DNA of 64,000 nt from Lentimicrobiaceae bacterium (lineage in GTDB: Bacteria; Bacteroidota; Bacteroidia; Bacteroidales; UBA4417), in the NCBI GenBank assembly GCA_033809755.1, contig JAPXLB010000003.1, forward strand, positions 68,961-132,960. Reading direction: 5' to 3'. Every line of letters starts with the position of its first letter. The stretch's first letter is position 1. The notes beneath the pieces are model-generated. The model made no database searches. It was not told the DNA's origin and worked only from the letters and a program-made list of their open reading frames with translations. The position numbers and the translations under genes are program-made. This document shows, piece by piece, positions 1 through 64,000 of this stretch.

Positions 1-2
1 CC

Positions 3-530
3 CTATCCTTTTTTCAGACCAACGTTTTACAAACTCAAAAACTTTACAAAACAGCCTTCGATTTAGCCGATTTAAAAGGCAGCGAAACCGTTTACGATTT
101 ATATTGCGGAACCGGAACCATAAGCATATACATGGCTCAGGTTGCAAAAAAAGTTGTAGGCATTGAATATGTTGATATGGCTATTGACGATGCTAAAATA
201 AACGCAAAAATTAATAACCTCGATAATATCAGTTTTTATGCAGGCGATATTGCAAAAGTATTGAACGACGATTTTGTAAAAACCAATGGTAAACCCGACG
301 TTATAATCACCGACCCACCACGAGCCGGCATGCACGAAAAAGTTGTAAAACAATTGCTTAATATCGAAGCCGAAAAAATTGTTTACGTAAGCTGTAATTC
401 GGCTACACAAGCCAGAGACGTTAAATTATTGTCGGAAAAATACACACCCGTTATTTCCAAAGCCTTCGATATGTTTCCGCATACCCATCATACGGAAAAT
501 GTTATCTTACTGAAAAAGAAAAATAGTTAG
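3..530 (+). CDS. rlmD: 23S rRNA (uracil-5-)-methyltransferase, RlmD/RumA family; 5' end lies outside the window
   Basis: The frame is open from base 3. SAM motif I VYDLYCGTGTIS lies upstream of the listed ATG. DPPRAGMH, VYVSCNSATQARD and DMFPHTHHTENV match conserved RumA/TrmA motifs. Confidence 0.85.
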   Translation, partial: LSFFQTNVLQTQKLYKTAFDLADLKGSETVYDLYCGTGTISIYMAQVAKKVVGIEYVDMAIDDAKINAKINNLDNISFYAGDIAKVLNDDFVKTNGKPDVIITDPPRAGMHEKVVKQLLNIEAEKIVYVSCNSATQARDVKLLSEKYTPVISKAFDMFPHTHHTENVILLKKKNS

Positions 531-547
531 CTTTTAGCTGATAAAGG

Positions 548-672
548 TAGAAATTAGAAATTAGAAATTAGAATTATCAAGTTTTAACTCTAAACTCGAA
601 ACTCCTTACTCTCCCGAAACTTCGGGATACCCCGTACCACGCAACCCGTAACCCGTAACCCGAACCACCCAT
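548..672. repeat. Intergenic heptamer-periodic block: (AGAAATT)n, (AACTCNN)n, TCCCGAAACTTCGGGA palindrome (612-627), (ACCCGTA)n
   Basis: Read directly: tagaaattagaaattagaaattag; taactctaaactcgaaactcc; ccccgtaccacgcaacccgtaacccgtaacccgaaccaccca. It lies between convergent genes. Confidence 0.8.
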
Positions 673-1211
673 CACTCATCTACAGGTTTTATCATACAGT
701 AACGATTGCAAATAATATCAACTACTTCGGTAGGACTTTCATCAGATAGTTCTATAATTATCTTTGCCTGTGAGTAATAAAATTTTCTTTTTTGATAAAT
801 TTCTTTGTGTTTATCTATTTCGGCGTCTGTATCGTTAAATTTATCAAAAAGCGGTCGCTGTTTTGGCGATTTGTACAGCCTTTTAAATAAAATATCTTCA
901 TCAACATTTAAAAATATAGTAATACCGCTGTTGTTCATTATGTCGATGTTATTATAAAAGCAAGGTGTACCGCCACCAACAGAGCAAACGCCCGAAAAGT
1001 TTTCAGAAACTTCTATCAATAATTGTTGCTCAAGTTCTCTAAAATCTTTCTCCGAAAATTTCTGAAAAAAGGAATTGATGCTATATTTATACTTTTTCTC
1101 AAATTCTTTATCCAAATCTATAAACTCCAATCCAAGGCGCTTAGCCAACTTCCTGCTGACAGTCGATTTGCCTGCACCCATATAACCCAACAAGTAAATA
1201 ATATCGCCCAT
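672..1211 (-). CDS. aroK: Shikimate kinase
   Basis: 179 aa. P-loop GYMGAGKSTVSRKLAKRLGLEFIDLD, and the size is typical of AroK. Confidence 0.9.
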   Translation of the reverse strand: MGDIIYLLGYMGAGKSTVSRKLAKRLGLEFIDLDKEFEKKYKYSINSFFQKFSEKDFRELEQQLLIEVSENFSGVCSVGGGTPCFYNNIDIMNNSGITIFLNVDEDILFKRLYKSPKQRPLFDKFNDTDAEIDKHKEIYQKRKFYYSQAKIIIELSDESPTEVVDIICNRYCMIKPVDE

Positions 1212-1286
1212 AATGATTATATTTCTACAAAATTACAAGTTTTTATAATAAAAATAGCATAAAATACATACTTTTGAAGGAGAATT

Positions 1287-3212
1287 ATGGCACATCCTTT
1301 AGACATACTTAAACAATATTGGGGCTACGACAGTTTTAGAGAGAAACAATTAGAAATAATTGACTCTGTGCTTGCCGGCAACGATACTTTGGCTTTGCTT
1401 CCAACCGGTGGCGGAAAATCTATTTGTTTTCAAGTTCCGGCTCTTATGATGCAAGGTGTTTGTGTTGTTGTTACGCCTCTTATTGCTCTGATGATCGACC
1501 AGGTTAATAATTTAAGGAAACGAAATATTTCGGCTTATGCTATTCATTCGGGACTTAACTATCGCGAAATTGAAAACATCATGTTTTTGTGTAATTCGGG
1601 AGAAGTGAAATTCCTGTATCTGTCGCCAGAACGTTTGGTATCGGAGAAATTTTTATCGGTTTTTAAACAAACAAATGTGACTCTCATCGCTGTTGATGAA
1701 GCTCATTGTATTTCAGAATGGGGTTACGACTTCCGTCCGCCATATCTTAAAATTGCAGATATTCGTCCTTTGTTTCCCGAAGCTCCTGTTATTGCACTCA
1801 CAGCTACTGCAGTTCCTGAAATTGCCGATGATATACAGAAAAAATTACTCTTTAAAAAGAGCAATGTTTTCGTAAAAAGCTTTGTCAGGACTAACTTATC
1901 ATACATTGTTAGAAAAGTTGAAGACAAATATGCTAAAATTGTGCGAATTTGCAATTCTATTAAAGGAACCGGAATAGTTTACGTTAGAAACAGAAGACTT
2001 ACCGTTGAAATTTCTAAATATTTGAACCTAAATAACATTAAAGCCGACTATTACCACGCCGGCTTGAGCACAGACGAACGCAACAGAAAACAAGACGAAT
2101 GGTATAATAACAAAACTCGTGTTATGGTCAGCACCAACGCTTTTGGCATGGGAATTGACAAATCAGACGTTAGGTTTGTTATACACTTCGATATTCCCGA
2201 AAACATTGAAGCATACTATCAAGAAGCCGGTAGAGCCGGCAGAGACGAGAAAAAAGCCTATGCGGTTATATTATATAACAACGAAGATATTGCAAACAGT
2301 ATCAGACTTGTAGAACAATCGTGGCCCAGCATTGATATTATAAAGAATGTATATCAAAAAATTTGCGAATATACTCAAGTAGCTGTCGATACAGAAGTCT
2401 TTGGCTCATTTGATTTCGATTTGGGATTGTTTTGCGAAAAGTATAAACTAAAACCCATAAACGTTTTTAGCGCCGTTAAAATTCTCGAAAGAGAAGGTTA
2501 TATTGCAACTAACGAACCATGGAATAGTTCGTCAAAGCTGCTATTTACCGTCAGCAAAGAAGAGCTATTCGGCTATCAGGAAGCCGACGCCAAAATGGAA
2601 AAACTAATTAAAACAATTTTGCGAATGTACGGTGGTGTGTTTTCTTCATTTGTAAATATCGATGAAAACAAAATTGCGCGAGCTGTCAATATCGACAGAC
2701 CCATAGTTGACAAAATGCTTAAAAAACTTGACACAGACGGAATTATATCGTACCTACCCAAAAAAACAAAGAATCAGCTGTTTTTTACTTCACGAAGAAT
2801 AAACTCAAAGGATATAAACTTAAGCCGCGAATACTACTTCAACAGAAAACAAAATGCAATAGAGAAAAACAAGGCTATGGTTTACTATTTGCAATCGGAA
2901 ACCTGCAGAAGTATGTATTTAGTTTCGTATTTTGGCGAAAAAAAGGCAAAGCCTTGCGGTACTTGCGATTACTGTTTATCAAAAAAAAGAGATAAACAAA
3001 AGGAAAAGGAAATAAGTAAAGAAATTAAAACCAGACTCATAAAATTGCTGAAAAATCAGGAATTGAGTGTGAGAGAAGTGGTAGGTGAAATAAAAGAATA
3101 CTCCGAAGTTGATATACTAAACACAATACAATCGCTGATTGATAAGGGGATATTAATCTCGGATATGAATATCATCAAATACAACAAAAACAAAAAAGCC
3201 CCACGAAAGTAG
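1287..3212 (+). CDS. recQ: RecQ-family ATP-dependent DNA helicase
   Basis: FREKQLEII, LLPTGGGKS (motif I), DEAHCISEWGYDFRP (DEAH box), TNAFGMGIDKSDVRFVIH, YYQEAGRAGRD. Confidence 0.9.
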   Translation: MAHPLDILKQYWGYDSFREKQLEIIDSVLAGNDTLALLPTGGGKSICFQVPALMMQGVCVVVTPLIALMIDQVNNLRKRNISAYAIHSGLNYREIENIMFLCNSGEVKFLYLSPERLVSEKFLSVFKQTNVTLIAVDEAHCISEWGYDFRPPYLKIADIRPLFPEAPVIALTATAVPEIADDIQKKLLFKKSNVFVKSFVRTNLSYIVRKVEDKYAKIVRICNSIKGTGIVYVRNRRLTVEISKYLNLNNIKADYYHAGLSTDERNRKQDEWYNNKTRVMVSTNAFGMGIDKSDVRFVIHFDIPENIEAYYQEAGRAGRDEKKAYAVILYNNEDIANSIRLVEQSWPSIDIIKNVYQKICEYTQVAVDTEVFGSFDFDLGLFCEKYKLKPINVFSAVKILEREGYIATNEPWNSSSKLLFTVSKEELFGYQEADAKMEKLIKTILRMYGGVFSSFVNIDENKIARAVNIDRPIVDKMLKKLDTDGIISYLPKKTKNQLFFTSRRINSKDINLSREYYFNRKQNAIEKNKAMVYYLQSETCRSMYLVSYFGEKKAKPCGTCDYCLSKKRDKQKEKEISKEIKTRLIKLLKNQELSVREVVGEIKEYSEVDILNTIQSLIDKGILISDMNIIKYNKNKKAPRK

Positions 3213-3238
3213 GGCTTTTAGTAATTAAGTAAAATAAA

Positions 3239-3511
3239 TTACTTAACTGCTTTTTGTAGTTCAGAACCTGGTTTGAATTTTACTACTTTCTTAGCAGCAA
3301 TTTTAATTTCTTTACCAGTTTGAGGATTGCGTCCTTTACGAGCAGCTCTTTTAGCTACGCTAAAGCTACCCCAACCTACTAAAGATACGCGTTCACCTTT
3401 TTTTAACGCTTTTTTTGTTACTTCCATGAAAGCGTCTAAAGCACGTCTGGTATCAACTTTTGTTAAACCAGCTTCTGCAGCCATTGCATCAATTAATTCT
3501 GATTTGTTCAT
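3239..3511 (-). CDS. hup: HU-family DNA-binding protein
   Basis: 90 aa. MNKSELIDAMA...GERVSLVGWGSFSV..RAARKGRNPQTG is the canonical HU/IHF signature. Confidence 0.95.
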   Translation of the reverse strand: MNKSELIDAMAAEAGLTKVDTRRALDAFMEVTKKALKKGERVSLVGWGSFSVAKRAARKGRNPQTGKEIKIAAKKVVKFKPGSELQKAVK

Positions 3512-3678
3512 TTTTTTGGGTATTAAGTTAATAAATAATATAACAACGCAAAAGTAATACTATTTATTTGTAATGCAACCGTTTATAAACAAATTTTTTA
3601 CAAAATGTTAATAAATAGGGGTTTTTGTTAATAAAATAGCCATAAAACCTAGATAAAACTACTATTTTGGGAATATTT

Positions 3679-4647
3679 TTATTCAAAAACTAAAGATTTT
3701 ACACTTTTTCCTCTCAAAAATTCTTCCACTTTCATCCTTTTTCTTCCCTCAAGTTGCATTTCTTCTATGAAAATCCAGCCATTCGAAACCATTATTTTAA
3801 TGTAATTAACATTATCGGTAACCAAATTACCTAAAATAAAATTGTCATGATTTTCCCTCTCAAACTTCACTTTATAAATTTTTGCCGAATAAATCTTATC
3901 GTCGTTGATTAACATAAAGTGAGTAAAGGCTGCCGGATAAGGTGATAATCCTCTAACAAGATTAAAAATGCTCTCACCGTCCTTGCTCCAATCAATTAAG
4001 CAATCGTTTTTAAATATTTTTGGAGCAAGTTTCAACTCACCTTCTACAGACATATCGTTTTGCTTAGTGCAAACATAATTCCCACTAACTATCTTTTCAA
4101 TAGTTTCTAACATTAATTTTTGCCCAAACGGAACAAGTTTATCATGAAGTTCGCCTGCGGTTTCATCGTCGCCAATGGGAACCTCTACATAATCGATGAT
4201 ATTTCCTTCATCAATTTTTTCGTTTATAAAAAAAGTTGTAAGCCCTGTACGACTTTCACCATTAATTACAACCCAATTAATCGGAGCAGCTCCCCTGAAT
4301 TGAGGCAATACAGAAGCGTGTAAATTAATTGTTCCGTATTTGGGAATTTTCCACACTGATTCGGGCAACATTCGAAAAGCAACAACGACAAACAAATTTG
4401 CGTCTAATTGCCTAATTCTATCAATAAAATCGGGTGAAGATAGGTTTTGTGGCTGTAATATAGGCAAGTCAAGCTGTAAAGCAGCTTTTTTAACCGGCGA
4501 TTCGTTTAACTTTAAACCACGCCCAGCAGGCTTATCCGGAACGGTAACTACAGCTGCTATGTGGTGTCCGGCTTCGTAAATCGCAAAAAGTTGCGGGACT
4601 GCAAAATCTGCAGTCCCCATAAAAATTATCTTAAGTTTATCTTGCAA
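3679..4647 (-). CDS. fmt: Methionyl-tRNA formyltransferase
   Basis: 322 aa. IIFMGTADFAVP, NLHASVLPQFRGAAPINW and a C-terminal Fmt domain. Confidence 0.9.
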   Translation of the reverse strand: MQDKLKIIFMGTADFAVPQLFAIYEAGHHIAAVVTVPDKPAGRGLKLNESPVKKAALQLDLPILQPQNLSSPDFIDRIRQLDANLFVVVAFRMLPESVWKIPKYGTINLHASVLPQFRGAAPINWVVINGESRTGLTTFFINEKIDEGNIIDYVEVPIGDDETAGELHDKLVPFGQKLMLETIEKIVSGNYVCTKQNDMSVEGELKLAPKIFKNDCLIDWSKDGESIFNLVRGLSPYPAAFTHFMLINDDKIYSAKIYKVKFERENHDNFILGNLVTDNVNYIKIMVSNGWIFIEEMQLEGRKRMKVEEFLRGKSVKSLVFE

Positions 4648-4671
4648 AATAATAATCGTGTTGGTAAATTA

Positions 4672-5361
4672 TTATTCCCCCATTTTTCCTTCGGCACTTG
4701 CTATATATTTGTCTATGTTTCGGGCTTCAAAGCTCATGTAATGATCGATTTTAATTTTATTGTATAATTCAATAGCTTTCTTGTAATCGCCCATTTCTTC
4801 GTAAACAAACGCTGCACGCAACAAATAAATAGGTGTAATCAAATCGTTAGGTTTGTACGAATATGCTTTTTGATAGTAATTTGCAGCTTGGTTAAGGTCG
4901 TTAAGCTCCGAGTATGCATCGCCAATATTGCCGTAAGCCATTATTCTTAATATATAATCTTTGCTTTTGAACTTTTTCAAATATTTGATGGCTTCTTCGA
5001 AATTGCCTTGTTTTAAATATATGGAACCAATGTAATATTTAGCCAAATTTCCAGCCTTTGTCGAACTATATGTTTCCGAAATATCAATAAATCCTGGATA
5101 ATTACCATCTCCGTATAAGGCTTTATCTAATGAGTCTATTTCAAAGTACTTTTGAGCCATAAATATCTGACTTTCAGCTTCTTTTGCTCTCGGGTTTACA
5201 TAAAACTTTTGAAATGCAAATATTCCCAATACTACTACTATTATAGCTCCTAAAATAATAGTAAGTACTTTTTGGTTTTTTTCAATAAAGTGTTCTGTTT
5301 TGCTTAATGCATCTTCAATTACGTGAATCTTTTCTTCTGTTGCTTGTTTTTTCTTAGCCAT
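4672..5361 (-). CDS. Membrane-anchored tetratricopeptide-repeat protein
   Basis: N-terminal TM helix (LTIILGAIIVVVLGIFAF), then TPR-like repeats (AKYYIGSIYLKQGNFEEAIKYL, AANYYQKAY). Confidence 0.6.
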   Translation of the reverse strand: MAKKKQATEEKIHVIEDALSKTEHFIEKNQKVLTIILGAIIVVVLGIFAFQKFYVNPRAKEAESQIFMAQKYFEIDSLDKALYGDGNYPGFIDISETYSSTKAGNLAKYYIGSIYLKQGNFEEAIKYLKKFKSKDYILRIMAYGNIGDAYSELNDLNQAANYYQKAYSYKPNDLITPIYLLRAAFVYEEMGDYKKAIELYNKIKIDHYMSFEARNIDKYIASAEGKMGE

Positions 5362-5461
5362 ATTAATTTAAATTTGTGGGTGCAAAATTAGATAATATTT
5401 TCATATTTTTGCAAATGTATACGATTTTTTTGTTTTTATGTAAATTAATCGCATAGCAGCT

Positions 5462-6274
5462 ATGAAAAAACTTATAGGCTTTTTGTTGGTTTTTATTTTG
5501 TCGGCACAAGCGTTTGCCAACGATGGTTGGGTTGTGAGAGGCAGATGCAACGCTAGAGGTAATGTTACTTACCTGCAAAGATATTTTATAGATGGAAACA
5601 AAGTTAAATTTGAACAATACAACTTTATATATTCGTGCGACTTATCTTCGGGCAAACTTATTTTAATTGATATTGATAGTATGTTGTGTGCCGTTACCAC
5701 TATAAATGAGTACGAAGAAAAAAATACAAAAATATACGAAGATTTTTTGCTTAATAGTTTTCTTAAATTTTGGGATAGCTTTGCCGATAACGATATTGAT
5801 ACTGCAAATGCAAGTGTTATTATTGATAATAAGTTTTCGCCTATAAGCGAAGATAGTATAACTATTACCAGAATCAATGATGGCATGAAGCTGTTAGGAC
5901 ACAACGTTTCGGAATATGAAGTGAGAGTAAATAACAAACGTGTAGAGCGATTTTTTCATACCTACGAAGTTGCTTGCTTCAATTCTGTCGATTTAAATGC
6001 ATTGAACAATCTTGAAAACCTGATACATCCCACCGATTATTCATTTCATTATACTGCAACTCAGAAATATACCGACTTTAAAAAAAACGGTTTAATCATT
6101 AGACGATTTTTATATGTCGACGATTTTGTTGAAGAGTATCAAGTAAACTGGTACGAAAACACCGATATACCTGCGTTTCACTACGAAGTTCCATGGCAAT
6201 GTAAAGTTATTTCGCTGGACAAATGGTTTGAACTCTTTCATCCTACAAACAGAAAATACGACGACTACGAATAA
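5462..6274 (+). CDS. Hypothetical exported protein
   Basis: 270-aa ORF with a signal peptide (MKKLIGFLLVFILSAQAFA). I recognised no motif. Confidence 0.5.
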   Translation: MKKLIGFLLVFILSAQAFANDGWVVRGRCNARGNVTYLQRYFIDGNKVKFEQYNFIYSCDLSSGKLILIDIDSMLCAVTTINEYEEKNTKIYEDFLLNSFLKFWDSFADNDIDTANASVIIDNKFSPISEDSITITRINDGMKLLGHNVSEYEVRVNNKRVERFFHTYEVACFNSVDLNALNNLENLIHPTDYSFHYTATQKYTDFKKNGLIIRRFLYVDDFVEEYQVNWYENTDIPAFHYEVPWQCKVISLDKWFELFHPTNRKYDDYE

Positions 6275-6283
6275 CTACAAATT

Positions 6284-6985
6284 ATGGATAATAGCGACAA
6301 TACAGCAAATACTGTAAGGCAAATAGAGATTTTAAAGCAATTTGTAACCGAAAATCGTTACCAAAGGATGTTGAGTATTGTTGAAGAAAGAACTCAATAT
6401 ATGAGTATTGTCTTGGAAAATATTTATCAACCGCACAATACAAGCGCTGTACTTCGCTCCTGCGATTGTTTCGGTATTCAAGATGTTCACGTTATCGAAA
6501 ACGAAAATAAGTACAGCCTAAATAAAGATATTGCCTTAGGCTCATCGAATTGGCTTAATATAATGCGGTATAACAAAGACGAAAACAATACAGTTGAGTG
6601 TCTTGAATTGTTGAAAAGCAAAGGATATCGCCTGGTAGCCACCCTACCCTCGCCTACAGCTACTTCCATATTCGATTTTGATGTATCGGCAGGAAAATTC
6701 GCTTTGCTTATGGGTACGGAACTCACAGGTTTAAGCGATATTGCCTGCAAAATGGCTGACGAAAATATTTATTTACCTATGGTAGGCTTTACCGAAAGCC
6801 TTAATATATCGGTAACCGCTGCTACATTTATGTTTTACCTATCTCAGAAAATCAAAAAACTTGATATAGCTTGGCAGCTAGATGATATTACCAAAAATGA
6901 AGTTTTGCTAAATTGGCTAATAAATTCAGTTAAAAGTGGTAATGAGATATTAAATAGATTTGATGGTGAAGGGTGTTTGGTGTAG
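6284..6985 (+). CDS. SpoU/TrmH-family RNA 2'-O-methyltransferase
   Basis: NTSAVLRSCDCFGIQDVHVI, LLMGTELTGLS and IPMVGFTESLNISVTAA are the three SpoU motifs. Confidence 0.8.
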   Translation: MDNSDNTANTVRQIEILKQFVTENRYQRMLSIVEERTQYMSIVLENIYQPHNTSAVLRSCDCFGIQDVHVIENENKYSLNKDIALGSSNWLNIMRYNKDENNTVECLELLKSKGYRLVATLPSPTATSIFDFDVSAGKFALLMGTELTGLSDIACKMADENIYLPMVGFTESLNISVTAATFMFYLSQKIKKLDIAWQLDDITKNEVLLNWLINSVKSGNEILNRFDGEGCLV

Positions 6986-6986
6986 T

Positions 6987-7200
6987 TTCGAGTATTGAGT
7001 TACGAGTTATGAGTCTCTAAACTACTGATTCAGGACTCTCCCGAAACTTCGGGATAGAACTCAGAACTATCACGAACCACATAGCACTTTGACATTTCGA
7101 CACCTCGGCTACGCTCGGTGGACACTAGCTCAATGAGCGAAGTGCTGCAACTCAGAACTCAGAACTCAGGACTAACCCACACTAATCACCAAATAAATTT
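6987..7200. repeat. Mosaic intergenic repeat: G/T-rich GAGT heptamers, TCCCGAAACTTCGGGA palindrome (7039-7054), R3-like palindromic unit (7083-7146), AGAACTC heptamers
   Basis: Read directly: gtttcgagtattgagttacgagttatgagt ... tcccgaaacttcggga ... aactcagaactcagaactcagg. Confidence 0.8.
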
Positions 7201-7258
7201 TTACTATCTTTGCACAATTACTTATCAAATAAATGTTTAACATAAAATATGTTCAATT

Positions 7259-7690
7259 ATGGGAAAAGGCGATAAAAAAACTAAAAGAGGAAAAATTATA
7301 AAGGGAAGCTACGGTGTAACTCGCAGACGTAAAGCAAAAAAACAACAAGCAATTGCTGAAAAACCTGCCGAAGTTAAAAAAGCAGCAGCTGAAAAAGAAG
7401 TAGAAAAAGTTGTTGAGAAAAAGGAAGTAGCAGAAAAAGCTACTGAGAAAAAAGTTGCGGAGAAAAAAGAAGTAACAGAAAAAGTTACTGAGAAAAAAGA
7501 AGTAACAGAAAAAGCTACTGAGAAAAAAGTAGCAGAAAAAAAAGAAGCAGCGGAGAAAGCTACTGAGAAAAAAGAAGTAACAGAAAAAGCCGCTGAGAAA
7601 AAAGAAGTAGAAAAAGAAACTAAACCTAAGGCTAAAAAAACTGCAACAAAAGAAGAATCAACTGAAGCTGAGAAGAAAGAGGAAGAATAG
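7259..7690 (+). CDS. Ribosomal protein bTHX-like N-terminus fused to a Lys/Glu-rich tandem-repeat tail
   Basis: The N-terminus MGKGDKKTKRGKIIKGSYGVTRRRKAKK resembles 30S protein THX. Residues ~45-120 are repeats of roughly 10 aa (EKATEKKEVT), encoded by ~30-nt DNA repeats at ~7390-7620. TATCTTTG -7 box at 7205-7212. Confidence 0.6.
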   Translation: MGKGDKKTKRGKIIKGSYGVTRRRKAKKQQAIAEKPAEVKKAAAEKEVEKVVEKKEVAEKATEKKVAEKKEVTEKVTEKKEVTEKATEKKVAEKKEAAEKATEKKEVTEKAAEKKEVEKETKPKAKKTATKEESTEAEKKEEE

Positions 7691-7696
7691 TACTAA

Positions 7697-8470
7697 CTAC
7701 TCAAACGTGAATGAGAGTTGAAAAATTTTTGACGTTAACTTTTCTATGCCTAATGTGTAAATTTGATCGTTGCGTTTGATGACATCAATTATACCGTAGG
7801 ACATACTTGCTTCTACACCAAATTTAAAATAAGCCGTATAAAAATCAAAGCCGGCTCCTGCAAATGCATAAAAATCATTTCTATTAAGGAAAACGTAACC
7901 TGCGTTTTCCTTTTCTCTTTTCTTGGCATTTGAAGCTAAATCGAGCATGTATTTAGCTCCGGCAAACACATAAGGTCGTACGTTATGCATACGGTCGCCT
8001 TTGTATTTTACAAACAATGGAAAATCAATATAAGTAGATTGTATGTCTTTATCTGCTCTGTGTATATATGGAGTTTCATCTTCGTTGTAAATCAATAAAT
8101 CGTACTGCAATCTTCTTTCACCAAATGATAATGAAGGTGTAAGTCGCAAATCGAAGTGCTCGCTCATTCGCATATTGCCTATTATTCCAATAACAAACCC
8201 GAAACTGGGTCTGCCTTCAACATTATAAAGTCTTGCTGAATCGCAATTAAGATCAGGCATGTTTTGTTTAGTGTTATTGTTGTAATACATCACATTTTGA
8301 AAATCATCGGCGGTTTTTATGGTAAATAGCATCTGATTGGTTCCCAATAAAAAGCCAAAATGATATTTAGCATTGTCGAAATATAACAAATTAGGCACTT
8401 GCCTCGATTGCGAGTAAGTTCTGAGAGTAATAAAAAGAGCAATAAAAACTAATATGTATGTTTTTTTCAT
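7697..8470 (-). CDS. Outer-membrane beta-barrel protein (PorT-like, tentative)
   Basis: Signal peptide MKKTYILVFIALFITLRTYSQ, alternating beta-strand pattern, C-terminal aromatic (FQLSFTFE). The family assignment is from memory only. Confidence 0.45.
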   Translation of the reverse strand: MKKTYILVFIALFITLRTYSQSRQVPNLLYFDNAKYHFGFLLGTNQMLFTIKTADDFQNVMYYNNNTKQNMPDLNCDSARLYNVEGRPSFGFVIGIIGNMRMSEHFDLRLTPSLSFGERRLQYDLLIYNEDETPYIHRADKDIQSTYIDFPLFVKYKGDRMHNVRPYVFAGAKYMLDLASNAKKREKENAGYVFLNRNDFYAFAGAGFDFYTAYFKFGVEASMSYGIIDVIKRNDQIYTLGIEKLTSKIFQLSFTFE

Positions 8471-8520
8471 TTATTGATTTTCAATTTTTACAAGTTACTA
8501 ACGTTAGAATTTTGTATTTA

Positions 8521-9231
8521 TTATTTTTCCGCTACATATAAATTGCAAATACCACCTGTATATTTGTAATAAATACAGTTACTGTATCCATTGTTTACAA
8601 TTATTTCGACCATTTTATCATTCTTTGGAAATTCGGCAATTGTTTCGGGCAAATACTTATACGCATATTTATTTTTAGAAACTAACTTCCCTATTACAGG
8701 TATAATTTGTTTAGAATAAAATTTGTACAAATTTTTAAGCGGGAATTTATTCGGTTCCGAAAATTCTAATATAAACACCTTACCTTTTGTTTTCAGCACT
8801 CTATGCATCTCGGTAAGACCTTTATTTAAATCGGCAAAATTTCTAATCCCAAAAGCAACCATGACTGCATCAAAACTATTGTCGTCGAAAGGTAAATTTT
8901 CGGCACTTGCTTCCACAAAAGACACATTGGTTATATTGTTTTTCTTAGCTTTTTGTCTTGCTATTTCCATCATATTTGTAGAAATATCAACAGCAACAAC
9001 TTCGGCATTGTGTTTTTTTATTAGATTAAAAGCCAAGTCGCCTGTTCCTGTACCAACATCAAGTACTTTTTCTGGTTTGTTTGAAATCAGTTGTTTTATT
9101 AGTTTTTTTCTCCAAATTTTATCAATACCAAACGATAACACATGATTCAAGGTATCGTATTTTGGGGCAATGTTGTTAAACATATCTTTAACAACAGATT
9201 TATCAGAGTAATTGTCTTTTGATATTGACAT
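8521..9231 (-). CDS. ubiE: Demethylmenaquinone/ubiquinone methyltransferase UbiE/MenG
   Basis: FNNIAPKYDTLNHVLSFGIDKIWRK and the SAM motif VLDVGTGTGDLA. The start overlaps the stop of the upstream gene (TAATG). Confidence 0.9.
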   Translation of the reverse strand: MSISKDNYSDKSVVKDMFNNIAPKYDTLNHVLSFGIDKIWRKKLIKQLISNKPEKVLDVGTGTGDLAFNLIKKHNAEVVAVDISTNMMEIARQKAKKNNITNVSFVEASAENLPFDDNSFDAVMVAFGIRNFADLNKGLTEMHRVLKTKGKVFILEFSEPNKFPLKNLYKFYSKQIIPVIGKLVSKNKYAYKYLPETIAEFPKNDKMVEIIVNNGYSNCIYYKYTGGICNLYVAEK

Positions 9232-10274
9232 TAAACAATTTTATTGTTTTTGTGCAATTCGTCTATAAGTTCTTTTTTGCTTATAGGCACAACACCCGGT
9301 TTTTGGCACACCAAACCGCCTGCAATATTAGAAATAACTGCAATGTGCTTAAAGTCGATAGATGCAATCAGACCGAGAGTTGCAACACTTATAACGGTAT
9401 CGCCCGCTCCCGAAACATCGGAAATACTGCGTGCTATTGTCGGGTGCAGACTGCAAGTCTGTTTGTTATCGGTAAAAGTACTGACAAAAGAACCTTTTTC
9501 AGAAAGAGTAATCAAAACGTTTTTAACATATAGTTTTTCATGGATTATCATTGCGGCACTTGCCAACGAATCAATATTGTCAGGATTTACTTTTATGGAT
9601 AAACCTTCCGAAATTTCTTTCAAATTCGGCTTAAAGAGCGTTACGTTTCTAAAACTCAAAAAATTGTTTTTCTTAGGGTCAACAGCGACTGGAACATTAT
9701 ATTTTGCAGCTATTACGCCAATACTTTTAATTACATTGGCAGTCAACACGCCTTTGTTGTAATCTTGAAGTAAAATAGCCTTTGGTGAATTGTTTGCAAA
9801 ATAGTTTTGTATATTGCTGATAAGTTGGTCTTCAACCTCTTTTGGAATATCGTCTGTTTTTTCTTCATCAACTCGCAGTAGTTGTACCTTGTTGCTTACA
9901 ATACGAATTTTAGTAGTCGTTATTGAATTGCTGTTTTTTATCAAACCCTGAGTAGAAATATTATTTTCTTCAAACAGTTTAATGATAGCATCGGCGCTTT
10001 TATCTGTACCAATAACTGAAAAAACAACAGGTTCGGCTTCCAATTTTTTAATATTCAAAGCAACGTTAGCAGCACCGCCAAGCATATTTTTTCGACCCTT
10101 CAGATTAACCACCGGAACAGGTGCTTCGGGCGAAATCCTATCGACTGTTCCATTCAGATACGTGTCTAACATTACATCGCCGACAATAACAACTTTTTGG
10201 TCTTTTACTTCTTTAAAAAATGTTTCTACCTGAACGATAAGATTATCCATAATTATTTTTGTATGATGAAACAA
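9231..10274 (-). CDS. PfkB-family sugar kinase, RfaE domain-I-like (heptose-7-phosphate kinase type)
   Basis: VVIVGDVMLDTY, GGAANVA and the C-terminal DVSGAGDTVISV PfkB signature. An alternative start is M9 (10250). Confidence 0.7.
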   Translation of the reverse strand: MFHHTKIIMDNLIVQVETFFKEVKDQKVVIVGDVMLDTYLNGTVDRISPEAPVPVVNLKGRKNMLGGAANVALNIKKLEAEPVVFSVIGTDKSADAIIKLFEENNISTQGLIKNSNSITTTKIRIVSNKVQLLRVDEEKTDDIPKEVEDQLISNIQNYFANNSPKAILLQDYNKGVLTANVIKSIGVIAAKYNVPVAVDPKKNNFLSFRNVTLFKPNLKEISEGLSIKVNPDNIDSLASAAMIIHEKLYVKNVLITLSEKGSFVSTFTDNKQTCSLHPTIARSISDVSGAGDTVISVATLGLIASIDFKHIAVISNIAGGLVCQKPGVVPISKKELIDELHKNNKIV

Positions 10275-10276
10275 GT

Positions 10277-11482
10277 TTACTGAAGCATATCAAGTGCTTT
10301 TTTCAATCTATTTACAGCTTCAATAAGATTTTCTTCGGTAGTTGCATACGACATTCTGAAACAGTTTGGAGCACCAAATGCAGCTCCCGGAACACTTGCA
10401 ATATGAGCAACATCAAGTAGAAAATCGCAAAATTCGCCATCGTTGCTTATTGGTTTGCCGTTATATTTTTTGCCAAGAATACCTGAAATATCCGAAAATA
10501 CATAGAATGCTCCATCTGGCACTGGTGTTTTAATTCCTTCAATTTCGTTAAGCAGTTTAACAAACATATCACGTCTTTTTCTGAAAGCGTCTCTCATTTT
10601 TGCAACATCCGAACCAGGAGCATCGCCAATGCTAAGAGCCGATATAGCTGCTTTTTGAGATATGGAAGAAGTTCCCGAAGTAATTTGTCCTTGCAACTTG
10701 GTACAAGCAGCCGCAATTTCGTTGGTTGCAGCCATATATCCAATACGCCAACCCGTCATTGCATAACCTTTTGAGACTCCATTTATCAATATTACTCTAT
10801 CTTTTATTGTATTAAAAGATGCCAAACTTTCGTGTTTGCCAACGTAGTTGATATATTCGTAGATTTCGTCGGAAATAATAAAGATATTTTCATGCTTTTC
10901 AAAAACCTTGCAAAGTGCTTCCAATTCGGCACGTGAATATACGCTACCCGATGGATTACAAGGACTACTAAAGATAAACATTTTGGTTTTATCGGTAATG
11001 GCTGCTTCTAACTGTTGCGGTGCTATTTTGTAGTTAGAATTTATATCGGCTGAAATGTTGACAACTACACCTTCGGCTAATTTTACCAATTCTTTGTACG
11101 ACACCCAATATGGAGCAGGTATAATAACTTCGTCGCCGGGATTTATCAAACATAAAATAGCATTGGCTAACGATTGTTTTGCACCTGTTGATACAACTAT
11201 GTTAGATGCCTTATAATCTAAATTATTATCGCGTTTAAGTTTGGTAACAACCGCCTGACGCAAATCCATGTATCCCGGAACTGGAGTATAATGAGTGAAA
11301 TTATTGTCTATAGCGTCTTTGGCTGCACCTTTTATATAATCGGGAGTATCAAAATCGGGCTCGCCTATACTTAAATTAATAACATCAACGCCTTGTGCCT
11401 GTAGCTCGCGGCTACGCTGACTCATAGCTAAGGTTTCCGACTCAGCTAAGGAATTAATTCTGTTTGATAAAATATTGCTCAT
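10277..11482 (-). CDS. Class I pyridoxal-phosphate aminotransferase (aspartate aminotransferase type)
   Basis: 401 aa. LSIGEPDFDTP, SSPCNPSG and SKGYAMTGWRIGY (PLP lysine motif). Confidence 0.9.
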   Translation of the reverse strand: MSNILSNRINSLAESETLAMSQRSRELQAQGVDVINLSIGEPDFDTPDYIKGAAKDAIDNNFTHYTPVPGYMDLRQAVVTKLKRDNNLDYKASNIVVSTGAKQSLANAILCLINPGDEVIIPAPYWVSYKELVKLAEGVVVNISADINSNYKIAPQQLEAAITDKTKMFIFSSPCNPSGSVYSRAELEALCKVFEKHENIFIISDEIYEYINYVGKHESLASFNTIKDRVILINGVSKGYAMTGWRIGYMAATNEIAAACTKLQGQITSGTSSISQKAAISALSIGDAPGSDVAKMRDAFRKRRDMFVKLLNEIEGIKTPVPDGAFYVFSDISGILGKKYNGKPISNDGEFCDFLLDVAHIASVPGAAFGAPNCFRMSYATTEENLIEAVNRLKKALDMLQ

Positions 11483-11797
11483 CTTTTTAATATTTAATTT
11501 ATTGATTCGACAAAATAAAAAATCCTAACAAAATTAGGAGTTTGCAAAAGGCAAAATTAACTATTTTATTGATAAAGTCTATCTTTTTGCAATAAAATTG
11601 TTGTCCTTGTAGTTTAATTTCAAATATTTACAATATTTTTCAGCCAGGTCGATTAAAACTAATCACAAGCAAAGCCGTTGTACTTGCTCATGTGTAAGGT
11701 CTTTTGCTAAGCTTTGATGTATTTTAACAAATTTAATAAACTGCAATTATTATTAAAACATTACATTTGCAAAACTTAAACAAACAAATTTATATTC

Positions 11798-12529
11798 ATG
11801 CTTTCACTTTTAATTAAGGAAGTTAAAGGCTTTTTAAGTTCGGTTACCGGTTATTTGGTTATAATTGTTTACCTAATACTTAACGGCTTGTTGTTATGGG
11901 TCTTGCCATCGGCGTTTAACCTACTCAACTACGGATACGCCAGCTTAGACAACTATTTTATGTTGGCACCATGGCTGTTTCTGTTTTTAGTACCAGCCAT
12001 TACCATGCGTACCTTTTCCGAAGAAAACAAAAGCGGCACAATTGAATTGTTGCTTACCAAACCAATTTCGGAAATGGGTATAATTATGGCTAAGTATTTG
12101 GCTTCGGTACTGCTTATATTACTCTCAATAGCGCCAACACTCATATATTATATTTCCATTTATATGCTCGGAAATCCTGTTGGAAACATCGATACAGGCG
12201 GAACTTGGGGTGCTTTTATAGGTTTGTTTTTTCTTGCCAGTTCTTTTGCAGCAATAGGTGTTTTTTCTTCCGGAATATCGTCCAATCAGGTGGTTGCTTT
12301 TATTATTGCCTTCCTTCTTTCTATAGTAATGTACATTGGTTCCGACTTTGTTGCCGGTATTAATATTTTCAATAAAGTGGCTTACTTCATCGAACAATTA
12401 GGCATAAACACGCACTATATCAATATGAGCAAAGGCGTTATCGACACGAGAGATGTAATTTACTTCCTGTCGTTAATTGCATTTTTCTTACTAATTACGC
12501 GTTTTAACATTGAAAAACGCAAGTGGTAA
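11798..12529 (+). CDS. gldF: Gliding-associated ABC transporter permease GldF
   Basis: 243-aa polytopic protein. TMRTFSEENKSGTIELLLTKPIS and GVIDTRDVIYFLS match GldF as I remember it. gldG follows directly. Confidence 0.8.
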   Translation: MLSLLIKEVKGFLSSVTGYLVIIVYLILNGLLLWVLPSAFNLLNYGYASLDNYFMLAPWLFLFLVPAITMRTFSEENKSGTIELLLTKPISEMGIIMAKYLASVLLILLSIAPTLIYYISIYMLGNPVGNIDTGGTWGAFIGLFFLASSFAAIGVFSSGISSNQVVAFIIAFLLSIVMYIGSDFVAGINIFNKVAYFIEQLGINTHYINMSKGVIDTRDVIYFLSLIAFFLLITRFNIEKRKW

Positions 12530-12547
12530 CCTTAATAATTTATTGGA

Positions 12548-14287
12548 ATGAAAGATAAAAAAAATATAAAGAAAAATGTAATTACTAAGCTACTGATTGG
12601 TATTCTGTTTATTATTGTAATAAATATTCTGTCGAGTTTTATTCATTTCAGAATAGATATAACTTCAGAAAAGAGATACACCTTAGCTCCTGCTACAAAA
12701 AAAATCCTTAAGGATTTAGACGACATTGTATATTTTAAAATTTACTTAGATGGCGATTTTCCCCCAGGGTTTATCAGATTGCAAAAAGAAACAAGAGAAA
12801 TGCTAAATCAGTTTAGAGCATACTCTAATAAAATACAATTTGAGTTTACCGATCCGTCCAAAATAAGTAATCAAAAACAGCGAGAAGATTTTTTTAAGCA
12901 GATTATCAGCGAAGGAGTTAATCCTACAGAATTGCAGGTAAAAGACAAAGACGGATATTCCAGAAAATTGATTTTCCCGGGTGGAGTGGCAAATTATAAA
13001 GATAAAAAAGTCGCAATTCAACTTGTTGAAAATCAGAGTGGTAAAAACCCAGAACTAGCTTTAAACAGTGCTGTTGAAGCTCTTGAATATAATCTTGCTA
13101 ACAGTTTGCGTAAACTCATTGGTAAATCTAAGAAAAAAATAGCTTTTGTTGAAGGACATGGCGAACTTCCACTGCTATACAGACAAGGTGCAATTGCCGA
13201 TTTGTCGGAGTTTTACGTTGTTGAAAAAGTAGAAATTGATGGCAAGTTTTCATCTCTGACAAAAAGGCATCCCGTTGATGAAGACTCGACTAATTATTTT
13301 GTAAAAAACAACTACGATGCTATTATCATTGCCAAGCCTACCGAAATGTTCAGTCGTGATGAAAAAGACAAGTTTATAATAGACCAATACGTTATGAACG
13401 GCGGAAAAGTGTTGTGGCTTATTGATGGCGTAAGAGCAAGCATGGACAGCCTGCAAAGCAAAAGTCAGACCGTTGGTATGAGCAACGACCTTAATATCGA
13501 CGATATGCTTTTTAACTACGGCGTCAGAATAAATCATAACTTAGTTACCGACCTAAATGCACTTCCAATTCCTGTAGTAGTCGACAATAGCGGAACACAA
13601 AGAATGATACCATGGGTGTTTATGCCTGTTTTGGTTCCAACCGCCGAACATCCAATTGTTAGAAATGTAAATTTAATCAGAACCGAATTTATAAGCAGTA
13701 TTGATACTATTGAAGTTCCCGATTTGAAGAAAACCATACTGCTAAGCACTTCGCAATATAGCAAAGCATACAATGCTCCTGTTATGGTTAAGCTCAGCTA
13801 TCTGTACGAGCAACCCGACGTAAAACAATATAATCAGAGCAATTTGCCGGTTTCGGTGTTGGTTGAAGGAAAATTCACATCACTGTTCAGGAACAGAATA
13901 CCGCAGGAAATAGCAACGGCTCCTTCTATTAAGTTTTTACCTGAAAGTGAAAATACAGCCATGATTTTTGTTGCCGACGGCGATATTATTAAAAATCAGG
14001 TTCAATTCACATCCGGAAGTCCTGTTGCTCTGCCATTAGGTTACGATAAGTACACTCAAACCAAATTCGGAAACAGTGACTTTATCCTAAACTGCATTGA
14101 CTACCTATGCGACGATAGTCGTTTGTTCGAGCTTCGCTCGCGCAAAATTGAACTACGACTTTTAGATACACAAAAAACTGAAAATAGATTAAAATGGCAA
14201 GTTATTAATTTGGCTTTACCTGTTGCTATTGTGATATTAGCTGCTATTGTTCAGTATTTTGCAAGAAAGAAAAAATATTCTTATTAA
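12548..14287 (+). CDS. gldG: Gliding-associated ABC transporter auxiliary protein GldG
   Basis: 579 aa with N- and C-terminal TM anchors. ITSEKRYTLAPATKKIL motif and the gldF-gldG-DUF4340 gene order. Confidence 0.8.
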   Translation: MKDKKNIKKNVITKLLIGILFIIVINILSSFIHFRIDITSEKRYTLAPATKKILKDLDDIVYFKIYLDGDFPPGFIRLQKETREMLNQFRAYSNKIQFEFTDPSKISNQKQREDFFKQIISEGVNPTELQVKDKDGYSRKLIFPGGVANYKDKKVAIQLVENQSGKNPELALNSAVEALEYNLANSLRKLIGKSKKKIAFVEGHGELPLLYRQGAIADLSEFYVVEKVEIDGKFSSLTKRHPVDEDSTNYFVKNNYDAIIIAKPTEMFSRDEKDKFIIDQYVMNGGKVLWLIDGVRASMDSLQSKSQTVGMSNDLNIDDMLFNYGVRINHNLVTDLNALPIPVVVDNSGTQRMIPWVFMPVLVPTAEHPIVRNVNLIRTEFISSIDTIEVPDLKKTILLSTSQYSKAYNAPVMVKLSYLYEQPDVKQYNQSNLPVSVLVEGKFTSLFRNRIPQEIATAPSIKFLPESENTAMIFVADGDIIKNQVQFTSGSPVALPLGYDKYTQTKFGNSDFILNCIDYLCDDSRLFELRSRKIELRLLDTQKTENRLKWQVINLALPVAIVILAAIVQYFARKKKYSY

Positions 14288-14324
14288 TAGATATTAGACT
14301 AATATGTTAAATTATGTAATAAAT

Positions 14325-14405
14325 GGTGATGAGTGATGAGTGATGAGTGATGAGTGAGAGGCAAAACTCTAATCACCCACCACCCACCACCCACCACCCA
14401 CCACC
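14325..14405. repeat. Heptamer-arm hairpin: (GGTGATGA-type)n / loop / (CACCCAC-type)n
   Basis: ggtgatgagtgatgagtgatgagtgatgagtgagag-gcaaaa-ctctaatcacccaccacccaccacccaccacccaccacc. The arms pair with A.C mismatches on the + strand, which become U.G wobbles on the - strand. Confidence 0.85.
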
Positions 14406-14435
14406 GAACACCATTAAACAAAAACACACAATCAT

Positions 14436-15524
14436 ATGAAGAAATTTAGAATACCACTTTTGATATTAGCAATACTAGCGATAATCATTTTAATTGTCGC
14501 CAATTATCAAAGCAATAAGGAATTTAGGAGCAAAGAGAACAACTTCGCGGTAGAAGATACTGCTTCTATCACAAAATTCTTTCTTGCCGATAGAATCGAT
14601 CGATATATTAAGTGTACACGACAAGATGATGGCAAGTGGATTATAAACGATACTTTTCCGGCAAACAAAGAAGTTGTCGATATGCTTTTGTCGACATTTG
14701 CAACTTTAGATGTTAAATATCCGGTTTCTTATGCTGCTACCGAAAATATCATTAAGAGCCTGTCTGTCAATTCGGTAAAAACTGAAATATATCAGAAAGT
14801 ATATCGTATAAATTTATTTAATCGCATAAAACTGTTTCCACGCGAAAAATTAACCCGAACATATTATGTTGGTAGCGAAACTATGGACAAACTGGGTTCG
14901 TTTTTAATTATGGAAGGCAGCAAACAACCGTATGTGGTTAGCATTCCTGGTTTAAGGGGATTTATTAGCACCCGTTACACGACCAATATTTTGAACTGGC
15001 GTAATCGTAATTTGATAAATATGAGACTGAACGAAATCAAACAAATATCTCTTGTTTACCCCGACGAACCTACCGAATCGTTTACGCTTGTGAATAATAA
15101 CAATAAATCCATATCATTGTTTACATATCCTCACAAAAAGCAAATACACGATTTTGATACACTCAAGGCAATTCAGTATTTCAACAATTTTAAAGACCTT
15201 AATTGCGAAGCCGTAAGAGACGATTTTTCGCAAGCAAAAATGGATTCTTTAAATAATCAAACACCTTACTTCAGCTTAGAAATAACCGATTTTAATAATA
15301 AAACTCTTGAATTAAAAGCGTGGAAAAGAAAAGCAGCCCCTGGTGCAATAAATATCGACGATGGTAGCGACCTAGAGTACGACCCCGACAGGATGTTTGC
15401 AACACTTAGCACAACTAGAGACGTTTACGTAATTCAGTATTACGCTTTCGGAAATATTATTCTTCCTATAGATTGGTTTGATAAAAATTGGAAAGAAAAA
15501 CTTGATATTGTTGACATTTTTTAA
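14436..15524 (+). CDS. DUF4340-like protein that usually follows gldG
   Basis: 362 aa with an N-terminal anchor (IPLLILAILAIIILIV). Call rests on its position after gldG; I recognised no catalytic motif. Confidence 0.55.
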   Translation: MKKFRIPLLILAILAIIILIVANYQSNKEFRSKENNFAVEDTASITKFFLADRIDRYIKCTRQDDGKWIINDTFPANKEVVDMLLSTFATLDVKYPVSYAATENIIKSLSVNSVKTEIYQKVYRINLFNRIKLFPREKLTRTYYVGSETMDKLGSFLIMEGSKQPYVVSIPGLRGFISTRYTTNILNWRNRNLINMRLNEIKQISLVYPDEPTESFTLVNNNNKSISLFTYPHKKQIHDFDTLKAIQYFNNFKDLNCEAVRDDFSQAKMDSLNNQTPYFSLEITDFNNKTLELKAWKRKAAPGAINIDDGSDLEYDPDRMFATLSTTRDVYVIQYYAFGNIILPIDWFDKNWKEKLDIVDIF

Positions 15525-15553
15525 AATAATAGTATATTTGCAAAAATTTTCAA

Positions 15554-15627
15554 GGTCCCGTAGCTCAGCTGGATAGAGCAACAGCCTTCTAAGCTGTGGG
15601 TCATAGGTTCGAATCCTATCGGGATCG
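15554..15627 (+). tRNA. tRNA-Arg (anticodon TCT)
   Basis: Cloverleaf read by hand: acceptor GGTCCCG/CGGGATC, D arm GCTC..GAGC, anticodon stem ACAGC/GCTGT with loop CTTCTAA, T arm ATAGG-TTCGAAT-CCTAT. CCA is not encoded. Confidence 0.9.
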
Positions 15628-15654
15628 CAACTTTTTCATAACTTTAATGTTTTA

Positions 15655-15687
15655 AACAAAAAAACTGCTGAAATGGCAGTTTTTTTG
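15655..15687. terminator. Bidirectional intrinsic terminator between the tRNA and the paralogue array
   Basis: A-tract, stem AACTGC/GCAGTT with a 7-nt loop, then a T-tract (aaaaaaactgctgaaatggcagttttttt). Confidence 0.7.
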
Positions 15688-15708
15688 TTGTATAATGGCT
15701 TTTTAATT

Positions 15709-16116
15709 TCACTTAGTTTTATAACCTGTGTTCATAAACTTACCAATTAACGTGGTTTCCTTTATCTCGCCATTCGGCATTATTTTAACTTTTATGCCAT
15801 TGCGTATTATAAATACTTCTTGCCTATAAGGTGTTATAACTCCAACTATACCCTTGCGAGTTTCGTGCGGGTTTAATATCTCGGGTTCATCGCTACTTTT
15901 CGTTTTTTTAGTATATGCTATTCCACAATAATTGTTTTCCACTATTTCACCGGATTTAACCTTAAGTGTAAAAACAGCTGACAAAAGTAAAAATAAAGCT
16001 ATTAATATTGTCAAGTTATCAAAATGTACGCTTATTTTACCTAACCATAAACTTATTACAAATAGTACTAAAAAAAATACAGAATACGCATAATTGTCTA
16101 TGTGTTTAAAATTCAT
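15709..16116 (-). CDS. Two-TM protein of unknown family, paralogue 4 of 4
   Basis: MNFKHIDNY start, two hydrophobic helices, conserved C-terminal domain SGEIVENNY..PEILNPHETRKGI.GV.TPY. Its start overlaps the upstream stop (ATGA). Confidence 0.75.
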   Translation of the reverse strand: MNFKHIDNYAYSVFFLVLFVISLWLGKISVHFDNLTILIALFLLLSAVFTLKVKSGEIVENNYCGIAYTKKTKSSDEPEILNPHETRKGIVGVITPYRQEVFIIRNGIKVKIMPNGEIKETTLIGKFMNTGYKTK

Positions 16117-16541
16117 ATCTTAATTTTTTTAGTGTAACCTATATTTGCTATTTTACCAATAAATGTAGTTTCTTTCACTTTACCCTCTGGCGTTATTATA
16201 GCCTTTATTCCATTGCGAATTTTAAAAACATCAGGACTATACGGAGTTTTTACTCCATCTATACCTTTGCGAGTTTCATGCGGATTTAATATTTCAGGCT
16301 GACAGCTTCCGTCTTCTTTTTTCGTATGTCCTACACCTGAATAATTGTTTTCTACTATTTCGCCGGATTGAGTTTCAGCAGTGTATATAAGTAACAACAT
16401 AGCTATAAATCCTAAGATTGCACTTACATATAAGGTTGTTTTACTGTCAGAAGGAACGAGAAAATATTTCAGTATTAAAATTCCTGAAATAGCCAATAAT
16501 GGCGCTGCTTTTGCATAATTATCAATGTGTTTAAACTTCAT
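16113..16541 (-). CDS. Two-TM protein of unknown family, paralogue 3 of 4
   Basis: Same architecture as its neighbours. 4-nt ATGA overlaps at both ends. Confidence 0.8.
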   Translation of the reverse strand: MKFKHIDNYAKAAPLLAISGILILKYFLVPSDSKTTLYVSAILGFIAMLLLIYTAETQSGEIVENNYSGVGHTKKEDGSCQPEILNPHETRKGIDGVKTPYSPDVFKIRNGIKAIITPEGKVKETTFIGKIANIGYTKKIKI

Positions 16542-16963
16542 ATTTTAAATTTGTTAGTGTAACCTACATTTGCTATTTTACCTAACAAAGTCGTTTCTTC
16601 TACTTTGCCGGTTGGTGTTATTCTCGCTTTTATACCATTACAGATTTTAAATACCTTCTCTGTATTATATGGTGTTTTTACTCCGTCTATACCTTTGCGG
16701 GTTTCGTGTGGCTTCAATATTTCAGGCTGGCAGCTTCCGTCTTCTTTTTTTGTGTAGCCTGTACCCAAGTAATTATTTTCCACGATTTCGCCTGATTTAA
16801 ACCAGTAAGTATATCCCATCAATATTAAAGCAGTTACACATAAAGCCATCCCCACAGAGAAGTACGGCTTAACTCCTAATAGACCAGGAGCAAACATTAT
16901 AATTACTCCTAAAGCTCCTATTATTAGACCTTTTGTATAATTATCAATATGTTTAAACTTCAT
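16538..16963 (-). CDS. Two-TM protein of unknown family, paralogue 2 of 4
   Basis: Same architecture. The last 64 residues are identical to paralogue 1, but the N-terminal TM region is unrelated in sequence. Confidence 0.8.
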   Translation of the reverse strand: MKFKHIDNYTKGLIIGALGVIIMFAPGLLGVKPYFSVGMALCVTALILMGYTYWFKSGEIVENNYLGTGYTKKEDGSCQPEILKPHETRKGIDGVKTPYNTEKVFKICNGIKARITPTGKVEETTLLGKIANVGYTNKFKI

Positions 16964-17379
16964 ATTTTAAATTTGTTAGTGTAACCTACGTTTGCTATTT
17001 TACCTAACAAAGTCGTTTCTTCTACTTTGCCGGTTGGTGTTATTCTCGCTTTTATACCATTACAGATTTTAAATACTTTCTCTGTATTATATGGTGTTTT
17101 TACTCCGTCTATACCTTTACGGGTTTCGTGTGGTTTTAATATTTCGGGTTGGCAGTTTCCGTCTTCTTTTTTCGTATATCCTATACCGGAATAATTATTT
17201 TCTACAATTTCACCGGATTGAAAAAGATAAGCGTATAAAGCAATGATTATAATCAATACAGGTATAATCATAAACGAATACATAAAAACCTTACTTCTAT
17301 TTAGAACTACTATATTACAAAGCCATAATAGACCTAAAATAAATGCTATTGAGTAATTATCAATGTGTTTTAATTTCAT
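16960..17379 (-). CDS. Two-TM protein of unknown family, paralogue 1 of 4
   Basis: MKLKHIDNY start, two TM helices and the conserved C-terminal domain. Confidence 0.8.
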   Translation of the reverse strand: MKLKHIDNYSIAFILGLLWLCNIVVLNRSKVFMYSFMIIPVLIIIIALYAYLFQSGEIVENNYSGIGYTKKEDGNCQPEILKPHETRKGIDGVKTPYNTEKVFKICNGIKARITPTGKVEETTLLGKIANVGYTNKFKI

Positions 17380-17385
17380 GTCTTT

Positions 17386-17469
17386 TTATTTTAACAATCT
17401 GATTATTATAATTGTACCTGCTATTATTAGTACTATTAACGTTAAATTTTTGGTTTTATTATTTTTCAT
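17386..17469 (-). CDS. Candidate 27-codon hydrophobic mini-ORF (MKNNKTKNLTLIVLIIAGTIIIIRLLK)
   Basis: Translated by hand; it is below the ORF-track cutoff. It has one TM-like core flanked by basic residues and ends 6 nt before the first paralogue's ATG. The region is AT-rich, so it could be a chance ORF. Confidence 0.3.
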   Translation of the reverse strand: MKNNKTKNLTLIVLIIAGTIIIIRLLK

Positions 17470-17507
17470 TTTATTTGCTTGTTTATAAATATTTATTTTT
17501 TTTGCAT

Positions 17508-17578
17508 AAACTCTTGTAAGGTTTATGGCGTGTTAAGGCGCCGCTTGAAACAAAGCTATACCTTACAGGGGTTTTTTT
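17508..17578 (+). ncRNA. Candidate structured small RNA, copy 1 (three-stem fold plus U-tract)
   Basis: Outer stem 17511-17522/17560-17571. Inner hairpins GGCG..CGCC and GCTT-gaaaca-AAGC. A run of 7 T at 17572-17578. Promoter-like TTTG (17474-17477) lies 19 nt before TTTTTTTG (17497-17504). Confidence 0.5.
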
Positions 17579-17693
17579 ATTTCATTATGGATAAACAGTA
17601 CTGTATCTTTTGTCCGCTTTTTCTACTCCCTATTGTTAATTTTACGTTTCCTAAATATATTTGGTTATTTATAAAAAATTATTAATTTTGCAT

Positions 17694-17764
17694 AAACTCT
17701 TATGTGGGTTATGGAGTGTTATGGCTCTGCTTGAAACAAAGCTACCCCACATAAGAGTTTTTTT
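17694..17764 (+). ncRNA. Candidate structured small RNA, copy 2
   Basis: Outer stem 17697-17708/17746-17757 has a different sequence from copy 1 but keeps the pairing. The inner hairpin is GGAG..CTCT in place of GGCG..CGCC. A run of 7 T at 17758-17764. TTTG (17660-17663) lies 19 nt before TAATTTTG (17683-17690). Confidence 0.55.
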
Positions 17765-17851
17765 ATTTCAGAAAATTACTCTAAATAAAAAACCCAACTC
17801 TTCTCAGTGTCGGGCTTGTTTTTAATGTTGTTGTCAGATAAATATAAATTC

Positions 17852-17988
17852 GGCTATTAGCTGTTGGCTTTTTTGTGATTGGTGGTCAGTGGTGGTTGAT
17901 GAGTGTCCTGCACAATTCGACCATTCAACACGTAATATTAACCACGTAACACGTAACACGTAACACGCACCCCGCACCACGCAACTCC
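17852..17988. repeat. Mosaic heptamer block: TTAGC/TTGGC and GGTGATT-type modules, then (ACGTAAC)n/CCGCACC modules
   Basis: ggctattagctgttggc..gtgattggtggtcagtggtggttgatgagtg ... cacgtaacacgtaacacgtaacacgcaccccgcaccacgcaac. Confidence 0.8.
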
Positions 17989-18045
17989 AACTTCAAGGTT
18001 TTATCGGACAATAATGATTTTATAAGTTTTTAGAAAAAAAAACGC

Positions 18046-19713
18046 TTAACTCAATCCTTCAATATTTCCATCAACTATTTTAATGTTTTTAGCTTGTGGT
18101 TCCTTGGGTAGTCCGGGCATACGCATCATTTCGCCGGCAATAGCAACAATAAACTCCGAACCGTTGTTAATTACAATATCGTTGATTTTAAAAGTAAAAT
18201 CCTTTGCTACGCCGTATTGTTTCGGGTCGGCTGAGAACGAATATTGCGTTTTGGCAATACATACAGGCATTTTTTCTAATTCGGTACCCTTTATTTTTTG
18301 AAGTATTTTGTATGCTTTTTCGTTGAAAACAACATTTTTTGCTCCGTAAATATTAAGGGCAATTTTATTAACCTTAGTCTCAATAGAGTCGTCATCATCG
18401 TAAGTATAAATTAAATCTTTCGATGGGTTGTTTTCAATAATGTCAACCACCAATTTAGCCATATCAATAGCTCCTTCGCCACCTTTGGCAAATCCTTCGT
18501 TTATGGCAAAAGGCACGTTTTGGTTGCGACAATAATCTTCAATAAGTTTTAGTTCTTCTTCGGTATCGGTATGGAATTTATTTAGTGCAACAAGTACACT
18601 TTGTCCGAAATCTTTAAGGTTATCTAAGTGCTTTTGTAAGTTTTCGAATCCTTTTTTAAGACCTTCAATGTTTTCCTTTTCAATTTCGTTTAAAGGAACG
18701 TCACCGTGCATTTTGAGTCCCTGAGCAGTAACAACAACAACAGTTAGTTTAGGTTTTAGATTATTTTTACGACATTTAATATTAAAGAATTTTTCTGCAC
18801 CTAAATCAGCTCCGAAGCCTGCTTCTGTAATTACGTAGTCGCCATAAGTCATAGCCATTTTTGTAGCTAAAACAGAATTGCAACCATGCGCAATATTGGC
18901 AAAAGGTCCGCCATGAACAAAAGCCGGTGTGTTTTCGGTAGTTTGAACCAAGTTGGGCGAAATGGCATCTTTCATCAAGACTGTTATAGCTCCTTGAATT
19001 TCCAAGTCTTTTACCATAAACGGTTCTCCATCAAAAGTATATCCTAGCAATATATCGCCAATACGTCTTTCCAAATCAACTTCATCAACTGCAAGGCATA
19101 AAATAGCCATAAGCTCCGAAGCGGCTGTTATATCAAATCCAGACTCCATTGGAACGCCATTGGAAGGTCCGTTTAAACCTGTAACCACATAGCGTAAATT
19201 GCGGTCGTTTACATCGAGAACTCTTTTCCAAACTACTTCTTTTAAAGCCTTATCTCCCGATCTATTTCGCCAAATATAATTGTCAAGCACAGCCGAAATA
19301 GTGTTGTGAGCCGAAGTTACTGCATGAAAATCGCCTGTAAAATGCAAGTTTATGTTTTCCATTGGCAAAACTTGCGAATAACCGCCACCAGCTGCTCCGC
19401 CTTTCATTCCAAATACTGGTCCCAACGAAGGTTCACGCAAGGTTACTATGGCGTTTTTGCCTATTCTATTAAGTCCTAAAGCCAAACTTATTGACATAGT
19501 TGTTTTTCCAATACCTTTCTTGGTTGGCGTTATGGCAGTAACTAATATTAAGTTGCTTTTGGCTACTTTTTCATCGTCTATAAGTCGTACCGGCAATTTA
19601 GCCATATACGGTCCGTAATTTTGTACATCGTCTTTTGGAACACCTATTTGATGAGCAACATTTTTAATTTTTTCAAGTTTTGTCTCTCTAGCTATCTGTA
19701 TGTCTGTCTTCAT
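18046..19713 (-). CDS. fhs: Formate--tetrahydrofolate ligase
   Basis: 555 aa. [38 protein letters not shown] and [14 protein letters not shown]. Confidence 0.95.
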
Positions 19714-19843
19714 ATTTTAGTATGTGTGTTTGTGGTTAAAAGTTAATATTTATTGCTATTTGAATTGTGCACATTTTGGCACAAAAAGAGTACCATTTGT
19801 TGTAATAATGACCTTTTGTCTTTGAATTTGAAACTAAATTATG

Positions 19844-21304
19844 TTAATTTTCATTTTCTCTACTTTTAATAAGCATTGCAAATGATTTTAACTTGAATAA
19901 GCCTAATAAAACTGCCAATAAAAGTGAGATTAACCCTACCAATAAAAATTCGGCAATCCAATTATAATCAATATATTTAAATATTACATTTACTGCAATA
20001 ATTGATAGTACAAAAGCAACAACTCTTGCAATAAACCCTTTTGAAATTTTGATTTTAAAAATTTTGATGACTAATATAATTTGAACAATTGCCGTAAAAA
20101 ATTGTGTTGTAACACTTGCTACAGCCGAGCCCAAAGCCATATACTTGGGTATTAGTATCAAGTTTATTACTAAGTTGATAGTCAAAGCAATAGCCGATAC
20201 AATATTAAGTTCGCGTAAATTGTTGTTTGCCGTAAGGAGTGTTCCGAAAATGTAAACCATTCCAACAGGAATACAGCACAATATTATTATTTTGAAAACT
20301 GCAGTTGATTCGGCTTGCTGACTGTGATATAACAAATCAATAATATCGCTTCCGTAGAATGAAGATTGTATGCCAGCAATAATAACAAATGTAAAAAGCA
20401 ATACAAACGAGGTTTTGATTATTTCGGTAACATTTTGTTTTTCTTTTATTAACCTTGAAAAAATCGGTAATAAAAGGACTGAAAATAAATACGAAACCAT
20501 ATTTACGGCGTCTAACCATCGGAATGCTTTACCGTAGACGTTTGCCTGACTTGTTCCTAAATTATCTCCCAATAATCTTTCAAGCATCACGGCATCAATG
20601 CGATTGTAGAACGACATTAACAGAACCAATAATGCGAAAGGCAGACTTTTTTTCAGTATTACCAAGAAAAAAGTATAATTCCACGTTAATCTTCTGAATT
20701 TAGATTTTCGTGCAACGATGACAAAGGCAACCAAAGCCGTTAGTACGTACGAAGCAGTCTGTGCGTAAATAAACCAAAGTATATCAAATTGTTTTTCGGT
20801 TATTCTGCCCCAAATCAAAACGCTACATATTACTATCATTAGGGTTCGGTCAAGTACCGAAATAATACTATCGGTTTTGAACATCAATAAACCCGAAATA
20901 TTCGACCTTAGATATAATATCAGCGAAGCTAAAAATTGATTTAACGCCAAGAAAAACAAGAAGTACAAGTGTTGTTTATCGTAGCCAATGATAAGGGCTA
21001 CAGCATAAATAATCACGAAGTAAACCATTCCCAAAATAAACCTTATAACTATTAAGCTGCTAAAGTGTTTATTCAAAAGGAAACTATTTTGTGCAATGTT
21101 TCTGTTGTTAAAATTTGTAATCCCGAAATCTAAAATAATATTGAAAAGGAAAGAAAAATTAAGTATAGAAAAGTACAAGCCGTACTGCTCAGGCGAAACT
21201 ATATTTTGAACAGTCCTGTCTATACCGAATATCCATATGGGTTTTACCAAGAAATTCAGTAAAAGCAGAAATATTAAATTAGTTACAAATTTTCGTTTAA
21301 ACAT
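19844..21304 (-). CDS. MOP/Wzx-type polysaccharide flippase
   Basis: Polytopic membrane protein in a glycosyltransferase cluster. I prefer the start MFKRKF at 21304, because the 31-codon extension to 21397 runs into the intergenic repeat. Confidence 0.7.
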   Translation of the reverse strand: MFKRKFVTNLIFLLLLNFLVKPIWIFGIDRTVQNIVSPEQYGLYFSILNFSFLFNIILDFGITNFNNRNIAQNSFLLNKHFSSLIVIRFILGMVYFVIIYAVALIIGYDKQHLYFLFFLALNQFLASLILYLRSNISGLLMFKTDSIISVLDRTLMIVICSVLIWGRITEKQFDILWFIYAQTASYVLTALVAFVIVARKSKFRRLTWNYTFFLVILKKSLPFALLVLLMSFYNRIDAVMLERLLGDNLGTSQANVYGKAFRWLDAVNMVSYLFSVLLLPIFSRLIKEKQNVTEIIKTSFVLLFTFVIIAGIQSSFYGSDIIDLLYHSQQAESTAVFKIIILCCIPVGMVYIFGTLLTANNNLRELNIVSAIALTINLVINLILIPKYMALGSAVASVTTQFFTAIVQIILVIKIFKIKISKGFIARVVAFVLSIIAVNVIFKYIDYNWIAEFLLVGLISLLLAVLLGLFKLKSFAMLIKSRENEN

Positions 21305-21377
21305 TTTTGTTTGAAATAAAACAAACGTCAAAAGTAAACAAAATCTTAATTTGCAAGTGTTTTTATTTATTATATAT

Positions 21378-21452
21378 AGCTTTTGACTATTAGCCATTAG
21401 CTTTTAGCTAAACTAAGAACAGCCAACAGCTAAGGGCTAACGGCTAATTGCC
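21378..21452. repeat. Heptamer-arm hairpin (TTAGC-type arm / GCTAA-type arm)
   Basis: agcttttgactattagccattagcttttagc - loop - gccaacagctaagggctaacggctaattgcc. Confidence 0.8.
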
Positions 21453-21543
21453 AAATAAATATTTTGTATTTTTACAGTCTGATATCTTTTTTAGATAAAA
21501 ATTTATTAAATTTGCAACATAAAAACTAATAGAACTAAAAGAC

Positions 21544-22671
21544 TTGAAAATAGCAGTTAATACTCGATTATTACTTCCGGACAAGATAGACGGCATAGGC
21601 ATGTTTACCCGCGAAACTATGAAAATTATAGTTCAGGAAAATCCGGAACATAAGTTTTATTTTTTGTTCGACAGGTGTTACGATTCGCAGTACATATTTT
21701 CCGATAATGTCAAGCCCGTAGTGATACCACCACCTACAAGGCATCCTATACTGACTAACACTTGGTTTCATTGTTGTTTACCTTTGGTTTTCAAAAGAAT
21801 AAAACCTGATTTATTTATATCTACCGATGGAATATTATCGGCTAACACTAAGGTAAAGCAACTTTCGGTTATACACGATTTGAATTTTGAGCACAATCCC
21901 GATGACTTGCCTAAGGTTTATTTGAAATTTTACAAGAAAAACATACCTGCAAGCGTAAAAAGAGCGGTTAGAGTTGCTACTGTTTCCGAGTTTTCAAAGC
22001 AAGATATAGCTAAAATTTACAATTACGATTTAGATAAAATTGACGTAGTGGGCAACGGTGCAAACGAGAAATTTGTACCAAGCGTTTTTTCGGAACGTCA
22101 AAATATTAAGGAAAAATACACCGATGGCGACGAATACTTCGTATTTGTCGGTTCAATGCACCCACGTAAAAACCTTAGCAGACTGTTTGTGGCTTACGAC
22201 GAATTTTGCTCCGAAAGTCCGAGAAAAGCCAAATTGGTTGTAGTTGGAAGAAAAATGTGGTGGACAAGCGAAATAAACAACGTGTATAATAACATGAAAC
22301 ACAAAGACAATGTTGTGTTTACAGGCAGAGTCCCTGACGACGAACTTGTTTTGTTGATAGGCTCGGCTTTGGCAAGTGTTTATGTATCGTTGTTTGAAGG
22401 TTTTGGTATTCCTATTGTTGAAAGTTTTGCTTGCAATGTGCCTGTAATTACTTCAAACATTACATCTATGCCCGAAATTGCCGGCGATGCAGCTATTTTG
22501 TGTGATCCCTACTCCATTGATAGCATAAAAAATGCTTTAATCACTGTTGCCAACAACGATTCGCTCAGATTAAGTTTAATCGAAAAAGGTATAAAACGAT
22601 TAGAAAATTACTCTTGGGAAAAATCGGCACACAAACTTTGGGACTGTGCTATGAAAGCACTTGAAGAGTAA
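21544..22671 (+). CDS. Glycosyltransferase (GT4/GT1-fold)
   Basis: 375 aa with a TTG start. C-terminal EGFGIPIVESFACNVPVITSN is the E-x7-E retaining-GT motif. Confidence 0.8.
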   Translation: MKIAVNTRLLLPDKIDGIGMFTRETMKIIVQENPEHKFYFLFDRCYDSQYIFSDNVKPVVIPPPTRHPILTNTWFHCCLPLVFKRIKPDLFISTDGILSANTKVKQLSVIHDLNFEHNPDDLPKVYLKFYKKNIPASVKRAVRVATVSEFSKQDIAKIYNYDLDKIDVVGNGANEKFVPSVFSERQNIKEKYTDGDEYFVFVGSMHPRKNLSRLFVAYDEFCSESPRKAKLVVVGRKMWWTSEINNVYNNMKHKDNVVFTGRVPDDELVLLIGSALASVYVSLFEGFGIPIVESFACNVPVITSNITSMPEIAGDAAILCDPYSIDSIKNALITVANNDSLRLSLIEKGIKRLENYSWEKSAHKLWDCAMKALEE

Positions 22672-22689
22672 AACAATAGAACTCTTCTT

Positions 22690-23718
22690 TTAATTTATAA
22701 TATTAACTTCCGGACTTAGTTTTACGTTAAACCTATCGTAAACTGTGTTTACAATGTTTTCTGCAAGATTAACAATATCACTACCTTGAGCATTGCCGTA
22801 ATGCACAAGAATTAATGCTTGTTTGTCGTACACACCGACGTTGCCAAAGCGTTTACCTTTAAAACCGCAAGTGTCTATCAACCAAGCTGCTGCTAACTTC
22901 GATGTATCATCGCCTTGCTTGTAATAAGGCATATTGGGATATTTTTCCAACAGCTTTTGCAAATGCTCGTTATCAATAATAGGATTTTTGAAAAAACTGC
23001 CTGCACTGCCTAAAACATTAGTATCGGGTAGTTTTTCTTGCCTAATGGCAATAACTGCGTTGTAAACATCTTTAATATTTGGATTTGTAATTCCTTGTCG
23101 GCTCAAACGCTCGTTAATATTGCCATAGCTAGTATTAACGACACTGTTTAAATTAAGTTTAAAAGTAACAGAAGTTATAATAAACTGTCCTTTGAGTTTT
23201 GTTTTAAATATAGACGAACGATAAGCGAAATCGCAATCGGATTTACCTATGACTTCGATTTTAAGCGTATTCAGATTTAAAAATTCAACTTCTTCTATCA
23301 CATCTTTAACTTCAACACCATACGCACCAATGTTTTGTATTGGCGAAGCTCCGACTTTTCCGGGAATTAGAGCCAAATTCTCAATACCGCCGTAGCCGTT
23401 ATTAACAGCCCAAGTAACAAAGTCGTGCCACACTTCGCCGGCTTCAACCTTAACAAAAACATTTTTATCGGTCTTGTTTAGTATTTTCGAACCTTTGGTG
23501 TTCATGTGCAGCATCAGTCCATCAAAATTATTTGTCAATAAAATGTTGCTGCCACCACTTAAAATAAATAACTTTGCCGAAAAATTATCTAACACTCTGT
23601 GATTTATGAGTTCGGATATTTGCTCTCGGTTGCTTACAGAAAAGAAATATCGCGTGGTGTAGTCTAAATTAAAAGTGTTGTAATTTTTCAAATTTATGTT
23701 TTCGGCAAGTGTAATCAT
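22690..23718 (-). CDS. murB: UDP-N-acetylenolpyruvoylglucosamine reductase
   Basis: 342 aa. LSGGSNILL, PGKVGASPIQNIGAYGVE and GSAGSFFKNP. Confidence 0.9.
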   Translation of the reverse strand: MITLAENINLKNYNTFNLDYTTRYFFSVSNREQISELINHRVLDNFSAKLFILSGGSNILLTNNFDGLMLHMNTKGSKILNKTDKNVFVKVEAGEVWHDFVTWAVNNGYGGIENLALIPGKVGASPIQNIGAYGVEVKDVIEEVEFLNLNTLKIEVIGKSDCDFAYRSSIFKTKLKGQFIITSVTFKLNLNSVVNTSYGNINERLSRQGITNPNIKDVYNAVIAIRQEKLPDTNVLGSAGSFFKNPIIDNEHLQKLLEKYPNMPYYKQGDDTSKLAAAWLIDTCGFKGKRFGNVGVYDKQALILVHYGNAQGSDIVNLAENIVNTVYDRFNVKLSPEVNIIN

Positions 23719-23794
23719 TAGTAAGCTGATATAATAATTTTAAACAAAAGTAGTTATATTTTTTATAAGACAAGTAATAAGCCCAAATATAGCG

Positions 23795-24910
23795 ATGAAA
23801 AAAAAAGTATTAATATCGGTAACAAACGATTTGGTTAGCGACAATCGCATAGCCAAAACTGCCGATGTGCTTTACGATATGGGTTTCGAAGTCGTTATGA
23901 TTGGCAGAAAAAGGCGTAAAAGTCCGCCTATGCCCGAAAGAAAATACAAAACCAAACGAATGAAGCTTATTTTTGAAAAAGGACCTTTGTTCTACGCCGA
24001 ATACAATATCCGTTTGTTTTTTTTTCTGTGTTTTAACAAGTTTGATTTGTTGGTAAGCAACGATTTGGATACTCTTTTACCTAATTATCTCATTCACAAA
24101 ATCAGACGAACTAATTTGGTTTACGATTCGCACGAGTACTACACCGAAACTCCCGAACTTACAGACAGAAAAACTGTACAAAATATTTGGAAGTTTATTG
24201 AAAGAAAAACCGTACCCAACTTAAAGCACCTGATTACAGTCAGCGATGGCATTAGCGATTTATTTTATCAAAAATACAAAGTTAAGTTTGAAGTTGTAAG
24301 GAACATCCCCCAACCTATTATTGTTGATAAAATCAAGAGCAGAAAGGAGCTTGGTTTGCCCGAAAACACTCCTATTCTACTGCTACAAGGAGCAGGCATA
24401 AATATTGATAGGGGTGCGGAAGAACTTGTTATGGCAATGCCAAAAATTGATGCTTTGCTTCTGATTATTGGTTCGGGAGATGTTATCCCAAAATTAAAAA
24501 ATATGGTTGCCGATATGAAATTAGAAGACAAGATTTGGTTCATCGACCGAATGCCGAAGGAGGAATTGTACAGCTACACTAAAAATGCAACCATTGGATT
24601 ATCAATAGATAAGGATACTAATGTAAATTACCGCTACAGCTTGCCCAATAAGTTGTTCGACTATATTTATGCCGAACTTCCGATTATGGCTTCCAATTTA
24701 GCTGAAGTGAGCAAAATAGTCAACGAATATCAAATCGGATGTATATTGCCAAGTCATAGTACTGAAGACATTGCTAGTACCGCAAACAAAATGCTTAGCG
24801 ACAAAGAACAATTAGGTATATTTGCAAAAAATTGCGTTACTGCTAAAGAAACCTTAAATTGGGAGACGGAAAAGCAAACTTTAATAAAAATTTTTGAGAA
24901 TTTTGTTTAA
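23795..24910 (+). CDS. Glycosyltransferase (GT1-fold)
   Basis: 371 aa. The N-terminal beta-alpha start (KKVLISVTNDLVSDNR), the C-terminal LPNKLFDYIYAELPIMASN and the cluster context. Confidence 0.7.
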   Translation: MKKKVLISVTNDLVSDNRIAKTADVLYDMGFEVVMIGRKRRKSPPMPERKYKTKRMKLIFEKGPLFYAEYNIRLFFFLCFNKFDLLVSNDLDTLLPNYLIHKIRRTNLVYDSHEYYTETPELTDRKTVQNIWKFIERKTVPNLKHLITVSDGISDLFYQKYKVKFEVVRNIPQPIIVDKIKSRKELGLPENTPILLLQGAGINIDRGAEELVMAMPKIDALLLIIGSGDVIPKLKNMVADMKLEDKIWFIDRMPKEELYSYTKNATIGLSIDKDTNVNYRYSLPNKLFDYIYAELPIMASNLAEVSKIVNEYQIGCILPSHSTEDIASTANKMLSDKEQLGIFAKNCVTAKETLNWETEKQTLIKIFENFV

Positions 24911-26039
24911 TCACATACATATAGTTTCGTTCAATGTGCCTTCGCCACCTAATTACGGCGGTGTTATCGACGTTTATTACAAACTTAAGCATTTGCACGA
25001 ATTAGGAATAAAAATACATCTGCACTGCTTTGTATACAATCGTTTGCCCGACCCGGAACTAAACAATTTTTGCGAAAAAGTTTACTATTACGACAGAAAT
25101 ACCAATCCTTTGCTAAATTTTTGCAAAACGCCTTATATAGTTTTAAGTCGAAAATCGGAAAAACTGCTTAATAACTTGCTGGCAGATGACGCTCCTATCC
25201 TTTTTGAAGGAATGCACAGTTGTTACTATATAAACAATAAAAAGCTCAAGGATAGATTGTTAATATATCGCGAAAGCAATATAGAGCACAATTATTACAT
25301 GCAGTTGTGCAAAGCCGAAAGTAAGATTTACAAAAAATTATTCTATTTTGTTGAAAGTCTGAAACTTAAGCGTTTTGAAAAACAGCTTTCGCATTCAAAG
25401 CTGATGTTTGCCGTTTCTAAAAGCGATTACGATTATTTGCAAGATAAGTTCCCAGATAACAAGGTTGTGTATCTGCCTAGCTTTCATGCCAATAATGATG
25501 TGATGAGCAAATCGGGCAAAGGCGATTACGTTTTGTATCATGGCAATTTGTCGGTTGCCGAAAACGAAAAAGCTGCAATTTACTTGATAGCAAATGTTTT
25601 TGAGCAAATGCCCGATACAAAATTTGTCATAGCAGGTTTAAATCCTAGTCAGCGATTAAAAAACAAAGTTGCGACATGTGATAACATTAAACTTGTCGAA
25701 AGTCCTGATAGTCAGACCATGCAAAATTTGATTGCCAATGCACAAATACATATTATGTTTACATTTCAGGCAACAGGTTTAAAACTCAAACTTTTAAACA
25801 CCTTATATTCAGGCAGATACGTTATTTGTAACGACAAAATGCTAAGCGGAACAGGATTAGAAGATTTATGTATTACCGCCAATAATCCGACTGAAATAAT
25901 TTCTGAAATTGATAATTACACGAACACGGAATTTAGCGTTTCGGATATTGAAAAACGCAAAGCAGTTTTGTCTGAAAACTACAGTAATAAAAGAAATGCC
26001 GAAAAATTAGTATCGGAGATAAAAAAGGTGAGCTTATAA
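24894..26039 (+). CDS. Putative glycosyltransferase
   Basis: 381 aa. VPSPPNYGGVIDVYYK start and GT-B-like C-terminal half. It overlaps the upstream GT by 17 nt. Confidence 0.55.
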   Translation: MRILFNHIHIVSFNVPSPPNYGGVIDVYYKLKHLHELGIKIHLHCFVYNRLPDPELNNFCEKVYYYDRNTNPLLNFCKTPYIVLSRKSEKLLNNLLADDAPILFEGMHSCYYINNKKLKDRLLIYRESNIEHNYYMQLCKAESKIYKKLFYFVESLKLKRFEKQLSHSKLMFAVSKSDYDYLQDKFPDNKVVYLPSFHANNDVMSKSGKGDYVLYHGNLSVAENEKAAIYLIANVFEQMPDTKFVIAGLNPSQRLKNKVATCDNIKLVESPDSQTMQNLIANAQIHIMFTFQATGLKLKLLNTLYSGRYVICNDKMLSGTGLEDLCITANNPTEIISEIDNYTNTEFSVSDIEKRKAVLSENYSNKRNAEKLVSEIKKVSL

Positions 26040-26723
26040 ATCTTCAAATCTAACGTCATCAACTCTGCCCCTGTCGCATCTTAAAATTCTGGCAGGAAAT
26101 TGTTGTAGCAGTTGGTAATTGTGCGTAGCCATAAACACTGCTCTACCCGATTTGCTTATATCGTACAATATTTTCATAATTTCGTAAGAAGTCTCGGGGT
26201 CTAAGTTTCCTGTGGGTTCGTCGGCTAAAATTAGCTCCGGATCGTTGATTAATGCTCGTGCAATAGCTACACGTTGCTGTTCGCCACCCGAAAGCTCGTG
26301 TGGTTTTTTAAAACCCTTTGTGATAAGACCGACCTTGTCTAACACTTCGTTGAGCCGATATCGCATAGCTTCTTGCTTTTTCCAACCTGTGGCACGCATA
26401 ACAAAAAGTAAATTATCGTTGACCGAACGGTCGTAAAGCAACTGAAAATCTTGGAAAACAATACCTAACTTGCGTCTTAAAAACGGAATTTCTTTGCGTT
26501 TCAATTCATATAAATTAATTCCCGAAACATTAATTTCTCCTTGCAAAAGAGGAATATCGGCGTAAAGTGTTTTAAGCAGACTGCTTTTTCCCGTTCCGGT
26601 TTTCCCGACCAAATACACAAATTCGCCTTTGTTTATGCTAATATTGACATCAGAAAGAATTAGTATATCTTTTTGATAAATGTAGGCGTTTTTAGTTTCT
26701 AAAATCTTATCCGAAATAATCAT
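26034..26723 (-). CDS. ftsE: Cell-division ABC ATPase FtsE
   Basis: 229 aa. Walker [10 protein letters not shown], signature [15 protein letters not shown], Walker [13 protein letters not shown]. Confidence 0.85.
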
Positions 26724-26767
26724 GCAACAAAGGTAAACAGAATACTTAAATAATCGTCAAATATAAA

Positions 26768-27343
26768 TTATTTTATCAAACCTGCAAATCCCATAAAAGC
26801 CATAGAAAGCAGACCTGCCGTAATGAGCACAATAGGATGACCTTTCATTTTTTCGGGGATATTGACAAGTTCTAGCTGCTCGCGAATACCTGCAAGAAGT
26901 ACCAATGCAAGAGTAAAACCAAGTGCCGTTGCCGACGAGTATACAACGCTTTCTATTAAATTATAGTCTTTTTGAATTGCCAAAATTGCTATACCCAATA
27001 CAGCGCAGTTGGTCGTTATAAGTGGTAAAAATATTCCTAACGCTTGATACAAAGCCGGTGCAGATTTTTTTAGTATTATTTCTACTACTTGTACCAAAAA
27101 TGCGATTATTAAAATAAATGATATTGTTTGCAGAAACTCAATATGCAGTGGAACCAAAATAAAATTATGAACCAGATACGTTACCAAATTCGCCATTGTC
27201 ATTACAAAAACAACAGCCATTCCCATACCAAGCGAAGTGTTGACTTTATTCGACACTCCCAAAAAAGGACATATCCCTAAAAATTGCACCAATACAACAT
27301 TATTGACTAATAAGGCGACAATTATAATTTTAATAATATCCAT
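26768..27343 (-). CDS. rnfA: Rnf electron-transport complex subunit A
   Basis: NNVVLVQFLGICPFLGVS and LITTNCAVLG. Last gene of the rnfBCDGEA cluster. Confidence 0.9.
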   Translation of the reverse strand: MDIIKIIIVALLVNNVVLVQFLGICPFLGVSNKVNTSLGMGMAVVFVMTMANLVTYLVHNFILVPLHIEFLQTISFILIIAFLVQVVEIILKKSAPALYQALGIFLPLITTNCAVLGIAILAIQKDYNLIESVVYSSATALGFTLALVLLAGIREQLELVNIPEKMKGHPIVLITAGLLSMAFMGFAGLIK

Positions 27344-27385
27344 AGTGATTTAATTTTTATTGTTTTTATAAATTGCGATTTGTAA

Positions 27386-27979
27386 CTATTTCTTTTTTCT
27401 CAATACTTTTGTTAGAGCTATTAAGTAGCCGAAAGTGAAAAATGCACCCGGAGGCAAAACAAATAGCAGTATGGTTGTGGCATCGGCAGGAAGCAATCTT
27501 ATATCGAATATACTACCGTTGCCTAAAATTTCTCTAAAACTACCCATAAGTACAAGAGCCAATGTAAAACCTATTCCCATTCCCAATCCGTCTAACATTG
27601 AAGGAATTATTTTGTTTTTCTGAGCAAAGGCTTCGGCACGTCCTAAAATAATGCAGTTCACAACAATTAGAGGAATAAAAATTCCCAACGAATTGTATAA
27701 ATCCGGGAGGTACGCTTTCATTGACAAATCGACAATAGTAACAAAAGCAGCGATTACAGTAATAAACGCTACTATACGAACCTTGTCGGGTATAAAGTTT
27801 TTTAATGCAGAAATAAGTACATTCGAGCATAATAAAACAAAGGTCGTAGCCAATCCCATACCTAAACCGTTCGTGGCAGAAGTTGTTACCGCCAATGTCG
27901 GACAGGTACCTAACACCAAAACAAAAGCAGGGTTTTCTTTTATTATGCCTTTTGTAAAATGTTTAACATTATCATTCAT
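27386..27979 (-). CDS. rnfE: Rnf complex subunit E
   Basis: NPAFVLVLGTCPTLAVTTSATNGLGMGLAT and IPLIVVNCIILGRAEAFA. Confidence 0.9.
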   Translation of the reverse strand: MNDNVKHFTKGIIKENPAFVLVLGTCPTLAVTTSATNGLGMGLATTFVLLCSNVLISALKNFIPDKVRIVAFITVIAAFVTIVDLSMKAYLPDLYNSLGIFIPLIVVNCIILGRAEAFAQKNKIIPSMLDGLGMGIGFTLALVLMGSFREILGNGSIFDIRLLPADATTILLFVLPPGAFFTFGYLIALTKVLRKKK

Positions 27980-28002
27980 CTCAGTATATTTTATTTTAAT
28001 GC

Positions 28003-28581
28003 CTAAGCATCTTTATTTAATAATTCTTGTAATGCGTTGTAAGCTTTTTGGACTCCGTCGCAGAAGGCTCTAGTTGTTACTGTTGAAGCAGTTATTGCAT
28101 CAATTGTTCCACCGTCTTTTTTAACACCCAAATTGCTATTCGGAAGCTCTTTAATTTTCAGACCCGAAAACTGTTTCATAAAACCATCTTCAGTCATTTT
28201 TGAGCCCAATCCTGGGGTTTCGTTATGACTTAAAACAACTATTTTGTTTATGCTACAATCGGGATTGAATCCAACCATCAAGTCGAATCTGCCGCCGTAG
28301 CCCATATTAGTATATGTTTTTATCGCGTATCCTACAGTATCGGTTCCGTTCAAACCGACATATACCACCATGTCGTTGATAGTTTGTGGGTCTATAGTCG
28401 GGTCGTTATCAAAATTAGGAATTACGTTTTTTATGGCACTTACTTCTTTTTCCCTATTAGTTTTTTGTATCGGCTCTTGAGTTACCCCATAAACAAAACT
28501 AAGAGCCGTAGCTACAACAGCAGTAATAATAACTAACGAAAGAACCATATTTGGTAACGTTGAAGGTAATTTCTTGCTCAT
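28003..28581 (-). CDS. rnfG: Rnf complex subunit G (FMN-binding)
   Basis: NETPGLGSK and GGTIDAITASTVTTRA (FMN-attachment region). I prefer the start MSKKLP at 28581, because the longer ORF to 28671 overlaps rnfD. Confidence 0.85.
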   Translation of the reverse strand: MSKKLPSTLPNMVLSLVIITAVVATALSFVYGVTQEPIQKTNREKEVSAIKNVIPNFDNDPTIDPQTINDMVVYVGLNGTDTVGYAIKTYTNMGYGGRFDLMVGFNPDCSINKIVVLSHNETPGLGSKMTEDGFMKQFSGLKIKELPNSNLGVKKDGGTIDAITASTVTTRAFCDGVQKAYNALQELLNKDA

Positions 28582-28591
28582 TATAGTTGAT

Positions 28592-29599
28592 TTAAGATTT
28601 AATTTTTTCGTTTTTAACCTTACCGAACCGCTTTGGCTTGAAGCCCCTATTGATAAGCGGAGTAAAGGCATTCATAATTAGTATTGCAAACGATACCCCG
28701 TCGGGATATGCTCCCCAAACCCTTATTAGTACAGTTATAACCCCACATCCTATTCCAAAGATTAACTTACCTGTGTTCGACATTGGCGTGGTTACTAAAT
28801 CTGTTGCCATAAATATAGCTCCTAAAAATAAACCACCTGTAAGTATATGAAATAGCGGATTTATATATAAGTCGGGGTTGATTAACCAAAGTATTCCTGT
28901 AAAACAAAAGACTGTGAAGATATACGAGAATGGAATATGCCAAGTAATAACTTTACGTATTAGTAGATATAATCCGCCAAGTATGAGGGCTATAACTGAC
29001 ATTTCGCCAAGCGAACCGGCTCTTTCACCTACAAGAAACTGCATATATCCAGGCATTTCTTGCATTATTGCTTCCATTGTTTTGCCTGCTTTAAGACCTT
29101 CTTTAACCAATGTTAGTGATGTAGCACCCGAATAAGCGTCAGCTGCGGAAAAAAATTGATTGGTTGGTGCAGGAAACGTAGTCATATCGGCAGGAAAAGA
29201 TATTAACAAAAAAACACGTCCTACCAAAGCCGGATTAAACGGGTTGTTTCCTAAACCGCCAAACGACATCTTTGCTATTCCTATTGCTACAACAGCTCCA
29301 ATAACTACTTGCCACAGCGGCAGACTCGATGGAACATTAAATGCTAATAAAATTCCGGTTATAACCGCCGAGCCATCAGAAATTGTATTAGGCTTTTTTA
29401 ATAAAAATTTGGTTATCAAATATTCAACTACAACACAAGACACAACCGATACGGCTGTTACGATGAGCGATGATATTCCGAAAAACATTACCGCAACAAA
29501 TAACGCAGGTAAAAGAGCCAATACGACATTCCACATCATTTTTTGCACATTCTGATTGTCGTGAATGTGAGGTGAACCTGATATTGTGAGCATATTCAT
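28592..29599 (-). CDS. rnfD: Rnf complex subunit D
   Basis: 335-aa polytopic protein. ISGSPHIH start and a NqrB/RnfD-like sequence. Confidence 0.9.
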   Translation of the reverse strand: MNMLTISGSPHIHDNQNVQKMMWNVVLALLPALFVAVMFFGISSLIVTAVSVVSCVVVEYLITKFLLKKPNTISDGSAVITGILLAFNVPSSLPLWQVVIGAVVAIGIAKMSFGGLGNNPFNPALVGRVFLLISFPADMTTFPAPTNQFFSAADAYSGATSLTLVKEGLKAGKTMEAIMQEMPGYMQFLVGERAGSLGEMSVIALILGGLYLLIRKVITWHIPFSYIFTVFCFTGILWLINPDLYINPLFHILTGGLFLGAIFMATDLVTTPMSNTGKLIFGIGCGVITVLIRVWGAYPDGVSFAILIMNAFTPLINRGFKPKRFGKVKNEKIKS

Positions 29600-29602
29600 A
29601 TG

Positions 29603-30937
29603 TTATTTTTTTCTATTTCTAATTATTGTTCCTACAGTGTTTTTTCCAACTCTAATATAATCTAATAGTGAGCGATGGGCAGGACAAACGTACTGACAAA
29701 CACCACACTCAACACAGTCCATAATGTGGTTGTTTTCTGCCAATTCCCAATTCTTTACTATTACTGATTTTTCCAATAGATAAGGCTCAAGACCCATAGG
29801 ACAGGTTTCAACGCATTTAGCACAACGTATACAATTGCTTACGGTTTTTCTTGAAGAATCTTTTTCGTTGAGAAATAAAATTCCTGAAGTTCCTTTCATA
29901 ACAACTGCTTCAGTTGAAAAAACTGCTTTTCCCATCATAGGACCACCACTAACAACCTTATAAGTATCGACGGGCAAACCGCCAATATTGTTAATAATAT
30001 CATTTATTGGAGTACCAATTCTAATCATAAAATTATACGATTGCTCCAAAGATTTACCTGCAACAGTTACAACACGTTTTATTAGAGGAATATTTTTCAT
30101 AACCGCCTGATAAATAGCGTACGTAGTTCCAACATTTGAAACAACGCAATCAACTTCAAAAGGTAGTTTTCCCGATGGCACTTCCTTACCTGTAATAGCT
30201 TTAATAAGCTGTTTTTCGGCTCCCTGCGGATATTTAACCTTTAATGGAACTACCTGAACACCCTTATACTTTTGAACAATTTTTTGCATCGCTTCAATAG
30301 CATCAAGTTTGTTGTTTTCAATCCCAATGTAGCACTCATCAACTCCAATAGCTTTCATAATTACTGTAGCTCCGATTACCGCTTCTTCGGTATGTTCCAG
30401 CATCAGTCTATGGTCGGCTGTGAGATACGGCTCGCATTCTGCACCGTTTACAATAAGTGTGGTAACTTTTTTATCTTTCGGAATTGCAAACTTAACATTG
30501 GTCGGAAACGTAGCACCACCAAGACCTACAATTCCCATTTGCTGAATTTTATGGTTAATTGCATCTGCATCTAAATCGGTTGTGCTTATAATATCAGGCG
30601 AAAGGTCGGCAGTTTCAATCCATTGATCTTCTTCGGCTGAAATAAAAATGCTTGTAGCTTTGTATCCGCTTTGCGTAGTATATTCGTCGATTTTAGTAAC
30701 TTTTCCTGTTACGGAAGAATGGATATTAGCTGAAACAAAACCTGATGCTTCGGCTATTAGTTGTCCGGTTTTGACAAAATCGCCTTTATTAACTATTGGT
30801 TTAGATGGGGCACCTATGCTTTGAGCTATAGGTATAACAACTTCGCTAACAATAGGAAATTCGGTAATTGGAATACTTTTTGCCAACTTGTTTTCGGGAG
30901 GATGAACGCCACCTTTCCTAAATGTTTTAAGTCTCAT
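29603..30937 (-). CDS. rnfC: Rnf complex subunit C
   Basis: 444 aa. GIVGLGGATFPT and two ferredoxin motifs, CIRCAKCVETCP and CVECGVCQYVCP. Confidence 0.9.
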   Translation of the reverse strand: MRLKTFRKGGVHPPENKLAKSIPITEFPIVSEVVIPIAQSIGAPSKPIVNKGDFVKTGQLIAEASGFVSANIHSSVTGKVTKIDEYTTQSGYKATSIFISAEEDQWIETADLSPDIISTTDLDADAINHKIQQMGIVGLGGATFPTNVKFAIPKDKKVTTLIVNGAECEPYLTADHRLMLEHTEEAVIGATVIMKAIGVDECYIGIENNKLDAIEAMQKIVQKYKGVQVVPLKVKYPQGAEKQLIKAITGKEVPSGKLPFEVDCVVSNVGTTYAIYQAVMKNIPLIKRVVTVAGKSLEQSYNFMIRIGTPINDIINNIGGLPVDTYKVVSGGPMMGKAVFSTEAVVMKGTSGILFLNEKDSSRKTVSNCIRCAKCVETCPMGLEPYLLEKSVIVKNWELAENNHIMDCVECGVCQYVCPAHRSLLDYIRVGKNTVGTIIRNRKK

Positions 30938-30961
30938 TTATTCAGCTTTTTAGTTTATAAT

Positions 30962-31834
30962 TTACAATGCAACTTGTTCTGCACTTTCTACTTCATTTGC
31001 CTCAACTTTCTTTTTAATCGGAAAATTGATTTCCAGTATGGCTCCTGTTGGACAAACATCAACACACTTACGGCACAATTTGCATTTGTTGAAATCAATA
31101 TAAGCAAGGTTGTTTTCGATAGTAATAGCATCAAACGAGCAGTTTTTAGCACATATTCCGCAGCCAATACAAGCAACAGAACAATTCTTTTTTGCAACTG
31201 CACCTTTTTCTTTATTAACACACGACACGAAAACTCTTCTGTTTTTAGCACCTTTTTGTCGAAGCTCAATAATACTGCGAGGACATGCCTTAACGCAAGC
31301 ACTGCATGCTGTACACTTTTCTTCGTCAACTACAGGCAAACCGGTTTCAGGACTGATATGTATAGCATCGAATAAGCAACTCTCAACGCAATCGCCTAAA
31401 CCCAAACAGCCGTACGAGCACCCCGACTCTCCGCTGTACACCATATGAGCGTACGTACAGTTGTTCGCACCTTGATACATTGTTTTTGTGGCAGCATTGG
31501 TTTTGCTACCGTTGCAACGAACAACAGCAACCATCGGCTCGCTTTCGGTAGCTTGTAAACCCATAATCTCGCCTATAGCTTTCATGGTTTTACTACCACC
31601 AACGGGACAGTTAAGTCCTTCTAGACTTCCGGCTTTTACAATTTGTTCGGCGAGATTTCTGCAACCTGCATAGCCGCAACCGCCACAGTTAGCTCCGGGC
31701 AACGCATCGCTAACAAGGTCAATGCGAGGATCTTCAACGATTTTAAATTTTTGTGCAACAAAGTAAAGTATTATAGCAGCGAATACGCCTATACCCGATA
31801 AGGCAAGAACTGCGTAAAGAATTGTCTGACTCAC
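30962..31834 (-). CDS. rnfB: Rnf complex subunit B (polyferredoxin)
   Basis: N-terminal anchor, [14 protein letters not shown] and several CxxCxxCxxxCP clusters. Confidence 0.9.
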
Positions 31835-31909
31835 GATTTTTTGTTTTAGTTTTTATAACAGCACAAAGATAATAATTAAATATTATTTTATTTTTAAACT
31901 AATAATATT

Positions 31910-32812
31910 TTACGATATTTTATTAACATTTTTTTGTTGAAAATTAATTTGCACTATCAACATACCTGCAAACATAATAAAACAGCCGAGTATTTCTTTC
32001 AATGCAAACTGTTCGTGTAAGACTAACCAACCGCCTACTAAGGCAAATACTGTTTCAAAACTCATTATCAGAGCTGCAAGTGAGGGTTCTACAAGTTTTT
32101 GTCCCATTACTTGTAGCGTATATGCTATACCTACCGATAAAATTCCTGCATATAAAAGCGGAATCAAAGTGCTTTGCATAATGCTTAATGATACATCTTC
32201 AAATATCATTGCAGGTATTAAACTCAACAATCCGGCAATCAAAAATTGCACAAATGCCAAGTTTAATGGCTGAACTTTTTTTAAACATTTGTCTATTACG
32301 TGTATGTGCACTGCCCAACATATTGCACTTATAAACAACAAGATATCGCCTTTTTCCAACCTAAATCCTTTTTGATACGTTAGCAGCATAAGTCCTATGA
32401 GTACTACCAAAATTCCTATCCATTTTTTTCTGCTCACTTTATGACCTAATGCCAATCCCAATAAGGGAACAAAAGCAATGTAAGTTCCTGAAATAAATCC
32501 TGCCTTGCCTGCTCCGGTATATACAATCCCCATTTGCTGCAATGATGATGCAATAAACAAAGCCAAACCTGCATAAATGCTCATTTTAAAATCAGACTTT
32601 GATATTGATTTAATACCCGAACGAATGCAAATAACCACCAACACCGTACCAGCACCGAGTAAAAATCTAAAGACATTGAAGTAAAAGGGACCCATCGTTT
32701 CCATACCTACACGTTGAGCCACAAAGGCAAAGCCCCAAATAATAGCAGCAATCCACAGATATGCGTAACCCGAAATATTTTTTAACGTCTGATTTTTATG
32801 CTCGCTGTTCAT
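31910..32812 (-). CDS. DMT-superfamily (EamA-type) transporter
   Basis: 300 aa, about 10 TM helices and duplicated EamA-like halves. Confidence 0.8.
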   Translation of the reverse strand: MNSEHKNQTLKNISGYAYLWIAAIIWGFAFVAQRVGMETMGPFYFNVFRFLLGAGTVLVVICIRSGIKSISKSDFKMSIYAGLALFIASSLQQMGIVYTGAGKAGFISGTYIAFVPLLGLALGHKVSRKKWIGILVVLIGLMLLTYQKGFRLEKGDILLFISAICWAVHIHVIDKCLKKVQPLNLAFVQFLIAGLLSLIPAMIFEDVSLSIMQSTLIPLLYAGILSVGIAYTLQVMGQKLVEPSLAALIMSFETVFALVGGWLVLHEQFALKEILGCFIMFAGMLIVQINFQQKNVNKIS

Positions 32813-32890
32813 TTGAATGATTAATTTTGTGCAAACTTATACAATTTTTTCTCTTGTAAAAGAATAGGTTTATTTTTATTGAAAGAATTT

Positions 32891-32990
32891 ATTAGCTATT
32901 GGCTTTTGGCTGTTAGCTATTGGCAATTAACAATTAGCAATTAGTAATGAACAATTAGTAATTATTGTTTAGCCCGAAGTTTCGGTATTA
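32891..32990. repeat. Heptamer block (TTAGC/TTGGC type, CAATTAG type) plus CCGAAGTTTCGG hairpin
   Basis: attagctattggcttttggctgttagctattggc aattaacaattagcaattagtaatgaacaattag ... cccgaagtttcgg. Confidence 0.8.
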
Positions 32991-33010
32991 TAGCAAAATT
33001 TGGCTTTAAA

Positions 33011-33302
33011 GGTTCTATTCTTTTTTATATGTTCTTTTGTCTGTGACACAAAAGAACCAAAAAGTCAAGGCTGACATTTCTTTTCTGAATTGCGTTCTCA
33101 TAAATCCTGAGTTCGTGCGGGTGATCTCCGAGCAAGCTCGGAGCTTCCCGCCCTCACTTGGGATTTATTTCGAACTCCATTCAGAAGAAATGTATGCCAT
33201 CCTTTTAAAGCTAAATTTTTGGCTATTGCTTTTCCTTACCGTGACAAATTATTTAAATGAAAAGAAGGAAGTGTATTTATTGCTAAAAAGTTTAACAAAG
33301 TT
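33011..33302 (+). repeat. Dispersed structured repeat R1, copy a
   Basis: Alignable by eye with 55707-55996. It has a 10-bp hairpin (33031-33057) and a ~120-nt rod (33074-33193) of four nested stems. G.U wobbles favour the + strand. Confidence 0.8.
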
Positions 33303-33346
33303 ACTGACTTACGCTTGTTTTACAGAAGCGAGCGAGATACAATCTC

Positions 33347-33562
33347 ACTCATTTAAAATTCTTTTTACGCAGAATATGTATAAAAGAAACGTTAAAAATT
33401 TCTGAATCCCTGTAAGAAATTTAGTTTCTTTTATACGGTTTTTATTGCCGAAAGGCAATAAAAAATTCCTTGTAAAAAGTGTCCTTTCTTTTGTTTCGTT
33501 TTCTTTGGACAAGCAAAGAAAATGAAAGAAACAAAATTGAAACCATAAAAGCTTATCGATTA
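33347..33562. repeat. Dispersed structured repeat R2, copy a
   Basis: Near-identical by eye to 45123-45337. Three perfect hairpins: 13+8 bp; TATTGCC-GAAA-GGCAATA; 9+9 bp. Confidence 0.8.
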
Positions 33563-33592
33563 CAAATAAAAGCATGATTGAGTTTGCTGGTG

Positions 33593-33645
33593 TCTATTGG
33601 CTGTTAGCCGTTGGCTAATGGCTAAAAGCCACGCAACACGTAAAC
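33593..33645. repeat. Heptamer block (TTGGC/TTAGC, GGCTAA) plus CACGCAACACGTAAAC
   Basis: tctattggctgttagccgttggctaatggctaaaagccacgcaacacgtaaac. Confidence 0.75.
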
Positions 33646-33769
33646 AATTTTACTCCGATTTTTGGAATATTTAGCCGATAAACGAGAATTATTTTAACAA
33701 ATTTCATATTTTTGGGGTTTTGAAAGTGAAAGTAAATACAATTAAATAATCTTATAAACACATTAAAAA

Positions 33770-34489
33770 ATGAATTTATTATTATTCAGTAACTCAACAA
33801 ATGCAGGCGAAAATTATCTAGGTTGGACTTTACCTTATTTGAAAGATTTTATTTCGCGTAAAAATTTAAAAAAATGTTTATTCTTCCCTTATGCAGGAGT
33901 AACTTCATCGTGGGACGATTACACAAAAAAAGTTGCCGATGTTTTTTCTCAATTTAATTGCGAAATAATTGGTGTTCACACACAAGATAACATCAAAGAA
34001 GCTATCAATCAGTGCGATGCTATAGTTGTTGGCGGCGGCAACACATTCAGACTTGTACAAACCATGCAGGATAACGGCTCGCTCGAATTAATCAGACAAA
34101 AAGCTATTGAAGGTATGCCATACATCGGTTGGAGTGCAGGTTCAAATATTACTTGTCCTACACTTTGTACAACCAACGATATGCCTATTATTGAGCCAAA
34201 GAGTTTTAAGACTTTAAATTTAATTCCATTCCAAATAAATCCGCATTACCTAGATGCTAATCCCGAAGGACACGGCGGCGAAACACGCGAACAACGAATT
34301 TTGGAATTTTTGGAATTAAATCAAGAAGTTACAGTTGTAGGTTTGAGAGAAGCTACAGCATTGTCGCTTGAAAACAACAATTTAAAACTCATAGGCAAAC
34401 GAAACATGCGTATATTTAAGTACGGAACCGAACCTATGGAAGTTGACAATGCTACCGATATCAACTATTTAATGCAATTGAACGCATAG
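33770..34489 (+). CDS. pepE: Dipeptidase E (peptidase S51)
   Basis: LLLFSNSTNAGENYL, VVGGGNTFRL, YIGWSAGSNI, TTNDMPI and GETREQRILEF. Confidence 0.85.
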   Translation: MNLLLFSNSTNAGENYLGWTLPYLKDFISRKNLKKCLFFPYAGVTSSWDDYTKKVADVFSQFNCEIIGVHTQDNIKEAINQCDAIVVGGGNTFRLVQTMQDNGSLELIRQKAIEGMPYIGWSAGSNITCPTLCTTNDMPIIEPKSFKTLNLIPFQINPHYLDANPEGHGGETREQRILEFLELNQEVTVVGLREATALSLENNNLKLIGKRNMRIFKYGTEPMEVDNATDINYLMQLNA

Positions 34490-34514
34490 TAAATAACTTT
34501 GTCGATTAAAATTT

Positions 34515-36044
34515 ATGAATCAAACCATATTAATTTTAGACTTCGGTTCGCAATACACTCAGCTTATAGCACGCAGAATACGTGAGCTCAGCGTTTACAG
34601 CGAAATTCATCCGTACAACAAAATACCTGAATTGGGTAGCAATATAAAAGGTATTATCCTGTCGGGAAGTCCTTTTTCAGTCTTAGATGACGATGCTCCG
34701 ACTATAGATATAAATTCCTTAAGAAATCGTTATCCAATTTTAGGTATTTGCTACGGAGCTCAGTATTTATCTCATAATTTGGGTGGAAAAGTCGAAAAAT
34801 CGACTGTAAGAGAGTACGGCAGAGCCAATTTGAGTTATATCGACAAGAATAGCGTTTTATTCAAAAACGTTGAGCTTAACTCGCAAGTTTGGATGAGCCA
34901 TGCCGATACTATAACACAGCTACCCGACAATTTTAACGTAATTGCAAGCACTGCCGATGTTAAGGTTGCAGCTTATAAAATTAACAACGAAAACACCTAC
35001 GGATTACAGTTTCACCCCGAAGTGTATCACAGTACAGACGGAAAAACAATTTTGAAAAATTTTGTTTTCGATGTTTGCGGATGCGAACAAAGTTGGACAC
35101 CTAAGTCGTACATTTCGGAAATGGTAAGCAAAATTAAAAATACCGTAGGAGACCAAAATGTCATTCTTGGCTTATCCGGTGGAGTTGATAGCACTGTTTG
35201 TGCCGTATTGCTGCACAAAGCCATTGGCGAGCAATTGCACTGTATTTTTATCGACAACGGTTTGCTTCGTAAAAATGAGTTCAGTTCTGTATTAGACTCT
35301 TACAAAGGCATGGGCTTGAACGTAAAAGGCGTTGATGCCGGAAACAAATTTTTAACAGCTTTAAAAGGCATAACAGACCCCGAAGCTAAGCGTAAAGCAA
35401 TAGGCAGGACTTTTATAGAAGTTTTCGACGAAGAAGCTAAAAAAATCGACAATGCCAATTGGTTAGCACAAGGCACAATTTATCCCGATGTTATTGAATC
35501 GGTTTCGGTTAAGGGACCTTCGGTAAGTATTAAAAGTCATCATAATGTCGGCGGTTTGCCCGACTATATGAAACTCAAATTAGTTGAGCCACTCAGAATG
35601 CTTTTTAAAGATGAAGTCAGAAAAATCGGTACCGAACTTAACATTGACCCGAATATTCTTAATCGACACCCTTTCCCAGGTCCCGGCTTGGGTATCAGAA
35701 TATTGGGAGATATTACAGCTGATAAAGTTAAAATCATACAAGAAGCCGATTATATTTTTATCGACCTTTTGAAAAAACGCGGACTATACGAAAAAGTGTG
35801 GCAAGCCGCTGCTATATTGTTACCAATTAAAAGCGTTGGAGTTATGGGAGACGAACGCACCTACGAAAACGTTGTTGCACTTCGTGCAGTAACTTCCACC
35901 GATGGCATGACCGCCGATTGGTATCACCTACCCTACGATTTTCTAACCGATGTCAGCAATCTGATAATAAACAATGTTAAGGGAATAAACAGAGTTGTTT
36001 ACGATATAAGCTCCAAACCACCTGCTACTATTGAGTGGGAGTAG
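34515..36044 (+). CDS. guaA: GMP synthase (glutamine-hydrolysing)
   Basis: 509 aa. [36 protein letters not shown] and a C-terminal PPATIEWE. Confidence 0.95.
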
Positions 36045-36080
36045 GTTATGGTGGTTGGTGAATGGTGGTGGTTGATGAGT
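36045..36080. repeat. G/T-rich heptamer module (GGTGGTT/GGTGAAT type) at the left edge of the island
   Basis: ggttatggtggttggtgaatggtggtggttgatgag starts directly after the guaA stop. Confidence 0.75.
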
Positions 36081-36485
36081 TTCCAGATACAAGAGTCTGT
36101 CCCGTATAGGTAACTTTTTGCTTTTGTTGCAATTGAATGTATTCTTAATAATACAAAACATGGACATAATTGTATTGTTGAAAATACAATTTTCGCACGA
36201 ATTAAACATTTATTCCGCCTAGATGATCATAAACAAAATTCCTAGAACTTTTCAAATTCTTGAAGTTTTAGGAATTTCACTTTGGGAATGTGGACGGTTT
36301 AGCGGCTGAAGAACAATGGTCATATGTATGAAACGTTGGGGATTGCGGGTTTCGTTTCTGTCTGCCGTTGCAAAAGTTGATGCGGAGCAGAACACTTCAT
36401 GTAACCAATTAACCCCATTGTTTTATACATGATGTTGTATGTTCGGCATTTTTTATCATTTATTCATACAAATATTTATTGTGCT

Positions 36486-37022
36486 CTACCAATTCAGTGC
36501 CTTGGTATACAGGCTCTCATTCTCTTTAAAATCATTGGGAAAGATTTTATAATCAATTCCATAATCTATTAGATATTGAAAAGAGCAATTGGTCTTATTT
36601 TTCTTTGAGAAATGATACAAGTTCCATAAATATCTTTTTGAAGAACCAGAAACACAAATTCTATTTATTTCATATTGGAATATTTTAAATTCAGTTGTTG
36701 ATATGTTTCCTGTTAATTTTAAATAGCAAATATAATCTATATAAGAAAACAACTTGTCAATTGAAACTTCCAGTTCACTACCATGAAATAAATCTCCGTA
36801 CCAATTTTGATTATAGTCAACTACATACATTGTTTTTGATAAATTCTGGTCAAATCTAAGTTTTTCCAGAATTTGATTGATAAATTCTGCACGTTTAGTT
36901 TTCAAACTTTTATGCCATTGCCAATAAACGAAAACACCACCAACGGCGATAAATATCAATGAAACTATTGTAAGCCAATTCTCAATAGTTAATTTTACAC
37001 ATAAGGTCATATTGTCATTCAT
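36486..37022 (-). CDS. Hypothetical membrane-anchored protein (island gene 5)
   Basis: 178 aa. One N-terminal TM helix (WLTIVSLIFIAVGGVFVYW). I recognised no motif. Confidence 0.55.
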   Translation of the reverse strand: MNDNMTLCVKLTIENWLTIVSLIFIAVGGVFVYWQWHKSLKTKRAEFINQILEKLRFDQNLSKTMYVVDYNQNWYGDLFHGSELEVSIDKLFSYIDYICYLKLTGNISTTEFKIFQYEINRICVSGSSKRYLWNLYHFSKKNKTNCSFQYLIDYGIDYKIFPNDFKENESLYTKALNW

Positions 37023-37083
37023 TATTTTCTACTATTTTCTTTAAGTTTAATTTGTTTCAAATCATCGGTTTTCTTTATGCTGA

Positions 37084-37171
37084 CACACAACGTCTTATAT
37101 ACGTAACAAATGTACAACATTCTTAAAAAAAGCAACTCATAATGTTATAAAAAACATATTTATTTAATCAA
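37084..37171 (-). promoter_or_regulatory. Island upstream module, copy C (short)
   Basis: gacacacaacgtcttATATACGTAACAAATGTACAACATTC...CATATTTATTTAATCAA aligns with the gene-proximal part of copies A and B. It lies 61-150 nt upstream of the 178-aa gene. Confidence 0.5.
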
Positions 37172-37445
37172 TAATAAAAATTAATGATACTTAAATGTTT
37201 GGCTCAACAGCAATATTAACTGCCAAATGCGATAAGGGAAGGAAAAGTTTCGTGTATAATAATTATGCTAACGGCTACGTATGTGGAAAGCAGACGATTG
37301 CGAGTTTAAACTAATAAAATCTTTACAATTTTTAAATGAGCTATAACCTCTGAATAACCTACTGAAAGTGCATTTTGTTATATCGCATGTTAAGTGTTAT
37401 TTATATTTTTAATTTATTGTCAATTGACAGTTTAAAATTTATGTA

Positions 37446-38129
37446 TTACATCATATCCTCAATATATTCTTTAAGAATTGAATTATTTATACTTTCTGTT
37501 AGCTCATGTGCTATTTGTCGTAATGATGTATATGCAGGATTATTCTCAAATAAAACGATTTGTCCGTTTACAATTAACTTTAATGAGTCATTTTGTTTAA
37601 ATTGATAATATTGGTTATTTATTTTAATGTCAAAATGATTTCCCCCGTCTTGTTCTGCTATTGAAAGAATTAATTTTTCTCTTGTCAAAATAAAACCGCT
37701 AGGATCATCGTAAATAACCTGATTATACCAATTTTCAAAATCTAATTTGTCGTTTTGCTGCCATTCGTTTTTATAAAATAATGGTTTAAAGGTGTACTTA
37801 TTTACATCATTAATCCCATTAATTTCTTTTATCACTAATCCCATATAAATTGGCATATAAATAACGGTGCAATTTCTCATCCCTTTAATAATAAAATTTG
37901 ACATTCCTCCCGATTTAGTAGATGAATCCCAATACGAAATAGAGTCTTTTTTCTCTAAGAGTTTAAGAGCTGATACATCACGGTTTTTATCTTTTAATAA
38001 ATTTCTTAAACTAACAGATATTCGTTTTATTTCGGTTATGTCTCCTTTATCATATTCTATACAAGATTTTTTGAGAAAGTAGTATTGTTCCCTAAAATTG
38101 TCTATTATTGCTAACTTGTCTCTTTTCAT
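37446..38129 (-). CDS. Hypothetical protein (island gene 4)
   Basis: 227-aa ORF, soluble. I recognised no motif. Confidence 0.55.
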   Translation of the reverse strand: MKRDKLAIIDNFREQYYFLKKSCIEYDKGDITEIKRISVSLRNLLKDKNRDVSALKLLEKKDSISYWDSSTKSGGMSNFIIKGMRNCTVIYMPIYMGLVIKEINGINDVNKYTFKPLFYKNEWQQNDKLDFENWYNQVIYDDPSGFILTREKLILSIAEQDGGNHFDIKINNQYYQFKQNDSLKLIVNGQIVLFENNPAYTSLRQIAHELTESINNSILKEYIEDMM

Positions 38130-38176
38130 TCGTTTTTATGTAAATAGCATGTTGATTAATTCCTTAAGTTAAATAG

Positions 38177-38312
38177 CACATAACGAAAACTGGTAGCCAT
38201 AATTGCCGGATTTACAGCACTTTCGCATCAATTTAGCACTTCGGTTCGTTAAAAGCACCAAAGTTTAAGTTGGCACAAAAGCCGGCAATTATCGGCTAAC
38301 ATATGTTATGTG
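38177..38312 (-). repeat. 136-nt imperfect inverted repeat E1, integron attC-like
   Basis: Termini CACATAAC (38177-38184) and GTTATGTG (38305-38312). Inner stem ATAATTGCCGG/CCGGCAATTAT plus TAGCC/GGCTA, with one bulged base (38293). Central region of ~70 nt. It starts 22 nt after the upstream gene's stop and ends 47 nt before the next ATG. Confidence 0.5.
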
Positions 38313-38334
38313 TATTTAATTATTTATCAATATA

Positions 38335-39375
38335 TTAAAACGCTTCATTTATATTTGAAATTCCTGCTTCTAATAATAAAGTTGCAAATTGAATTCCATT
38401 TACTAATTGAACTTTGTAATTTTTTGCCAACTCTTCACAATCAATTGAGTAACTATCAGCCGAAGAAATCACCCACGCAATTTTTGAAAAACCGTCATCC
38501 ATACTGCTATCTTTATATTCTTTGTATTCATTGATTTGTTCCAAAGCCCAAGAATTTGTTTCACCGTCGTGAAATTTTGCCTGAACATAAATTATTGTTT
38601 TTATTGGTTCAAAAGTTGCAATTATATCTGCATCTCCGCTTTTATCACTTTCGTTTTTAGCGGGAATATATACTTTTGATGCTCCAATTTTTCTAAAATA
38701 CCATTGAATTAATAACTCAAATTTGTCTGGGTTTAATTGACTTTTAATAATATCTAATACTTCGTTTTTTGCAGTTTCGATAATTAAACTATATAAATTT
38801 ATTGGTTTTTTGTTGTTATATGCTGTTATTGCAGTTTTTATACTTTGCTCCAAATCTGATATACAAGCATTTGTATTCTGTATTTTCATTCTTGCAGTCA
38901 AAGCATTATCTGCGTAATCATATCGAGAAATATTTGTTGCTATCGGCTTAACTCGTCTAAAAAACCCTAAATCAATATGATTTTCATTGTCAGGTTTAAT
39001 TCGATATAAACAATTATTGTCATCTTTGACAATAGAATTATCCCACCAGTCTTTTAGATTTTTAACATCTAATTCTACACTTGTAATTATTTCGTCATCA
39101 ATAATTTCATATATGGAAAATACTCCTGAACCTGGCACTAAAATATAATCTCCTTTCTCCATTTCGGAAATAAATCGCCACAAGTTATATCTTGTTCTTG
39201 GTCTATTTCCCCAAGTTTTATCAAAATAATTTTCAAACTCGTCCCAATTTCCACTACATTTTTCAATAAATTGAGGTTCTGAAAAATCCGAATATCCAAT
39301 TGATATTAATCCTTTATCCAATAATGGATATGCTAATTCAGCATGATGAGAAATCCTATGAAGCCAATAATTCAT
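38335..39375 (-). CDS. Mrr-type (PD-(D/E)xK) restriction endonuclease domain with an unassigned N-terminal domain (island gene 3)
   Basis: The C-terminal FELLIQWYFRKIGA...SGDADIIATF...IIYVQAKF matches the Mrr catalytic core (D...QxK). The ~180-aa N-terminal domain (MNYWLHRIS...KGDYILVPGSGVFSIYEI) may be a PUA/EVE-like reader. Confidence 0.7.
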   Translation of the reverse strand: MNYWLHRISHHAELAYPLLDKGLISIGYSDFSEPQFIEKCSGNWDEFENYFDKTWGNRPRTRYNLWRFISEMEKGDYILVPGSGVFSIYEIIDDEIITSVELDVKNLKDWWDNSIVKDDNNCLYRIKPDNENHIDLGFFRRVKPIATNISRYDYADNALTARMKIQNTNACISDLEQSIKTAITAYNNKKPINLYSLIIETAKNEVLDIIKSQLNPDKFELLIQWYFRKIGASKVYIPAKNESDKSGDADIIATFEPIKTIIYVQAKFHDGETNSWALEQINEYKEYKDSSMDDGFSKIAWVISSADSYSIDCEELAKNYKVQLVNGIQFATLLLEAGISNINEAF

Positions 39376-39411
39376 ATTATTTATTTATTTGATTATCATT
39401 ATTTTTTATTA

Positions 39412-39547
39412 CACATAACAGTTTTCAGCTATACGCAGGCAGGACTTTTTACCACTAAACTTCCTAAATAGTGCTGAACTTTAAATTTACTACTTTCCTG
39501 TCCTACGGAGCACGAAACTCCTACTAGCGTATAGCTGATGTTATGCC
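39412..39547 (-). repeat. 136-nt imperfect inverted repeat E2, integron attC-like
   Basis: Termini CACATAAC (39412-39419) and GTTATGCC (39540-39547). 12-bp stem TCAGCTATACGC/GCGTATAGCTGA (39425-39436/39527-39538) with asymmetric spacers (5 nt versus 1 nt). Branch hairpin GGAG-cacgaaa-CTCC. It ends 36 nt before the next ATG. Confidence 0.5.
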
Positions 39548-39610
39548 TTCGCACTTCTTTTTTAATCGTGTCAGCTTTTGTCATTTAACATCTATTTTGG
39601 CACATAGGAA

Positions 39611-42600
39611 TTAATATTCCAATCTGTTTCTTTCTGCTTCTTCGTCCATTCGTTTTGCATCTGCTAAATAACCTTGCTGCATTCGTTTAAATATCTCAGC
39701 AACATTAGGGTATTTATTTTTAAAACCATTTGATAATTTCTCAAAGTAGGCGGCTTTTCCTCTTTCAATATCTCCACCATCAAAAGCACCTCTAGTGGAC
39801 ATACCTCGTTTATTAAACATGGCAGATGAATAACCTCCTTTCAATTCATCTGTGTTGATTTCTTCAATAATTTGAAATATTTTTTCTTCTGGCCAAAAAT
39901 TACTGTTTTCAGGATACTGTGCTAAAATTTTACCAATCTCATTGTCGGCAGCTTCTAGTCTACTTACATTTTCTGCTAAAAATCTTGTTTTTGTAACCCA
40001 ATTTTTCAATATCGTTTCATCTATAAAATTATCCTCTTTCATACCTGGAATTTTTTTCCATGAATGAAGCAGATGGTAGGCTTGTTTTGCTCTATTTTGG
40101 ATAGCTTCGTCAGAAATACCTTCTCGTTCTTTTTCCAATAATGTTTTGTCTTTTGGAATGTAAATACACTTTAAAACCTCAATAAAAAAATCAGGGTTGT
40201 TTGCCAATTCTTCTTCTAAAATCTTAGGGCTTCTCCTTGCCCCGTATGAATCTAATATTGGAAGATAAAGCCACTCCAAATGAATAAGGGTTGATTTTTC
40301 AATATCTGTACGCTTGTCAAGTTCTTCAAAAATTCGTTCAATTTCATAACCTATGAAACGTGGCGTTTCACTTGCTTCCTCTGTCGCTGCTTTTTTCAAC
40401 ATCTCTGAAAGCAGATTACTTGAAATTACGTTTGCTAAATGTGAAGCTATATCTATTGCAGAAAAGAATCTTTTGTATTTCAAAAGCATTTCAATTCCAA
40501 TTGTTTTTTCTTCATCGGTAATATGATAAAAATGTGGGTTGATGTTTTGCCAATATTCATTTTGTATTTCTTCATCTAATGAAGCTACATAATTCCATAA
40601 TTGTTGATTTTGATTTAGTGGAATTAGAACATTAGAAAGTGCTTTATTGCTAAACTTCTTTTCTTGTAATTCTTTGAATAATGATTTTATCCAATCAAAG
40701 TTTTCAATGATTGATTTACGATAGATAAAGTTGTGAGCAAAACCAATAAGATTTTTATCGTCATACAAACATTCACAAACTGTAATAACTTCTTCTTTAT
40801 TTGTAATTATGCCAGCTAAAGCACCACCTAAAAGCCAAAACTCTTTAACTTGTTTTCGTAATTCTAAGGTTGCGTTTAAGCCTAATTCTTGAAGAAAAAC
40901 AGTCACTGCTGTTTTTCTTGCTTCATCAATACGCTTTTGTTGTTGATCGTACAGTTCACCTGACTTATTAAGTTCGTATTTAAAGCCTTCTGGAAACTTA
41001 GGCCAATGTTCATTGAAAAGCCAAATGTATTTGTGGATGGTGTCTGTTGGTTGAAGTTTGTTATACAAATTTTCCAACCGTACCAACTCGGATTCTGGTA
41101 AAGCCCAATCGGTATCAGGATGAGACCTGTGATGATTTAAAATTCCCCTTATTGTTTCCCAAGTTGAAAATTTTTCCTGTTTGATATTTGGGTAAACTTC
41201 ATCAGCCCAATCTAAAACTCTTTTTCTGTCTTTAGGAGAAAGATTGGGTATTTCTTTTATGAGTTGAGAAAATTTTTCTTCATCATTATCAAAAAGGTTT
41301 ATAAGCATTTCTATTACTGATGAATGCGTATTCCATATTTCTTTATATGTGTATGTAAGGTTAGTGTTCTTGTCAAACATTCGCCAACGCATTTTATGTG
41401 TAGGATGAGCAATCCCGTGATGGTCAGGAAGCATTCTTATTAAAAGATTCCAACCCAATTCTTTTTCTTTTTCAGTAACGAATTTTAGAATTTCCATTCT
41501 TTCATCAAAAGATGCAAGAGTTTGAAAATGCCACGGTTTAAAAATTTCTGTAACGCTATTCAATGGTCTGTTTGACAAACTACCTCCTGGGTCAAGTCTT
41601 GAAAGTTTTAGCAGAATCAAACTTACATCTCTTAAATATTCTGGCAACCAAGCTAAATTTTCAAGTGCCCACAACAATCCTGTGTGATGACTTGTTTTGT
41701 GCAAAAAACCATCTTCCTCTTTGAACATATCCATTATTTCGGGCTGTTTTTTTGCTAAAGAATTTTTTACAGCTTTGAGAAAACTTTCAGGTGACGCTTC
41801 TGAAATAAGTGGCAATTCGTTGTCAACGGAAATCCAGATTTCTCCACTTGCGTTATAAAGTAAATCAAAAATAATATTATCAACCCAGCTTTGAGGATTA
41901 TCAAGATTGGGGATTTTCACATCATTTAATAGTCCAATTAAAATTAAAGATTGTATTAGCCCTTCCCTAGACCAATTAGAGTATTTGTGTTTTTTGTTGA
42001 AATAAGCCGCAAAACTGTTTTTTTCTTCGGGTTCAATGACTGGATTTCCATTCTTAAACGCCATTGAAAAACATTCTTTAATATTTTGAAAATCTTTTGT
42101 TGTAAGTTGATAGGAAAGATTTGTCCATAAATCTAATGGCGAAGTTAATCGCCAAGTTTTTCCGATTTGTATGATTGGTGATTCTTCAAAATTTCTCCAT
42201 TTGTTAAGTGTTACCAAATAGTCGGAATACTTTTGTTCAGAAAGTTTTTCAATTAGTTCAATATCGCCAACAAAAGTTTCATTCCATCTCCCTAATAAAA
42301 GTGCGGGTATTATCTCACGAATGTTTTCTTTTTCAATCCATTTTGCTTTGTAATAAGGAAAGCCTAGTAGTTTTTTAAGAATAGTAATATTTCGCCCTGA
42401 TTCTTTAGATAATTTTTCTGCATATTCTCTTGATATACCGCTTTCAATTAACGATTTTATTTGCCCGTCCCTATCTATTGTTGGCAGTGTGATAATTTCT
42501 TGATTGAAATTGTCATCTGCACCGAGAGGAACTAATACGTGGTTTCCTTTTGATACAGCTAAGTAAAGAGGTTGCGCTTCATCAAATCTTGGAATGAGAT

Positions 42601-43408
42601 TTAAAGTAGAGGATACATTGTTTCTTACTATTCCACGAAAATTACCTTCTGTATCTATTATTAGTGCTTTAGAAAAAAATCTGTCAGCCTCTTCAGGAGG
42701 AAACGTTTTTGCTGATGCAATAATGAAAGCAATTGCTTCATTTTTTGTAGAAGCTTTAATTCCTTTAATTGTAGGTTCTCCTTGTAATGCTGACAACAAT
42801 AAGTCCTTTTCATATTCTCTGCCTGCAATTATACTTTCAGGTGAAAGAATTAATCCTTTTGGCCCGATTGACCATTCTTCCCAAAATTCATCAGCAGTCA
42901 TTATTCCATCAAATGGATATGTTCCAACTCCATCTTGCGAAGCAAACCAACGTGAAACTGATTGTGCATTATCAAGCCATTGTTCTAAGTCCATTGAATC
43001 ATATACTTTAACATCTTTCCAATGATTTTCGGCTTTTTTTGCTGCAATCCATTCGTCTTTTTTTGTCCAAAGTCTGGGTGTTACAAATATAAAAACAGAA
43101 TCGCTAGGTGTAAAACCTATTGGATTCTTTTTTCTTTTATCATAATCATCATCAGCTTTTCCTTTACAATCAGACGAAGTACCAAACTCCCACAAAGAAG
43201 TTCCTTGAGGTACATAAGCCGTTTCGGTTTCACAAATGACAATTCCATCCCAACCTCCGATATAGGTCGCACTACCTGAAGGAAGATTTGCTTTTGTGCT
43301 TGCAGGCGTTGTTGCTCTTACTAATCTTGAAATTAAATAAGGCAAAACAGCCTTTGAAAAGGTTGTGTCTGCCCATCTTTCGAGATTATTTCTGGTAACA
43401 AGTTTCAT
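39611..43408 (-). CDS. 1265-aa protein of unknown function (island gene 2)
   Basis: Long uninterrupted ORF with no Walker A or helicase motif. The ~170-aa N-terminal globular region (GGWDGIV...SLWEFGTSSDCKGK) is followed by more than 1000 aa that look helical-repeat-like. Antisense ORFs inside it were rejected. Confidence 0.8.
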   Translation of the reverse strand: MKLVTRNNLERWADTTFSKAVLPYLISRLVRATTPASTKANLPSGSATYIGGWDGIVICETETAYVPQGTSLWEFGTSSDCKGKADDDYDKRKKNPIGFTPSDSVFIFVTPRLWTKKDEWIAAKKAENHWKDVKVYDSMDLEQWLDNAQSVSRWFASQDGVGTYPFDGIMTADEFWEEWSIGPKGLILSPESIIAGREYEKDLLLSALQGEPTIKGIKASTKNEAIAFIIASAKTFPPEEADRFFSKALIIDTEGNFRGIVRNNVSSTLNLIPRFDEAQPLYLAVSKGNHVLVPLGADDNFNQEIITLPTIDRDGQIKSLIESGISREYAEKLSKESGRNITILKKLLGFPYYKAKWIEKENIREIIPALLLGRWNETFVGDIELIEKLSEQKYSDYLVTLNKWRNFEESPIIQIGKTWRLTSPLDLWTNLSYQLTTKDFQNIKECFSMAFKNGNPVIEPEEKNSFAAYFNKKHKYSNWSREGLIQSLILIGLLNDVKIPNLDNPQSWVDNIIFDLLYNASGEIWISVDNELPLISEASPESFLKAVKNSLAKKQPEIMDMFKEEDGFLHKTSHHTGLLWALENLAWLPEYLRDVSLILLKLSRLDPGGSLSNRPLNSVTEIFKPWHFQTLASFDERMEILKFVTEKEKELGWNLLIRMLPDHHGIAHPTHKMRWRMFDKNTNLTYTYKEIWNTHSSVIEMLINLFDNDEEKFSQLIKEIPNLSPKDRKRVLDWADEVYPNIKQEKFSTWETIRGILNHHRSHPDTDWALPESELVRLENLYNKLQPTDTIHKYIWLFNEHWPKFPEGFKYELNKSGELYDQQQKRIDEARKTAVTVFLQELGLNATLELRKQVKEFWLLGGALAGIITNKEEVITVCECLYDDKNLIGFAHNFIYRKSIIENFDWIKSLFKELQEKKFSNKALSNVLIPLNQNQQLWNYVASLDEEIQNEYWQNINPHFYHITDEEKTIGIEMLLKYKRFFSAIDIASHLANVISSNLLSEMLKKAATEEASETPRFIGYEIERIFEELDKRTDIEKSTLIHLEWLYLPILDSYGARRSPKILEEELANNPDFFIEVLKCIYIPKDKTLLEKEREGISDEAIQNRAKQAYHLLHSWKKIPGMKEDNFIDETILKNWVTKTRFLAENVSRLEAADNEIGKILAQYPENSNFWPEEKIFQIIEEINTDELKGGYSSAMFNKRGMSTRGAFDGGDIERGKAAYFEKLSNGFKNKYPNVAEIFKRMQQGYLADAKRMDEEAERNRLEY

Positions 43409-43475
43409 ATTTTAATTGCGATTTCTTTTGTTTCTCTTTATGCTTCTTGTCGGTGGTATCTTCTTTTAGAGTGAG

Positions 43476-43672
43476 GCATAACGCCCCATATACGTAACAA
43501 ATGTACAACATTCGTACATATAAAACACAATTTGAATAACAAAAATACATTTATTTATCCAACAAACAAATTTTATAACACCAAATATTATTTTTGTACC
43601 TAATGGCAAAATCCGACAAGTAAAAGAAGCGTTTTATAAATAAGCTTTAAGGGTATATCTCTTTTGAAGTAT
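43476..43672 (-). promoter_or_regulatory. Island upstream module, copy A
   Basis: Aligns by eye with 44878-45048 over ~170 nt. On the - strand it contains TATTTTTG (a TAnnTTTG-type box) and the ATGTAC-gaatgtt-GTACAT hairpin. On the + strand it has TATTTTTG followed by the mini-ORF ATGGCAAAATCCGACAAGTAA. Confidence 0.55.
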
Positions 43673-43767
43673 AAGCCTGCTAACAGACGACAATACGCAA
43701 CGTAAGGATTTTGCGGTGACGAACCAATTATCAGTAACAAACCTTGCTGGCTAGCAATGCGTTTAAC

Positions 43768-44814
43768 CTACCAATAACACTCCCATGGTGTATAACAGCA
43801 CCTTATGCCCAGCTTTTTTATTATCCTTCCGTTATAATAAGTCAAATAATTTTCGTCTGCAATTGATTTGTTCTTGATTTTCCAATAATTTTTGAGTCTA
43901 TTTCCAAGTGAAGAAACGGCAACTTTACATCGAATATTACTCATTTCCTTTCCCCAATGAGTTCCATGATGTGGTAATATCACCATATCCCAATATGAAT
44001 TGTTTGAAACAGATAAATTATATTCCAATGCATTGTCTATCTCATTTGCCTCCAAATCACCTAAAAACAATAGCTGATTATTACAATATGCTAATGATAT
44101 TCTATTTGCAATTCCTCTTAATTCATCATTTAAATTTTTAATATGCTTCAATCTTTCATTACGCTGTTCAGAATCAATTAAATTTATTGTTCCTTTCTCT
44201 GTTTGCTCCGACTCAAAATTAAATTCTTCTTCTTTATCTTGATAGAAAGAATTATCTAATGTCTTATATATTTTTTGTAAAATGTCATCTTTCTGTAATT
44301 CTTCATTAAAAAGCTTTATTACTTTTTCTACCGATTCGGTAAAGGAATTGTCTATCTCTCTTGGAGGCCAAATTACTTGAAATGATTTCTGACCCAAATT
44401 AATAAAATCACCCTGGGAAACAGGAATAACATTGAACCTTCTATTATAGCTGATTTTTGAGATTAAATTAATAAAATCATACTCCATACTTCCTGAATCA
44501 TTACCCAACAAGTAAAAATTAACCGTCTGGAAAGCTTTTAGCAATGCAGACCTATTACTAAATTTTGGAAGTCTAGGGAAATAGACGGTATCTATATGGG
44601 CACACATCCCCGAATGTGCAATATTCACTAAACCACTATAATGGTCAGAATGGAAATGTGACAACACGAACGAAAATGGAAAGGAATGACAAAATCTATA
44701 TAATAATCCCTTATTCACGTCGTGCTGGGAACCAAAGTCAGTTACAAGTCTTTCATTTTTTAATCTAAAATCAACAAACAGACCATCTCCAATGTCATTT
44801 ATTATTACAATCAT
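43768..44814 (-). CDS. Metallo-beta-lactamase-fold hydrolase, ComEC-like subtype (island gene 1)
   Basis: HxHxDH motif SHFHSDHYSG, then FLGDLE and ILPHHGTHWG, which resembles the ComEC/Rec2 MBL domain. There are no membrane segments. Confidence 0.75.
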   Translation of the reverse strand: MIVIINDIGDGLFVDFRLKNERLVTDFGSQHDVNKGLLYRFCHSFPFSFVLSHFHSDHYSGLVNIAHSGMCAHIDTVYFPRLPKFSNRSALLKAFQTVNFYLLGNDSGSMEYDFINLISKISYNRRFNVIPVSQGDFINLGQKSFQVIWPPREIDNSFTESVEKVIKLFNEELQKDDILQKIYKTLDNSFYQDKEEEFNFESEQTEKGTINLIDSEQRNERLKHIKNLNDELRGIANRISLAYCNNQLLFLGDLEANEIDNALEYNLSVSNNSYWDMVILPHHGTHWGKEMSNIRCKVAVSSLGNRLKNYWKIKNKSIADENYLTYYNGRIIKKLGIRCCYTPWECYW

Positions 44815-44860
44815 AATGCAATTTTTAATATTTTATTTTCAAACTTTCTTTTCTTAATTA

Positions 44861-45048
44861 CTTACAACAATTATTTTCACGTATCAAATGTACAACATTT
44901 TTATAAAAACAAGTAAAAACGCAAATTTATTTATCCAACAAACAAATCAAATAACACCAAATGTTATTTTTGTAGTTAATGGCAAAATCCGACAAGAAAA
45001 AGAAACGTTTTATAAATAAGCTTTAAGGGTATATCTCTTTTGGAATAT
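44861..45048 (-). promoter_or_regulatory. Island upstream module, copy B
   Basis: See copy A. The + strand mini-ORF is intact here (44979-45026, MAKSDKKKKRFINKL). Confidence 0.55.
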
Positions 45049-45049
45049 T

Positions 45050-45117
45050 GTTAGCTATTGGGCATTGGCTATTGGCTATTAGCCATTGGCTATTGGCTGA
45101 TGCGTGTTGCGGGTTAG
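45050..45117. repeat. G/T-rich heptamer block (ATTGGCT type) plus GCGTGTTGCGGGTTAG
   Basis: gttagctattgggcattggctattggctattagccattggctattggctgatgcgtgttgcgggttag. Confidence 0.8.
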
Positions 45118-45122
45118 ATTTT

Positions 45123-45337
45123 ACTCATTTAAAATCCTTTTTACGCAGAATATGTATAAAAGAAACGTTAAAAATTTCTGAATCCCTGTAAGAAATTTAG
45201 TTTCTTTTATACGGTTTTTATTGCCATAGGGCAATAAAAAATTCCTTGTAAAAAGTGTCTTTTCTTTTGTTTCGTTTTCTTTGGACAAGCAAAGAAAATG
45301 AAAAAAACAAAATTGAAACCGTAAAAGTTTATTGATT
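45123..45337. repeat. Dispersed structured repeat R2, copy b
   Basis: Near-identical by eye to 33347-33562. The tetraloop hairpin has loop ATAG where copy a has GAAA. Confidence 0.8.
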
Positions 45338-45454
45338 GGAAAAAAGCCTAATTTGGATAACTGTTAGCTGGTATGAGGTGCGGGTTAGTTCTGAGTCGGG
45401 AGTATTGAGTTGAAACATTTCGGTCGCTGAGCGCCGAAGCCCAATGTATTATCT

Positions 45455-45519
45455 ATTTTCGGCATTTCGATACACCGATATTTCACTTCGTTCAATATCG
45501 GCACTCAATGACCGAAAAT
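45455..45519. repeat. Palindromic unit R3, copy a
   Basis: ATTTTCGG...CCGAAAAT outer stem and CCGATATT/AATATCGG inner stem. Shares CATTTCGATAC and CACTCAATGACCGAAAAT with 56028-56091. Confidence 0.7.
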
Positions 45520-45543
45520 ATAAAACTCGTAACTAACACCGAC

Positions 45544-45620
45544 CAATCACCAATCACCAATCACCAATCACCAATCACCAATCACCAATCACCACTCACC
45601 ACTCACCACTCACCACCACC
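45544..45620. repeat. C/A-rich heptamer array: (CAATCAC) about 7 times, then (CACTCAC) 3 times
   Basis: caatcaccaatcaccaatcacc...actcaccactcaccactcaccaccaccc. It abuts the 3' end of osmC, and heptamer-like sequence (caccaatcac) continues a few codons into the gene. Confidence 0.85.
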
Positions 45621-45622
45621 CA

Positions 45623-46039
45623 CTATTCACCAATCACTATCTCATGCGTAATTTTCATTACCTGCTTGTAAACATGATTTACCCCACAATACTTTTCTAA
45701 CGATAAGTTTACGGCTTTTTCAACTTTTTCCTTATCAATATTATCGCCTTTCAGCTTGTATATGATGTGCATAGCAGTGTAGTGCTTTGGATGTTCTTCG
45801 GTCATTTCGGCTTCAATAACTACGTCAAATTCGTCGAATTGTACTTTCATTTTGTTTAAAATAGATACAACGTCCATTCCTGTACATCCAGCCAATGCTG
45901 TTATCATCAACGGTTTTGGAAGTACACCGCTCTCTTCTCCGCCACTTTCAACCTTCGCATCCATAATTACATCGTGATTGTTAACTTTCGATAGGAATTT
46001 CATCTTTCCTTGCCATTTAGTTTCAATAGTCTGTTTCAT
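45623..46039 (-). CDS. OsmC/Ohr-family peroxiredoxin-like protein
   Basis: PKPLMITALAGCTGMDVVSIL and LEKYCGV. I prefer the start MKQTIE (46039) over the hydrophobic 19-codon extension. Confidence 0.8.
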   Translation of the reverse strand: MKQTIETKWQGKMKFLSKVNNHDVIMDAKVESGGEESGVLPKPLMITALAGCTGMDVVSILNKMKVQFDEFDVVIEAEMTEEHPKHYTAMHIIYKLKGDNIDKEKVEKAVNLSLEKYCGVNHVYKQVMKITHEIVIGE

Positions 46040-46197
46040 AATTAGTAATATTAGTATGTTAGTACAAAAGTATAAAATTGTTTTGCAAAAGTACAAAATA
46101 TCTATATATCTATATGTTTTTATATTTAGATTTGAAACTTTTTAAAATTTTTCCAATTATCAAACTTTGCAGGTTATAAAAATGTTATATATTTGCA

Positions 46198-46355
46198 AGC
46201 GAAAATTGGTTCTACAAAAGATTAAAAGGGAATGCCGTGAGAATCGGCAACAGTACCCGCTGCTGTGAGTTTTAAAAGCATTTTTATTAAGCCACTGTAT
46301 TTTTATGGGAAGGCAAAAATGTACGAAACAAGTCAGAAGACCTACCATTTTCAAA
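46198..46355 (+). promoter_or_regulatory. Cobalamin (B12) riboswitch
   Basis: AAGGGAATGCCGTGAGAATCGGCA, CCCGCTGCTGTGA, GCCACTG, GGGAAGGC and the B12 box AGTCAGAAGACCTACC (46331-46346). P1 is aaaattggt/accatttt. Promoter TTTG 46166-46169 and TATATTTG 46188-46195. Confidence 0.85.
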
Positions 46356-46487
46356 TTACATAATACGACTTCCGGGATTAGAGGTCTGAGATGTGTCGAT
46401 ATTTCAGTATATTACCTCCATCCATTTCGTATTTTGTTATAAATAGATATTGAAGTATTTATTAATGAACAATTAAAATATAACAAA

Positions 46488-49400
46488 ATGAGAAAATTTA
46501 ATCTGTTGCTATTAGCATTAATTGCTATTATTCAAACAAGTGTAGCTCAAACAAAATTGAGCGGAGAGTACATAATTAGCCAAAACACAGCACATAATCC
46601 TGATTATACAAGTTTTCAGGCAGCGATTGACGATGCTACAACCAAAGGTGTACAAGGTATAGTTACCTTTAAGGTTATGCCTGGCACTTATGAAGAGTTT
46701 GTATCTATTACGACTATTAACGACCTAAGTGCTGAAAATCAGATTGTTTTTAAAGGTATAGCTCCCGACAACCAACAAGTTGTTTTAACCGGAAATGCAG
46801 GATATTTAGAAAAACCAATAATTAAATTTTCGGCGGTAAGGTACATTACTTTTAAAAACATGAAAATAGTTACCACATCAAGTAATTATGGGAATTTAGT
46901 TGTGTTTGAAAATAAAGTTAATAACTTGACCTTCGACAGTATATATTTTCATGGTATTGATGTTACTGCTAATACATTTAACAACGACAAACATATTATT
47001 TTCGATAATAGCAAAAGTGCCGATTACACCGATTCGGATTTACATTTTTTAAATTCGCAATTTGTAAATGGTAACATGGCTTTTTACTTACAAGGCAATA
47101 ACGCTATAACTCCGCCCGACAGCAACTTAGTAATTGAAAACTGCACGTTTACAAACCAGTACACAAAAACTATTTATGCCACTTATCAAAAAAACGCTTC
47201 CATCAAAAATAATAAAATCAGCAACAACGAAGATATAAAAAACGGATTTCAAGCTATTGATTTGTTTCGGGTTTACGACAATAGCATAATTGAAAACAAT
47301 ATAATCAACATTGATTTTTCGACAAAAGACGGAACAGGTATTGAAGTTCGTCCTGCTATTGGCTCTGCCACAGAACCTGTTATTATAAGAAATAATATGG
47401 TTAAAATTACTTCCAATTCCAACCTTAATTATGCTTTCAAACTTTCTAACAGTAGTAGCGAAAATGTAATTCTGGCTAACAATACTGCACTTATGCAAGG
47501 CACAGGAAGCGGTGCTGTTGTTTACATTGATGCCGTCATCCCAAACTTTAAAATGTATAATAATCTGTTTGTAAGCGAAAATAGTGGATATATTGTCAGG
47601 CATCAGAAAACGGATATAAGTAATTTTACTTCCAATTTTAACAGATGTCTTTTCAACGGTAACTATTACGGCAGAATCGGCTCAAACGAATATGCTACTT
47701 TACAGGAATGGCAAACGGCTTCCGGTAACGATAATAACACAGAAATTATAAGTACAAATCCTTTTATTTCGAATACCAATCTGCATATAAGTAATAGCAC
47801 AAACCTAACTGTTGCAAATCCTTTGAGCTACGTAACTCACGATATCGACAACGAACTGCGTTCGACAACGACACCGTGTGCAGGTGCTGACGAAATCGTT
47901 TCGGGTGGAAATCTTCCACCATACGTTGCAAACCCTATCAGCGACGTTATTTTTGAAAATGCAAACGACAGCACAATTATTTCGTTAAACAATACTTTTG
48001 CCGACCCCGACGACCCAGATGAGGATATTGTAATAAGTATTGCGTCGAATTCCAATCCGCAATTGGTTGAAGCTACGTTGCTTGCAGGAAACAGAGATTT
48101 GAAAGTCAAACGAATAAGTCCTGATGCAGGCACTTCAACTATAGTTTTATCGGCAAATAGCAATGGACAAACTGTTGAAACTTCTTTTAACGTAATATGC
48201 AATGTTCCGGCAGTTGCTCCCGTTATTGCCAATCAGGTTGACCCTGTGAATTTTACCACGTATCCCGAAACTAAAACCATTAATCTTACCAATGCTTTTG
48301 CAGTTCCGGGCAACCCCAATGCCAACATGCAACTGACAATTCAAAGTTCTACTAACACTCATGTTCAGTCTTCTCTTTCTGCAAATATATTGACCTTACA
48401 GAGAATCAATCCTACAGCTTTCACTAATCACGAAGTTGTAATACGTTGTACGTACAACAGCTTATTTGTTGATATGACAATACTAATGTCGGGCACTGAA
48501 GCTACTGCAGCACATGGTACAGCAACTTTTGAAGATATTACACTGAACAGTAATGGCACATGGACGCCGCCACAAACAGGTGATAATGAAATGATTAGCG
48601 ACACATGGAGCTTTTATAACCATTATCATAATTCGTATTGGGGTGGATTTACCGCTTCAAACAGGACAGATACGACATTAAGCGGAATGGCTGCTCAATA
48701 TACTGCTATTGCAGGCGAAGGCGTAAACGAATCAGAGCAATATGCAGTCGGCTTTACAATGGGTTATCCTGCTGATGTAAAACCCGTTGATAATAATCCG
48801 GACGTTGTTTCGGGCTGCTACGTAACCAACAATTTATGGGCATACAGAGCAATTTTGGAAGGTGATGGTTATGGTCCTGCTTTCGGTGGAAACTCCGGAA
48901 ATGACCCCGACTACTTCAGAGTTTGGGCTGTTGGAAAAAGAGAAAATAACACATATACCGACACATTGTACTACTACCTTGCCGACTACCGTTCGCCAAA
49001 CAACTCGGAAGATTATGTTGTTAACACTTGGGAATGGTTTGACCTTTCTACTATGGGAATTATAAAATCCATACGCTTTGGGTTGCAATCGTCAAGGAGT
49101 AATGCGTGGGGAATGACTACACCTGCTTATTTTTGCATGGACGACTTCAACGGCATCCCTCCCACTACACCAAACCAACCGCCTTACGTTGCTAACAGCA
49201 TCGACGATGTGCTATTTACAACTTATCCTTGTTACGATACATTAGACTTAACTAATACCTTTGCCGACCCCGACGATCCAAGCGACAGTATTGTTTTAAG
49301 CGTTGGTGGTAATACTAATCCGCAACTTGTTCAGGCAACTATTGATGAAAAAACGCTGTATTTGGAAAGACTTTCAAGCGAAAATGATACGGTTCTCATT

Positions 49401-50309
49401 ACCATAAATGCCGAAAGCAATGGACAATACGCCAACACGTCGTTTAATGTGTTTTGTACCGATCCGCAAAACCTTCCGCCTTATGTGTTGAATCCTATTC
49501 CTGATGTTACTTTTGAGTACTATCCCGACTACGATACATTGGATTTATCGAACACATTTGCCGACCCTGACGACCCAAGCGACAGTATTGTGTTAAGCGT
49601 TACAAATAATACAAATCCTGAGCTTGTTCAAACCATTCTGGAAGATAAAACATTGTATTTAGAACGACTTAGTGCCGAAGTAGGCGACGTGGTTATCACC
49701 ATAAATGCCAATAGTGCCGGACAAGAAGTAGCAACCGTATTTACAGTTCATTGCTTGCCTATACCCAATCCTGAGCCGTACTTGGCAAATCCGATTGAGC
49801 ACATTTACATATACGATTATCCTTTCGATACTACGTTCAGCCTGATTGGAACCGTCTCCGACCCTGATGTTTGCGACTCTCTGATAGTATATACAGTCAT
49901 AAATAACAGCTCGCCTAACGATATTGAAGCCGTGATTGACAACAATAGCAATATGACTATTTCCAGATTAAATCCCAATCATGCCGAAGTTGTTGTAACC
50001 GTCAGAGCTACCAGCAACGACCAATTTATCGATTTCGAGATTGATATCACAAACGTATTGTATGAAAACGTGTATTCGTATGATAATTCAACAGCAATAT
50101 ATCCAAATCCTACTTCAAAATACATTAAAATTGAGAGCTCGAAAGATTTTTCTGGATATATGATATTAAATTCTAATGGAAATGTTATTAAGAACAGCGT
50201 TCTTGATAATAAAATAATAGATGTCAGTAATTTAATGCCTGGAAATTACATACTTATAATTATTGATAACAATAGAAAACATACAACACATAAGTTTATC
50301 AAAATATAA
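46488..50309 (+). CDS. 1273-aa secreted multidomain protein with a T9SS C-terminal sorting domain; B12-riboswitch controlled
   Basis: Signal peptide, then a beta-helix-like N-terminal third, then five ~95-aa repeats (PPYVANPI...NTFADPDDP). A central ~210-aa domain (ATFEDITL..YWGGFTASN..PAYFCMDDF, nt ~48520-49150) follows. The C-terminal IYPNPTSKYIKIE...LMPGNYILII is a Por-type secretion tail. Confidence 0.8.
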   Translation: MRKFNLLLLALIAIIQTSVAQTKLSGEYIISQNTAHNPDYTSFQAAIDDATTKGVQGIVTFKVMPGTYEEFVSITTINDLSAENQIVFKGIAPDNQQVVLTGNAGYLEKPIIKFSAVRYITFKNMKIVTTSSNYGNLVVFENKVNNLTFDSIYFHGIDVTANTFNNDKHIIFDNSKSADYTDSDLHFLNSQFVNGNMAFYLQGNNAITPPDSNLVIENCTFTNQYTKTIYATYQKNASIKNNKISNNEDIKNGFQAIDLFRVYDNSIIENNIINIDFSTKDGTGIEVRPAIGSATEPVIIRNNMVKITSNSNLNYAFKLSNSSSENVILANNTALMQGTGSGAVVYIDAVIPNFKMYNNLFVSENSGYIVRHQKTDISNFTSNFNRCLFNGNYYGRIGSNEYATLQEWQTASGNDNNTEIISTNPFISNTNLHISNSTNLTVANPLSYVTHDIDNELRSTTTPCAGADEIVSGGNLPPYVANPISDVIFENANDSTIISLNNTFADPDDPDEDIVISIASNSNPQLVEATLLAGNRDLKVKRISPDAGTSTIVLSANSNGQTVETSFNVICNVPAVAPVIANQVDPVNFTTYPETKTINLTNAFAVPGNPNANMQLTIQSSTNTHVQSSLSANILTLQRINPTAFTNHEVVIRCTYNSLFVDMTILMSGTEATAAHGTATFEDITLNSNGTWTPPQTGDNEMISDTWSFYNHYHNSYWGGFTASNRTDTTLSGMAAQYTAIAGEGVNESEQYAVGFTMGYPADVKPVDNNPDVVSGCYVTNNLWAYRAILEGDGYGPAFGGNSGNDPDYFRVWAVGKRENNTYTDTLYYYLADYRSPNNSEDYVVNTWEWFDLSTMGIIKSIRFGLQSSRSNAWGMTTPAYFCMDDFNGIPPTTPNQPPYVANSIDDVLFTTYPCYDTLDLTNTFADPDDPSDSIVLSVGGNTNPQLVQATIDEKTLYLERLSSENDTVLITINAESNGQYANTSFNVFCTDPQNLPPYVLNPIPDVTFEYYPDYDTLDLSNTFADPDDPSDSIVLSVTNNTNPELVQTILEDKTLYLERLSAEVGDVVITINANSAGQEVATVFTVHCLPIPNPEPYLANPIEHIYIYDYPFDTTFSLIGTVSDPDVCDSLIVYTVINNSSPNDIEAVIDNNSNMTISRLNPNHAEVVVTVRATSNDQFIDFEIDITNVLYENVYSYDNSTAIYPNPTSKYIKIESSKDFSGYMILNSNGNVIKNSVLDNKIIDVSNLMPGNYILIIIDNNRKHTTHKFIKI

Positions 50310-50370
50310 AATGGCTCACGTGGTTTTTTAATTTTTTTGTTTTAGTTAATATTAAACACTACACCATTTG

Positions 50371-50402
50371 CAATACAAGGAGCTACAACGCTCCTTGTGT
50401 TG
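50371..50402 (+). terminator. Stable hairpin downstream of the T9SS gene (terminator-like, no clear U-tract)
   Basis: caatacaaggagc-tacaac-gctccttgtgttg: a 13-bp stem with one wobble. Confidence 0.4.
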
Positions 50403-50493
50403 TATTACGAAATTTTAATTAAATCGAGAACAAAATGTCAAATTTCATTTGTACATTTGCACAATAAATATGTAACAATAAAAACAACAAAAT

Positions 50494-53373
50494 ATGATTA
50501 CAAATAACTTTATTAAACGACACAACGGTCCTACCGAAGAGCAAATTAAACAAATGTTAAATGTTGTCGGTGCAAGCAGTCTCGACGACCTTATGAACCA
50601 AACCATACCCGATAACATCAGATTGCCTAAGCCATTAAATTTACCCAAGGGCATGAACGAATTTGAATACATGAATCACATTTCGGGATTAGCCGAAAAA
50701 AACCAAACATTCAAATCGTTTATCGGACAAGGATATTACGATACCATAACCCCGGGCGTAATTATGCGCAATATATTTGAAAATCCCGGCTGGTACACAT
50801 CATATACGCCTTATCAGGCAGAAATATCGCAAGGACGTTTGGAAGCACTATTAATCTTTCAAACCGTAGTCAGCGATTTAACCGGCATGCCAATAGCCAA
50901 CGCAAGTTTGTTAGACGAAGGTACATCGGCTGCCGAAGCTATGATTATGCTGTATAACACTGCTCCCAAAAATAAAAACGGAGAAAAACCAAATACTTTG
51001 TTAGTCAGCAAAAACACATTCATACAAACTATTGATGTTCTTAATACTCGTGCTCATCGTCTTGGTATTAATGTAAAGTTAGTTGACGACAACAACTTTA
51101 ATTTCAGCGACGATGTTTATGCTATATTGGTACAATATCCCGACAAGAACGGAAATATCAATAACTATAAGGCATTGTGCGAAGAAGCTCATAAAAACAA
51201 CGTAAAAGTAATTGTAGCTGCCGATATTTTAAGTTTAGCTTTGCTAACTCCTCCGGGAGAATGGGGAGCCGATGTTGTTGTTGGTAGTACACAACGTTTG
51301 GGTATCCCGATGGGATTTGGCGGACCTCACGCAGGTTATTTTGCCACTAAAGATGACTACAAACGTAATATTCCGGGACGTATTATTGGTGTTACTATCG
51401 ATAAAAAAGGAAATAAAGCTCTAAGAATGGCGTTGCAAACTCGCGAACAGCACATTAAACGCGAAAGAGCTACTTCAAACATTTGTACTGCTCAAGCTTT
51501 GTTGGCTACTATGGCTGGAATGTATGCCGTTTATCATGGTGCAGAAGGAATTAGAGAAATAGCCAGACATATTAATATTCTTACAGGAGTTTTGGCTCAG
51601 GAAGTTGCAAAATACGGTTATAAACAAATCAACACCGACTTTTTCGATACATTATTAATTCAAATCCCTGACAATGCCAAGATTGAAGACATCAGAAAGA
51701 TGGCTTTGGATAAAAAAATGAACTTACATTATGTCGATGAAAAACATATCAACATAAGTTTGGGAGAAACCGCATGCCTTGATGATATCAATACATTGTT
51801 AGAGATTTTTGCCAAAGCTGCAAATAAAGAGTTTACAAAGTTTGTTTGCAATCCTGATGTTTGCAAAACTATAAAGACTTTTGACGAAGGTTTCAACCGC
51901 AAATCGCCTTATCTGACTGATAGCGTTTTCAACGATTATCACTCCGAAACAGGTATGATGCGTTACTTGAAAAAGTTAGAAAACAGAGACTTGGCTCTAA
52001 ACCGTACAATGATACCATTAGGTTCATGTACAATGAAGCTTAACGCAGCTGTTGAAATGATGCCGTTAAGCTTTAGCAAGTTTACCAATGTACACCCATT
52101 TGCTCCTACCGACCAAGTTCAGGGTTACCTTGAACTTATCAGTAATTTGGAAAGAGATTTATGCGAAATAACCGGCTTTGATTCTATGTCTTTCCAACCT
52201 AACTCGGGTGCTTCGGGCGAATATACCGGTTTGTTGGTTATTCGTGCATATTTGGACAGCATTAATCAAGGACACAGAAACATTTGTTTAATTCCATCGT
52301 CGGCTCACGGAACCAACCCCGCTAGCGCAGTTATGGCAGGAATGACAACTGTTACAGTTAAAAGCGACGAAAATGGCAACATTGACATAGAAGACCTTAA
52401 ACTAAAAGCCGAAAAACACAAAGACAACTTAGGTGCAATTATGGTTACCTACCCTTCAACTCACGGAGTATATGAAGAAGGTATCAGAAAAATTGTTGAT
52501 ATTGTTCACGAAAATGGCGGTCAGGTTTATATGGACGGTGCTAACATGAACGCACAGGTCGGATTTACCAACCCAGGTTTCATAGGAGCCGACGTTTGCC
52601 ACTTGAACCTACACAAGACCTTTGCAATACCTCACGGTGGCGGCGGTCCAGGTGTTGGTCCTATTGGAGTTGCAAAACACCTTACACCATTCTTACCTGG
52701 TCACAGCATTACAAAAATAGGCACCGATAAATCTATTAGTGCTGTGTCTTCGGCTGCATTTGGTAGCGCTTATGTGTTGCCTATTACTTACGGTTACATT
52801 AAACTATTAGGACAAGAAGGATTGGAAAAAGCTACGCAGCTTGCAACACTTAATGCCAACTATTTGAAAAAACGTTTGGAAGGACATTACAAAGTTCTTT
52901 ATACAGGCAAAAACGATCGCGTTGCTCACGAATTTATCATAGATTGTAATCAGTTTTTGAAAACTGCTAATATCACAGCTGCTGACATTGCAAAACGTTT
53001 GATGGACTATGGTTTCCACGCTCCTACTGTGGCTTTCCCGGTTATAGGAACATTGATGATAGAACCTACCGAAAGTGAACCGCTTAGCGAGCTCGACAAA
53101 TTTGCAGATGCTTTAATCGATATCAGAAAAGATATTGCTGATATTGAAAGCGGAAAGTGCGATAAAAACGATAACATCATTAAAGATGCTCCGTTTACAA
53201 TTGAAATGGCTACCGCCGATGATTGGGATAAGCCATATTCGAGACAAAAAGCTCTTTTCCCACTAAATTGTGGTAAAGTAGATAAGTACTTCCCGGCTGT
53301 AACCCGCGTTGACGATGCTTACGGCGACAGAAACTTAATGCCGGTGTACTCGGATTTTGTTAGCAAAGACTAA
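50494..53373 (+). CDS. gcvP: Glycine dehydrogenase (decarboxylating), single-chain P protein
   Basis: 959 aa. YTPYQAEISQGRLEALL, NLHKTFAIPHGGGGPG (PLP lysine). TACATTTG -7 box at 50452-50459. Confidence 0.95.
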   Translation: MITNNFIKRHNGPTEEQIKQMLNVVGASSLDDLMNQTIPDNIRLPKPLNLPKGMNEFEYMNHISGLAEKNQTFKSFIGQGYYDTITPGVIMRNIFENPGWYTSYTPYQAEISQGRLEALLIFQTVVSDLTGMPIANASLLDEGTSAAEAMIMLYNTAPKNKNGEKPNTLLVSKNTFIQTIDVLNTRAHRLGINVKLVDDNNFNFSDDVYAILVQYPDKNGNINNYKALCEEAHKNNVKVIVAADILSLALLTPPGEWGADVVVGSTQRLGIPMGFGGPHAGYFATKDDYKRNIPGRIIGVTIDKKGNKALRMALQTREQHIKRERATSNICTAQALLATMAGMYAVYHGAEGIREIARHINILTGVLAQEVAKYGYKQINTDFFDTLLIQIPDNAKIEDIRKMALDKKMNLHYVDEKHINISLGETACLDDINTLLEIFAKAANKEFTKFVCNPDVCKTIKTFDEGFNRKSPYLTDSVFNDYHSETGMMRYLKKLENRDLALNRTMIPLGSCTMKLNAAVEMMPLSFSKFTNVHPFAPTDQVQGYLELISNLERDLCEITGFDSMSFQPNSGASGEYTGLLVIRAYLDSINQGHRNICLIPSSAHGTNPASAVMAGMTTVTVKSDENGNIDIEDLKLKAEKHKDNLGAIMVTYPSTHGVYEEGIRKIVDIVHENGGQVYMDGANMNAQVGFTNPGFIGADVCHLNLHKTFAIPHGGGGPGVGPIGVAKHLTPFLPGHSITKIGTDKSISAVSSAAFGSAYVLPITYGYIKLLGQEGLEKATQLATLNANYLKKRLEGHYKVLYTGKNDRVAHEFIIDCNQFLKTANITAADIAKRLMDYGFHAPTVAFPVIGTLMIEPTESEPLSELDKFADALIDIRKDIADIESGKCDKNDNIIKDAPFTIEMATADDWDKPYSRQKALFPLNCGKVDKYFPAVTRVDDAYGDRNLMPVYSDFVSKD

Positions 53374-53395
53374 CGTCTTTGGGTGATCGGTAAAA

Positions 53396-53465
53396 GTTCT
53401 GAGTTCTGAGTTCTGAGTTTTGAGTATCTCAACTCGAAACTCTTAACTCAACACTCGTAACTAAC
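53396..53465. repeat. Heptamer-arm hairpin: (GTTCTGA)n / (AACTCNN)n
   Basis: gttctgagttctgagttctgagttttgagt-atctc-aactcgaaactcttaactcaacactcgtaac. The GAG/CTC triplets pair every 7 nt. It lies between convergent genes. Confidence 0.85.
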
Positions 53466-53466
53466 C

Positions 53467-54261
53467 CTACAATCCAAACATCTCGAGCGCCTTAATAGTT
53501 TCTTTATGTGCTGTAGGAGCGGCTGCAACTATTTCGGCTCCGAACAGATAATTATTACCGTTTTTAAAATCGCTGACTACCCCACCCGCTTGCTTTATTA
53601 TGATGACTCCGGCGGCTACGTCCCATGGTTTGAGACCAAACTCGTAAAATCCTTGAAATCTACCGCAAGCGGTATAAGCAATATCGACTGCTGCCGAGCC
53701 TAAACGTCTGACTCCCGACGAATTGCTTAAAAAATACTTAAACACTTTTACATATTCGTCCATTTTTTCGTAGTCTTGATAAGGAAAACCCGTAGCAAAA
53801 AGCGATGAAATAAGTTCGGGTTTGTCGTGTACCGTAATAACTTCGCCATTCAAATAGGATTTAGAGTTTTTATAAGCATAAAAACATTCGTCTAAATTTG
53901 GCTCATAAATTACACCGACAACTATTTCCGAGTCTTCCATAAGAGCAATGCTTGTGCAATATATCGGAACTTTATTAACAAAATTGGTTGTGCCGTCCAA
54001 AGGGTCGATAATCCAATTGTATTTTTCAGCTCTGTGTGTTTCAACACCTTCTTCGGTAATAAATCCGGCTTCGGGCAATATTTTTTTCAATGCCTCGACT
54101 ATCATTTTTTCGGCGTTAACATCAACGTAAGTAACAAAATCGCGTACGCCTTTGTTTTTAATATCCGTAACCTTAATTTTTTCAATTTCAGTCATCAAAA
54201 AGTTGCCGACTTCCTTTGATATTGCTATCACGCTGTCGCATATGTCTTTATAATTTATCAT
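53467..54261 (-). CDS. suhB: Inositol monophosphatase family protein (SuhB-like)
   Basis: WIIDPLDGTTNF and WDVAAGVIII motifs. 264 aa. Confidence 0.85.
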   Translation of the reverse strand: MINYKDICDSVIAISKEVGNFLMTEIEKIKVTDIKNKGVRDFVTYVDVNAEKMIVEALKKILPEAGFITEEGVETHRAEKYNWIIDPLDGTTNFVNKVPIYCTSIALMEDSEIVVGVIYEPNLDECFYAYKNSKSYLNGEVITVHDKPELISSLFATGFPYQDYEKMDEYVKVFKYFLSNSSGVRRLGSAAVDIAYTACGRFQGFYEFGLKPWDVAAGVIIIKQAGGVVSDFKNGNNYLFGAEIVAAAPTAHKETIKALEMFGL

Positions 54262-55559
54262 GATAAAACTTTAACTGTATAACATTCATCTTCAATATCT
54301 AACAATACAACGTCGGTAATTATATTTATCAAATCTTCGTTGTATTCTGATTTTGCTCTTATATAATTTTCGGTAAAACCGTGCATAATATTGTCTTTAT
54401 TATCTTTTTCCCACAACACCTTAGCTTTCAAACCTTTATGCTTTTTATAAAATTCCGACTTTTTCTGCAAACATAATTCATTCAACCTATCATGCCTAAT
54501 GTTTTTTGTATTGCCGTTAACTTTAATATCAAAGCCGGAAGCAACAGTATTAGGACGGTCGGAATAGGTGAAAATATGCAAATCGCTTATATTTAATGAC
54601 TTGATAAAATCGTAGGTTTCATCGAACAACTCGTCGGTTTCGGTAGGAAATCCGACAATAACATCAGCGGCTATGTACGCATCGGGAATAACTTTGTTTA
54701 TATACTTAACTTTTTCTTCAAAAACACTTCTTTTGTACTTTCTACGCATATCTTTGAGAACGCTATCGGAACCGCTTTGCAAAGGAATATGAAAGTGTGG
54801 CATGATGTTTTTTGCCGTCGCAGCCAAATCAATTATTTCAAAAGAAAGCAATTCAGGTTCAATTGATGATATTCTGAGCCGTTCCAATCCATCGACTTGC
54901 GAAAGTTGAACAAGCAAATCGTAAAAATTTTCGTTGTTAGGTTTGCCGAAATCTCCAATGTTAACTCCTGTCAAAACTATTTCCTTAACTCCCGAACCGA
55001 CAATTTCATTGGCTTGCGAAACAATATTCTTTATTGTACCACTCCGACTTTTACCTCTTATATAAGGTATGTAACAGTACGAACAAAAATAATTGCATCC
55101 GTCTTGAACTTTCAAAAAAGAACGTGTACGTTGACCTATTGAGTAAGAATTAAAAAAATTGTTTACGTGTTTTATTGGACTTACATCAACATGTTTTTTA
55201 GAATTGATGTTATACTCATTAAGTATATTTGAAAGTTGATTCTTATTTTCGTTGCCAATTACCCAGTTAACATTTTTCAGATTTAAGTATTTATCGGTGT
55301 TTCCTTGTACATCGCAGCCAATAACGCCTATAAGCGAATTTGGAAATCTTTTAGCCAAACTTCTAACCAAAGTAAGGCACTTTTTCGATGCAACTGAGGT
55401 AACCGAACAGGTATGAATAATAAAAATATCGGCATTGCTTTTAATGTCAACTATCTCGAATTTATTTTTATCTAAATTGTTAATAATAGTACCGGTTTCG
55501 GCAAAGTTTAATTTGCAACCGAAAGTATGAAAAGCAATTCTTGTTTTACTATTTACCAT
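54258..55559 (-). CDS. mtaB: Radical-SAM methylthiotransferase, MtaB type
   Basis: FHTFGCKLNFAETG (MTTase N-domain) and the radical-SAM cluster CNYFCSYCYIPYIRG. 433 aa. Confidence 0.8.
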   Translation of the reverse strand: MVNSKTRIAFHTFGCKLNFAETGTIINNLDKNKFEIVDIKSNADIFIIHTCSVTSVASKKCLTLVRSLAKRFPNSLIGVIGCDVQGNTDKYLNLKNVNWVIGNENKNQLSNILNEYNINSKKHVDVSPIKHVNNFFNSYSIGQRTRSFLKVQDGCNYFCSYCYIPYIRGKSRSGTIKNIVSQANEIVGSGVKEIVLTGVNIGDFGKPNNENFYDLLVQLSQVDGLERLRISSIEPELLSFEIIDLAATAKNIMPHFHIPLQSGSDSVLKDMRRKYKRSVFEEKVKYINKVIPDAYIAADVIVGFPTETDELFDETYDFIKSLNISDLHIFTYSDRPNTVASGFDIKVNGNTKNIRHDRLNELCLQKKSEFYKKHKGLKAKVLWEKDNKDNIMHGFTENYIRAKSEYNEDLINIITDVVLLDIEDECYTVKVLS

Positions 55560-55633
55560 GTTGCAAAGGTACTTCTTTTGCTTTTTTAAAGTGTATATTT
55601 TTGTATTTATACTAGAAATATCTTTAATTACAA

Positions 55634-55665
55634 ATTGGCTTTTGGCTGTTAGCTGTTGGCTTTTG
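55634..55665. repeat. G/T-rich heptamer module (TTGGC/TTAGC type)
   Basis: ttggcttttggctgttagctgttggcttttgc. Confidence 0.75.
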
Positions 55666-55706
55666 CGTCCCTAAATCTCGAGATTGTTGTAAAATTTATC
55701 TTCATA

Positions 55707-55996
55707 GGTTTTATTCTTTTTTATATGTTCTTTTGTCTTAATACAAAAGAACCAAAAAATCAAGGCTGACATTTCTTTTCTGAATTGCGTTCTCATAAAT
55801 CCTAAGTTCGTGCGGGTGATCTCCTCGCAAGCTCGGAGCTTCCCTTTCTCACTAAGGATTTATTTCGAACTACATTCAGAAGAAATGTATGCCATCCTCT
55901 TAAAGCAAAATTTCCGGCTATTGTAATTTCTTCTCACAACAGACTATTAATGCTAAAAGAGTGAAGTTTATTTATTGCAAAAAAACTTAACAAAGT
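55707..55996 (+). repeat. Dispersed structured repeat R1, copy b (partly degenerate stems)
   Basis: Aligns with 33011-33302. The central CTCCGAG/CTCGGAG and GCGGG/CCCGC stems carry mismatches in this copy. Confidence 0.8.
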
Positions 55997-56027
55997 CGCT
56001 GAAACTCAGAACTCGATAACACCCTCC

Positions 56028-56091
56028 ATTTTCGGCATTTCGATACAGCAATATTCGCTTAACTCAATATCGACACTCAATGACCGAAAAT
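56028..56091. repeat. Palindromic unit R3, copy b
   Basis: attttcggcatttcgataca...cactcaatgaccgaaaat. Confidence 0.7.
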
Positions 56092-56095
56092 TTCG

Positions 56096-56148
56096 AAACG
56101 CGAACCACGTAACCCGTACCCCGCAACCCGCAACACGCACCGCCACCT
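56096..56148. repeat. C/A-rich heptamer block (ACCCGTA/CCGCAAC type)
   Basis: aaacgcgaaccacgtaacccgtaccccgcaacccgcaacacgcaccgccacc, followed by ttcaagg as at 17991. Confidence 0.8.
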
Positions 56149-56207
56149 TCAAGGCTTTATATAACTGTATGATAATTGCATTAATTAAATTTTCTTGTTA
56201 AAACTTG

Positions 56208-56272
56208 TTAAGAACTATTCTTAATTAAGAAAAGTTATTTATCTTTGCAAAGTATCAAATAAGAATTATTCT
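56208..56272 (+). promoter_or_regulatory. Promoter region of the fur-dps-prx cluster with two palindromes (candidate Fur/PerR operators)
   Basis: TTAAGAA-cta-TTCTTAA (56208-56224), -7 box TATCTTTG (56240-56247) and AGAAT-t-ATTCT (56262-56272). Confidence 0.4.
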
Positions 56273-56277
56273 ATTTT

Positions 56278-56694
56278 ATGAAAACAACGGAAGAAATAGG
56301 AAATATTTTATCGGAAAAAGGTTTAAAAGTTACACCTCAAAGGATTAGCGTGTATAAAGCAATTTGCAATTTACATACGCATCCCACAACCGATGATATT
56401 ATTGAAGAAGTGAAAAAAGACAATGCGTATATCTCTAATGCAACGGTTTACAATGTGTTGGATAGCTTTGTCAAGAAAGGTATAGTTGAAAGAATAAAGA
56501 CCGATAAGGACAAAATGAGATATGATTTAATGCTTAAAAAGCATCACCATATCTACTGTTCTAAAAGCATGGAAATAATGGATTATTATTCGGAAGAGAT
56601 TGACAAATACCTTGAAAAATATTTTACCGACAATCCGATAAAAAATTTTAACATAAAAAGCATACAACTCCAAATTAACGGTGAATATAAATGA
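56278..56694 (+). CDS. Fur-family transcriptional regulator (PerR-like by context)
   Basis: 138 aa. LKVTPQRISVYKAI winged helix and the HHHIYC metal-site region. It sits upstream of dps and a peroxiredoxin. Confidence 0.8.
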   Translation: MKTTEEIGNILSEKGLKVTPQRISVYKAICNLHTHPTTDDIIEEVKKDNAYISNATVYNVLDSFVKKGIVERIKTDKDKMRYDLMLKKHHHIYCSKSMEIMDYYSEEIDKYLEKYFTDNPIKNFNIKSIQLQINGEYK

Positions 56695-56733
56695 AATTAG
56701 AAATCAAACATTAATCTTTAAAAAACAATAACC

Positions 56734-57201
56734 ATGAAAAATCAAATTAATTTAAAACAAGATTACTCCAAACAAGTAATAGATAAACTAAACACTTATT
56801 TAAGCAATGTGCAAATTGCATATCAAAACACACGCGGTTACCACTGGAACATAGTAGGTAGAAAATTCTTTGTATTGCACCAAAAATACGAAGAGTGGTA
56901 CGACCAATTGAATGATATGGCTGACGAAATCGCAGAACGTATATTAATGTTAGGCGGCACACCTGTACACACATATTCAAAATACATACAATTGGCGACA
57001 ATTAAAGAAAAAGAAAATATCAGTTCGTGCGAAGCAACAATAAAAGAAGTAATTTCTGAAATACTCACACTACTCGACCAAGAAAGAGAAATTATATCGT
57101 TTGCTTCCGAAAATGGCGACGATGGAACTGTAGATATGCTTACAGGATACATTTCTGCTCAAGAAAAGCTCATTTGGATGTACAATGCCATGATTAAATA
57201 A
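56734..57201 (+). CDS. dps: Dps-family ferritin-like protein
   Basis: 155 aa. NTRGYHWNIVGRKFFVLHQKYEEWYDQLNDMADEIAERI carries the ferroxidase-site residues. Confidence 0.85.
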   Translation: MKNQINLKQDYSKQVIDKLNTYLSNVQIAYQNTRGYHWNIVGRKFFVLHQKYEEWYDQLNDMADEIAERILMLGGTPVHTYSKYIQLATIKEKENISSCEATIKEVISEILTLLDQEREIISFASENGDDGTVDMLTGYISAQEKLIWMYNAMIK

Positions 57202-57253
57202 AAAAATAAATAGAAATTAAATTAAACAATAACCAATAAAAATTTTTAAAACA

Positions 57254-57967
57254 ATGGAAGAAATTAAAATGAACGAAACTATTGCAATGCCACGTATTGG
57301 CGATAAAGCTCCTGAATTTACAGCTGTTACCACACAAGGTACAATAAATTTCCCGTCTGATTACAAAGGACACTGGACTATTTTATTTAGCCACCCTGCA
57401 GACTTTACACCGGTTTGTACTACCGAATTTATGACCTTTGCTACAATGGCAGAAGATTTTGAAAAAGCTAATTGTAAACTTGTAGGTCTTTCGGTTGACG
57501 GACTTCATAGCCACATTGCTTGGCTTAGAACCATCAAAGAAAAAATCGATTACAAAGGAATGAAAAATGTTGAAGTGAAATTCCCTTTGATTGATGATAT
57601 TAGCATGAATGTAGCTAGTAAGTACGGTATGATTCAACCTAAAACATCTGCAACTTCTGCTGTTCGTGCGGTATTTTTTATCGACCCGAAAGGTATTATC
57701 AGAGCTATGATGTACTACCCACAAAGCACAGGACGTAATTTCCCCGAATTGTACAGAGTTCTTATTGCACTTCAAACCACCGATGAGTTTGGTGTTGCAA
57801 CTCCAGCCGATTGGCAACCCGGCGACGAAGTTATAGTTCCTCCTGCAAATTCATGCGGAATAGCACAAGAAAGAACCGAAAAACCCGGCGATATGAAATG
57901 CTACGATTGGTTCTTCTGTACGAAGGAATTGGATAAAGAAACTATTATGAAAAAGTTAATTAAGTAG
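57254..57967 (+). CDS. Peroxiredoxin (Prx6/1-Cys-like)
   Basis: LFSHPADFTPVCTTEF active site. 237 aa. Confidence 0.9.
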   Translation: MEEIKMNETIAMPRIGDKAPEFTAVTTQGTINFPSDYKGHWTILFSHPADFTPVCTTEFMTFATMAEDFEKANCKLVGLSVDGLHSHIAWLRTIKEKIDYKGMKNVEVKFPLIDDISMNVASKYGMIQPKTSATSAVRAVFFIDPKGIIRAMMYYPQSTGRNFPELYRVLIALQTTDEFGVATPADWQPGDEVIVPPANSCGIAQERTEKPGDMKCYDWFFCTKELDKETIMKKLIK

Positions 57968-57992
57968 CAAAATGTGATTTTTAGTTAATTTT

Positions 57993-58026
57993 AAAGCTGC
58001 CTCAAATTTTGGGGCAGCTTTTTTTC
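57993..58026 (+). terminator. Intrinsic terminator after the peroxiredoxin gene
   Basis: AAGCTGCC-tcaaattttgg-GGCAGCTT followed by TTTTTTT. Confidence 0.8.
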
Positions 58027-58114
58027 AATTTTTAGAATTTATCAACTTAATAAAAAGGTAATGTAATAAATTGCGGATATTTCATAAATTTGCACTGCGA
58101 AAAGCAAGAACCTT

Positions 58115-58981
58115 ATGAATATTTATTACGACATTGATAAAGCACATGAAATAGTCAGACCTGTTGTTACTGTCGGCACTTTCGACGGAATTCACGTTGC
58201 TCACAGACAAATTATCGATGAACTGAATAATTACGCCGAAAAAATTGGCGGACAAAGTACACTTATCACTTTTTCCCCTCACCCAAGACAAGTTTTGCAA
58301 CCCACAAGCGACTTCAAGTACATTCTTACACAAAACGAAAAAATTGAACTGCTTAAACAAACATCGCTTAAAAACCTTATCATCATTAACTTTGACCTAA
58401 ATTTTGCCAAAACAAATTATCAGGATTTTGTTGTGAATTATTTGGTAAATAAATTAAACATTTCGGCTATTGTTTTAGGCTTCGACCATCATTTTGGTAA
58501 GAACAGAGAAGGCAACAACGAACTTTTGTCCGATTTGGGAGAGAAATATAATTTCAGAGTGAAACAGATTTCAGACATTAAGGTTAAAAATTACTCTGTA
58601 AGCTCCACAGCTATAAGGGATGCAATTATTAGTTCCGATATTAAAACTGCCAATGAGTTATTGGGATACGATTTTTTTGTTGCAGAAAAGTTGAATTTCT
58701 TGGAAGTTGTTGATGAAAAACATCTAAAATTTTCAATTTCTGTTGCTGACGACAAAGTTATGCCTCAAAAAGGTGTTTTTCGTGTAGAAATTAATTGCGG
58801 AGATAATTGCAGGAAAGGTATTTTAATCATTAATCCCAAAGAAAACACAAATCTAATATATACCAATAACACACCCGAAAACCTATTGCTCGACAATCGT
58901 TTGGTTAACATTGTTTTGGTTGAGACTATTTCGGAAAATTGCGACGATTTTCATAATTCTATTAATAAAATTGATTTTTGA
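58115..58981 (+). CDS. ribF: Bifunctional riboflavin kinase/FMN adenylyltransferase
   Basis: VVTVGTFDGIHVAHRQII, ITFSPHPRQV and GFDHHFGKNREG. Confidence 0.8.
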   Translation: MNIYYDIDKAHEIVRPVVTVGTFDGIHVAHRQIIDELNNYAEKIGGQSTLITFSPHPRQVLQPTSDFKYILTQNEKIELLKQTSLKNLIIINFDLNFAKTNYQDFVVNYLVNKLNISAIVLGFDHHFGKNREGNNELLSDLGEKYNFRVKQISDIKVKNYSVSSTAIRDAIISSDIKTANELLGYDFFVAEKLNFLEVVDEKHLKFSISVADDKVMPQKGVFRVEINCGDNCRKGILIINPKENTNLIYTNNTPENLLLDNRLVNIVLVETISENCDDFHNSINKIDF

Positions 58982-58992
58982 ATTAACCTTAT

Positions 58993-59751
58993 ATGAAGAT
59001 AATATTTTTAGGCACAGGAACATCGGTAGGAACGCCAGTAATAGCTTGCAATTGCGAGGTTTGCAAAAGCAACGATAAGCGAGATTTTAGATTCAGGACT
59101 TCACTTTATATTGAACACGAAAACGCTAAAATCGTAATTGATTGCGGTCCCGATTTCCGATTGCAAATGCTTAATAACAATATTAAAGACATTGATGCTG
59201 TTTTCTTCACACACAAGCACCGCGATCATACGGCAGGCATCGACGATATAAGACCTTTCAACTTTATGCTAAACAAAGCCGTTGATGTTATTGCCAACAA
59301 CGAAACAATAGAAGTGATAAAGGCGAGCAACAAATATATTTTTGATAAAATATACAAAGATGCTCCTTGTTTAAATATTATTGAAATTGAAAATAAAGAA
59401 TTTGAATACAAAGGCATCAAAATCAACCCTATTAGCGTACTGCATGCCAACGAAACTGTTTTCGGATACCGAATTGCCGGTCTCACCTACATAACCGACG
59501 CTAATTACATTTCGGAAACCGAATTGCAAAAAGCTAAAAACAGCGATGTTTTGATACTAAATTCATTGGCACGATACAAACATCGTTCGCATTTTTCGCT
59601 TGACGAATCATTGCAAATTGTTGAGCAGGTAAAACCTAAAATTGCTTACCTGACGCACATTAGCCACGGTATGGGATTACACGCTCAAACACAGTCGGAA
59701 TTACCGGAAAATGTGTTTTTAGCTTACGATGGATTGATAATTGAAATTTAG
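58993..59751 (+). CDS. MBL-fold metallo-hydrolase (PhnP-like)
   Basis: IIFLGTGTSVGTP, CNCEVC zinc knuckle and FFTHKHRDHTAGIDD (HxHxDH variant). Confidence 0.75.
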   Translation: MKIIFLGTGTSVGTPVIACNCEVCKSNDKRDFRFRTSLYIEHENAKIVIDCGPDFRLQMLNNNIKDIDAVFFTHKHRDHTAGIDDIRPFNFMLNKAVDVIANNETIEVIKASNKYIFDKIYKDAPCLNIIEIENKEFEYKGIKINPISVLHANETVFGYRIAGLTYITDANYISETELQKAKNSDVLILNSLARYKHRSHFSLDESLQIVEQVKPKIAYLTHISHGMGLHAQTQSELPENVFLAYDGLIIEI

Positions 59752-59835
59752 TTTCGAGTTCTGAGTATTGAGTTCCGAGTGTCAAAACTCCTAACTCATA
59801 ACTCTCCCGAAACTTCGGGACAGAACTCAAAACTA
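59751..59835. repeat. Heptamer-arm hairpin plus TCCCGAAACTTCGGGA palindrome (59805-59820)
   Basis: gtttcgagttctgagtattgagttccgagtg-tcaa-aactcctaactcataactc tcccgaaacttcggga cagaactcaaaac. Confidence 0.85.
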
Positions 59836-61458
59836 CTACAAAATAGGACCTGCCTTAACAAGTCTCTTTCCTTCTTCGTTATCGGTGTATTTTTCAAAGT
59901 TATTGATAAACCTTTGAGCCAAATCTTTAGCTTTGGCGTGCCAATCGCTTTCGTTGGCGTAAGTATTTTTCGGGTTTAGAATTTCAGTAGTAACTCCTTT
60001 CAATTCTTTTGGAATTTCCAAGTTGAAATACGGTATTGTTTCGGTACTCGATTTTTCAATATCGCCGTTTAAAATAGCATCGATTATAGCTCTTGTTTCT
60101 TTAATAGAAATACGTTTGCCTGTTCCGTTCCAACCTGTGTTAACCAAATATGCTTTAGCTCCCGATGCTTCCATTCGTTTAACAAGTTCTAATGCATACT
60201 TTGTCGGGTGAAGCGTTAAGAAAGCATTTCCGAAACAAGCCGAAAAAGTCGGTTGTGGTGTGGTAATACCTCTTTCGGTTCCGGCTAATTTTGAAGTAAA
60301 TCCCGAAAGGAAATGGTATTCGGTTTGTTCGGGTGATAATTTGCTAACAGGCGGGAATACCCCGAATGCATCGGCAGTCAAGAAGATAACCTTTGTTGCA
60401 TGTCCGGCTTTTGAAATAGGTTTTACGATATTATTGATATGATAAATAGGATACGAAACTCTGGTGTTTTCAGTCTTTGACGCATCCGAAAAATCGACGT
60501 CATTTGTATCGGTAACGACTACGTTTTCTAGTAAAGCATCACGTTTGATGGCATTGTAGATATCCGGTTCGTTCTCTTTGCTCAAGTTGATACATTTAGC
60601 GTAGCAACCACCTTCAAAGTTGAAAACTCCGTCATCGTCCCAACCGTGCTCGTCGTCTCCTATCAATGCTCTTTTTGGGTCGGTTGATAAAGTGGTTTTT
60701 CCGGTACCGGATAAGCCGAAGAAAATAGCAACATCGCCGTCTTTTCCTCTATTAGCCGAACAGTGCATTGCAGCTATACCTTTCAAAGGCAAGTAGTAAT
60801 TCATCATTGAGAATATACCTTTTTTCATTTCACCACCATACCATGTTCCTCCAACAAGTTGCATACGCTCTTTCAAATTAAAAGCAACGAAGTTTTCGGA
60901 ATTTAATTTATGTTTTTCCCAATTTTTATTGGTTGTTTTTGAAGCCATCAGAACAACAAAGTCGGGCTTATAAGTTTTTAATTCTTCATCGGTTGGACGA
61001 ATAAACATGTTTTTTACAAAATGTGCTTGCCAAGCTACTTCCATAACAAACCTTACGCACAATCTGGTGTCCTTATTAGCACCGCAATACGCATCCATAA
61101 CGTACAACTTTTTGTTTGAGAGCTGTTTCTGCGAAATTTCTTTCAAATCGCTCCAAACTTCATAACTCATAGGATGGTTGTCGTTAGTGCCTTGTGTTGA
61201 CCACCAAACTGTGTCTTTTGAAACCTCATCGACAACAATATATTTGTCCTTTGGCGAACGACCTGTAAAAACTCCAGTATCAACACTAACAGCTCCAAAA
61301 TTGGTCAAACGACCTTTTTCAAAACCCGTTAAACTTTTGTCCATTTCGTGTTCGAACAAAATTTCGTAATCAGGATTGTAGTATAGTTCTTTTGTTCCTG
61401 TAATACCATACTGTTCAACATCCACATAAAATCCTTTCTTGTTTATAGCTTCAATCAT
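59836..61458 (-). CDS. pckA: Phosphoenolpyruvate carboxykinase (ATP)
   Basis: 540 aa. [13 protein letters not shown] kinase-1a motif and IGDDEHGW. Confidence 0.95.
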
Positions 61459-61578
61459 AACCTGTAAATGTTTAATAAATTTTTGTTTCTGATTTTTCTA
61501 CAAAGGTAGGCTATATTAATTGAATATTAAACAATAATTAAAAATTTAATTTTTTGTGTATCTTGTGAAACAATAATA

Positions 61579-61613
61579 GAAAAGGCTGTCCCTGTGTAAA
61601 AGACAGCCTTTTC
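61579..61613 (-). terminator. Terminator hairpin after ppdK
   Basis: AAAGGCTGTC-cctgtgtaaaa-GACAGCCTTT. T-rich on the - strand after the stem. Confidence 0.65.
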
Positions 61614-61636
61614 GAGTATTTAGCTATGAAAATGTT

Positions 61637-64000
61637 TTACTTTTTCGTTGCAGTTTTTTTCGGAGCCGTTTTGGTAGCTTTTTCCGCTTTGCAGTCTCTT
61701 ACTTTTTTGTTTTCTATGCTCTCTTTAACTGCAGCTTGAGCAGCAGCAACACGTGCTATAGGAACGCGGAAAGGCGAACAGCTAACATAGTTAAGACCAA
61801 TTTGGTGGCAGAACTCAACCGATGAAGGTTCACCGCCGTGCTCACCACAAATACCCAACTTAATATTAGGACGTGTTTTCTTTCCTCTTTCGACAGCCAT
61901 TTTCATCATTTCGCCTACTCCCACTCTATCAACAACTTGGAACGGATCGTATTCTAAAATACCTTTTTTCAAATAAATTGGTAAGAACTTGCCTGCGTCG
62001 TCGCGTGAGTAACCGAAAGTCATTTGTGTAAGGTCGTTGGTTCCAAACGAGAAGAACTCTGCTGATTCTGCAATTTTGTCAGCAATTATACAAGCTCTTG
62101 GAATTTCAATCATAGTACCTACCAAATAATCAATTCTATCTTTTCTTTCTTTAAAGATAGCTTCGGCAGTGTTTCTAACCACATCTTCCTGCATCTTCAT
62201 TTCTTCGTATGTACCTGTAAGCGGTATCATAATTTCCGGGAATGTTTCAATACCTTTCTTTTTCAAGTTAAGAGCAGCTTCAATGATAGCTCTGGTTTGC
62301 ATTTCCGAAATTTCGGGATAAGTATTACCAAGACGACAACCTCTGTGACCAAGCATCGGGTTAGTTTCTTCAAGCGCTTCAACTTTATCTTTAACTTCTT
62401 GTAAAGAAAGTCCCATTTCTTTTGCCATTTCTTTCTGAGTTTCTTCAGTTTTAGGTACAAACTCATGCAAAGGTGGGTCAAGCAAACGAACGGTAACAGG
62501 AAGACCTTGCATTGCTTCTAAAATTCCTTCAAAGTCTTTACGTTGAATTGGTAATAATTTGCTAAGAGCTTTTCTTCTTCCGGCTTCGTCGTCGGAAAGA
62601 ATCATTTCACGCATTGCGATAATTTTTTCTCCTTCAAAGAACATATGTTCGGTACGGCAAAGACCTATACCTGTGGCTCCAAAACTTCTTGCGGTTTTTG
62701 CATCATGTGGAGTATCGGCATTGGTACGAACCAACATGCGAGAGTATTTATCGGCAAGTTTCATTAATTTTTTGAAGTCTTCGCTTAGTTCGGGATCTTT
62801 AGTTGCAAGTTCGCCTTCATAGACTTCGCCTGTAGAACCATTAAGAGAAATAAAATCACCTTCTTTAAATACTTGTCCTGCAATTGTAAGAGTGCGTTTT
62901 TCGTAGTTGATGACAATTTTATCAGCACCCGAAACGCAACATTTACCCATACCTCTGGCAACAACAGCAGCGTGCGAAGTCATACCACCGTGTGAAGTCA
63001 AAATTCCTTCAGAAACTGTCATACCTTTAAGGTCTTCGGGCGATGTTTCTATACGAACAAGAATAGCTTTTTTCTTTTTTTCGAACATAGCTGCTGCGTC
63101 GTCGGCTGAAAATACTATCTGACCGTAGGCAGCTCCCGGCGAAGCAGGTAAACCTTTGGTAAGAACTTTTGCTTTTTTAATAGCTTCGGGAGTGAATACA
63201 GGGTGAAGAAGTTCATCTAATTTGTTAGGCTCGATGCGTAATAGAGCTGTTTTTTCGTCTATTAATTTTTCACTAAGCATATCCATAGCTATTTTAACCA
63301 TAGCCTGACCTGTACGTTTTCCGCTACGAGTTTGAAGTATCCATAATTTACCGTCTTGAATGGTAAATTCAAGGTCTTGCATGTCTTTGTAGTGCTTTTC
63401 TAATTTCTTTTGAATTTTGAAAAGCTCATTATATTGTTTCGGCATAGCTTCTTCTAATGAAGCGAATTTTGCCTTTCTTTCTTTTTCGCTAACTCCTGCT
63501 TGCTTAGCCCACTCTTTTGAGTGCATTTCGGTAATTTGAAGCGGAGTTCTGATACCTGCAACAACGTCTTCGCCTTGTGCGTTAATTAGATATTCGCCGT
63601 TGAAGTGTGGCAAACCGTTAGCTGAGTTACGTGTAAATGCAACACCGGTAGCCGAATTGTCGTCTAAGTTACCAAAAACCATAGCCTGCACGTTAACAGC
63701 AGTACCCCACTCGTCGGGAATATGGTTAAGTTCGCGGTACAAAACAGCTCTTTCATTCGACCAGCTATCGAAAACTGCGCAAATTGCTCCGTTTAGTTGT
63801 TCGTATGCATCTTCCGGAAATTCTTTTTTGGTTTGTTTGAAAACGGCTTTTTTAAAGCGTTTTACCAATTCTTTTAAATCGCTGGTAGTTAGCTCGTTAT
63901 CTCTTTTAACGCCTTTTTCTTTCTTTAATTCTTCAATAATAACTTCGAAAGGATCTTGAGCGTTTTTATCAGTTGGTTTCATTCCTAAAACAACGTCGCC
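61637..64000 (-). CDS. ppdK: Pyruvate, phosphate dikinase (N-terminus beyond the window end)
   Basis: GGMTSHAAVVARGMGK (phosphohistidine), LCRTEHMF and GICGEHGGEPSS. The frame stays open upstream of the listed Met to base 64000. Confidence 0.95.
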   Translation of the reverse strand, partial: GDVVLGMKPTDKNAQDPFEVIIEELKKEKGVKRDNELTTSDLKELVKRFKKAVFKQTKKEFPEDAYEQLNGAICAVFDSWSNERAVLYRELNHIPDEWGTAVNVQAMVFGNLDDNSATGVAFTRNSANGLPHFNGEYLINAQGEDVVAGIRTPLQITEMHSKEWAKQAGVSEKERKAKFASLEEAMPKQYNELFKIQKKLEKHYKDMQDLEFTIQDGKLWILQTRSGKRTGQAMVKIAMDMLSEKLIDEKTALLRIEPNKLDELLHPVFTPEAIKKAKVLTKGLPASPGAAYGQIVFSADDAAAMFEKKKKAILVRIETSPEDLKGMTVSEGILTSHGGMTSHAAVVARGMGKCCVSGADKIVINYEKRTLTIAGQVFKEGDFISLNGSTGEVYEGELATKDPELSEDFKKLMKLADKYSRMLVRTNADTPHDAKTARSFGATGIGLCRTEHMFFEGEKIIAMREMILSDDEAGRRKALSKLLPIQRKDFEGILEAMQGLPVTVRLLDPPLHEFVPKTEETQKEMAKEMGLSLQEVKDKVEALEETNPMLGHRGCRLGNTYPEISEMQTRAIIEAALNLKKKGIETFPEIMIPLTGTYEEMKMQEDVVRNTAEAIFKERKDRIDYLVGTMIEIPRACIIADKIAESAEFFSFGTNDLTQMTFGYSRDDAGKFLPIYLKKGILEYDPFQVVDRVGVGEMMKMAVERGKKTRPNIKLGICGEHGGEPSSVEFCHQIGLNYVSCSPFRVPIARVAAAQAAVKESIENKKVRDCKAEKATKTAPKKTATKK

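Follow-up and report, generated by a model that had tools for sequence, protein, structure and literature searches.

A riboswitch-controlled DUF4465 protein with a T9SS sorting domain is a probable corrinoid-capture protein of Bacteroidales

Papers from 2025-26 reported that DUF4465 proteins bind B12 and described their crystal structures. Eight divergent members of the family were tested and all eight bound B12 (PMC13398666; 10.1101/2025.07.01.662609). In Bacteroides thetaiotaomicron, the DUF4465 protein BtuJ1 hands B12 to BtuG2 and BtuH2, the products of a separate locus, and BtuJ capture is also carried away from the cell on vesicles. More than 70% of DUF4465 proteins are described as lipoproteins and the rest as having periplasmic signals, and a tyrosine in the HI loop is reported to be kept in 97% of homologs (PMC13398666). 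We found no mention of T9SS-tagged, tandem-domain, or multi-domain DUF4465 proteins in the searchable literature, including PMC13398666.

The 64-kb stretch of DNA that we analyzed (the window) encodes a much longer protein with a DUF4465 domain. A preliminary description of this locus had named BtuG and BtuH as the Bacteroides counterparts of this protein, but the homologous protein is BtuJ. We think it likely that the gene is a monocistronic, B12-repressed unit for a T9SS-exported, BtuJ-type corrinoid-capture protein, which would feed a BtuG/BtuB system encoded elsewhere. The features of the coding sequence (CDS), in order, are:

46488..50309, + strand: CDS, 1273 amino acids (NCBI MGB4655388.1, "DUF4465 domain-containing protein [Bacteroidales bacterium]")
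46488..46547, + strand: Sec (SPI-type) signal peptide MRKFNLLLLALIAIIQTSVA, read from the sequence
46548..47909, + strand: N-terminal right-handed parallel beta-helix (aa 21-~420) and linker, from an AF2 model
47910..48503, + strand: Ig-like repeats R1 (aa 475-571) and R2 (aa 578-672), from a phmmer self-search
48525..49163, + strand: DUF4465/BtuJ-type jelly-roll (aa 680-892), predicted corrinoid-binding module (PF14717)
49173..50051, + strand: Ig-like repeats R3 (aa 896-990), R4 (aa 995-1089), and R5 (aa 1094-1188), from a phmmer self-search
50097..50306, + strand: T9SS type-A C-terminal sorting domain (CTD), aa 1204-1273 (PF18962, TIGR04183)

The central domain had been proposed to be DUF4465, and indeed amino acids 715-887 match PF14717 at 170.2 bits (the cut-off is 25) and cover positions 4-176 of the 176 in the profile. 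Among proteins in the PDB, the domain's sequence matches BtuJ1 (9fct/9qpm), D5EK51 (9hmu), and BtuJ2; the entries matched include the B12-bound structures 9fct/9qpm, 9hmu, and 9i2l. The top structural matches of its AF2 model were 9hmu, 9qpm, 9fct, and 9i2l (E from 1e-11 to 7e-8, TMt 0.40-0.63); the first three of these had E = 1e-11 and TMt of 0.55-0.63. The model has the augmented beta-jelly-roll fold, at moderate confidence (pLDDT 36-87 by block, with low-confidence loops).

In the HI loop (TTPAYF), Y881 aligns to Y245 of BtuJ1 (motif GTPAYF/NTPAY), and TP.YF is found in 119 of 120 family members. In the DE helix (NNLWAY), W784 aligns to Y146 of BtuJ1, so the DE-helix tyrosine is replaced at that position; Y786 lies two positions on. 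TNN.W.Y is found in 117 of 120 family members. In distant relatives, the position of W784 is tyrosine in 149 domain instances and tryptophan in 17, among the commonest types (these are motif-based counts rather than an alignment). Alignment with BtuJ1 is poor over the N-terminal half of the pocket. Overall, the pocket motif shows strong conservation, and we predict that the jelly-roll binds cobamides in a pocket formed by its loops. Since B12 binding by DUF4465 has already been published, this function would be an extension and not a discovery.

The preliminary description also reported a promoter and a complete B12 riboswitch upstream of this gene, and both stood up to our analysis. The elements around the CDS are:

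46166..46195, + strand: Bacteroidota-type promoter motif, TTTG (-33), 18-nt spacer, TATATTTG (-7)
46190..46363, + strand: cobalamin riboswitch aptamer (RF00174 covariance model)
46367..46386, + strand: candidate P13/L13 hairpin of the expression platform, GACUUC[CGGGAUUA]GAGGUC
46375..46487, + strand: remaining leader, with an alternative hairpin (46375-46423), a U-rich tract, and an AU-rich hairpin that takes in the AUG
50369..50404, + strand: 15-bp hairpin past the stop codon (-23.7 kcal/mol, z = -7.56)

In a covariance-model scan of the 64-kb window, the aptamer matched positions 1-189 of the 189 in RF00174, with 113.3 bits (E = 1.3e-27; the gathering score is 31.5 bits), and there were no other riboswitches. 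With a model derived from the family (model R1), it scores 163.5 bits, which is as high as any ortholog's. The quoted motifs are present as well: the B12 box AGTCAGAAGACCTACC is at 46331-46346, GCCACTG is at 46291-46297, and GGGAAGGC is at 46307-46314. The promoter string is TTTG-N18-TATATTTG. The more general pattern TTTG-N17-21-TANNTTTG matched 14 times in the window, versus 5.0 expected from shuffles. The TTTGCA of the -7 element occurs without change in nine of nine aligned riboswitches, at their 5' edge.

In the established architecture of cobalamin riboswitches, the aptamer and the expression platform are connected by an L5-L13 kissing loop. Here, the aptamer loop CCCG (46256-46259, candidate L5) is complementary to the loop CGGG (46373-46376) of the candidate P13/L13 hairpin, and by analogy these may form the kissing loop. 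At -6.6 kcal/mol, the fold of the hairpin is not significant by itself. Among 107 riboswitches from related loci, 106 have T[TC]CGGGA 2-8 nt past the end of the aptamer. Because both the L5 and L13 sides are invariant, there is no covariation between them. The remaining leader (46375-46487) has a minimum free energy fold of -35.3 kcal/mol (z = -3.1), and its hairpins may also be regulatory. We propose that the riboswitch keeps the leader open, and the gene expressed, as long as the cell contains little cobalamin; binding of cobalamin to the aptamer would let the kissing loop lock the expression platform, which would turn the gene off at the level of either transcription or translation.

This gene is not a one-off but belongs to a conserved family. 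The same architecture is found in at least 255 species-level genomes, from uncultured rumen and gut Bacteroidales. Among the 71 ortholog loci that have upstream sequence, the riboswitch is kept in at least 70: it is directly upstream in 60, and in another 10 it lies one position further back in the operon. This conserved pairing is a link between the family and B12 status that does not rest on the domain annotation, and together with the binding data it strengthens the suggestion that DUF4465 is a B12-associated family. A short paralog without the beta-helix is likewise driven by a riboswitch, so the conserved core that goes with the riboswitch is DUF4465 plus the CTD. T9SS-tagged and tandem-domain forms are common throughout DUF4465. 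In relatives, a cobalamin riboswitch drives a CoA-transferase. Also, there are riboswitch-driven, FN3-rich giant proteins without a recognizable B12-binding domain.

As had been described, the gene stands alone. It is flanked by OsmC (divergent) and GcvP, and none of the 21 ORFs that we scanned in the window encode a TonB-dependent receptor or a component of BtuFCD. The hairpin at 50369-50404 is likely a transcription stop before gcvP: none of 200 shuffles fold as well, and a -7-like element, TACATTTG, lies downstream of it at 50451-50458. We did not find btuB, btuG, or btuFCD in the window or near the orthologs, which makes any recipient for the cobamide hypothetical. Of 54 cluster representatives for the large ORFs near orthologs, just 3 were TonB-dependent receptors, and none of these was behind a riboswitch. 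We propose that captured cobamide passes to a BtuG/BtuB outer-membrane system that is encoded elsewhere, much as BtuJ1 supplies BtuG2 and BtuH2 across loci.

The ends of the protein predict its route out of the cell. By inspection, the signal peptide that had been noted is of the Sec SPI type, and the signal sequence MRKFNLLLLALIAIIQTSVAQ has no cysteine and no lipobox; a lipobox-like pattern was found in only 2 of 120 family members. The Por-type T9SS domain that had been reported at the C-terminus scores above the cut-offs of both PF18962 (Por_Secre_tail; aa 1204-1271, 33.7 bits versus 27) and TIGR04183 (34 versus 23). There are no other CTD proteins in the 64-kb window; related loci do encode others. 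The pre-protein would pass the inner membrane via Sec, and the T9SS would recognize the type-A CTD and carry the protein over the outer membrane. The five repeats of about 95 amino acids, two N-terminal and three C-terminal of DUF4465, are Ig-like, in agreement with the preliminary description: their models are beta-sandwiches, with matches to Ig domains in tandem (pLDDT 80-92 for R2 and about 90 for R3). They may be a stalk that keeps the pocket off the surface.

In other Bacteroidota, the type-A CTD cargo of the T9SS can be either anchored or released. Instead of being anchored, the protein could be a diffusible, haemophore-like "corrinophore" that is released when PorU cleaves the CTD. It would scavenge at a distance or strip carriers and then be recaptured, or it might mainly sequester B12 from competitors. 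The gene is uncoupled from any transporter, both in the window and at ortholog loci, and vesicle-borne BtuJ capture in B. thetaiotaomicron is a precedent for capture away from the cell. Also, neither the protein's length and many domains nor its varying number of repeats speaks for docking in a fixed geometry. However, a free binder with nanomolar affinity would require a dedicated receptor, and none is linked. Although the sequence does not tell released cargo from anchored cargo, an Ig-like stalk beside the CTD is typical of T9SS proteins that are displayed on the surface. We consider release to be unlikely, and we think that the exported protein is probably anchored on the cell surface.

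The preliminary description called the N-terminal third beta-helix-like. The AlphaFold (AF2) model of amino acids 21-474 is indeed a right-handed beta-helix (pLDDT 86.4, pTM 0.85), but the Pfam Beta_helix family (PF13229) is sub-threshold on this protein (18 versus 25.9 bits); PF13229 is listed for some homologs among precomputed Pfam domains. The linker has a conserved motif, DIDxxxR..PCAGADE (aa 452-469). When we compared the model to the PDB with Foldseek, there were 51 matches with E <= 1e-3, and the top 50 listed were all beta-helix proteins, including GH136, GH87, PL6, alginate epimerases, the adhesin PfbA, and tailspikes.

These matches raise the possibility that the beta-helix is the functional head of a glycan-directed glycoside hydrolase, lyase, or adhesin, that DUF4465 acts like a carbohydrate-binding module (CBM), and that the riboswitch makes a process that is independent of B12 respond to B12 status. 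Many CBMs have jelly-roll folds, numerous polar residues of the N-terminal domain are invariant, and some genes with cobalamin riboswitches are not for uptake, such as the CoA-transferase. But these are generic matches of fold (best E = 7e-6, TM about 0.5, 9-15% identity), and the domain has no family-level match among Pfam or TIGRFAM HMMs. Furthermore, the riboswitch-driven short form does without the beta-helix, the pocket motif is strongly conserved, and B12 binding was seen in 8/8 tested DUF4465 proteins. A glycan-directed enzyme or adhesin is therefore quite improbable. In a capture protein, the beta-helix at the tip would be an accessory module, most plausibly for glycan binding.

It is hardly credible that the riboswitch or the gene is a decayed relic that no longer works in this low-GC lineage, with a merely inherited association: the 125-nt leader is longer than in most orthologs (in many, the AUG is 27-29 nt past the aptamer), and the protein has two more repeats than the typical form (repeat number varies, and most orthologs have only one repeat C-terminal of DUF4465), but the aptamer scores as well as those of the best orthologs, the reading frame is intact across 1273 codons, copies that are 97-100% identical are found on several independent assemblies, and all family-invariant residues are kept.

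A more elaborate version of corrinoid capture is also conceivable, although we doubt it. The protein could be a targeting trap, whose beta-helix binds a surface glycan of neighboring cobamide producers, or the plant fiber or mucus in which they live, while DUF4465 on its Ig-like stalk captures cobamides at the source, or it could be released as the first protein "corrinophore"; in either case, it would be part of a regulon of T9SS cargo for B12 limitation. If so, this regulon in rumen and gut Bacteroidales would include the riboswitch-driven FN3-rich giants, which might hold new corrinoid-binding folds.

Among known systems, HmuY and HusA of Porphyromonas gingivalis offer a functional analogy only: they too are extracytoplasmic tetrapyrrole binders that feed a TonB-dependent receptor. 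They are not homologous to the window protein, they are lipoproteins or secreted, their genes lie beside receptors, and they are regulated by iron or haem without a riboswitch. Type-A cargo of the T9SS, such as the gingipains and other Por_Secre_tail proteins, shares the Sec signal, modular passengers with Ig-like spacers, and the ~70-aa C-terminal sorting domain that passes TIGR04183 and PF18962. In the searchable literature, known T9SS cargo comprises proteases, glycanases, adhesins, and motility proteins, and no riboswitch-controlled cofactor-capture cargo is described.

The best structural match of the modeled domain is D5EK51 from Coraliomargarita akajimensis (9HMU; E = 1e-11, TMt 0.62). 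D5EK51 and the other DUF4465 proteins of PMC13398666 show that B12 binding persists at about 20-30% identity across phyla; unlike the window protein, they are single-domain proteins.

The closest systems are BtuJ1 (BT1491) and BtuJ2 (BT1957) of B. thetaiotaomicron (PDB 9FCT, 9QPM, 9I2L). They share PF14717, the augmented jelly-roll, and the tyrosine of the HI-loop TPAYF with the window protein, although identity is about 27% and the DE-helix tyrosine is a tryptophan. A cobalamin riboswitch precedes the genes of all three, each protein is extracytoplasmic (by prediction for the window protein), and all presumably perform the first step of cobamide capture and pass the ligand on to BtuG/BtuB. 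But BtuJ1 and BtuJ2 each consist of one domain and about 250 amino acids, they are lipoproteins that carry a lipoprotein export signal along with their SPII signal, and their genes lie inside btuB/btuG/btuFCD operons. The window protein has 1273 amino acids, an SPI signal, and a type-A CTD; it adds the beta-helix and five Ig-like repeats; and its gene stands by itself with its own riboswitch. What is new here would be a modular, T9SS-exported form of a known nutrient-capture protein, and not a new kind of system.

We think it likely that the 1273-aa DUF4465 protein encoded in the window (the "window protein") is a B12-repressed, T9SS-exported corrinoid-capture protein of the BtuJ type. Its gene is predicted to be under riboswitch control. 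An Rfam scan of the whole window gave two matches above the gathering score: one tRNA and one cobalamin riboswitch (113.3 bits, with a threshold of 31.5; E = 1.3e-27). The preliminary description had claimed a complete B12 riboswitch; the covariance model was passed over its full length, and all of the motifs that had been named (B12 box, GCCACTG, and GGGAAGGC) were located. The features of this unit, in order, are:

46166-46195 (+), TTTG-N18-TATATTTG, promoter motif of the Bacteroidota -33/-7 type, directly 5' of the aptamer
46190-46363 (+), full-length cobalamin riboswitch aptamer
46256-46259 (+), aptamer loop CCCG, the complement of the downstream loop CGGG
46291-46297 (+), GCCACTG, motif in the sequence
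46307-46314 (+), GGGAAGGC, motif in the sequence
46331-46346 (+), B12 box, motif in the sequence
46367-46386 (+), GACUUC[CGGGAUUA]GAGGUC hairpin 3' of the aptamer, with loop CGGG complementary to the aptamer loop CCCG
46488-50309 (+), DUF4465-T9SS gene, 1273 aa, the next ORF after the riboswitch
50369-50404 (+), 15-bp hairpin after the stop codon, between the DUF4465 gene and gcvP (-23.7 kcal/mol, z -7.6)

We counted 14 matches to the -33/-7 pattern in the window, as compared to 5.0 expected from shuffles. The -7 element of this promoter adjoins the aptamer, and its TTTGCA, at the 5' edge, is invariant in 9/9 aligned related riboswitches.

In cobalamin riboswitches, a ligand-stabilised kissing loop between L5 and L13 occludes the translation-initiation region. 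Among the riboswitches of the fetched loci from related genomes (L004-L082), 106 of 107 have T[TC]CGGGA 2-8 nt past the 3' boundary of the model. The aptamer is separated from the start codon by only 27-29 nt in many orthologues, and in the examples that we inspected, the 3' arm of the CGGG-loop hairpin stops a few nucleotides 5' of the AUG. T[TC]CGGGA is probably the L13 loop of a kissing-loop expression platform that lies outside the RF00174 model. We infer the kissing loop, since both loops are invariant and hence show no covariation. The leader of the window gene is 125 nt, which is longer than in most orthologues. Its MFE fold allows an alternative hairpin (46375-46423) followed by a U-rich tract, as well as an AU-rich hairpin that covers the AUG. 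No canonical intrinsic terminator turned up in the leader in a simple scan, and the predicted hairpin and U-tract are at most a tentative terminator. Control of the window gene may be translational, transcriptional, or both. B12-dependent OFF control is the rule for this class of riboswitch. We assume the same logic for the window gene, and it would fit a capture gene.

The hairpin at 50369-50404 has no adjacent U-tract and is likely a Bacteroidota-style terminator. Between it and gcvP lies a -7-like element, TACATTTG. Given the 3' hairpin and this promoter-like element, we infer that the riboswitch and the DUF4465 gene form a monocistronic unit. The gene's neighbours are a divergent OsmC upstream and the glycine dehydrogenase GcvP downstream. 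According to precomputed Pfam matches, OsmC (45623-46096, -) is immediately upstream of the riboswitch unit, and further downstream the same contig has an oxidative-stress cluster (56278-57967, +) with a Fur-family regulator, ferritin, and AhpC/1-Cys peroxiredoxin.

The window is assigned to MAG GCA_049658625.1. The window protein, whose NCBI entry is MGB4655388.1 ("DUF4465 domain-containing protein [Bacteroidales bacterium]"; one member of its 90% cluster bears the label Lentimicrobiaceae), consists of a signal peptide, a beta-helix, two Ig-like repeats, DUF4465, three more Ig-like repeats, and a T9SS C-terminal sorting domain (CTD). The N-terminus, MRKFNLLLLALIAIIQTSVAQ, is a Sec signal that lacks a lipobox cysteine. 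The CTD is recognized both by Por_Secre_tail from Pfam (aa 1204-1271; 33.7 bits, cut-off 27) and by TIGR04183 from NCBIfam (T9SS type-A sorting domain; 34, cut-off 23). Self-BLAST found no repeats; a phmmer self-search that was seeded with one repeat found five, at aa 475-571, 578-672, 896-990, 995-1089, and 1094-1188. No Pfam family matches these repeats at E ≤ 1, and their only likeness is to tandem Ig domains at the level of the fold.

For the N-terminal third, Pfam's Beta_helix is sub-threshold (18, cut-off 25.9). The AlphaFold model of aa 21-474, for which ten homologues were used, has high confidence (pLDDT 86.4, pTM 0.85), and the listed Foldseek matches are all right-handed beta-helix proteins: GH136 lacto-N-biosidases, GH87, PL6 lyases, alginate epimerases, the pneumococcal adhesin PfbA, and phage tailspikes (best E 7e-6, TM about 0.5, identity 9-15%). 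We sought a CAZy-type family for this region, and Foldseek gave generic fold matches only. We consider the predicted beta-helix fold to be established, with no assignable specific family or activity. In the model of aa 574-992 (pLDDT 75), the repeats are beta-sandwiches (pLDDT 80-94), and the central domain has moderate confidence with low-confidence loops. The top matches of this model in the PDB are B12-bound DUF4465 structures, namely 9HMU, 9QPM/9FCT (BtuJ1), and 9I2L (BtuJ2), with E from 1e-11 to 7e-8 and TMt of 0.40-0.63. The next matches are tandem Ig and FN3 arrays, which align to the repeats. HMMs, phmmer, and AlphaFold with Foldseek together bear out the beta-helix, five repeats, DUF4465, and Por-type CTD that had been proposed from the sequence, and inspection of the N-terminus bears out the signal peptide.

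The central domain (aa 715-887) clearly belongs to PF14717, with 170.2 bits against a cut-off of 25. The preliminary description had linked DUF4465 to B12-regulated loci and had drawn a comparison with BtuG and BtuH; DUF4465 is instead the BtuJ family. BtuJ gives a fitness advantage under B12 limitation, and in vitro it hands B12 over to BtuG2 and BtuH2, the products of a different locus (10.1101/2025.07.01.662609). Eight divergent members of DUF4465 bind B12, and one of them, D5EK51, was solved with B12 (Clarke et al. 2026, PMC13398666). Two conserved tyrosines contribute to binding: Y245 of BtuJ1 from Bacteroides thetaiotaomicron, in the HI loop (motif GTPAYF/NTPAY, 97% retained), and Y146, in the DE helix (PMC13398666).

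In the phmmer alignment to the BtuJ1 chain, Y245 corresponds to Y881 of the window protein, within TTPAYF. Y146 corresponds to W784, within NNLWAY, and Y786 is two residues further on. TP.YF is present in 119/120 homologues and TNN.W.Y in 117/120. In distant DUF4465 relatives, tyrosine is far commoner than tryptophan at the DE position (by a motif-based count, not an alignment), so W784 is an aromatic substitution specific to this lineage. Over the N-terminal half of the pocket, alignment to BtuJ1 is poor, and the same variability is reported across the whole DUF4465 family (PMC13398666). The conserved half of the pocket is under selection, and these comparisons strongly suggest that the window protein binds B12.

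How widespread is this type of protein? A word-indexed search gave 272 clusters at E ≤ 1e-5. Nearly all of the best 120 are 1050-1290 aa with PF14717 and PF18962, and they share a constant core of the beta-helix, two repeats, and DUF4465, followed by 0-3 repeats and the CTD. The window protein's arrangement, with three repeats C-terminal to DUF4465, is found in only 2/120, and tandem DUF4465 in 1/120. A scan of one genome per species found at least 255 encoded relatives, and we kept 79 loci for analysis. Almost all of these loci come from MAGs of uncultured Bacteroidales in the rumen or gut of cattle, sheep, deer, yak, buffalo, or humans; several bear the label Candidatus Limimorpha. The window's organism is a low-GC outlier of its clade: both the window and its riboswitch have 35% GC, while orthologous riboswitches in other Bacteroidales MAGs have 42-58%. 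The window protein also exceeds the typical orthologue by two Ig-like repeats.

With Rfam, the riboswitch was directly upstream of the gene in 5/6 loci and about 2 kb upstream in the sixth. We then built a covariance model from nine aptamers of related loci, and searching all loci gave 108 matches. Among the 71 loci with usable upstream sequence, the riboswitch was within about 250 nt of the gene in 60, 1.6-2.6 kb upstream in 10, and absent in one. In the ten distant cases, there are mostly two genes between the riboswitch and the DUF4465 gene; the rest have fragmented intervening ORFs. The riboswitch has been kept across 40-56% protein identity, and this links the family to B12 status without recourse to the domain annotation.

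The gene had also been described as uncoupled from a transporter, and this holds beyond the window. Using Pfam, we found no TonB-dependent receptor, BtuG, BtuF, or BtuCD among the 21 window ORFs scanned. We then clustered every ORF of 100 aa or more in the 79 loci, and neither the recurrent nor the large neighbour clusters contained a btuB, btuG, or btuFCD linked to the gene. TonB_dep_Rec and Plug domains were present in only 3/54 representatives of the remaining large-ORF clusters, and no riboswitch lies ahead of a receptor-sized gene in the related loci. In contrast, 40-55% of the DUF4465 family as a whole is reported to be co-located with TonB-dependent barrels or plugs (PMC13398666). Because the related loci also lack a linked transporter, unlike the published family, the uncoupling is a property of the T9SS-type family and not an accident of this contig.

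The recurrent neighbours in these loci are:

AcetylCoA_hydro-type CoA-transferase, 438 aa, in 49/79 loci
MarC membrane protein, about 198 aa, in 45/79 loci
short DUF4465-CTD protein, 616 aa, in 18/79 loci
FN3-rich giants, in 16/79 loci
Asp-Al_Ex permease, imelysin, and di-haem oxidoreductase, also recurrent

The CoA-transferase and MarC pair is under a separate cobalamin riboswitch (e.g. L022:7852-13186, L005:15113-17393(-), and L006:15858-16042(-)), and in most of the ten loci with a distant riboswitch, the long DUF4465-T9SS gene is the third gene, after this pair. Possibly, the B12-regulated CoA-transferase bypasses the B12-dependent methylmalonyl-CoA mutase route.

The FN3-rich giants (1231-1943 aa) are driven by further cobalamin riboswitches. 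Examples are:

L033:11235(-), downstream ORF of 1341 aa
L018:17561(-), 1943 aa
L047:15273(+), 1576 aa
L072:15531(-), 1276 aa

Several end in a T9SS CTD-like tail; one has a Pfam match to Por_Secre_tail, below the cut-off (22 vs. 27 bits). We found no B12-binding domain in them: Pfam gave only fn3, Ig_Rha78A_N, and the CTD, and a sequence search of the PDB gave only FN3. They are candidates for new corrinoid-binding modules or for other T9SS cargo induced by B12 limitation.

In the window itself, a 1265-aa ORF (39611-43408, -) and a 348-aa ORF (43768-44814, -) have neither a Pfam match nor a signal peptide, and they adjoin an Mrr_cat restriction-endonuclease-like gene (38335-39375, -). The stretch 38335-44814 (-) may be a defence island. 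We considered the 1265-aa ORF as kin of the FN3 giants, but it has no BLAST match and no signal peptide, so it is unrelated.

To survey DUF4465 more broadly, we used phmmer to search 1.84 billion cluster representatives exhaustively with the domain. There were 2775 proteins at E ≤ 1e-3, of which 1947 also passed E ≤ 1e-10. Among the best 150, many are proteins of 500-3000 aa in which DUF4465 occurs in two to five stretches; for instance, one representative (P0122) has 2569 aa and five stretches. An HMM built from the window-type family detected a CTD-like C-terminus in 79 of 147 new representatives (P0121-P0267), and about ten of the 147 are lipoprotein-like. Separate giants of about 1500-2500 aa have Planctomycetota-like N-termini (…LE.RRLLA…) and no T9SS CTD. 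Among representatives of at most 700 aa, Pfam's Por_Secre_tail was found in 50/80, which is not a family-wide proportion because the sample is biased towards relatives of the T9SS-type query.

The BtuJ/DUF4465 papers that we consulted make no mention of T9SS and do not describe multivalent DUF4465 B12 traps. In the literature that we searched, no paper treats T9SS together with BtuJ, and only a Flavobacterium transcriptome study joins type IX secretion, cobalamin, and riboswitches. One of the proteins assayed in PMC13398666, from Fluviicola, is described there without its domain architecture. T9SS-linked DUF4465 proteins thus seem to be a large class that has gone unremarked in the searched literature.

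Taken as a whole, the preliminary observation is confirmed and its interpretation is supported. We propose that the window protein would be displayed on the cell or released from it, and that the captured corrinoid would feed a putative BtuG/BtuB system encoded elsewhere. A rival explanation is that the protein is a released "corrinophore" or has a sequestration role. Another is that it is a glycan-directed beta-helix enzyme or adhesin, with DUF4465 as a CBM-like module; this is weakened because the 616-aa short form (e.g. L064:9935-11782, +), which has a signal peptide, DUF4465, repeats, and a CTD, also has a riboswitch upstream but has no beta-helix. The short form thus identifies DUF4465 plus the CTD as the conserved riboswitch-linked core. 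What separates these explanations from capture for uptake is chiefly where the protein is localised or which domain acts as its functional head.

Gut and rumen communities are shaped by competition for cobamides. To our knowledge, this competition is understood at the molecular level almost wholly from Bacteroides lipoproteins whose genes lie next to that of BtuB. Uncultured Bacteroidales in large number (at least 255 orthologous loci) seem to deploy a B12-binding fold differently, as T9SS cargo on a long modular scaffold, which suggests that vitamins can be acquired by way of the T9SS. T9SS sorting domains or tandem binding domains are present in most of the closest DUF4465 relatives, so the published account of the family as lipoprotein or periplasmic needs correcting. 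The window protein, the 616-aa short form, and the riboswitch-driven FN3 giants are testable candidates; possible uses are the study of B12 capture in rumen microbes and multivalent B12-binding scaffolds.

For the B12-uptake field, these results usefully extend what is known and correct how the family is described, without being surprising. The unit is not a new kind of system, because the fold, the ligand, and the riboswitch control were already published for BtuJ. Compared to BtuJ, what is new in the window protein is the predicted export route through the T9SS, the modular giant architecture with its uncharacterised beta-helix, and a riboswitch of its own with no linked transporter.
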